From: Pseudodesulfovibrio mercurii
GTDB taxonomy: Bacteria > Desulfobacterota > Desulfovibrionia > Desulfovibrionales > Desulfovibrionaceae
Direction of reading: 5' to 3'
Length of the DNA: 32,000 nt
Assembly (NCBI RefSeq): GCF_000189295.2
Contig: NC_016803.1
Span: forward strand, 480,001 to 512,000
Of the stretch, positions 1 to 32,000 are shown one piece after another (within the stretch, counting starts at the first letter, position 1; every line of letters begins with the position of its first letter). Under the pieces are notes generated by a model. It did not search any database and was not told the origin of the DNA. It worked only from the letters and a program-made list of their open reading frames with translations. Position numbers and translations under genes: made by a program.

Positions 1-768
1 GCCAAGACCCACTCGAAGTTTGCCCTGCAACCTGGCGTGTTCAATAAGGAATTCCCGAACATCACCTTCTACGCCCACCAGGTGGACAACGAGAAGGGCG
101 AGTTGAAGTTCGCTTTCGTGCGCGACGATTCCATCAAGGGAACCTCGGTGGTCGTGGTCGCCCCCGAGGCCGAGGTGGTCTCCAATCCCCAGGAGGCCAA
201 GATCCACGTTGTCTTCCACAACGGCCGCATCTTCCGCCAGAGCGGCGACGAGCTGAACATCCTCAAGTTCCGCAAGTATTCCATCAAGCTCGACCTGGGC
301 AAGCTGCTGACCGGCTTCAACTTCGCCGAACAGAAGGCCAAGGACATGCCGTTCTTCCGATTGCGCGACATCCGCAAGGATCACAGCCTGATGCCGCATG
401 AGAACGAGCGCTTCTTCCGCAAGGTGGACACGGAGTTCTACAAGCGGCTGACCCTGCCGCTGGGCTGCTTCATCCTGGGCCTGTTCGCCATCCCCATCGC
501 CTCCATCTTCCGGGGGCTCAGGCAGCAGTACGGCCTGCTCCTGGCCATGGGCCTGTTCATGGTCTACTACACCATGTTCTCCATCGGCGTGAGCATGGGC
601 GAATCGGGCACCATCCCGCCGGAATACGGCATGTGGGCCCCGGACATCCTGTTCATCTTCGTGGCCCTGGCCGGGCTGCGCTACGCCAACCTTGAGCGCA
701 CGCCCACGGTGGTCCACTGGCTGCTGCACCTGCGGTTGACCCGCAAGGGCGGGGAGGCCGAGGCATGA
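1..768 (+). CDS. lptF: LPS export permease, LptF-type (YjgP/YjgQ family), 5' end outside window
   Basis: Frame 1 is open from base 1 to the TGA at 766-768, so the GTG at 37 is probably internal. The C-terminal part has hydrophobic helices (LTLPLGCFILGLFAIPIASIF, YGLLLAMGLFMVYYTMFSIG, APDILFIFVALAGLRY) typical of YjgP/YjgQ permeases. ATGA start/stop overlap with the paralogous next gene, as in lptFG operons. Confidence 0.7.
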   Translation, partial: AKTHSKFALQPGVFNKEFPNITFYAHQVDNEKGELKFAFVRDDSIKGTSVVVVAPEAEVVSNPQEAKIHVVFHNGRIFRQSGDELNILKFRKYSIKLDLGKLLTGFNFAEQKAKDMPFFRLRDIRKDHSLMPHENERFFRKVDTEFYKRLTLPLGCFILGLFAIPIASIFRGLRQQYGLLLAMGLFMVYYTMFSIGVSMGESGTIPPEYGMWAPDILFIFVALAGLRYANLERTPTVVHWLLHLRLTRKGGEAEA

Positions 769-1892
769 TCGGCGTCTTGAGCCGGTATCTCATCCGGCAG
801 AACCTCTATCTCATGGCCATCTGCCTGGCCGTGGGCACCTCCCTGTATCTTCTGTCGGACATCTTCGACCGGCTGGACGACTTCATCCGGGCGGGGCTCG
901 GCGCGCAGACCATCCTCTTCTATTTCATCGTCAAGATACCGCTCATCGTCTCGCAGCTCATGCCCGCGGTCTTTCTCCTGGCCATGGTCGTCCAGCTGGG
1001 CGTGCTGGCCAGGTCCCGCGAGATGCTCGCCCTGCGCGCCGGGGGCGTGTCCTTCGCCTGGTTCATCCGGTTCTTCGTGATCTATGCCCTGATCTGGAGC
1101 TGCGGACAGCTGGTCTTTTCCCAGTTCCTCGGGGTCTTCGGCGAGCAGGAGGCCAACCGCATCTGGAAGGAGGACGTGCGCAAGAAGCAGCTGGACGAGC
1201 TGACCATCCACAACCTGTGGTTCCGGGACGGGCCGTTCATCGTCCAGGCCAAGGAGGCCCAGCCGAGCAAGAGCCGGGCGAGCGACATCACGATCTACGA
1301 GTTCACCACGGACAACCAGGAGCTGATCCGCATCCTGAACGCCAAGAAGGCGCTCATCGACGATCACGGCTGGGGGCTTTTGGACGTGCACGAATTGGAC
1401 ACCCGGACCTTCATCACCGTGGACCGGCCGTCCCAGTTCCTGTCCGTGCGCCAGAACCTCAAGGCCTACGCGGCCGTGGAGCTCAAGGGCGACACCGCGC
1501 AGCTGCCGCTCATCGAACTGTCCAGGGCCATAGCGCGCCTCCAGGAGTCGGGCTCCAACGTGGAGATGCTTCTGACCATCTGGCACGGCAAGCTGTCCTA
1601 TGCCTTCTCCATGGTGGTCATGGCCCTGCTGGCGCTCGTGCTGGTGACCTTTTCCGAGAACGTCTACGCCAACATCGGCCTTGCGCTGATCCTGATCTTC
1701 ATCCAGTACGGGATGCACGTGGTCGGGGCGACCGCCGGGGAGAAGGGGGTGCTGCCGCCCATCCTGGCGGCCTGGCTGGGCAACGGGATCATGGCCGCGC
1801 TGGCGAGCCTGCGGTTGGCCTGGGTGGCCATGCCGGGCTTCAAGGCCATGATCCGGACGGCCGTGGAAGGGCTCATTCCCCGGCGGGCGTGA
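765..1892 (+). CDS. lptG: LPS export permease, LptG-type (YjgP/YjgQ family)
   Basis: 375-aa ORF. N-terminal LSRYLIRQ... with three TM helices, a central soluble domain and C-terminal TM helices, which is the YjgP/YjgQ layout. Translationally coupled to the upstream paralog (ATGA at 765-768). Confidence 0.75.
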   Translation: MIGVLSRYLIRQNLYLMAICLAVGTSLYLLSDIFDRLDDFIRAGLGAQTILFYFIVKIPLIVSQLMPAVFLLAMVVQLGVLARSREMLALRAGGVSFAWFIRFFVIYALIWSCGQLVFSQFLGVFGEQEANRIWKEDVRKKQLDELTIHNLWFRDGPFIVQAKEAQPSKSRASDITIYEFTTDNQELIRILNAKKALIDDHGWGLLDVHELDTRTFITVDRPSQFLSVRQNLKAYAAVELKGDTAQLPLIELSRAIARLQESGSNVEMLLTIWHGKLSYAFSMVVMALLALVLVTFSENVYANIGLALILIFIQYGMHVVGATAGEKGVLPPILAAWLGNGIMAALASLRLAWVAMPGFKAMIRTAVEGLIPRRA

Positions 1893-2474
1893 TCACAGCC
1901 CGGCGTATTCGCCGAGCCGGGCCCACAATTTTTCCTCGCCCTTGCCGGTCTTGCTCGAAAAGAGCAGGGGAGGGCGGTCCTGCTGGAGGATGTCCTGCCA
2001 CTGCTTCTGGAGCTGGGCCAGCTCCCGCTGCTTGGGCTTGTCCGCCTTGGTCAGGACGGGGATGACCGGGATGGACAGGCCGCGCACGTAGCCGGTCAGT
2101 TCCAGGTCCAGTTTCTGCGGCGAAAGCCGGGCGTCCAGAAGCACGGCCACGGCCTTGAGGTGCGTGTTGCCGGTTATATAGGCCTCGATGAGCTTGGCCC
2201 ACTTGATGCGCTCCTGCTTGGAGCACTTGGCGTAGCCGTAGCCGGGCAGATCCACCAGATAGTAGCCGTCCGGGTCCACGCGATAGTAGTTGAGGCTGCG
2301 CGTCTTGCCCGGCTTGGAGCTGATCTTGGCCAAGGCCTTGCGCCCGGCCAGGCGGTTGACCAGCGAGGACTTGCCCACGTTGGACCGGCCCGCCAGGGCG
2401 ATCTGAGGGGCATCCACGTCCTCAAGCTGCTTGATTTCGTATATTGTTTTGACTAACTCGATGGTTCGGTTCAT
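1893..2474 (-). CDS. engB: Ribosome biogenesis GTP-binding protein YihA/EngB
   Basis: G1 [10 protein letters not shown]3 DLPGYG, G4 TKADK. I chose the ATG at 2474 (MNRTIELV...), giving a 193-aa protein of typical EngB size. The ORF-track start at 2573 adds an implausible 33-aa extension. Confidence 0.9.
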
Positions 2475-2585
2475 AAAGAGGTACCGTTTCGCAAGTTGGT
2501 TATCGAACGCCCCCACTCTTGTTTTTTTCTCGGGGCGCGTCAAGGAAGCGGGCAATACACCATCCCGCGCCACAAGGAAAGATGC

Positions 2586-3044
2586 ATGTCAGCACTCAAG
2601 ATTCTGATCCTGAACGGCCCCAACCTCGGTCATATCGGAACCCGCCAGCCCGAGATCTACGGCTCGCAGACCATGGACGACATGCCCGAACTCCTCGCCC
2701 GGGTCATGGGCGACAGGGCGGGTGACGTCGAGCTTGCGCATTTTCAGTCCAATTCCGAGGGCGGGCTCATCGACCGGCTGGAGCGGGCCCGCGAAGAGGG
2801 CGTGGACGGCGTGGTCTTCAACGCCGGAGCGTACACCCACACCTCCCTGGCCCTGGCCGACTGCCTGGCCTGGATCGGCATCCCCTGCGTGGAGGTGCAC
2901 ATCAGCAACATCTGGGCGCGCACGGACCAGCCCCTGCGCCAGAAATCCCTGATGGGCGAGAGGTGCGTCGGCGTCATTGCCGGATTCGGGATTCTGGGTT
3001 ATGCCCTCGGTGTCCAGGCGCTCCACCAGCGCCTCCGGGCATAG
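2586..3044 (+). CDS. aroQ: 3-dehydroquinate dehydratase, type II
   Basis: [26 protein letters not shown]..., [26 protein letters not shown] and EVHISNI are hallmark AroQ motifs. Start taken at the ATG at 2586 (152 aa). Confidence 0.9.
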
Positions 3045-3094
3045 GATCGTTGAAAAATACCCGGGGACACCCCGGAAACCATTTGGAGAAATAT

Positions 3095-3652
3095 ATGATT
3101 CAGACCAAGGATTTCAGGACAGGCCTGAAAATCGAGATCGACGGCAAGCCCTTCGAAATCATCGAATTCCAGCACTTCAAGCCGGGCAAGGGCGGGGCCA
3201 TGGTGCGCACCAAGCTGCGCCAGATGCTGACCGGCCAGGTGCTGGACAAGACCTTCCGCTCCGGTGAAAAGGTCGACAAGCCGGACATGGCCGTGGCCGA
3301 GATGCAGTACATCTTCCGGGACGGCGAGCACTCCGTGTTCATGGACCTCGAGACCTACGAGCAGATGCACGTGCCCGCGGCCAACGTGGGCGAGAAGGGC
3401 GGCTTCATCAAGGAAGGCGACACGGTCAAGGTCCTTCTGTACAACGGCGAGCTCATCGGCGTGGACCTGCCCGCCAACGTCAGCCTCAAGGTGGCCCAGA
3501 CCGACCCCGGCATCCAGGGCGACCGCGTGTCCAATGCCACCAAACCCGCCACCATGGAGACGGGCCTCAAGGTCAACGTCCCGCTCTTCATCAACGAAGG
3601 CGACACCATCAAGGTGGACACCCGGACCGGAGAGTATCTTGGTCGCGAGTAA
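3095..3652 (+). CDS. efp: Elongation factor P
   Basis: [42 protein letters not shown]... is canonical EF-P, 185 aa. GGAGAA Shine-Dalgarno at 3085-3090. Confidence 0.95.
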
Positions 3653-3684
3653 AGCGGACTTGCAACTCGTTGTGTAAATTGCGT

Positions 3685-3726
3685 AAAAAAGGTCGTGGGC
3701 GGGTTGCCGTCCAGGACCTTTTTTAT
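3685..3726 (+). terminator. Rho-independent terminator after efp
   Basis: AAAAAAGGTC (3685-3694) pairs perfectly with GACCTTTTTT (3715-3724). There is extra imperfect inner pairing (GGC/GCC). The 3' arm itself ends in the T run, continuing as TTTTTTAT through 3726. Confidence 0.7.
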
Positions 3727-3739
3727 CAAGTGAGGCTTA

Positions 3740-5974
3740 ATGGCGAGACGACCGAAAACCACGGTGCGGACGGAGAAACGGAAAGGGCGCGGCAATGAGG
3801 CCGTGGGCCTCTTTTTCCTGTTCCTCTCCGCCTTTCTGTTCCTGAGCATTCTCTCCTTCAGCCCCGGTGATCCGAGCTTCAACCAGGCCGTCACCGCCGG
3901 GCGCAAGGTCCAGAACGTGGTCGGGTACGCCGGGTCCTATTGCGCCGGTTTCCTGGTGGAGATGTTCGGCATGGGGGCGGTGTTCTGGCCCCTGTACTTC
4001 CTCTATCTCGGGTTGACCCGGTTCGTCTCCCGGCTCAAGCTTTCGCCCCTGCGCTGGCTCGGCGTGGTCGGCCTGTTCGTGTCCTTCGAGGCCTGGGCCA
4101 TGCACCCGTGGTTCTTCGACGTGCCCAAGGACGCCTACGGCCTGGTGGGCAGCGGCTTCTTCGGCCGGTCCATCATCACCAAGTACACCATGCCGTACCT
4201 GCGGCCCGTGGGCACCTTCCTGCTCTGGCTGTTCGTGACCATCGTCTCCCTGCAGGCGGTGGCCGGCTTCACCTGGGCCTCCATCTGGGCCCTGCTCGGC
4301 CGCTGGTGGGAACGGTACCGCGAGGGCGCCATGCTCCGGGCCGAGAAGCGGGCCGAGCGCCGCGAGGCCAGGGCCCTGGCCCGGGAACAGGCCGAGGAAC
4401 CGGCCCAGGAGGACATGGAACTCCAGTTCGTGGACCTGGACGCCGGGGAGGAGGACCGCCCGGTCAAGGCGGCCAAGCCCGCCCGGCAGCCCAAGCCCAA
4501 GCCCGCTCCCGCCCAACCGGCCGCGCCCAAGGTCCCGGCCGCGCCGGGCGGATTGCCGAGTGTGGAGTTGCTCACCGCGCCCCCGGCCCAGCACACCTCC
4601 CAGACCCCGGCCGTGTTGCAGCCCCTGGCCGACCGGCTGAAGGAATGCCTCAACGATTTCAATGTGCAGGGCGAAATCCAGCGGGTGGTGCCCGGCCCTG
4701 TGGTGACCATGTTCGAGTTCAAGCCCGCGCCCGGCATCAAGGTCTCCAAGATCGAGAACCTGACCGACGACATCGCCCTGGCCCTGCGCGCCGAGTCCGT
4801 GCGCATCGAGGCCCCCATACCGGGCAAGGACAGCGTGGGCGTGGAGATCCCGAACATCGAGCGGGAGATGGTCTACCTGCGCGAGGTCCTGGAATCCAAG
4901 GAGTTCACCGGCTCCAAGTCGCCCCTGACCCTGGCCCTGGGCAAGGACATCCAGGGCGGCTTCAAGGTGGCCGACCTGGCGCGCATGCCGCATCTGCTGG
5001 TGGCGGGCGCCACCGGCGCGGGCAAGTCCGTGGGCATCAACGGGTTCCTGCTCTCCCTGCTGTACAAGGCCGGGCCCGAGGACGTGAAGCTCCTGCTGGT
5101 GGACCCCAAGCGCATCGAGCTGGCCCCCTACGCGGACCTGCCGCACCTGGTTCATCCCGTGGTCACGGACATGAACATGGCCAAGAGCGCCCTGGAATGG
5201 GCGGTCTTCGAGATGGACTGCCGGTACGAGAAGATGGCCCAGCTCGGCGTGCGCAACATCGAGGGATACAACAAGAAGCTGGAAGAAATGGGCGACAATG
5301 TTCCCGAGGAATTCGAGAACATGAAGCACATGCCGTACCTGGTCATCATCATCGACGAGCTGGCCGACCTGATGATGACCGCGGCCAAGGACGTGGAGCA
5401 GTGCATCGTGCGGCTGGCCCAGCTGGCCCGCGCCGCGGGCATCCACATGGTCCTGGCCACCCAGCGGCCCAGCGTGGACGTGGTCACCGGTCTGATCAAG
5501 GCCAACTTCCCCACGCGCATCTCGTTTTTCGTGACCTCCAAGTTCGACTCCCGGACCATCCTCGACGGCGTGGGCGCGGAGCGGCTGCTGGGCAAGGGCG
5601 ACATGCTCTTCAAGCCGAGCGGCGGCAAGCTCATCCGCATGCACGGCGCGTACGTGGACGAGACGGAAATTGCACACGTGGTCCAGTACTGGAAGGAGGC
5701 CGTGCCTCAGGAATTCGACCTCGACTTTAGCGACTGGAGCCCGAATGCGGGCGGGGACGGGCCTTCCGGCGGGGTCGGCTCCACGGACGACCCGGTCTAT
5801 GACGAAGCGGTACAGTTCGTGCTTGAGCAGGGCAAGGCGTCCATCTCGCTGTTGCAGCGCAGGCTGCGCATCGGGTTCAACCGCGCGGCCCGGTTCATCG
5901 AGCAGATGGAGATGGACGGCATCCTCGGTCCCCAGGAGGGGAGCAAGCCGCGCAAGGTCATCAAGCCGGAATAA
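3740..5974 (+). CDS. ftsK: DNA translocase FtsK/SpoIIIE
   Basis: N-terminal TM helices, a Pro/Ala/Lys-rich linker (PKPKPAPAQPAAPKVPAAPG), Walker A GATGAGKS and Walker B YLVIIIDELADLM. C-terminal gamma winged helix ASISLLQRRLRIGFNRAARFIEQME. Confidence 0.95.
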   Translation: MARRPKTTVRTEKRKGRGNEAVGLFFLFLSAFLFLSILSFSPGDPSFNQAVTAGRKVQNVVGYAGSYCAGFLVEMFGMGAVFWPLYFLYLGLTRFVSRLKLSPLRWLGVVGLFVSFEAWAMHPWFFDVPKDAYGLVGSGFFGRSIITKYTMPYLRPVGTFLLWLFVTIVSLQAVAGFTWASIWALLGRWWERYREGAMLRAEKRAERREARALAREQAEEPAQEDMELQFVDLDAGEEDRPVKAAKPARQPKPKPAPAQPAAPKVPAAPGGLPSVELLTAPPAQHTSQTPAVLQPLADRLKECLNDFNVQGEIQRVVPGPVVTMFEFKPAPGIKVSKIENLTDDIALALRAESVRIEAPIPGKDSVGVEIPNIEREMVYLREVLESKEFTGSKSPLTLALGKDIQGGFKVADLARMPHLLVAGATGAGKSVGINGFLLSLLYKAGPEDVKLLLVDPKRIELAPYADLPHLVHPVVTDMNMAKSALEWAVFEMDCRYEKMAQLGVRNIEGYNKKLEEMGDNVPEEFENMKHMPYLVIIIDELADLMMTAAKDVEQCIVRLAQLARAAGIHMVLATQRPSVDVVTGLIKANFPTRISFFVTSKFDSRTILDGVGAERLLGKGDMLFKPSGGKLIRMHGAYVDETEIAHVVQYWKEAVPQEFDLDFSDWSPNAGGDGPSGGVGSTDDPVYDEAVQFVLEQGKASISLLQRRLRIGFNRAARFIEQMEMDGILGPQEGSKPRKVIKPE

Positions 5975-5988
5975 TTGGAGTAAGATTT

Positions 5989-6681
5989 ATGTCTAGACTT
6001 TCCGTTGCCGTTTTCGTCATGGTCTCCTGCCTGCTGCTGCCCGTGCTGGCCGGGGCGGCCGAGCCCATTCCGGCGCAGGACCTGCCGGATCTGATCCAGA
6101 AGCGTTACGAGACCCTGAAGACCTTCCGGGCCGACTTCAGCCAGGAGCTGACCAACGTGGCCAGCGGCGAGGTGGACAAGCGCGAGGGCAAGATCTGGTT
6201 CCGCCAGCCCTCCCAGGTGCGCTGGGAGACCTCGGCCCCGGAAAAGGAGCTGCTGGTGGTCGGCCCCGAGTTCGCTTGGGACTACATCCCGGACGAGGAG
6301 CTGGCCATCAAGTATGGGGTCGCGGCACTGCTGGACTCCAAGACCATCCTGCGGTTCCTCTCGGGCCAGGCCAACATCAAGGAAGACTTCGTGGTCAAGA
6401 CCGAGTGGCCGGGGGCGGACGAGGTCCGGGCCAAGTGGGGCAAGGACCTGACCGTGCTGCAACTGGTGCCCAAGGAGGCGGAGCCGGGCATGGTCCTGGC
6501 CTTTGTGGGCGTGGAACCGGCCACCGGCCTGCTCCGGCAGGTCATGATCGTGGATTTCTACGGCAACGGCAACGAGGTCAGGCTGTCCAACGTGGAGACC
6601 GACGTGGACCTCGCCCCGGACATGTTCACCTTCACCCCGCCCGAGGGCACGCAGGTGGAGGACAACACCCAGGGGTTCTAG
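5989..6681 (+). CDS. lolA: Outer-membrane lipoprotein carrier protein LolA-like
   Basis: Signal peptide MSRLSVAVFVMVSCLLLPVLAGAA. Then LIQKRYETLKTFRADFSQE...GKIWFRQPSQVRWE, typical of LolA. The ftsK-lolA gene order is widely conserved. GGAG Shine-Dalgarno upstream. Confidence 0.8.
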   Translation: MSRLSVAVFVMVSCLLLPVLAGAAEPIPAQDLPDLIQKRYETLKTFRADFSQELTNVASGEVDKREGKIWFRQPSQVRWETSAPEKELLVVGPEFAWDYIPDEELAIKYGVAALLDSKTILRFLSGQANIKEDFVVKTEWPGADEVRAKWGKDLTVLQLVPKEAEPGMVLAFVGVEPATGLLRQVMIVDFYGNGNEVRLSNVETDVDLAPDMFTFTPPEGTQVEDNTQGF

Positions 6682-7433
6682 AGCCCGACGTCCCGCTTCA
6701 GGGCCGCCGTCTCCTCGCTGGTCAGCTCGCGCCATGCGCCGGGCTTGAGGTCGCCCAGGGCCACCGGGCCCTGGCGCACGCGCCGGAGGCGCAGGATGGT
6801 CAGCCCGAGTTCTTCGCACATCCGGCGAATCTGCCGGTTCACTCCCTGAATGAGCGTGATTTCAAGCTGTTGCGTTCCGGCAATGGGCTTGAGCAGACGC
6901 ACCTTGGCCGGGGCGAGCCGGTCGCCTTCCCTGAGGGTCATGCCCTGGCGCATGGTCTGGACCGCCTTTTGCGGCACCGAGCCCCGGATGGTCACGACGT
7001 AGACCTTGGGCAGGTGGTACTTGGGGTGGGTCAGCCGGTAGCAGAGGTCGCCGTCCGTGGTCAGCAGGAGCAGACCTTCGGAGAAGAAGTCCAGCCTGCC
7101 CACGGGGAAGGGGCGTTTTTTGCGGATTTCCGGGGGCAGGAGATCGAGCACGGTCTTGCGGCCCTGCGGGTCGCTGGCCGTGGTCACGGTCTCCACCGGC
7201 TTGTGCAGCAGGAGGGTCAGGTCCCCGGCGCTCGCCTTCTGGCCGATGACCTTGCCGTCCACCGCGACCTCGTCGCGGGCCGGATCGACCTGGAGGCCGG
7301 GGGAATCGGCGGTTGCGCCGTTGACGGTCACCCGTCCGGCAAAGACCATCTCGTCGGCGCCGCGCCGGGACGCGACGCCGCATTGGGCGATGAATTTGTT
7401 CAGCCGCAGGGTATCGGAGGGGGCATCGGGCAT
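6678..7433 (-). CDS. rluB: Pseudouridine synthase, RsuA/RluB family (S4 domain + catalytic domain)
   Basis: S4 domain LRLNKFIAQCGVASRRGADEMVFAGRVTVNG. Catalytic motif VGRLDFFSEGLLLLTTDG. Start taken at the ATG at 7433, just downstream of the upstream gene's stop at 7444-7446. Confidence 0.8.
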   Translation of the reverse strand: MPDAPSDTLRLNKFIAQCGVASRRGADEMVFAGRVTVNGATADSPGLQVDPARDEVAVDGKVIGQKASAGDLTLLLHKPVETVTTASDPQGRKTVLDLLPPEIRKKRPFPVGRLDFFSEGLLLLTTDGDLCYRLTHPKYHLPKVYVVTIRGSVPQKAVQTMRQGMTLREGDRLAPAKVRLLKPIAGTQQLEITLIQGVNRQIRRMCEELGLTILRLRRVRQGPVALGDLKPGAWRELTSEETAALKRDVGL

Positions 7434-7443
7434 GCCCCGTCTT

Positions 7444-8070
7444 CTAGACCCGAATGGTCTTTGTGGCAAGCTGGAAGCTGGTGACCACGTCGAGCATGTT
7501 GGTCACGTCGCCCAGGCCGCGCCGGGCGGTCAGGCCGAAGAACTCCAGGCAGGTGCCGCAGACCAGGATGGACACGCCGCTCTCCTCGAGCTTCTTGAGC
7601 TCGTCGAAGCAGCGGTGGCCGGGCACGGCCAGCTTGACGCCGCCGTTGACCAGGACGATGCGCCACAGCTCGTCGCCCAGTTCCTTGAGGGTGACCGTGA
7701 AATTGTACATCAGGCCGGCGCCTAGTTCGTCGTCGCCCGAGCCCATGACCTCGGTGGGCACGAAGACCAGGATTTTCTCCTTGGCCACGGCGGCGATCTC
7801 GGCTTCGGTCATGACCGCGCACGCCTCGCACTCGTCCGCGCCTTCGCCGCCGTCCGTGCGCAGACCGGTGACGAGATGGTCGGCTCCGGACTTCTCCGCC
7901 TGCACGGTGTAGCCCTGCATGGTCATGAACCGGGTGACGTTCTCCCTGGCCGCGTCGTTGTCCACGATGATCACCAGCTTGGCCGGGCGATCCTTTTCAA
8001 TGGCCTCCTTGCAGCGGAGCACGGGCTGGGGGCAGGGCAGGCCTTTGCAATCAATGGAAATGTCAGTCAT
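7444..8070 (-). CDS. yedF: TusA/SirA-like (CPxP) domain fused to a DsrE/DsrF-like domain; YedF-type sulfur/selenium-transfer protein
   Basis: N-terminus IDCKGLPCPQPVLRCKEAI is the TusA CPxP motif. The C-terminal half (ILVFVPTEVMGSGDDELG...ILVCGTCLEFFG) looks like a DsrE-fold domain. AAGGAG Shine-Dalgarno upstream. The YedF family name comes from recall of the ~200-aa selenium-metabolism YedF family. Confidence 0.6.
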   Translation of the reverse strand: MTDISIDCKGLPCPQPVLRCKEAIEKDRPAKLVIIVDNDAARENVTRFMTMQGYTVQAEKSGADHLVTGLRTDGGEGADECEACAVMTEAEIAAVAKEKILVFVPTEVMGSGDDELGAGLMYNFTVTLKELGDELWRIVLVNGGVKLAVPGHRCFDELKKLEESGVSILVCGTCLEFFGLTARRGLGDVTNMLDVVTSFQLATKTIRV

Positions 8071-8235
8071 ATCTACTCCTTGATCGTAGAATGCTGCCCA
8101 GAATGGGCCCGTTGGTCAAATTGATAAGATGCATCGTATGGGTGTCTTTGAAAGACTGTTTCAATGCTCGCTGCCCCTTGCCCTTCGTCCGCCGAGCCGG
8201 TAGAGAAAGGAAAATCCGAAACCGAGCGTGCCCGC

Positions 8236-8880
8236 ATGAAAATACCGATTGATCCCGCCGCGTTTGCGCCTTTCATCGCCTGGCTGTTCAAGCTCTGGGT
8301 GCGGACCATCCGGTTCGAGCCGCACGGAGCCATTGATTTCCTTGACCGGAACCGGCGCGGCGAGGCCGGGGTCATCGCCCTGTGGCACGGCGAAATCTTT
8401 CCGGTGACCGCCTTCGGCCACACCGTGAGTTCGCATCTGGTGACCTTCGTCAGCCAGTCCAAGGACGGCGAGGTCATCGCCCGCGTGCTGGAGCGCATCG
8501 GCCACACCACGGTGCGCGGGTCGAGCACCCGCGGCGGGGTCAAGGCCCTGCTCAAGGCCAAACGGGTCATGGAACAGGAAAACCGTATGGCCGTGTTCAC
8601 CATCGACGGGCCCAAGGGGCCGCGTCACAAGGCCAAGGACGGTGTCATCTTCCTGGCCCAGCGGGCCGGGGCCAAGATTCTGCCCATCCGGGCCTATCCC
8701 GAGCGCAAGGTGGTCTTCGACAAGTCCTGGGACCACTTCGTCCTGCCCCTGCCGTTCACCCGCTGCCCGGTCTACGTGGGCGAACCCATGGACGTGACCG
8801 ACGAGAAGCTGACCAAGGACGTTCTCGAACGCGAGACCGCCCGCCTCGAAGCCCGCATGCTCGCCCTGGGCGCGGAGTAG
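8236..8880 (+). CDS. DUF374 family protein (lysophospholipid acyltransferase-like)
   Basis: ALWHGEIFP...SQSKDGEVIARVLERIGHTTVRGSSTRGG...FTIDGPKGPRHKAKDGVIFLAQRAGAKILPI matches the DUF374 signature. Start taken at the ATG at 8236 (MKIPID). Confidence 0.7.
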   Translation: MKIPIDPAAFAPFIAWLFKLWVRTIRFEPHGAIDFLDRNRRGEAGVIALWHGEIFPVTAFGHTVSSHLVTFVSQSKDGEVIARVLERIGHTTVRGSSTRGGVKALLKAKRVMEQENRMAVFTIDGPKGPRHKAKDGVIFLAQRAGAKILPIRAYPERKVVFDKSWDHFVLPLPFTRCPVYVGEPMDVTDEKLTKDVLERETARLEARMLALGAE

Positions 8881-8902
8881 AGGAGGGCGTCTCCGGCGGC
8901 CG

Positions 8903-8986
8903 GGGGGAAGGGGAGAGAAGGAACCCTTTGAAAAGGGCTTCCTTCTCTCCCCTTCCCCCTGGACCCCCCAACCCCTCTCTCCTTCC
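8903..8986. repeat. Polypurine/polypyrimidine inverted repeat (8903-8923 vs 8939-8959) nested with a pyrimidine mirror repeat (8939-8959 vs 8964-8986)
   Basis: GGGGGAAGGGGAGAGAAGGAA (8903-8923) is the exact reverse complement of TTCCTTCTCTCCCCTTCCCCC (8939-8959). The inner CCC/GGG extends the stem. CCCCCCAACCCCTCTCTCCTTCC (8964-8986) is a near mirror image of the second arm. It lies in the convergent spacer after the DUF374 gene and probably also acts as its terminator. Confidence 0.75.
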
Positions 8987-9024
8987 TAAACTTTTTGTTG
9001 CGCTTCGCGGGGTCGGCCAAAGGA

Positions 9025-9053
9025 AAGCCCCCGGCTCGGGGAGCCGGGGGCTT
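9025..9053 (-). terminator. Rho-independent terminator after gcvT
   Basis: AAGCCCCCGGCTC / GAGCCGGGGGCTT form a perfect 13-bp stem around a GGG loop. On the minus strand it is followed by TTTCCTTTGG, and it sits about 25 nt downstream of the gcvT stop. Confidence 0.7.
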
Positions 9054-9078
9054 GCGGTTGGTCGTCTGGTGAAGCGGG

Positions 9079-10164
9079 TTACTCCGTCTTCATGCGGGCT
9101 GTGCCTTCCTTGTAGAAGGGGAGGCTTGTCTTTTTCGCTTCCAGCTCGGCGCGGGCGGTCTTGATGATGAAGGTCTCGTTGTCCGCGTCCTTGGCCCGGA
9201 CGTAGGCCAGGGCGACGCAGTGGCCCAGGCTCGGGGCGAAGGAACCGCTGGTGACCACGCCGGTCTTCTCACCGCCGGGCAGGCAGACCTCGTCGTTGTG
9301 GCGGGCCGTGCGCCGGCCGTCGATGGTCAGGGGAATCAGGCACTCGTCCACGCGGCCCAGGCCGGACTTGCCGATGTATTCGGACTCCTTCTTGAGGAAG
9401 AAGCCGGAACCGGCCTCCACCGGGGTGCGCTGCTCGTCCAGGTCCTGGCCGTAGAGCGGATAGCCGATCTCCAGGCGCAGGGTGTCGCGTGCGCCCAGGC
9501 CGACCGGCTCCACGCGCTCGTCCGCCATGAGCTTTTCCCACACGTCCAGGGCCTTGTCAGACGGCAGGTAGAGCTCGTAGCCCAGCTCGCCCGTGTACCC
9601 GGTGCGGCTGACGATCATCGGGAAGCCGAGCACGTCTGTCTGCTCGAAGTTGAAGTATTTCAAATGATTCCACTTGCAACCCAGGAGCGCGTTGACGACC
9701 TCCAGGCTCTCCGGGCCCTGCACGTCGATCTTGCCGGTCTCGTCGCTGATGTCCGTGAAGACCAGGCCGGAGGGCAGGTTGGCCGCGATGTGGTCGAAGT
9801 CCTTTTGGCGGCACGCGCCGTTGACCACGAGCATGTACTCGTCCTCGGCCAGGCAATAGACGATCAGGTCGTCGTTGATGCCGCCCGAGGCGTTGAGCAG
9901 GAAGCCGTAGCGGCACTTGCCGGGGGCCAGCGTGTTCAGGTCGTGGCTGACGATGGTGTTCAGCGCGTCCTTCGCGCCCTTGCCGGAGAGCTTGAATTCG
10001 CCCATGTGGCAGATGTCGAAGATGCCCGCCTTTTCACGGGTGTGCTTGTGTTCGACGATGATGCCCTTGTACTGCACCGGCATGTCGAAACCGGCGAACG
10101 GGGCCATCTTGGCGCCGTTTTCCCTGTGCCACTGGGTGAGCGGGGTGGTCTGCAGTTTTTCCAA
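9079..10164 (-). CDS. gcvT: Glycine cleavage system aminomethyltransferase (T protein)
   Basis: EKLQTTPLTQWHRENGAKMAPFAGFDMPVQYKGIIVEHKHTREKAGIFDICHMGEF is canonical GcvT, 361 aa. TTG start at 10164, with AAGGAG six nt upstream. Confidence 0.9.
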   Translation of the reverse strand: MEKLQTTPLTQWHRENGAKMAPFAGFDMPVQYKGIIVEHKHTREKAGIFDICHMGEFKLSGKGAKDALNTIVSHDLNTLAPGKCRYGFLLNASGGINDDLIVYCLAEDEYMLVVNGACRQKDFDHIAANLPSGLVFTDISDETGKIDVQGPESLEVVNALLGCKWNHLKYFNFEQTDVLGFPMIVSRTGYTGELGYELYLPSDKALDVWEKLMADERVEPVGLGARDTLRLEIGYPLYGQDLDEQRTPVEAGSGFFLKKESEYIGKSGLGRVDECLIPLTIDGRRTARHNDEVCLPGGEKTGVVTSGSFAPSLGHCVALAYVRAKDADNETFIIKTARAELEAKKTSLPFYKEGTARMKTE

Positions 10165-10185
10165 TGTATGCTCCTTGCGGTATTG

Positions 10186-11922
10186 CTATTGTCCCGAACC
10201 GGCCCGGCCCGACACGCGGGATTTCCGGATGGACCGGAATTCGTCGAGCAGCATGACCAGCTGTTGGTACTGTTTCTTGATGTCCCGCCCGTAGGGCGAG
10301 AGGTCCTTGTCGTCCCGCTGCACGTACTTGCGCAACAGGTAGGGGTCGGACACCACGTCGTTGCCGATGATCAGGATCTTGACCACGAGCTTGTCGAAAT
10401 AGTTGACGATCTCGAACTTGAGATCGTTCAGGATTTCGTTCATCAGCTCCAGCATGCGCCTGTACGAGATGGCCTCGCCCTTGTACTTGCGATAGCGCAA
10501 ATCTTCAAGGACCCGGATCTTCCTGGCCTGCTGAATCTGGCCGTAGCGCGACCAGACTTCCTGGTGCAGGTCGTGGAGCTCGTTGAAAATCTTGTAGTTG
10601 TCCGGGGCCAGGAGATAGGCGTCCAGGACGCGGACCAGCTGCGCGTAGTAGTCGTCCGAGTAGTCCACGATGCGGTGCATGTGCTTGGACAACCAGACGT
10701 AGAGCACCTTGAGCCGGTTTTCGTGGGTCTCGGTGTTGTCGATCAGCTCCTGGCGCTTGTAGTTCACCGGGATGCGGTACTCGCCGCGCACGATGTCGTT
10801 CAGGCGCAGGAGCATGTTGCGCACGTTCTGGATGATGTTCATGCCCTCGATGATCCGCCCGGTGATCGGGTGGATGATCTCCTGCCGGAGCACGGACAGG
10901 GCGCGGTCCTCGCGCACGTTCTTGGGGTTGTAGTCGTGCTGCTGGTAGGTCACCCGGAGGATGACCACGCGCTTCCTGGGGTCGATGAAGAATCCCTGGT
11001 CCTTGAGGACCTCCACAAGCTCCTTCTGGTTCTCGTTGACCTGGATCAGAGCGATCTTCTCCACCCTGGGGTACTTCATGGACCGCCTGGGCGTGCCCTT
11101 GGGCGGCGACATCAGGGTGGTGATGGTCCGGTCGCTCTGGCCGAGCACGCGAACGATGAACCGCTCGTGCTGGCGCAGCAGGCGGATGGCGAACATGGCC
11201 GAGGACGTGCGCCGCTCCGAGACGATGGGGAAGCCGTACAGCTCCATCATGAACTGGTAGACGAACAGCCGGTTGCACTCGTAGAGCAGGTTGTTGCCCG
11301 GCTTGAACTTGCCGATCTTGAGCCCGAACTGCTTGAGCTCGCTGTCCAGGTTGGACGGCAGGGAGGCGTACACGCCCTGCAGGGTGAACTCGCCCGCCGA
11401 GTTGAGCGCCAGGACGTGGGCCCGCTCCAACTGGAGCAGGAAGGGCAGTATCTTGTCGTAGTCCTGGATGGTGCAGATGTCGCAGGTTTCGAACCTGTTC
11501 AGGAATTCCTGGCGGTAGCGCTTGGGCAGGCGGCTCAGGAAGGTGCGGATGTTGGTCGCCCTGGCGTTGTCCTCCACCGAGCAGGAGTCCTGCACCAGCA
11601 TCTCCTCCCAGTCCGAGAGGGAGTGCAGGGCGTCGAACTGGAAGATTTCCTGAAAGGAATTGAGCTGCCGCTCGAAGACGACCATGGAAAAGCCCGGCAG
11701 ATTCTTGTGCTCGTAGAGATCGACTTCGAAGGAGGGCAGCAGCTCGCGGGCCTCCACCAGGGGGTAGTCGGGTTCCTCGAAATAGGGCCGGAGCAGGCAG
11801 TGCTTGATGTGCTCGTAGTCGATGAACGCCTTGAGTTCCTCAAGGGTTTCAAGTCGGACGCGGGACTTCTTTTTCCCTTTTTTCTTGTAGCCAGGAGCCT
11901 GGCTGAATGCTCTTTTCCACAT
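10186..11922 (-). CDS. Hypothetical protein, 578 aa, no recognisable family
   Basis: Uninterrupted 1.7-kb ORF with protein-like composition (K, I, N, Y, F, E, L rich) and G/C-ending codons like its neighbours. No TM segment or signal peptide. Lys-rich N-terminal tail KKKGKKKSR. ATG at 11922 has no obvious Shine-Dalgarno. The stop is 21 nt upstream of the gcvT start. Confidence 0.8.
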   Translation of the reverse strand: MWKRAFSQAPGYKKKGKKKSRVRLETLEELKAFIDYEHIKHCLLRPYFEEPDYPLVEARELLPSFEVDLYEHKNLPGFSMVVFERQLNSFQEIFQFDALHSLSDWEEMLVQDSCSVEDNARATNIRTFLSRLPKRYRQEFLNRFETCDICTIQDYDKILPFLLQLERAHVLALNSAGEFTLQGVYASLPSNLDSELKQFGLKIGKFKPGNNLLYECNRLFVYQFMMELYGFPIVSERRTSSAMFAIRLLRQHERFIVRVLGQSDRTITTLMSPPKGTPRRSMKYPRVEKIALIQVNENQKELVEVLKDQGFFIDPRKRVVILRVTYQQHDYNPKNVREDRALSVLRQEIIHPITGRIIEGMNIIQNVRNMLLRLNDIVRGEYRIPVNYKRQELIDNTETHENRLKVLYVWLSKHMHRIVDYSDDYYAQLVRVLDAYLLAPDNYKIFNELHDLHQEVWSRYGQIQQARKIRVLEDLRYRKYKGEAISYRRMLELMNEILNDLKFEIVNYFDKLVVKILIIGNDVVSDPYLLRKYVQRDDKDLSPYGRDIKKQYQQLVMLLDEFRSIRKSRVSGRAGSGQ

Positions 11923-12196
11923 AGGGAACGGTTCCGGGTCGGGTCAAAGGACGAGGGGCGGGGCCTCACGTGATCATCAAATTACTCTATACCCATCTGC
12001 CGTGAAATACAATGATTAGCGGATTATATTCGCATGATCCCCACTTGCGGCGGGTTCCGGATGATCAGGGGCGTCACACCGGTCCGTCGGGAAACAATGG
12101 GCCTGAATCATTGACTCTCTGCCCGCTGTTGGCTACTGTACCCAGGCCTTTGAGGCGCAACAGTACCGCAACGTTTCCGTGACCAGAGGGGGCGTC

Positions 12197-12400
12197 ATGA
12201 AAAAGAAGGACCAATGCCCGCGCTCGAAAATCAACGAGCAATATTGCACCTGCACCCACAACTGCGACAAGCACGGCATCTGTTGCGAATGTCTGCACTA
12301 CCACCGGCAGCGGGGTGAGCTGCCCGCCTGCTATTTCACCAAGGAAGAGGAAAAGACCTTCAACCGGTCCGTGGAATTCTTCATCCAGCGCCGGGCCTAG
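12197..12400 (+). CDS. Small cysteine-rich protein (8 Cys; resembles the family I recall as DUF6485)
   Basis: [47 protein letters not shown]... Start is the ATG at 12197, preceded by AGAGGGGG. The gene has its own terminator. The CxCxxxC...CCxC...HxH...C pattern suggests a metal or cluster site. Confidence 0.7.
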
Positions 12401-12424
12401 GCCCGCGCCACCGGAACATGCATC

Positions 12425-12449
12425 AGGGCGGCCCAGACCGCCCTTTTTC
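12425..12449 (+). terminator. Rho-independent terminator after the Cys-rich gene
   Basis: GGGCGG (12426-12431), loop CCCAGA, CCGCCC (12438-12443), then TTTTT. It lies immediately before the suhB Shine-Dalgarno GGAGGGG. Confidence 0.7.
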
Positions 12450-12466
12450 TTGGAGGGGCAAGGCCC

Positions 12467-13261
12467 ATGACAGTACATTTCGACGCGGCGGACATCCTGG
12501 ACGGGCTGCACGCCGTCGCGGACAGGGCCGGGGAGATCGTCCGGGAGGGCGCGAGCCGCACCCGCCAAATCCGGCACAAGGGCCGCATCGACCTGGTCAC
12601 CGAGACCGACCTGGCCGTGGAGGCCATGCTCAAGACCGAGCTGGCCGCGCTCCTGCCCGGTTCGGATTTCCTGGCCGAGGAAACGGCCAAGGACACCGAG
12701 CCCGGCGAACTGACCTGGATCATCGACCCGGTGGACGGGACCACGAATTTCGCCCACGGCCTGCCCTACGTGGCCAACTCCATCGCCCTGTGGCACCGCG
12801 ACCGTGTGGTCCTGGGCATGGTCAACATGCCGCTGCTGGACGAGCGTTTCATCGCCGTGGCCGGGCAGGGGGCGTTCCTGAACGGCAAGCCCATCGCCGT
12901 GACCGGCGAAGCGGACCTGGAACAGTGCGTCCTGGCCACGGGCTTTCCCTACGACATCGACGCGCATCTCGAGGATATCCTGAAGAATCTCCGCACGCTG
13001 CTGCCCATTGCCCAGGGCATTCGGCGGGGCGGGGCCGCGGCCGTGGACCTGGCTTTCGTGGCCTGCGGGCGGCTGGACGGCTTCTACGAGCGCGCCCTGA
13101 ACCCGTGGGATACTGCGGCCGGGATGCTCCTGGTCGAAGAGGCGGGCGGCAGGGTGAGCGAATACGACGCGACCGTGCCGTACGCCTTCGGGTCGCGCTG
13201 CATCCTGGCCACCAACGGCCGGATTCACGAGCGGCTGAGCGGGCTTCTGGCCCGGGACTAG
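12467..13261 (+). CDS. suhB: Inositol monophosphatase family protein (SuhB-like)
   Basis: DLVTETD, WIIDPVDGTTNF and WDTAAG motifs of the IMPase/FIG superfamily. 264 aa. Confidence 0.9.
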   Translation: MTVHFDAADILDGLHAVADRAGEIVREGASRTRQIRHKGRIDLVTETDLAVEAMLKTELAALLPGSDFLAEETAKDTEPGELTWIIDPVDGTTNFAHGLPYVANSIALWHRDRVVLGMVNMPLLDERFIAVAGQGAFLNGKPIAVTGEADLEQCVLATGFPYDIDAHLEDILKNLRTLLPIAQGIRRGGAAAVDLAFVACGRLDGFYERALNPWDTAAGMLLVEEAGGRVSEYDATVPYAFGSRCILATNGRIHERLSGLLARD

Positions 13262-13283
13262 GACCCGTTGCAACGGGGCGGGG

Positions 13284-13820
13284 CTAGGCCGGGACGAGCA
13301 GGCCGGACTCCCAGAGGATGACCAGGTTGGGCGTGAGCAGCTCCCGGAACTCCTTGACCAGGCAGGTCAATTCCTCGGGCGAGTAATAGAACCCCTCGCA
13401 GACCGCGTCGCCGTTGGGCACCACGGGCAGGGTGTTCCGGGTCACCTCGAACAGGGAGACGTGCTCGAAGCCGGTCTCCGGCCCGGCGGGCAGTTCCCGG
13501 ATCAGCTGGGGCTGCTCGATCTCCAGGTTCAGCTCCTCTCTGAGGGCCCGGATGGCGGCGTCGAAGTCGGATTCCCCGGCCCGTGGATGGGTCCGGGCGG
13601 AGACGTCCCAGCGGCCGGGGAAGAACGGCTTGTTCAGGTTGCGTTTCTGCAGGAAGATTTTCTTGTCGGGGTTGAAGACCAGCACCTGGACCGAACGGTG
13701 CATCAGGAGTTGCCGGTGCACGCTGCGCTTGGAAAGCACGGCCAGGGGACGGTTGTCCTTGTCGATGACTTCGACCAGGTGATCCGTGTCGCGCTCGAGG
13801 GCTTCTTGTGGTGTGATCAT
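13284..13820 (-). CDS. NUDIX-fold protein, IPP-isomerase-like (COG1443-type) subfamily
   Basis: LMHRSVQVLVFNPDKKIFLQKRNLNKPFFPGRWDVSARTHPRAGESDFDAAIRALREELNL aligns by eye with type-1 IDI-like Nudix proteins. Start taken at the ATG at 13820 (MITPQE). Confidence 0.75.
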   Translation of the reverse strand: MITPQEALERDTDHLVEVIDKDNRPLAVLSKRSVHRQLLMHRSVQVLVFNPDKKIFLQKRNLNKPFFPGRWDVSARTHPRAGESDFDAAIRALREELNLEIEQPQLIRELPAGPETGFEHVSLFEVTRNTLPVVPNGDAVCEGFYYSPEELTCLVKEFRELLTPNLVILWESGLLVPA

Positions 13821-13906
13821 GGGCGCACGCTCTTTTGTTTGGCTCGTAAACATTGTATACATGTATTGTTTCAACATATCCAGCCCTATATGGGCGCGGA
13901 GGCGGG

Positions 13907-14362
13907 ATGAGGGACGAGGTGGTCGAATTGGGGGAGCCGGACGTTCAACAGCTCATGGAGCTGGAGGCGTTGTGCTTCGAGTACCATTGGACCCGGGAGC
14001 AGTTCCTGCTCGGCCTCGAAGGCGGGGCCTACAAGGTCATCGGCGTACGCCGGGACGGCGCCCTTGTGGGTTACATGGCCTTTTCGCTCATCGCGGACGA
14101 GATGGAGGTCCTCAACCTGGCGGTGCATCCGGATTGCCGCCGTCAGGGGCTGGGCGAAGCCCTGCTGGCCAGGTGTTTCGAGATCTGCGCGGCGCGCGGC
14201 ATCGCGAAAAGTTTCCTGGATGTAAAGGTCTCCAATGATCCGGCCTTGGCTTTGTACCGCAAATTCGGATACAAGAAGATCGGCGTGAGGAAGAAATACT
14301 ACCCGGACACCAGGGAGGACGCGCTCCTGTTCCGGTATGATTTTCAACAAAACGAAGGGTGA
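13907..14362 (+). CDS. rimI: Ribosomal-protein-alanine N-acetyltransferase-like GNAT
   Basis: LNLAVHPDCRRQGLGEALL...LDVKVSNDPALALYRKFGYKKIGVRKKYYPDTREDALL is RimI-like. 151 aa from the ATG at 13907. Confidence 0.75.
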   Translation: MRDEVVELGEPDVQQLMELEALCFEYHWTREQFLLGLEGGAYKVIGVRRDGALVGYMAFSLIADEMEVLNLAVHPDCRRQGLGEALLARCFEICAARGIAKSFLDVKVSNDPALALYRKFGYKKIGVRKKYYPDTREDALLFRYDFQQNEG

Positions 14363-14373
14363 GGTCCTGCCGT

Positions 14374-15573
14374 ATGCTGTGTATAGATCAGGTTGATATC
14401 GCTGGAAAAAAAGTACTGTTCAGGGTGGACTTCAACGTCCCCATAGAGGACGGAGTCATCACCGACGACAACCGCATCCGTGCGGCCCTGCCGACCATCC
14501 GCTATGCTTTGGACCAGGGGGCCTCGGTCATTCTCTGCGCGCATCTGGGCAAGCCCAAAGGCAAGGTCGTACCCGAACTCTCCCTGGGCCCGGTGGCCCG
14601 GCGCACCGGCGAACTGCTCGGCAAGGGCGTGGCCCTGGTGCCCGGCCGCATCGGCGACCAGGCCGTGAAGATGGCCGCCGACCTCGTGCCGGGTCAGGTG
14701 ATCATGCTCGACAACCTGCGCTTCAACCCCGAGGAGACCGGCAAGACCCCGGAAGAGCGGGGCGATTTCGGCAAGCTGCTGGCCTCCCTGGCCGACGTCT
14801 ACGTCAACGACGCCTTCGGCGTGGCCCACCGCGAGAACGCCTCGGTGGTGGACGTGCCCAAGTACGCCAAGGTCTGCTGCGCCGGGTTCCTGCTCAAGCG
14901 CGAATACGAATATCTGGGCGAGGCCCTGCAATCCCCCAAGCGCCCCTATGTCTGCGTCTCGGGCGGGGCCAAGGTCTCCACCAAGTTGGGAATATTGCGC
15001 AATCTGCTCGGCAAGGTGGACGACATCATCATCGGCGGGGCCATGGCCAACACCTTCCTTCTGGCCCAGGGCTACAATGTGGGCCAGTCCCTGGTGGAGC
15101 CGGACTTGGTGGACGCGGCGGCCGAGATCATGGCCAAGGCCAAGTCCATGGGCTCGGTGCTCCACCTGCCCGTGGACTTCCTCTACGCCAAGACGCCCAA
15201 GGCCAAGCAGGCCGAGGGGGTGTGCACGGCCAAGACCATCCCGCCGGACGCCCTGGTCCTGGACATCGGCCCCGAGACCATCACCAATTTCGTCTCCGTC
15301 ATCGAGTTGGCCAAGACCGTGGTCTGGAACGGGCCCATGGGGCTCTTTGAAACCACGGCCTTCGCCAAGGGGTCCCTGGCGGTCTGCGAGGCCATCGCCG
15401 GGCTGAAGAACGGCTTGACCATCGTGGGCGGCGGAGACACGGACGCGGTGGTCCACCTGCTCGGCTTGGCCGACAAGTTCAGTTTCATCTCCACGGGCGG
15501 CGGCTCGTTCCTGGAATTCCTCGAAGGCAAGGAACTTCCGGCCTTCAAAGCCTTAAAGGAGTGCATGAAGTAA
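14374..15573 (+). CDS. pgk: Phosphoglycerate kinase
   Basis: KKVLFRVDFNVP, AHLGKPKG, NLRF..EE, SGGAKVS.K and STGGGSFLEFLEGK motifs. ATG at 14374 with GGGTGAGG upstream. 399 aa. Confidence 0.95.
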   Translation: MLCIDQVDIAGKKVLFRVDFNVPIEDGVITDDNRIRAALPTIRYALDQGASVILCAHLGKPKGKVVPELSLGPVARRTGELLGKGVALVPGRIGDQAVKMAADLVPGQVIMLDNLRFNPEETGKTPEERGDFGKLLASLADVYVNDAFGVAHRENASVVDVPKYAKVCCAGFLLKREYEYLGEALQSPKRPYVCVSGGAKVSTKLGILRNLLGKVDDIIIGGAMANTFLLAQGYNVGQSLVEPDLVDAAAEIMAKAKSMGSVLHLPVDFLYAKTPKAKQAEGVCTAKTIPPDALVLDIGPETITNFVSVIELAKTVVWNGPMGLFETTAFAKGSLAVCEAIAGLKNGLTIVGGGDTDAVVHLLGLADKFSFISTGGGSFLEFLEGKELPAFKALKECMK

Positions 15574-16328
15574 TGAAGAAGCTGATGGCAGCCAACTGGA
15601 AGATGTACAAGACCTGGGGCGAGGCCGAAGCCACGGCCGGGGAACTGGTCGGGCTGGTCGCGGACGCACTCCCGGCTGACAGGGAAGTGCTCGTATTCCC
15701 GCCATTTACCGCACTCAAGGCCGTGGGCGACGTGTTCGGCCCGGCAGCCGGTTTTTCGGTCGGGGGCCAGGACTTCTATACAGAGGAGGAGGGCGCCTTC
15801 ACCGGCGAGATCTCCCCGAACATGCTCAAGGACGCGGGCGCTTCCTTCGGCCTGACCGGCCACTCGGAGCGCAGGCACGTGCTCGGCGAGGACGACGCAT
15901 TGGTGGGTCGCAAGACCGCCTACGGGCTGTCCCAGGGCCTCAAGGTCGTGCTGTGCATCGGCGAGCTCATCGAGGAGCGCCGGGCGGGCCGGGTGCAGGA
16001 GGTGCTCGAGCGCCAGTTGCGGGCCGGGCTCGCGGACGTGCCCGCGGACATGGACCCCGAGCGTCTGTCCGTGGCCTACGAGCCGGTCTGGGCCATCGGC
16101 ACCGGAGAGGTGGCCGGCCCTGCGGAAATCGTCGAGGCGCACGCCTTCACGCGGAAAATCCTCGTCTCCATCTTTGGTGAAAAAGCCAATGAAATGAGGA
16201 TCTTGTATGGCGGAAGCGTCAAGCCGGGCAACTGCGCTGAAATTATTGCGCTTGACAACGTGGATGGAGTATTGGTAGGAGGCGCGAGCTTGCAGGGAGA
16301 AAGCTTCAGTCGGATCGTACTGGCTTGA
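15573..16328 (+). CDS. tpiA: Triosephosphate isomerase
   Basis: MAANWKMYK, GHSERR, AYEPVWAIGTG and YGGSVKP motifs. TAATG overlap with the pgk stop. Confidence 0.95.
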   Translation: MKKLMAANWKMYKTWGEAEATAGELVGLVADALPADREVLVFPPFTALKAVGDVFGPAAGFSVGGQDFYTEEEGAFTGEISPNMLKDAGASFGLTGHSERRHVLGEDDALVGRKTAYGLSQGLKVVLCIGELIEERRAGRVQEVLERQLRAGLADVPADMDPERLSVAYEPVWAIGTGEVAGPAEIVEAHAFTRKILVSIFGEKANEMRILYGGSVKPGNCAEIIALDNVDGVLVGGASLQGESFSRIVLA

Positions 16329-16369
16329 TTTCGCAGGCGGAAACAAGTTTCTAAGAAAAGGGATTAATT

Positions 16370-16720
16370 GTGGAAACCATAGTCATAGTCATCCATGTTT
16401 TGGCTTGCATCTTTTTGATCGGCGCTGTAATGCTTCAGTCCGGTCACGAGGGGATGGGAGTCATCTTCGGCGGCGGGAGCAGCACGATGTTCGGCAGCAC
16501 CGGCGCGGGCGGTCTCCTGGTCAAGGTAACCGCTGGACTTGCAACGGTTTTCCTGCTCACTTCCCTCGGGTACAATATCCTGACCGGCAACAAGGTATCC
16601 AACGTGGACTCCATCATGCTGCAGCAGCAAACGCCTGCGGCGGAGACCACGGCCCCGGCGGCCCCGGCCAAGCCCGGCGTAACCTTCAAGGATACCGGTG
16701 ACGACGCCAAGAACCAGTAG
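16370..16720 (+). CDS. secG: Preprotein translocase subunit SecG
   Basis: IHVLACIFLIGAVMLQSG...FGGGSSTMFGSTGAGGLLVKVTAGLATVFLLTSL is typical SecG with two TM helices. GTG start. Conserved pgk-tpiA-secG order. Confidence 0.85.
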   Translation: METIVIVIHVLACIFLIGAVMLQSGHEGMGVIFGGGSSTMFGSTGAGGLLVKVTAGLATVFLLTSLGYNILTGNKVSNVDSIMLQQQTPAAETTAPAAPAKPGVTFKDTGDDAKNQ

Positions 16721-16736
16721 GTTCAAAGCATATCGT

Positions 16737-16823
16737 GCCGAGGTGGTGGAATTGGTAGACACGCTGTCTTGAGGGGGCAGTGGAAGAAATTCCGTGGGGG
16801 TTCGAATCCCCCCCTCGGCACCA
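16737..16823 (+). tRNA. leuU: tRNA-Leu, anticodon GAG, long variable arm, genomically encoded CCA
   Basis: Acceptor stem GCCGAGG/CCTCGGC. D arm GTGGAATTGGTAGAC. Anticodon stem CTGTC/GGCAG with loop TTGAGGG, giving anticodon GAG. Long variable arm. T arm GGGGGTTCGAATCCCCC. Discriminator A plus CCA at 16821-16823. Confidence 0.9.
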
Positions 16824-16832
16824 CGAAATCAA

Positions 16833-16872
16833 AAGGGTTGCAGCTAACAAGCTGCAACCCTTCCTCTTTTTT
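16833..16872. terminator. Bidirectional rho-independent terminator (tRNA-Leu / nucleotidyltransferase gene)
   Basis: AAGGGTTGCAGCT (16833-16845), loop AACA, AGCTGCAACCCTT (16850-16862), then CCTCTTTTTT. A run of A on the other side gives a T run when read on the minus strand. Confidence 0.8.
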
Positions 16873-16902
16873 AGGGAATGGGAAGGATGCCGCCAGTGCG
16901 GC

Positions 16903-17571
16903 TCAGGCGGTCCGCATCACTTCCCGGCACCAGTTCAGGAGCAGGGCGTAGCGCTCTTTTTCGGAGCGGTCGGCCGGTGGGGCGGACAAGTCCAGACCCG
17001 CCTCGATGATTTCCTGGTCCACGCCGTCCAGCTCCGCGAGCAGTTCCCGTTTGCTCGCGCAGAACCGCCCGGAATCCAGGTAGTGGACCACCAGCATGAG
17101 GAAGAAGGCGGATTTGCAGGCCTCCTTCAGGATGGCGGGCCTGGCCTCCGCGTCGGCGTACAGATAGCTGTGGGTCAGCAGGTGGAGCAGGGTGGACGCG
17201 CCGATCCGTGCGCCGTACCGGACGTCCTCGCGGGTCACGGGCGGCAGGAAGTCCTCCAGCCTGCCGAAATGATCGGTCGTATCTTTCGCAAAAGAGAACA
17301 GTTCGTGGGGCGGCCAGGCGGCGAACTCCCGGACGCCGCAGAGGAATCCGCAGGCCTTGCGCCCCTCGGGCATGGCGTGGACGATGGTCCGGTACACGTC
17401 CAGGTCGTCCAGGGCCACCGTGTCCAGCAGGACCACGAGGTCGATGTCGCTCGTTTCCGTGGCCTCCCCACGGCGGTAGCTGCCCTGCAATCCGAGATAC
17501 CGCAGCCGGGGGCCGAAGGCCTCCTGCAGACGGGGAAGGACGTCGGCCATCCAGGTTCGCGCTTCGATCAT
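16903..17571 (-). CDS. Pol-beta superfamily nucleotidyltransferase with helical C-terminal domain
   Basis: GLQGSYRRGEATETSDIDLVVLLD has the GS...DxD NTase signature. About 130 aa of helical region follow. ATG at 17571 is preceded by AAGGAG. 222 aa. Confidence 0.75.
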   Translation of the reverse strand: MIEARTWMADVLPRLQEAFGPRLRYLGLQGSYRRGEATETSDIDLVVLLDTVALDDLDVYRTIVHAMPEGRKACGFLCGVREFAAWPPHELFSFAKDTTDHFGRLEDFLPPVTREDVRYGARIGASTLLHLLTHSYLYADAEARPAILKEACKSAFFLMLVVHYLDSGRFCASKRELLAELDGVDQEIIEAGLDLSAPPADRSEKERYALLLNWCREVMRTA

Positions 17572-17668
17572 GTCATACTCCTTGCGGGTTGCGTGAACCG
17601 GGGGTGTAGCAGTTGCCGCCTTCCGGCGCCAGCCCGATTCGGAGGCAATGGGCGGGGGAAGAGCGATC

Positions 17669-19594
17669 CTACTTCTTGGCGGTCTCGCGGGCTCCATGGG
17701 CCATGAGAAATTCCGCCAGATCGGCGAGTTGTCGTCTGGTTTCCGCCGGGACCCGGCCTTTGTTGTCCAATCGAGCAATGACGAGATCGAGCGGGGTCTT
17801 TCCGTGTTTGTTCAGGGCGTTGATGTCCGCACCGGCGTCGAGGAGCAATGCGCAGCTGTCCCGTTGGTTGTTCAGGGCGGCCTGGTGCAGGAGCGTATCG
17901 CCGCCCCGGTCCCTGGCCATGACGTCCGCACCCTGTCGGATCAGGTACGTGGCCGCCTCCTGCCTGCCGCTCATGGCGGCGCCGAAGAGGGGCGTCCTGC
18001 CCAAACGGTCCGGCTCGTCCACCGCATATCCCTTGCCCACCAGCAGTTCAAGCACCGTCAGGTCGTTGGCCCGCGCCGCGACGTGCATGGCCGTTCTGCC
18101 GAACTGGTCCTGTTGCGCGCCGTCAGCGCCCGCCTTGAGCAGGAGTTCGGCCATGTCGGGATAGCGCGCGCCGATGGCCACGTGCAGGGCGGACGCGCCT
18201 CCGGGGCCCGTGGCGTTGATGTCGGCCCCGTGGGCCAGGAGCAGGTTGACGGTCCCGGTGTTGTGCTTGCCCACGGCGATGGAGAGCGGGCTCAACTTGG
18301 CCCGGCCCTGGAGATTCACGTCCGCGCCGGAGGCGATGAGCAGCGGGGCCACGCGGCTGTCGGGCTTGGCGGCCGCGTAGGCGAGGGCGGTCAACCCCAT
18401 GCCGGAGATCAGGTCGGGGTCGGCTCCGGCGTCGATCAGAACCTTTGCGGAACCGTACCAGTCCAGGCTGGCCGCCCGTTGGAGCGGGGTGTCCATCCGT
18501 CCCATGCGATCGGGCTTCACCCCGTACTGGAGGAGATATTTGATGACTTCGGGCCGGTTGTTCTGGGCGGCCAGATGCAGGGGAGAGTCCCACTGGCTGT
18601 CCGAGACGTTCGGGTCCGCGCCCGCCTCGAGCAGCAGGATGACCGTCGAGAGCCTGCCTTCATGGACCGCGTAGGCAAGCGGGGTTTTCTTGAATCCGTC
18701 CGCTTGATTCGGGTCCGCCCCCTCCTTGAGCAGGCGGCGCACGTCCTCCAGACCGAACTGGCTCTGGGCGGCCCGATGCAGGGGGTATTCCTCCTTTTTC
18801 CGCTCCGGACGCGGGGTCGGGCGCGAGGACGGATGGGTATCCTTTGCCCCGTTGGCGACCAATATCTCGGCCATGGCCGTGAAGTCGTTCTGGGCCGCCA
18901 CCTGTAACGGCGTGCCATATTGTCCCGGAGCGTTCAGGTCGGCGCCGTGCCGTATCAACGGCTCCATGAGGGCCACCCGGTCGAAGCGCACGGCCTCGTG
19001 CACCGCCGTCTGGCCGCGCTTGTTCGGGATGTTCGGGTCGGCCCCGGCGTCCAGCAGCAGGAGGATGCGGGACGCCTCGACCCAGCCGATGCCGGAGCTG
19101 AGCGGAGTGTCTCCCTCTTTGCCGCGCACATTGAGGTCGGGCTTGCGTTCCAGCAGGACGCGGAGGGCCTCCAGGGCTGCGGGGCCGTGGGCCATGAAGG
19201 ACGTAGACAGGGGAGTGCCCCCGCCGTCGCTGGCCGCGTTGACGTCCGCACCCGCCTCCATGAGGACCACCATGTTCGCGAAGCGACCCTGCCCGGCGGC
19301 CGAAATTAATGGCGTGACGCCGTACTTGTTGCGCGCATCCACTTCCGCGCCGGCCCGGAGCAGGGCGCGGCAGATGTCCGGGGAGCCCCAGGCGGCGGCC
19401 ACGTGCAGCGGGGTGTTGGCGTCCTTGTCCCGTTCATGGGGATCGGCCCCTGCGGCCAAGGCTTCCCATACGGGCCGCGCATCCAGGGAACGGGACAGTT
19501 GGATCAGGGTCTTGCCCTGTGCCATGGAGGGGAAAAGCGTCAGGCACAGTAGAGCGATCAGCAGCGAATGCCGCACGCAACGACGTATAATCAT
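17669..19594 (-). CDS. Secreted/periplasmic ankyrin-repeat protein (~17 repeats)
   Basis: Sec-type signal peptide MIIRRCVRHSLLIALLCLTLFPSMAQ. About 17 repeats of 33 aa with the xTPLHxAA...LLxxGADxN pattern follow, in blocks of about 6 and 11 split by the linker THPSSRPTPRPERKKEE. Start taken at the ATG at 19594. Confidence 0.9.
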   Translation of the reverse strand: MIIRRCVRHSLLIALLCLTLFPSMAQGKTLIQLSRSLDARPVWEALAAGADPHERDKDANTPLHVAAAWGSPDICRALLRAGAEVDARNKYGVTPLISAAGQGRFANMVVLMEAGADVNAASDGGGTPLSTSFMAHGPAALEALRVLLERKPDLNVRGKEGDTPLSSGIGWVEASRILLLLDAGADPNIPNKRGQTAVHEAVRFDRVALMEPLIRHGADLNAPGQYGTPLQVAAQNDFTAMAEILVANGAKDTHPSSRPTPRPERKKEEYPLHRAAQSQFGLEDVRRLLKEGADPNQADGFKKTPLAYAVHEGRLSTVILLLEAGADPNVSDSQWDSPLHLAAQNNRPEVIKYLLQYGVKPDRMGRMDTPLQRAASLDWYGSAKVLIDAGADPDLISGMGLTALAYAAAKPDSRVAPLLIASGADVNLQGRAKLSPLSIAVGKHNTGTVNLLLAHGADINATGPGGASALHVAIGARYPDMAELLLKAGADGAQQDQFGRTAMHVAARANDLTVLELLVGKGYAVDEPDRLGRTPLFGAAMSGRQEAATYLIRQGADVMARDRGGDTLLHQAALNNQRDSCALLLDAGADINALNKHGKTPLDLVIARLDNKGRVPAETRRQLADLAEFLMAHGARETAKK

Positions 19595-19743
19595 GGAACG
19601 TCTCCCGCAAAAATCTCGGGGAAACAGCCTGAGCAATCTTGCCTATACCAGCATAATATGCCCGTGTATATCGGTTTATTTCCCGAAGCGACGGGAATCG
19701 GTCATCTCCGGTTCGACCTGGAACGCTTCGTGCATTTCCTGAC

Positions 19744-19760
19744 CGATCATTTGATGATCG
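19744..19760. promoter_or_regulatory. Perfect 7-3-7 palindrome CGATCAT-TTG-ATGATCG, candidate operator in a divergent promoter region
   Basis: Read directly from the sequence. It lies about 150 nt upstream of the ankyrin start and about 195 nt upstream of the receiver-protein start. It shares the GATCATCAA core with sites at 11972-11980 and 21640-21648. Confidence 0.4.
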
Positions 19761-19954
19761 TGTATTGTTCAACGCATCGCTATCATTGGATGAAATGGTG
19801 ATCAGGAAAGGTCGGGACCACGCTGTATCAGCGATATATCCCGGTCGGCGTTCATCAAACGTTGCAATCGGCAACAGCCAGAAACGCCGCTTCAGTTCGA
19901 CCGCATGTCGAAAACCGCTGCCTGAGGGGATCAGGCCCAAGCCACGAGCGATTC

Positions 19955-21463
19955 ATGACAGCCATTACAATTTTCAACGGAGTTTTCTGCGATGCGCGGC
20001 CCGTGGTCGAGCACGTGGCGGAAATCACCGGCTACCGGCTGGTGGACGACCGCGAAATCATAGCCGATGCGGCCCGGCTATCGGGCCGGAAACGGGCGGC
20101 GTTCAGCGGTCTGTTCGATCCGGAGGCCGGGGGATCGCCTCTGGCCGCGCCGGAGCGCAACGGGCTGGTCGCCTGGCTGCGCTACGCCGTGGCCCGGAAG
20201 CTGTCCGGGGGTGAGGATCTGGTCTTCTGGGGCTATTCGGCCCTGCTCACGCCGCGAAATTGCGGAAATATTTTGGCTGCTTGCCTGGTCAATGAGCGCA
20301 ATGACCGGCTCTGGACGGCCTGCCGGGACGGTCGGCACACCGAGGCCCAGGCCGTGGCCCGTATGACCGCCGACGACCGGGTGCGCGGCGAGTGGGTGGT
20401 AGATGTTACGGATTGCAACGATCCCTGGTCCGAGACACTGTACGACGTGGTCGTTCCGGTGGGGGCCCTGGGGGTCCGGCAGAGCGCCTGCCTCATCGTC
20501 GAGCAACTGGCCAACGGCGTGGTCCGCGATTCCGAGGCCACCCGGGCTTGCGCGGAGGATTTCCGGCTGGCCGCCCGGGTGCGGGCCGAGCTGGCGCGCG
20601 CTGGGCACGACGTGGCCGTTGTCGCCCGCGATGGTTCGCTGACCTTGAGCCTGGAAGACCACGACGCCACCCTGGCGAGCGGGGCGCGCGACCTGTTCGA
20701 GGAGATCGCGGCCATGGCTGGCGTGCGCGGCGTGGAGATCGGAGCGGGGCGGCGTTACAACCCGAACGACGTATTTCAGCGGGCGGCCTGCGCCCGTCCG
20801 TGCCCCGACGCGGCGGCCAGGGAGGATGCGGCCTGTACCTCGGCCCGCGCCGAGGACGTGGCCCTGGCCGAGGCGGTGCGTTCGCGCATCCCCTTCGACG
20901 CCTGGGGCGTATCCGTGTTCGTGAAGGACGGCTTCGTGTCCCTGACCATCAACGACCACGCCAGGCTGGTGGAGCGCATGGCCCGGCGGGTCTGCGATCT
21001 GGCCGCCCGCGTCGAAGGCGTCGCGGACGTGACCTTCGGCATCGGCCGGGAGTACCACCTGGGCGCGGCCTGCAAGCGCGTCCGCCGGGAGCTGTGCCGT
21101 ACCCTGCTGGCCGACGAGCGGCGCAAGTTCCTGCCGACACTGTCCGCCCGGCTGCAACGCGACGGCGGGGTGGGGGCCTTCGCCCTGTACGACGGCAAGA
21201 GCGTCTTCTACACCATGGAGGAGCCCGAGGTGGTCCTCCTGGACATGCCGGATTCCGGCGGGCCGGACGTGCTGCGCCGGTTCAAGCGGGACCATCCGGC
21301 AACCGAGGTCCTGGTCCTGTCGGACCGGAAGGCCGAACAGGAGCGCGAAACCTGCATGAACCTGGGGGCCTTCGCCTGCCTCCACAAGCCGGTCAACAGC
21401 GTGGCCCTGAGCGAGACCATCCGGGCCGCCTGCGAAAAGTCCCGCGCCTGCGCCTGCTCCTGA
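19955..21463 (+). CDS. Multidomain protein: cytidylate-kinase-like (degenerate P-loop) + 2 BON domains + C-terminal receiver (REC) domain
   Basis: N-terminus ITIFNGVFCDARPVVEHVAEITGYRLVDDREII and ...WVVDVTDCNDPWSETLYDVVVPV resemble the cytidylate kinase-like family but lack GxxGxGK. BON-like segments VAVVARDGSLTLSLEDHD...VRGVEIG and VSVFVKDGFVSLTINDH...VADVTFG. REC: LLADE, VVLLDMPDSGG, VLVLSD, LHKP. Start taken at the ATG at 19955 (502 aa). Confidence 0.75.
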   Translation: MTAITIFNGVFCDARPVVEHVAEITGYRLVDDREIIADAARLSGRKRAAFSGLFDPEAGGSPLAAPERNGLVAWLRYAVARKLSGGEDLVFWGYSALLTPRNCGNILAACLVNERNDRLWTACRDGRHTEAQAVARMTADDRVRGEWVVDVTDCNDPWSETLYDVVVPVGALGVRQSACLIVEQLANGVVRDSEATRACAEDFRLAARVRAELARAGHDVAVVARDGSLTLSLEDHDATLASGARDLFEEIAAMAGVRGVEIGAGRRYNPNDVFQRAACARPCPDAAAREDAACTSARAEDVALAEAVRSRIPFDAWGVSVFVKDGFVSLTINDHARLVERMARRVCDLAARVEGVADVTFGIGREYHLGAACKRVRRELCRTLLADERRKFLPTLSARLQRDGGVGAFALYDGKSVFYTMEEPEVVLLDMPDSGGPDVLRRFKRDHPATEVLVLSDRKAEQERETCMNLGAFACLHKPVNSVALSETIRAACEKSRACACS

Positions 21464-21484
21464 TCCCGCCCGCAAGATCGTTCT

Positions 21485-21518
21485 GGGGGTGTGGCCGCCA
21501 AGGCCGCACCCCCTTTTT
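21485..21518 (+). terminator. Rho-independent terminator after the receiver-domain gene
   Basis: GGGGGTGTGGCC (21485-21496), loop GCCAA, GGCCGCACCCCC (21502-21513, one G-T pair), then TTTTT. Confidence 0.8.
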
Positions 21519-21764
21519 CGTCCATATATAGCGTACTCTGCATAGTAGATATCCGGCTGCGATCATGAGCAGTTCCCGGCCGGTCTGGATTGTTGCGCCG
21601 TGGGCCCGTTCTGGGGCGTGGCGTTCCAGTCTCTCCGGCGATCATCAAGGCCTGGCGGAAGGGCTTTGTGGGGGGCCCCCGCACGCGAAAAGTGTACGGA
21701 TGTGGGAGAACAGCGCAATAACTGGTCGAATAAATGCGGTTTCAGGAAGGATTACGGGGAAAAA

Positions 21765-22205
21765 TCAGGACCGCCGCAGCTTCATGTGGAGCAGGGGGAA
21801 GGGCTTGCCCTGGCCGTCCAGGGGTGAACGGCCCACAACCTCGAAGCCGAAGCGTTCGTAGAACCCCAGGGCCTGCGGATTCTGCTCGTTGACGTCCACC
21901 CGGGTCACGCCGAAGCGGTCCACGGCGTGGCGGCATAGGGCCGTACCGATGCCCCGGCCCCGGCTGTCCGGCGCGACGAAGAGCATTTCCAGGTTGCCGT
22001 GGGCAACACCGCTGAATCCGAGGATCTTTCCGGCCATGTCCCGGGCGCAGCACAGGGTCACCGCATCGAAATAGTGTTCGAGGATTAGCGGACGCAGGGG
22101 CAGGATGTCCTCCTCGGCCAGGAAATGATGGGTCGCGCGGACGGACGCTTCCCAGACCGCGAGCAGTTCGGGATGGTCCGCCTCACCGGCTGGTTCCAGG
22201 CGCAT
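21765..22205 (-). CDS. GNAT family N-acetyltransferase, YjaB-like
   Basis: LLAVWEASVRATHHFLAEEDI...LEMLFVAPDSRGRGIGTAL...VDVNEQNPQALGFYERFGFEVVGRSPLDGQGKPFPLLHM aligns closely by eye with E. coli YjaB. Start at 22205 gives 146 aa. An alternative ATG at 22265 is possible. Confidence 0.8.
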   Translation of the reverse strand: MRLEPAGEADHPELLAVWEASVRATHHFLAEEDILPLRPLILEHYFDAVTLCCARDMAGKILGFSGVAHGNLEMLFVAPDSRGRGIGTALCRHAVDRFGVTRVDVNEQNPQALGFYERFGFEVVGRSPLDGQGKPFPLLHMKLRRS

Positions 22206-22349
22206 GCGTTTATCCACAAGTGGTTCGGGGTCGTCCAGAAAACGGTTTTCAGGAAAATATAGCATACGGTGTATTCCGTCAACCAGTTGATATCCCTGGG
22301 TGAGCCCTTTCCGGGCTTCAAGCGCCCCGGCCGTCTCTCCGGCAAGGGG

Positions 22350-22646
22350 TCACAGGAGGTGCCGCAGGAGGATCAGGGACCCCACGCCCGCCACCAGGGA
22401 CAGGGGCATGTTCCGGAAACGCAGGGCGAACACCAGGGTGACGCCCGAAGCGACGGCCTCGGCCGTGCCCACGGCAAAGACCAGCGGGGCGAGCAGCGCG
22501 GCCAGGATGGAGCCGGGCAGCCTTGACAGGCACGCCTCCACCCGCTGGTTGCCCTGGACCAGGCGGACCAGCCACGGCCCGGCGATTCGGGTCAGGTAGG
22601 TCACGGCGGCCATGCCGAGGATGGCGATCAGGCTATCGGTTCCCAC
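22350..22646 (-). CDS. azlD: Branched-chain amino acid transport protein AzlD-like
   Basis: 98-aa hydrophobic protein (AILGMAAVTYLTRIAGPWL...), overlapping the azlC stop by 14 nt as in azlCD pairs. Confidence 0.75.
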   Translation of the reverse strand: MGTDSLIAILGMAAVTYLTRIAGPWLVRLVQGNQRVEACLSRLPGSILAALLAPLVFAVGTAEAVASGVTLVFALRFRNMPLSLVAGVGSLILLRHLL

Positions 22647-23325
22647 GGTTCCCCCAAAGCCCGGTCAGGCTCCCGGCCAGGCCGCCGATGACGATGTACC
22701 ATTTGCCGGGCAGGAAATGATGGACCACCAGGGCGGTGATCGCGGCCACGGCCCAGGGCGGGATGTCCCCCTTGCCCTTCCACAGCCCGGCCAGCAGGGA
22801 GAGGAACACGGCGGTGAAGGCGAAGTCGAGCCCGAAGGCCTCGGGGTCGGGAATGACCGCCCCGGCCAGCCTGCCGGTGATCGTCGCCCCCATCCATGCG
22901 GCCCAGATGAGCAGGCCGCTGCCCAGCAGGAAGCCCAGGTCCGACTTGCCCCGGCTGACGGCCCCGTAGGTCATGGCCCAGCTCTCGTCCACCAGCAGGA
23001 AAAGCAGGGGAAGGGTGGTGCGGGGAGGCAGGCCGCGCATCCAGGGCGTCAGGGACGCGCTCATGAGCACGTGCCGCAGGTTGACGATGAATGTGGTGAA
23101 AATCAGAGCGGTTATGGGCAGCGGATGGGACCACATGTCCAGGGCCACGAACTGCGACGACCCGGCGAAGATCAGGCCGCTGGACAGGGCCGCCTCCCCC
23201 ATGGTCAGTCCGGCCTGGCGGGTGAGCAGGCCGTAGACCAGGCCGTAGGCAAAGACGCTGAGGGCCACGGGCAGGGTGCGCAGGGCCCCCTGCCGGGCGG
23301 ATTCGAGCGACAGGCGCGCGGTCAA
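22633..23325 (-). CDS. azlC: AzlC family branched-chain amino acid permease component
   Basis: FAGSSQFVAL, TFIVNLRHVLMSASL and LLVDESWA are AzlC-like. Multi-TM. TTG start at 23325, two nt after the upstream stop. Confidence 0.8.
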   Translation of the reverse strand: MTARLSLESARQGALRTLPVALSVFAYGLVYGLLTRQAGLTMGEAALSSGLIFAGSSQFVALDMWSHPLPITALIFTTFIVNLRHVLMSASLTPWMRGLPPRTTLPLLFLLVDESWAMTYGAVSRGKSDLGFLLGSGLLIWAAWMGATITGRLAGAVIPDPEAFGLDFAFTAVFLSLLAGLWKGKGDIPPWAVAAITALVVHHFLPGKWYIVIGGLAGSLTGLWGNRGNR

Positions 23326-23327
23326 GA

Positions 23328-25412
23328 CTAGAACGGGTAGACCAGGGTGCTCTCGCCGCCGCCGTTTTCCTCGCCCATCTTCTTGTCGATGGCGTCGATG
23401 CGCGCCTGGGCGGCCACGCGCTGTTCCTTGATGGAGGCGTTGCGCACCACTGTGCCGAGCAGCCGCTTGGCGGTCTCGTACTTGCCCCGCTTTTCATAGA
23501 TCAGGGAGGCGCGGTACATGGCCGTCAGGCACCAGATGTTCTCCTGGGGATACTGCCAGGCCAGTTTAAGGTAATAATCCAGCGCCTTGTCGGGATTGCG
23601 CAGGGCCTGTTCGCCCTCGCCGAGCCAGAACAGGGTCTCGGCCTGCAGGGCGGTGGTCATGGTCGCCCGCTGGTCCCACATGGTCAGCAGTTCCTGCTGT
23701 GCGGTCTCGTACTCCCGCCGCTGCTGGTAGAGCAGGGCCATGCGCAAGCGTGTCATGACCGGGATGGGCTCGCCGGTCTTGGTCATGGCCTGGTAGGTCT
23801 CCAGGGCCTGGGCCTGGTGCCCGGCGTCGAGTTCCAGGCGGGTCTTGATGTCCAGCCAGGCCATGCGCAGCTCGGGCGGCAGGGCGGGTTCGTCGATGCG
23901 GTTCAGGTAAAAGGCCCCGAGTTGCAGGTTCTTGGCCTTGACCGCGTCGTCGGCCAGGAAGATCAGGCCGCGAATGCCGAAGGACGAGTCGTCGAACAGA
24001 TAGGCAACGCGCTTGGCCAGCCCCACGGACGGCTCGGCCGCGAACCGCTGCTGCCACCAGGCCATGAGGAGCAGTCGGTCCAGGGGATACTGTCCGGCGG
24101 ACAGGGCCTGCAACTGATCGGCCGGGGCGGCGGTCCAGAAGGGGGCCTCGGTCTCGGGATGGACATCTATCCCGGCGGCCCCGGAAAGGGCGGCCAGCAC
24201 CGGGTACAGGGCAAAGGCCTCGGCCGGTTTTTCGGGCAGGATTTTGTTCAAGTCATCCTTGAAGGCCAGTACGCCCGCCAGCCGCAGGCAGATGGGCAAC
24301 GTTGTTTTATCTATGGAATCCCAGGTGGTTGCCGCAACCTGCCGATTGCCGTTGGACAGGGACAGGGCGAGCTTGAAGTTGCGCAGCAGGGTCGCGGTCT
24401 GCTCGGAGATGAGCATGGAGCCGAGCTCGTTGTCGATGGCCTTTTCCGCTTCGGCCGGGGCCATGGTCAGGATGTTGTTGCGGAACTTGGTCCAGGCGGC
24501 CGAGTCCGGATTGCCCAGGAACCATTCGGACCGGGACTTGGAATAGGGGGCCAGGATGTTGCCCGCCCAGAAGGCGTGGGCCTTGAGGTAGTTGTCTTTA
24601 AGGAATACTTCAAGGTTTTTCGGTGTGTTGCCGCTATTGAGGAAGTACAGGATCGAGGTCCAGAATGCGCGCACGGTGTCGTTGGACAGCGTGGAGATGT
24701 AGCCTGTGGCCTCTTCGAATTTTTCCAGGGACACGGCGGCCAGGGCGCGGGCGATCCGCTGCGTGTCCGCGGACTGGACCAGGGACGCGGCCGGGTCCGC
24801 CTGGCCGGGCGCTGGCGCCTTGCCATCAGGCGCCATATTGGGATTCATGAGGGAATACACCCGGTTCCAGAAGTCGTTCTCCCAGACCTTGCGGCCCACG
24901 ACCATGATCATGTTCAGGGCTTCCTTCTGGGAGTCGCGGGAAAGGGTGTGGTTGGCCAGCCAGGCCCAGTACATCTTGATCCAGACGTCGTGCCAGATGA
25001 CGGCCAGGTCGGGTTCGCCCTTGAAACGGGCCTTGATCTCATCGTCGGACAGGAATTTAGTGGCCTGGGTGTACCACAAAACGGCCTTGGTCAGGTCGCC
25101 CAAACCTCGGTGGGCGCGGCCGCCGAGCCATAGCCGGTCGGCCTCGTCCTTGCCGGTGAAGGCCGGTGTCATCTCAATGATTTCAAGGGCTTTTGCGGGC
25201 GAATTGAGGTTCAGGTAGACCTGGGCGCGCTTGAGCACGGCCTCGGGGGTATCGGCGGCGGACTCCTGGGCGTATTCCTTTTCCAGGCGGTCCCAGGCGC
25301 GGTAGTGCTCGAGCCATTGCTGGAAGGACTGTTTTTCCTCGGCTTGGGCGGGGTTCAGTCCGGCCAGGACCAGAAAAAGCGTCAGAAGCGAAAATGCGAT
25401 GCGTGCTTTCAT
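23328..25412 (-). CDS. Periplasmic TPR-like helical-repeat protein, 694 aa
   Basis: Signal peptide MKARIAFSLLTLFLVLAGLNPAQA. Helical-repeat character is clearest in the C-terminal third (ALLYQQRREYETAQQEL, ALDYYLKLAWQYP, ASLIYEKRGKYETAKRLL). ATG at 25412 with GAGGAA upstream. Confidence 0.75.
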   Translation of the reverse strand: MKARIAFSLLTLFLVLAGLNPAQAEEKQSFQQWLEHYRAWDRLEKEYAQESAADTPEAVLKRAQVYLNLNSPAKALEIIEMTPAFTGKDEADRLWLGGRAHRGLGDLTKAVLWYTQATKFLSDDEIKARFKGEPDLAVIWHDVWIKMYWAWLANHTLSRDSQKEALNMIMVVGRKVWENDFWNRVYSLMNPNMAPDGKAPAPGQADPAASLVQSADTQRIARALAAVSLEKFEEATGYISTLSNDTVRAFWTSILYFLNSGNTPKNLEVFLKDNYLKAHAFWAGNILAPYSKSRSEWFLGNPDSAAWTKFRNNILTMAPAEAEKAIDNELGSMLISEQTATLLRNFKLALSLSNGNRQVAATTWDSIDKTTLPICLRLAGVLAFKDDLNKILPEKPAEAFALYPVLAALSGAAGIDVHPETEAPFWTAAPADQLQALSAGQYPLDRLLLMAWWQQRFAAEPSVGLAKRVAYLFDDSSFGIRGLIFLADDAVKAKNLQLGAFYLNRIDEPALPPELRMAWLDIKTRLELDAGHQAQALETYQAMTKTGEPIPVMTRLRMALLYQQRREYETAQQELLTMWDQRATMTTALQAETLFWLGEGEQALRNPDKALDYYLKLAWQYPQENIWCLTAMYRASLIYEKRGKYETAKRLLGTVVRNASIKEQRVAAQARIDAIDKKMGEENGGGESTLVYPF

Positions 25413-25617
25413 TGTTCCTCGAATGCGGCCGTGGCGGCTTTTTGTCCGTTGGTGATGGGGCATCCTTACCAGCCGTTCCCGAAATGCTCAATGGGCGGTA
25501 TTGCGATTGTCCGTCCAAGGGACGGTTCCGGGCGGGCCAATGGATGAGTGGCCGAAAACCGGGAAGGGCAAATTTTCACGGTGACGATCGGCCCTGTTTC
25601 AGCCCCTCATTGTTGAA

Positions 25618-25645
25618 AGTTTACATAATTTACATTATGAGACAA
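25618..25645 (-). promoter_or_regulatory. Candidate sigma70-type promoter for the TPR-azlCD operon
   Basis: On the minus strand: TTGTCT (25645-25640), 16-nt spacer, TAAACT (25623-25618). It lies in the most AT-rich stretch of the window and overlaps the tandem TTTACATAA/TTTACATTA repeat. Confidence 0.3.
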
Positions 25646-25832
25646 TTATATAACACACCGGAAGAGTGAGAAAAATTACTTCAAGTTGCATCGATTGCCT
25701 GGACACGTCGTCGCCTACTGATGGCTTGCCGATGGACGGCGCACGAGAAATCCCCTGTGCCGCGTTTTGGGGGAATTTGTGATGCGAACTCCGTCCACGG
25801 ACGGAAAATCGCTCACGCTCGAACTGAGGACG

Positions 25833-25859
25833 AAAAAAAAGGCCCTGGGTCGGGCCTTT
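25833..25859 (-). terminator. Rho-independent terminator after the YHS-domain gene
   Basis: On the minus strand: AAGGCCC, loop GACCCA, GGGCCTT, then TTTTTTTT (plus-strand A8 at 25833-25840). About 25 nt past the stop at 25884. Confidence 0.8.
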
Positions 25860-25883
25860 GTCTTGTCGGATGGGCTGGGAAGC

Positions 25884-26183
25884 CTATGCTTCGTCGTCCT
25901 TGGACTCCACGGCTTCCTTTTTGGCGGCCGTGGCGCCGATGCGCTTCAGGTACTTGTCGCGGCATTCGTAGGAGCAGAACACGTGGACCTTGTCCCCTTC
26001 CCGGACGCGGATGTCGCCGTCCTTGTCCACGTAGGTCCCGCAGGACGGGTCCTTGACCATTTCGCCCGAGGCCACCTTCTGCTTGAAGGCCTTGTCCTTC
26101 TTCATGTCCTTCTTTTGCTTGTCGCCCATGAAGAGCTTGTAGACCAGAAACAGGGCCGCAGCGATGACCAGGAATTTCAGCAT
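25884..26183 (-). CDS. Membrane-anchored YHS/TRASH-like zinc-ribbon domain protein
   Basis: N-terminal TM helix MLKFLVIAAALFLVYKLF, a Lys-rich linker, then VKDPSCGTYVDKDG...VHVFCSYECRDKYL (DPxCG...FCSxxC pattern). GAGG Shine-Dalgarno upstream. Confidence 0.65.
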   Translation of the reverse strand: MLKFLVIAAALFLVYKLFMGDKQKKDMKKDKAFKQKVASGEMVKDPSCGTYVDKDGDIRVREGDKVHVFCSYECRDKYLKRIGATAAKKEAVESKDDEA

Positions 26184-26207
26184 GGGTTGCCTCGTTGGTT
26201 GGTTGGG

Positions 26208-26711
26208 TTAGGAGTCCTGCCAGAGCTTGCGCCCTTCCTGCCGGTACGTGATGGCGGCAAGCGCCTCGTCCACGGTGGTCCCGTCGGGAAAGACGAAGTC
26301 CGGGGCGATCTCCTTGAGCGGCACGAGCACGAACGCCCTTTCCTTGGCGCGCGGATGCGGCAGGGTCAGGAAGTCCATGTCCATGACGGTGTCGCCCCAG
26401 GCGATGATGTCCATGTCGAGCGGCCTGGGACCGCCGGGCACGGCCCTGGTGCGGCCCATCTTGGCCTCGATGGCCGTGCAGGTGGACAGGAAGCCCGGCG
26501 GCGACCAGATCTCGGCGTCGATCTCGAGCTCGATCACCTGGTTGGTGAACCACGGCTGATCCTTGATCTCCCCCTGGGGTTCGGTCTCGTAGTATTCCGA
26601 GACCTTTTTCAGGCGGATGTCGTCACCGTAGTCCTCGAGCAGGACCAGGGCCTCGTGGAGGTTGTCTTCGGTGTCTCCCACGTTGGAGCCGAGGCTCACG
26701 TAGCAGATCAC
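26208..26711 (-). CDS. folK: 2-amino-4-hydroxy-6-hydroxymethyldihydropteridine diphosphokinase (HPPK)
   Basis: VICYVSLGSNVGD...YETEPQG..DQPWFTNQV...RPLDMDII...LTLPHPRAKERAFVLVPL is canonical FolK. GTG start at 26711 overlaps the dapL stop (GTGA). Confidence 0.85.
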   Translation of the reverse strand: MICYVSLGSNVGDTEDNLHEALVLLEDYGDDIRLKKVSEYYETEPQGEIKDQPWFTNQVIELEIDAEIWSPPGFLSTCTAIEAKMGRTRAVPGGPRPLDMDIIAWGDTVMDMDFLTLPHPRAKERAFVLVPLKEIAPDFVFPDGTTVDEALAAITYRQEGRKLWQDS

Positions 26712-27874
26712 AGTTTCGAAATTCTGGATACGGCCTCCTCGAGCTTGTCGTTGTTCACGGTCAGGGAGATGCGGAAGTACCCTTCCCCAGGCGTGCCGAA
26801 GCCGTTGCCGGGGGTCAGGACCACGCCGGTCTTCATGAGCACGTTGGTCACGAATTCCGCGGACTTGTACCCTTCCGGCACGTTGCACCAGAGGTAGAAG
26901 GAGGCGTCCGGCACACGGTGCCTGATGCCGATCTTGGTCAGGGCGGCGCTAACCACGTCCCGGCGCTCCTTGTAGATGGCCCGGAAGCTCTCGGCAAAGG
27001 GCTCGCCCTGGCGCAGGGCCGCGATGCCCGCCTCCTGGACGGCCTGGAAGATGCCGGAGTCCACGTTTTCCTTGATCTTGCCCAGGCCCGCGACCAGGCT
27101 CCGGTTGCCAACGGCCATGCCGATGCGCCAGCCGGTCATGTTGTAGGTCTTGGACAGGGAATGGAACTCGATGCAGACGTCCTTGGCCCCCTCGCACTCG
27201 AAGATGGAAATGGGCTTGTTGTCCGGATCGTAGTAAATTTCGGTGTAGGCCGCGTCCGAGACCACGATGACGTTGAATTCCTTGGCCTTCTCGATGAGCT
27301 TCTCGTAGAAGGGCTTGGTCGCGGTGGCCGCGGTCGGGTTGTTCGGATAGCAGACGAAGATCATCTTGGCCTTGGCCCAGGTGTCGTCGGAAATGGCGTC
27401 CAGGTCCACGAGGAAGTCGTTTTCCTCAAGCAGGGGCAGGTACTCCACCCTTCCGCCGGCGAACTCCGTGGCCACGCCGTAGACCGGGTAGTTGGGGGTG
27501 GCCACCAGGACCGTGTCGCCGGGGTTGACGTAGGCCATCGGGAAGTGGGCGATGCCCTCCTTGGAGCCGATCAGGCTGACGATCTCGGTCTCGGGGTCGA
27601 GATCCACGCCGAACCGCTGCTTGTACCAGTCGGCCACGGCCTGGCGGTAGGCCAGCATGCCGATGTAGTCGGGATAGCGGTGGTTCTTGGGCTTCTTGGC
27701 GCTCTCGTAGAGGGCTTCGATGATGAATTCGGGGGTGGGCAGGTCGGGGTCGCCGATGCCCAGGCTGATGATGTCCATGCCCTTCTTGGCGACTTCCGCC
27801 TTGGCCTTGTCGATGGCGGCGAACAGATACGGCGGCAGCGTCGAGAGACGGTCGGCCAACTTGAATTCAGACAT
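26708..27874 (-). CDS. dapL: LL-diaminopimelate aminotransferase (class I/II PLP aminotransferase)
   Basis: MSEFKLADRLSTLPPYLFAAIDKAKAEVAKKGMDIISLGIGDPDLPTP..., NHRYPDY, NPTAA and the SLSKTYNMTGWRIG PLP-lysine motif. AAGGAGAG Shine-Dalgarno upstream of the ATG at 27874. 388 aa. Confidence 0.8.
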   Translation of the reverse strand: MSEFKLADRLSTLPPYLFAAIDKAKAEVAKKGMDIISLGIGDPDLPTPEFIIEALYESAKKPKNHRYPDYIGMLAYRQAVADWYKQRFGVDLDPETEIVSLIGSKEGIAHFPMAYVNPGDTVLVATPNYPVYGVATEFAGGRVEYLPLLEENDFLVDLDAISDDTWAKAKMIFVCYPNNPTAATATKPFYEKLIEKAKEFNVIVVSDAAYTEIYYDPDNKPISIFECEGAKDVCIEFHSLSKTYNMTGWRIGMAVGNRSLVAGLGKIKENVDSGIFQAVQEAGIAALRQGEPFAESFRAIYKERRDVVSAALTKIGIRHRVPDASFYLWCNVPEGYKSAEFVTNVLMKTGVVLTPGNGFGTPGEGYFRISLTVNNDKLEEAVSRISKL

Positions 27875-28081
27875 GTATGATCTCTCCTTGAAATCCGATA
27901 TTGAAGCACTTTCATAATGGGGGCATGACCCTGTGTCAATGCGAACCATTGCGCTTTGACCCTCACCTTGGTAGCAAGGAGGGTGGCAGCCGTGCTTGGT
28001 TTCCATGCAGTGCGGCAGATACCCTTTTCCCGTGGATATCATCCAATACTTTAATAGTATCAAAGCGGTCCGGCAGTGATC

Positions 28082-29005
28082 ATGGCGCGCCCCGACAAAG
28101 AGAAAAACATCAACGAGTACAGCCACCCCTGGGTGGACAGATACCTTGAGCACCTGCTGATCGAAAAGGGGCTGTCCGAGAACAGCCTGACCGGCTACGC
28201 CAACGACCTGGGCTCCCTGCTCGCCTTCCTGGAGGAGCGCTCCTTTCCGCTCAAGGACCTGACGGACCAGACCCTGTTCCTCTACCTGACCCATCTGCGG
28301 GCGCGCGGCCTGAAGAGCCGCTCCCTGGCCCGGCACCTCTCCTCCCTGCGCGGGTTCTTCGCCTTCGCCGTGGGCGAGAAGTGGTACAAGGAGGACCCCG
28401 GTCAGCTCCTCGAAAATCCCAAGCTGCCGCGCAAGCTGCCGGAATTTTTAAGCCGCGAGGAGATTTCCCGGGTCCTGGCCCTGCCCGACACCTCCACCCC
28501 GCTGGGCATGCGCGACAAGGTCATGCTGGAACTGCTCTACGCGGCGGGGCTCCGGGTGTCCGAGCTCATCGGCATGAAGGTCCTGGACTATGACCCCCAG
28601 GTGGGCATGCTCAAGGTCTTCGGCAAGGGGTCCAAGGACCGGCTCATCCCCATCCACTACACGGCCCAGGACTACCTCAACCGCTACTTGGAATTCACCC
28701 GGCCCGGCTTCAAGCCACGTGAGGACTTCATGTTCCTGAACCGCTCGGGCAAGGGGCTGACCCGCCAGGGCGTGTGGAAGCTGATCAAGAAATACGCCGA
28801 GGCGGCGGGCATAAAGCGGTCCATCTCGCCGCACACCTTCCGCCACTCCTTCGCCACCCACCTGCTGGAAGGGGGCGCGGACCTGCGCACCGTGCAGATT
28901 CTCCTGGGGCACGCGGACATCAGCGCCACCGAGATCTACACCCACGTGGAGGCCAACCGGCTCAAGACCCTGCACCGGAAGTTCCACCCGCGATCAACCA
29001 TGTGA
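28082..29005 (+). CDS. xerD: Site-specific tyrosine recombinase XerD
   Basis: NPKLPRKLPEFLS, RDKVMLELLYAAGLRVSEL, GKGSKDRLIPI, HTFRHSFATHLLEGGADLRTVQILLGHADISATEIYTHV and a C-terminal HRKFHPR closely parallel E. coli XerD (catalytic R..HxxR..H..Y present). Confidence 0.85.
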   Translation: MARPDKEKNINEYSHPWVDRYLEHLLIEKGLSENSLTGYANDLGSLLAFLEERSFPLKDLTDQTLFLYLTHLRARGLKSRSLARHLSSLRGFFAFAVGEKWYKEDPGQLLENPKLPRKLPEFLSREEISRVLALPDTSTPLGMRDKVMLELLYAAGLRVSELIGMKVLDYDPQVGMLKVFGKGSKDRLIPIHYTAQDYLNRYLEFTRPGFKPREDFMFLNRSGKGLTRQGVWKLIKKYAEAAGIKRSISPHTFRHSFATHLLEGGADLRTVQILLGHADISATEIYTHVEANRLKTLHRKFHPRSTM

Positions 29006-29030
29006 TCTTCGCAACAACGCGGAATATGAA

Positions 29031-31718
29031 ATGAAAAACAAACCGGAAAAGATACAGGCCCCGGTCGTGATCACGGCCCACGCCAACGCGGACTTCGACG
29101 CCTTGGCGGCCATGGTCGCGGCCAGCAAGCTCTATCCCGGCGCGGTGCTCATCTTTCCGGGCAGCCAGGAATCAAACCTGCGCAACTTCTTCATCGAGTC
29201 CACCACCTATCTCTTCAATTTCAAGGCCTTCAAGGACATCGAGCCGGAGTCCGTGGAGCTTTTGGTGGTGGTGGACACCCGTCAGCGCTCGCGCATTCCC
29301 CATGTCCGCCCCCTACTCGACAACGAGAACCTGCGCATCCACCTCTACGACCACCACCCGGACAGCGAGGACGACCTGCCCGCCGAGAAGAGCGTGGTCC
29401 GCGAGTGGGGCTCCACCACGGCCATCATCGTGGCCGAGATCCGCGAAAGGGGGCTGTCCCTGAACATGGAGGAGGCCACCCTGCTCGGCATCGGCATTTA
29501 CGAGGACACCGGCTCCTTCGGCTTCAACACGACCACGCCCCAGGACTTCGAGGCCGCGGGCTGGCTCAAGTCCCAGGGCATGGACATCGAGGTCATCACC
29601 GACCTTCTGTCCCACGAGCTGTCCGCCGAGCAGGTCACCTATCTCGGCGAATTGTTCAAGAACGCCAAGACATACGACATCCACGGGGTGGACGTGGTCG
29701 TGACCGAGATGTCCACGGACAAGTTCGTGCCGGACTTCGCCCTGCTGGTCCACAAGCTCATGGACATGGAGAAGATCAAGGTGGTCTTCGCCATGGGCCG
29801 CATGGCCGACCGCATCCACCTGGTGGCCCGGTCCAAGAGCCCGGACGTCAACGTGGGCCGCATCTGCGCCTCCCTGGGCGGCGGCGGGCACGACGCGGCG
29901 GCCTCGGCGACCATCAAGGACCGCACCCTGGCCGAGGTGCGCGACGACCTGTTCGCCCTGTTCTACTCCCAGATCAATCCGCAGATCGTGGTGGACTCGC
30001 TCATGTCCCGCCCGCCCGTGGTCATCGAGGGCGACAAGACCATGGCCGACGCCGTGGAGCTGATGACCCGCTACGGGCTCAAGGACGTGCCCGTGGTGGC
30101 CAAGGACAGCATGCAATGCATCGGCATAATCGGTCATAAAATCGCGGACAAGGCCCTGTCCCACCACCTGGGCGACGTGGGCCTGTCCGAGTACATGACC
30201 AGGGCCTTCGAGACCGTGGAGTCCTCGACCGATCTGTACCGGGTCATGGAGATCATCCTGAGCAACCGGCAGCGCATGCTGCCCGTGGTGGAAAACGGCG
30301 AACTGGTCGGGGTCATCACCCGCACGGACCTGACCAACATGCTCATCGAGGAGCCCGCCCGCATCCCCGACTCCCTCATGCCGGACCACCGCCGCGAGCG
30401 GAACATCGCCTCCCAGGTCAGGAACCGGCTGCCCCAGCGCATGCTCGACCTGCTCAAGGAGGCGGGCGAGCTGGGCACGGACATGGGCTGGGAGGTCTAC
30501 GCCGTGGGCGGGTTCGTGCGCGACATCCTGCTCGGTCGGCCCAACCTGGACCTGGACCTGGTGGTCGAGGGCGACGGCATCGCCTTTGCCCGGCGGTTCG
30601 CGGCCAAGCTCGGCGGCCGGGTCAAGGCCCACTCCAAGTTCAAGACCGCCGTGGTCATCCTCGACGACGGCCAGCGGGTGGACGTGGCCACGGCCCGGCT
30701 GGAATATTACGAATACCCCGCCGCCCTGCCCACGGTGGAGCTGTCGTCCATCAAGATGGACCTGTACCGCCGCGACTTCACGGTCAACGCCCTGGCCCTG
30801 CGCATCAACCCCGGCCGTTACGGCCAGCTGGTGGACTTCTTCGGGGCCGAGCGGGACATCCGCAACAAGACCATCCGCGTGCTCCATTCCCTGAGCTTCG
30901 TGGAGGACCCGACGCGCATCCTCCGGGCCATCCGCTTCGAGCGGCGCTTCGACTTCCAGATCGGCGGCCAGACCATGCGGCTGATCAAGAACGCCCTCAG
31001 CCTCAAGCTCTTCAGCAAGCTGTCCGGGACCAGGGTCATGCACGAGCTGCAACTGATCATGAACGAGGAGGACCCCCTGGCCTGCCTGTTGCGCATGCAG
31101 GAGCTGGGCATCATGGAGGCCATCCATCCCCTGCTCTCCCTGGACAAGGAGCGGGTCCAGATACTGACCGAGCTGGTCAAGGTCCACAACTGGTACAAGC
31201 TCCTCTATCTGGAGCCCCCGGTGGTCCCCTGGAAACTCTATCTCCTGGGCATGACCATGGGCATCAAGCGGGACCAGATCGACCAGGTGACCGGGCGGCT
31301 GCATTTCACCAGGCGCGAGGAGCGCGACTTCTTCCAGTTGCGGGACCAGATCGGCGAAGCCCTGATGAAACTCATGGGCTGGAAGGAGGGCCGTTCGCGC
31401 CTGAGCCGGTTGTACAAGATCCTCCATCCCCTGCCGGTGGAGGGCATCCTGTTCCTCATGGCGCGCAGCCGAAAGGAATACATTCGGCGGAATATTTCGC
31501 AATATCTCGCCAGGTTGCAGTATGTCGAGATTGAGGTGAACGGCAAGGACCTCAAGAATATCGGCATAGAGCCGGGCCCGATCTACGCGATCATCCTGGA
31601 CAAGCTGATGACCGCCAAGATCGACGGGCGGGCGGAAACCCGGCACGAGCAATTGAATCTGGCGAAAAAATTGAATAAGGAATTATCGGCAAGGTTCGAA
31701 GAGGAGAGCGGAGACTGA
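29031..31718 (+). CDS. Fusion protein: DHH/DHHA1 phosphoesterase + CBS pair + class II tRNA nucleotidyltransferase/poly(A) polymerase head-neck domains
   Basis: DHH motifs HANADFDAL, VVVDT, DHH (LYDHHP) and EDTGSF. DHHA1 motif GGGGHDAAAS. Two CBS modules at about aa 320-450. NTase motifs GGFVRDILLGRPNLDLDLVV, RRDFTVNAL and EDPTRILRAIRF. Confidence 0.9.
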   Translation: MKNKPEKIQAPVVITAHANADFDALAAMVAASKLYPGAVLIFPGSQESNLRNFFIESTTYLFNFKAFKDIEPESVELLVVVDTRQRSRIPHVRPLLDNENLRIHLYDHHPDSEDDLPAEKSVVREWGSTTAIIVAEIRERGLSLNMEEATLLGIGIYEDTGSFGFNTTTPQDFEAAGWLKSQGMDIEVITDLLSHELSAEQVTYLGELFKNAKTYDIHGVDVVVTEMSTDKFVPDFALLVHKLMDMEKIKVVFAMGRMADRIHLVARSKSPDVNVGRICASLGGGGHDAAASATIKDRTLAEVRDDLFALFYSQINPQIVVDSLMSRPPVVIEGDKTMADAVELMTRYGLKDVPVVAKDSMQCIGIIGHKIADKALSHHLGDVGLSEYMTRAFETVESSTDLYRVMEIILSNRQRMLPVVENGELVGVITRTDLTNMLIEEPARIPDSLMPDHRRERNIASQVRNRLPQRMLDLLKEAGELGTDMGWEVYAVGGFVRDILLGRPNLDLDLVVEGDGIAFARRFAAKLGGRVKAHSKFKTAVVILDDGQRVDVATARLEYYEYPAALPTVELSSIKMDLYRRDFTVNALALRINPGRYGQLVDFFGAERDIRNKTIRVLHSLSFVEDPTRILRAIRFERRFDFQIGGQTMRLIKNALSLKLFSKLSGTRVMHELQLIMNEEDPLACLLRMQELGIMEAIHPLLSLDKERVQILTELVKVHNWYKLLYLEPPVVPWKLYLLGMTMGIKRDQIDQVTGRLHFTRREERDFFQLRDQIGEALMKLMGWKEGRSRLSRLYKILHPLPVEGILFLMARSRKEYIRRNISQYLARLQYVEIEVNGKDLKNIGIEPGPIYAIILDKLMTAKIDGRAETRHEQLNLAKKLNKELSARFEEESGD

Positions 31719-31848
31719 TGCTTTCCCCTCTTGCCCTCGGCGGACAAGCCGTGTAGAAAATCAAGATGTTGGTTGGTCCGAGCGGCCGTTTCGGGCGATG
31801 TGCCGAACCTGGGCCGCAACCGGCTTGAAAGACAAACGGAAGTGGATC

Positions 31849-32000
31849 ATGGATGTTTTGTGGGCGCCGTGGCGCCTGGATTATATACTCGGACCCAAGC
31901 CCGAGGAGTGCGTCTTCTGCATTCCCGAGCACACGGACGAGGACGCGGAGCGCTGCATCCTCGCGCGCGGTGAGCACTGTTTCGTGATCATGAACAAGTT
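31849..32000 (+). CDS. HIT family protein (Ap4A-phosphorylase/GalT-like subgroup), 3' end outside window
   Basis: ATG at 31849, then MDVLWAPWRLDYILGPKPEECVFCIPEH...GEHCFVIMNK. The WAPWR..YI and CxFC N-terminus is typical of this HIT subgroup. The frame stays open to the window end. This ORF is not in the supplied track. Confidence 0.65.
   Translation, partial: MDVLWAPWRLDYILGPKPEECVFCIPEHTDEDAERCILARGEHCFVIMNK

Follow-up and report, generated by a model that had tools for sequence, protein, structure and literature searches.

Gene organization of the locus

We examined a 32-kb stretch of P. mercurii ND132 DNA, referred to below as the window. Within it, a gene encoding a 578-aa protein is located directly upstream of gcvT on the same strand (Table 1). 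By exact-sequence look-up, this protein is identical to DND132_0443 (WP_014321088.1) of Pseudodesulfovibrio mercurii ND132. The product of the downstream gene is a bona fide GcvT aminomethyltransferase: it matched both Pfam domains (GCV_T, PF01571, E = 1.4e-89; GCV_T_C, PF08669, E = 1.2e-14) and scored above the cut-offs of TIGR00528 (321.6 bits, cut-off 235.85) and NF001567 (369.6, cut-off 300). The position of its start codon is common to relatives, which use TTG (28), GTG (25) or ATG (14).

Table 1. Features of the DND132_0443-gcvT region (window coordinates)
Feature	Coordinates	Strand	Basis or detail
DUF374 gene, next downstream of gcvT, convergent	8164-8880	+	
Terminator-like hairpin with T-rich tail after gcvT	9026..9045	-	sequence, terminator scan
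gcvT (aminomethyltransferase, T protein), 361 aa	9079..10164	-	TTG start 10164-10162
21-nt spacer, DND132_0443 to gcvT	10165..10185	-	Shine-Dalgarno AAGGAG at 10176-10171
CDS of the 578-aa protein (DND132_0443)	10186..11922	-	ORF; ATG start, TAG stop 10186-10188
All-helical C-terminal domain, ~residues 401-573	10204..10722	-	DSSP helices 400-573 of model
Conserved alpha/beta core, ~residues 52-400	10723..11769	-	alignment A2, AlphaFold models
Variable Lys-rich N-terminal segment, ~residues 12-24	11851..11889	-	alignment A1, model pLDDT
Conserved upstream non-coding blocks	11964..12012	-	alignment A5, 12 Pseudodesulfovibrio upstream regions
Divergent small Cys-rich DUF6485 gene	12179..12400	+	likely ATG 12197; Pfam PF20095, E = 1.3e-6

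The terminator scan found no terminator in the spacer between the two genes, and the only minus-strand terminator-like site that it returned is the hairpin following gcvT. An earlier note on this DNA, made from the letters alone, had described just such an arrangement, with the TAG stop 21 nt from the gcvT TTG, AAGGAG within the spacer, no terminator there, and a terminator followed by a convergent gene behind gcvT; all of this was confirmed. The note had also called gcvT solitary. This holds for the window, as gcvH and gcvP were found neither among the ORFs scanned against Pfam (a set leaving out small and shadow ORFs) nor among the genes named from the contigs of relatives.

Two conserved blocks precede the 578-aa gene. 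One of them, TTGTAT...TATAGAGT (~12012-11984), is a promoter-like candidate that was not picked up by the consensus promoter scan; within the second lies the palindrome TCACGTGA (GATGATCACGTGAGG, 11978-11964). The divergent DUF6485 gene is a conserved upstream neighbour in several genera and occupies the same place at loci L012 and L013. At the gathering threshold, a tRNA was the sole Rfam match in the whole window, which contains no glycine riboswitch (RF00504), and with E up to 1 nothing was matched between 11850 and 12250, i.e. no glycine, THF or PyrR-type element is present upstream. Homologous spacers of 18-28 nt with a ribosome-binding site were found in other Pseudodesulfovibrio. Because the spacer is short and carries a ribosome-binding site, the upstream block is conserved and a terminator appears only after gcvT, it is probable that DND132_0443 and gcvT are co-transcribed in P. 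mercurii and other Pseudodesulfovibrio, as a two-gene transcript with DND132_0443 first and, at this locus, the hairpin after gcvT at its end.

Selection and distribution of the family

The G+C contents at the three codon positions of DND132_0443 are 0.58, 0.30 and 0.92 (GC1, GC2 and GC3), the last of these being comparable to GC3 of the flanking genes (0.85-0.94). The total G+C content (0.58-0.61) is slightly below that of the surroundings (0.63-0.69) owing to the low GC2, i.e. to the amino-acid composition. In comparisons with close relatives, dN/dS ranged from 0.09 to 0.11 for DND132_0443 and from 0.13 to 0.26 for gcvT; the gene is under strong purifying selection. At 90% identity, the homologues fall into more than 1,400 clusters, which without exception carry the annotation 'hypothetical'; between genera, identities are 55-60%. 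The earlier view of DND132_0443 as a genuine, long-resident gene is thus well founded in its GC3, its dN/dS and the number of homologous clusters.

The family is confined to Thermodesulfobacteriota, where it was found in Desulfovibrionales, Desulfarculales, Desulfobaccales and metagenome-assembled genomes labelled Syntrophobacterales or Syntrophales. It is vertically inherited, and DND132_0443 is a dark, phylum-restricted housekeeping protein. All hosts are sulfate-reducer-type bacteria. Further entries of the family, WP_174405559.1 and WP_338601490.1, are likewise named 'hypothetical protein'. DVU0671, a 'putative protein' from a large D. vulgaris complex, was considered as another member and nothing came of this lead.

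Protein features and predicted structure

Full-length homologues in alignments A1 and A2 (~555-595 aa) share the invariant motifs DYPL..R.L.P.F, FQFD, SERRTS, GQSDRT, EDRALS, IHP.TG, VRGE and RLKFL..W..K. The proteins are soluble and basic (pI ~8.6-10, ~66-69 kDa), and basicity extends to both domains. A highly conserved alpha/beta core is followed by a helical C-terminal domain that contains an internal duplication. Nearly all invariant polar residues of the 50-sequence alignment A2 fall into the core (E71, E92, D97, R167, E227, E236, R237, D264, R265, K289, H329, R340 and H351). Within the C-terminal domain, residues ~401-463 were aligned with 488-555 by hhalign (probability 93.2%, E = 3e-7), and the duplication is real. 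A similar comparison within the core (residues 60-235 against 230-400) returned only the trivial overlap of 6 residues.

Two of the properties expected from the sequence, the lack of a transmembrane helix and a strongly helical C-terminal third, were recovered: the highest Kyte-Doolittle value for a 19-residue window was 1.42, indicating no transmembrane segment in the 578-aa protein, and the C-terminal third is predicted as a series of helices in the model. The lysine-rich KKKGKKKSR stretch had been taken for a tail of the protein. It is in fact N-terminal (residues 13-21), is not conserved among homologues (A1) and coincides with residues of pLDDT <50 in the model (14-19); it is a variable linker and no feature of the family.

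No characterised protein was detectably related to the family in sequence or structure, and the statement of the earlier note that the protein could not be placed in any family was upheld by every search. The 578-aa protein matched no family in Pfam or NCBIfam at E up to 1, no PADLOC entry and no PDB sequence (phmmer/profile), and its best match among PHROGs had E = 0.14. When eight diverse family members were compared with Pfam, only chance matches of single members were obtained, and a profile of the whole family, used in addition to the single sequence, matched neither known families nor PDB sequences. For structural searches, two AlphaFold models (pLDDT 86.2 and 83.8) were used, one full-length and one of the core alone (residues 52-402), which was predicted separately so that noise from helical bundles would not hide matches. 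Foldseek found no neighbour for the full-length model in PDB and BFVD or for the core in PDB. The top matches (Translin/C3PO, designed helical repeats, MukF, GajA and PCNA) had E >0.006 and TM <=0.31, spanned 90-240 aligned columns with rmsd of 6-25 Angstrom and share with the family only generic helical-bundle or beta-sheet geometry. MukF/kleisin, Translin, GajA and PCNA were therefore rejected as structural relatives, the low TM and high rmsd being at noise level.

Genomic contexts of the family

We then examined how widely the adjacency to gcvT is conserved. Among 93 informative loci, i.e. loci with enough sequence, gcvT was found directly downstream in 67. All of these belonged to Desulfovibrionaceae (Pseudodesulfovibrio, Maridesulfovibrio, Desulfohalovibrio, D. 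aminophilus and D. subterraneus), the median spacer was 28 nt and at some loci the two genes overlap. In several relatives, the two genes are separated by long, structured stretches of 120-386 nt or by hairpins that end in a T-rich tail. In this family of bacteria, the pair is embedded in a housekeeping block of the order secG-tpiA-pgk-rimI-nudix-suhB ... X-gcvT-rsmE-mgsA, where X stands for the homologue of DND132_0443. A gut-type clade of Desulfovibrionaceae, including contigs from the human gut, has the same order with gcvT missing, so that X is followed by the rsmE-like gene and mgsA.

Outside these genomes, the neighbours were different, and adjacency to gcvT was absent from Desulfarculales, Desulfobaccales-type lineages and loci L102 and L103 as well as from the gut-type clade. 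In Desulfarculales, moaA is located downstream of the family gene. At four loci (L019, L020, L021 and L104), X is the last gene of the series pyrR, a gene for a ~405-aa unknown protein, yjbQ and X, and abuts or overlaps yjbQ. At L103, a pyrK-like gene and a DUF488 gene precede X and pyrD (class 1B) follows it, with overlaps of 4 nt. Another context without adjacent gcvT is yceD-rpmF-plsX, yceD-rpmF recurring in two unrelated lineages. The neighbours in the gut clade and at L075, L077 and L043 (aminotransferase, yceD, plsX, fabH, xerD-like, GGDEF and VTT genes) included no third independent pyrimidine context. The moaA, yceD-rpmF-plsX, xerD-like and aminotransferase contexts bear no relation to pyrimidines. 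None of pyrR, yjbQ, the ~405-aa unknown, the GAF protein, the MreB-like protein, moaA and DJC28 was detected in a search of the window.

The adjacency is conserved well beyond the genus; its loss in relatives, which had been named as refuting a link to gcvT, was found among more distant relatives and not among close ones. On the evidence of gene order, the X-gcvT pairing looks like an arrangement at the level of Desulfovibrionaceae, set among unrelated housekeeping genes, and not like a module of the whole family.

The D. vulgaris ortholog

The genome of Desulfovibrio vulgaris Hildenborough contains a 'hypothetical protein' gene of the same length, DVU1683 (1737 nt, 578 codons plus stop), which by position and length alone is a probable ortholog of DND132_0443. 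On the plus strand, it comes immediately behind the divergent GAF gene DVU1682 and mreB-2 (DVU1681), an order matching that in D. subterraneus, Maridesulfovibrio and Desulfohalovibrio; P. mercurii, in contrast, has no GAF/MreB-like pair at the locus. As with DND132_0443, its G+C content is under the genome average. Of its 1737 nt, 1733 are non-overlapping, which gives an apparent 4-nt overlap with a neighbouring gene. This positional ortholog is dispensable in transposon libraries of both the wild type and strain JW710, with 345 and 1,029 insertion positions and both essentiality calls (ess.wt, ess.jw710) FALSE (PMC10102598, Table S5). In full-text literature, no papers on DVU1682-DVU1684 or DND132_0442-DND132_0444 were found; neither DVU1683 nor DVU1684 is present in the D. 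vulgaris interactome supplement, and neither DND132_0442 nor DND132_0443 in the ND132 transcriptome supplement.

Possible functions

The balance of evidence inclines us to regard DND132_0443 as a constrained dark protein found only in Thermodesulfobacteriota, co-transcribed with gcvT at this locus without being its dedicated partner, and engaged in some nucleotide- or nucleic-acid-directed activity. As for the last part, the core is densely occupied by invariant Arg, Lys, His, Asp, Glu and Tyr residues, which might indicate an enzyme or a ligand-binding site, and the uniformly basic pI might reflect the handling of nucleotides or nucleic acids. The two apparently independent links to pyrimidine operons (pyrR-unknown-yjbQ-X and pyrK-DUF488-X-pyrD) would tentatively point in the same direction. 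GcvT supplies the 5,10-methylene-THF that is used in pyrimidine methylation. Since these observations can be taken together, the most likely kind of function would be, at low confidence, a nucleotide- or nucleic-acid-directed activity linked to the supply of pyrimidines and one-carbon units, and the protein might be conditionally useful and non-essential. Such a reading, for which two gene contexts, the composition and the conserved residues speak, is the best lead that we have. The family gene shares the context of pyr operons at the loci mentioned above; the protein itself, however, is not similar to Pyr enzymes, PRTases, DHODH, ThyA/ThyX or nucleoside-modifying families, and the pyr association is absent from Desulfovibrionales and Desulfarculales, no pyr gene being present in the window. 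Several contexts are unrelated to pyrimidines, so that the family genes may just happen to be located in housekeeping surroundings.

The protein could also be a nucleic-acid-binding housekeeping factor, associated with RNA, ribosomes or DNA and having no link to small-molecule metabolism, in which the basic core would attach to RNA or DNA and oligomerisation or partner binding would fall to the duplicated helical domain. We consider this unlikely. The family-wide pI of 8.6-10, with both domains basic, would suit such a factor, as would recurrent neighbours related to RNA, ribosomes or DNA (rsmE-like, mgsA, yceD-rpmF and pyrR), the RNase E/G, PNPase, rpsO and truB genes near some loci, and the rluB-like, efp and ftsK genes in the P. 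mercurii window. However, genes of this kind abound in housekeeping neighbourhoods anyway, neither sequence nor structure searches revealed a known nucleic-acid-binding domain, and the gene is dispensable in D. vulgaris.

From the adjacency, it had been proposed that the protein is a new partner or regulator of GcvT or of one-carbon metabolism. In its full form, the proposal would have it act on the T protein, or on the glycine cleavage/reductive glycine system, as a partner, a chaperone or a regulator, translated stoichiometrically with GcvT from one mRNA. The 21-nt terminator-free spacer, the adjacency in 67 of 93 loci over several genera with a median spacer of 28 nt and occasional overlaps, and the separation of gcvT from gcvH and gcvP in the window all speak for it. 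Nevertheless, the family gene has different neighbours in four or more further lineages and has been kept in the Desulfovibrionaceae clade that lacks gcvT at the same position. Long structured spacers or T-tailed hairpins separate the two genes in several relatives, the whole syntenic region is made up of housekeeping genes unrelated to one another, and the protein is more constrained than GcvT, which would be unexpected for an accessory factor. In D. desulfuricans G11, moreover, the glycine cleavage genes are reported to form one four-gene cluster elsewhere (DsvG11_0325-0328; PMC7547702). What DND132_0443 shares with GcvH, GcvP, Lpd, GcvA/GcvR and the glycine riboswitch is adjacency to gcvT and probable co-transcription; in contrast to them, it has no lipoyl-carrier, PLP, FAD, LysR or ACT domain, and neither a glycine riboswitch nor another Rfam element precedes it. 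As the family occurs without adjacent gcvT in many lineages, the protein does not serve GcvT as a dedicated partner, and the proposal now appears distinctly unlikely. Within Desulfovibrionaceae, a lineage-specific functional tie to GcvT may exist, since the link is old and tight there (note the apparent 4-nt overlap of DVU1683 with a neighbouring gene).

A more far-reaching version of the pyrimidine lead would see in the family a new, Thermodesulfobacteriota-specific enzyme fold that acts where folate one-carbon units meet pyrimidine nucleotides or nucleic acids containing uridine; a methylene-THF-dependent or a pyrimidine-salvage/modification activity would be examples. If true, this would explain in turn the operonic coupling to gcvT in Desulfovibrionaceae, to pyrR-yjbQ and to pyrK/pyrD, and we give it a slim chance.

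A divergent nuclease of the PD-(D/E)XK or Toprim type at residues ~236-330 is very improbable. The model shows the order alpha-beta-beta-beta-alpha-beta over this region, E236 lying in the helix, D264 preceding the second strand and the third strand holding E288-K289; E236, D264 and K289 are invariant (A2), and chains of Gabija GajA appear repeatedly among the weak matches from Foldseek, with ~90 residues aligned. On the other hand, Desulfarculales sequences have Q or N in place of E288, the E and K stand side by side and do not form (D/E)-x-K, the GajA matches reach a probability of at most 0.2 and a TM of at most 0.14 at rmsd of 6-7 Angstrom, and no nuclease family was matched by HMM. The PD-(D/E)XK assignment, with its imperfect motif and neither HMM nor Foldseek support, was not adopted. 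Finally, the idea of a mobile-element or defence gene gained by horizontal transfer, or of a spurious ORF, which could appeal to the lowered G+C content and to a family lacking annotation in any entry, is refuted by the neighbour-like GC3 (the low G+C stemming from GC2), the syntenic position throughout Desulfovibrionaceae, the dN/dS of ~0.1 and zero PADLOC or PHROG matches.

P. mercurii ND132 and D. vulgaris Hildenborough are genetic models for mercury methylation and sulfate reduction, both of which use folate one-carbon metabolism. DND132_0443 is among the better-defined dark proteins of these two bacteria, because it is more tightly constrained than GcvT, occurs in several orders and has a confident model without a neighbour among solved structures. 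Adjacency to gcvT by itself gives no ground for annotating the family as part of glycine cleavage. Should a new enzyme or nucleic-acid factor emerge from this family, core metabolism would gain a phylum-specific component.

X is a conserved gene of a single phylum

The 578-aa ORF adjoining gcvT (hereafter X) is a real, vertically inherited and strongly constrained gene. Its third codon positions resemble those of its neighbours (GC1/GC2/GC3 = 0.58/0.30/0.92; flanking GC3 = 0.85-0.94), so the locally lower G+C reflects amino-acid composition rather than foreign origin. Against three close relatives its dN/dS is 0.09-0.11, lower than that of gcvT on the same contigs (0.13-0.26). The earlier note's description of a genuine gene is thus borne out, except that the Lys-rich KKKGKKKSR, placed there in the tail, is actually N-terminal (residues 13-21), unconserved and modelled with low confidence.

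X exactly matches DND132_0443 (WP_014321088.1, UniRef100_F0JFA4) of Pseudodesulfovibrio mercurii ND132, annotated, like every named member of its cluster, as 'hypothetical protein'. Among 5.8 billion proteins searched, 1,487 matched at E <= 1e-3, all of them without annotation or precomputed Pfam domains; the sequences are already public, though solely as 'hypothetical protein', and are covered by neither Pfam nor NCBIfam models. X shares 96% identity with its homologue in Desulfovibrio sp. Huiquan2017, 64-91% with those in Pseudodesulfovibrio and Salidesulfovibrio, and 55-60% with those in Maridesulfovibrio, D. aminophilus and Desulfohalovibrio. Exhaustive phmmer against 1.84 billion cluster representatives returned only 108 matches, about eight being full-length representatives (36-56% identity) and the remainder fragments. 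Seeds from distant representatives led to Desulfarculus, Desulfocarbo, Desulfoferula, Dethiosulfatarculus and Desulfobacca/Desulfobaccales, as well as to MAGs labelled Syntrophobacterales, Syntrophales and Desulfobacteraceae. From these searches, the family is limited to several orders of one phylum, Thermodesulfobacteriota, in which it is strongly conserved. Of the columns in a 50-member alignment, 47 are invariant, nearly all within residues 43-413, including E71, E92, D97, R167, E227, E236, R237, D264, R265, K289, H329, R340 and H351.

X has no detectable characterised relative

X matched nothing in Pfam-A, NCBIfam, PHROGs or PADLOC, individual scans of eight diverse members gave isolated chance matches only, and neither phmmer nor the family profile matched any PDB sequence. 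The AlphaFold2 model built from the 50-sequence alignment is confident (mean pLDDT 86.2, pTM 0.77) and predicts an alpha/beta region (~52-400) and, after it, a C-terminal domain made up of helices only (400-573). Foldseek found no match to it at E <= 1e-3 in PDB (350,542 chains) or BFVD, the best matches being helical bundles with TM <= 0.31. The core (52-402) was modelled separately so that helical noise would not hide core matches (pLDDT 83.8, pTM 0.83), and only noise was obtained against PDB (probability <= 0.2, TM <= 0.21). By hhalign, one half of the C-terminal domain duplicates the other (probability 93%); the core halves are unrelated. The protein lacks a TM segment and is basic across the family (pI 8.6-10). 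X is thus a soluble, basic, two-domain protein, and no characterised protein is detectably related to it in sequence or structure; its model resembles no solved or viral-predicted structure. The earlier note had likewise called it an orphan with no visible TM helix and a very helical C-terminal third.

Pairing of X with gcvT

The ORF downstream of X is a bona fide gcvT (Pfam GCV_T, E = 1.4e-89, plus GCV_T_C; 321.6 bits on TIGR00528 vs a cut-off of 235.85). In a pattern scan, the spacer showed no minus-strand terminator-like hairpin. The arrangement in the window genome is operon-like, as the earlier note had it: a short spacer holding AAGGAG, a terminator-like hairpin only beyond gcvT, and then a convergent gene. 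Neither gcvH nor gcvP was found among window ORFs scanned with Pfam or named via relatives' contigs, again in agreement. Co-transcription of X and gcvT in ND132 is likely.

Features of the X-gcvT region and of the remaining window
Feature	Position	Strand	Remarks
DUF374 gene	8164-8880	+	next after gcvT, convergent
Terminator-like hairpin	9045-9026	-	after gcvT; pattern scan
gcvT	9079..10164	-	361 codons, TTG start, 21 nt downstream of X
AAGGAG	10176-10171	-	ahead of gcvT start
X	10186..11922	-	578 codons, ATG start, TAG stop
Motif containing palindrome TCACGTGA	11978-11964		candidate operator/promoter element
Promoter-like block TTGTAT...TATA	~12012-11984		candidate
GTCAATnATTCAAGCCnATT	12115-12095		nearer divergent DUF6485 gene; candidate operator/promoter element
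DUF6485 gene	12179-12400	+	small, Cys-rich, divergent from X
tRNA gene	16737-16820	+	single, after secG; sole window Rfam match at gathering threshold
NTP_transf_2 ORF	16903-17778		291 aa
Ankyrin protein	17669-19636	-	655 aa, almost all ankyrin repeats; Ank_2 E = 2e-86, many repeats
Cytidylate_kin2 fusion	19862-21463	+	533 aa; C-terminal response-regulator receiver
folK (HPPK, folate biosynthesis)	26208-26888	-	~15 kb from gcvT
Class I/II aminotransferase	26708-28336		542 aa
XerD-like recombinase	28076-29005		
DHH/DHHA1 protein	29031-31718	+	895 aa; two CBS, PolyA_pol/CCA-adding head domain

Besides gcvT, no folate-related gene other than folK was seen in the window; the folK ORF overlaps the start of the aminotransferase gene. 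The ankyrin protein is unusual in a free-living sulfate reducer; its predicted gene start overlaps the NTP_transf_2 ORF. The XerD-like gene precedes that of the 895-aa protein.

Altogether, 104 X loci were compared: species genomes supplied 11, metagenomes 80, and look-ups of specific homologues the other 13. In 67 of the 93 whose sequence extended 600 nt or more beyond X, gcvT lay directly downstream on the same strand; two additional loci had a gap of ~400 nt. The median spacer was 28 nt (range -17 to 386); most Pseudodesulfovibrio spacers measured 18-28 nt with a ribosome-binding site, and two ~130 nt. Across 70 loci, gcvT mostly had a non-ATG start, located at the same aligned codon (TTG 28, GTG 25, ATG 14). 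These counts, short spacers and shared start indicate that the adjacency is old and tight within Desulfovibrionaceae. It is absent, however, in other orders and in the gut clade (Desulfovibrionaceae loci including human-gut contigs), and the pairing is therefore lineage-specific.

As for unusual spacers, those of 380-386 nt in loci L043 (8211-8590) and L047 have a very high G+C content and strong predicted structure (dG -186 and -167 kcal/mol) and may represent an inserted repeat or structured RNA. Spacers of two other loci, L038 and L040, contain a strong hairpin, followed by a T-rich run in L038.

Neighbourhoods and upstream region

The syntenic order is secG-tpiA-pgk-rimI-nudix-suhB-(mreB-like-GAF-DUF6485) <-> X-gcvT-rsmE-mgsA. 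Gut-clade loci (48-51% identical) keep this string, with X followed directly by an rsmE-like gene and mgsA. In D. desulfuricans G11, which may belong to this clade, the glycine cleavage genes are reported to form one four-gene cluster, DsvG11_0325-0328 (PMC7547702). In other Desulfovibrionaceae genera, the stretch between X and suhB includes genes for a GAF protein (DVU1682 in D. vulgaris) and a second MreB-like protein (DVU1681), a pair missing at this position from Pseudodesulfovibrio. DUF6485 also lies between X and suhB in loci L012 and L013; L015 and L018 yielded no call for it.

Outside Desulfovibrionales, X is partnered in Desulfarculales by a genuine moaA and a DJC28_CD protein. Desulfobaccales-type lineages and two others show the order pyrR, ~405-aa unknown, yjbQ, X, the last two genes abutting. 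One lineage (locus L103, 4665-8660) has pyrK-like, DUF488, X and pyrD (class 1B dihydroorotate dehydrogenase) with a 4-nt overlap at every junction. In one lineage a divergent yceD-rpmF-plsX cluster, also found upstream in the gut clade, lies beside X. The pyrR/yjbQ-flanked gene represents a second unannotated family (L019 4366-5598, L020 4383-5600, L021 4302-5522, L104 4262-5500) of ~405-412 aa, rich in Pro, Ala, Arg and Leu, always between pyrR and yjbQ upstream of X, and without Pfam or NCBIfam match.

The 5' region of X matched no Rfam family, glycine riboswitch included. In Pseudodesulfovibrio, 12 aligned upstream regions share three candidate blocks, none of which was called by a consensus promoter scan; the motif with TCACGTGA and that of GTCAATnATTCAAGCCnATT, both in the intergenic region between the divergent genes, are possible operator or promoter elements.

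Possible function of X

Charged and aromatic residues that never vary are concentrated in the core, suggesting that it houses a catalytic centre or binds a ligand. Our best guess, a tentative one of low probability, is a nucleotide- or nucleic-acid-directed activity in the broad sense. It draws on the basic pI, on two operon links to pyrimidine genes that appear independent, and on the methylene-THF that gcvT supplies. A purely nucleic-acid-binding housekeeping protein is unlikely. Still less likely is the partnership with GcvT in glycine metabolism proposed in the earlier note: the adjacency is indeed old and tight within Desulfovibrionaceae, but the region is one extended syntenic run of housekeeping genes unrelated to each other, the gut clade retains X with no gcvT at the same position, and X has other neighbours outside Desulfovibrionales. 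A specific folate-pyrimidine enzyme is more doubtful again, and a PD-(D/E)XK nuclease, a weak candidate, very improbable. A mobile, defence or artefact gene was excluded.

A probable counterpart exists in D. vulgaris Hildenborough, where DVU1681 (mreB-2) and DVU1682 (GAF) are followed by DVU1683, a 'hypothetical protein' (1761202-1762938, plus strand). At 1737 nt, DVU1683 and the window gene are exactly equal in length; since only 1733 nt of DVU1683 are non-overlapping, it must share 4 nt with a neighbour. DVU1684 is probably gcvT. By position alone, it is the probable X ortholog. A literature search found no mention of DVU1683 or DND132_0443 in paper text; DVU1683 and DVU1684 are absent from the D. 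vulgaris interactome supplement, and DND132_0442 and DND132_0443 from the ND132 supplement. The Fels data set gives 109 central insertion positions for DVU1683 (PMC10102598 Table S5), and this probable ortholog is dispensable. Many dark families like X exist; X itself is a large protein under tight conservation, occurs in two genetic model organisms and lends itself to direct testing.
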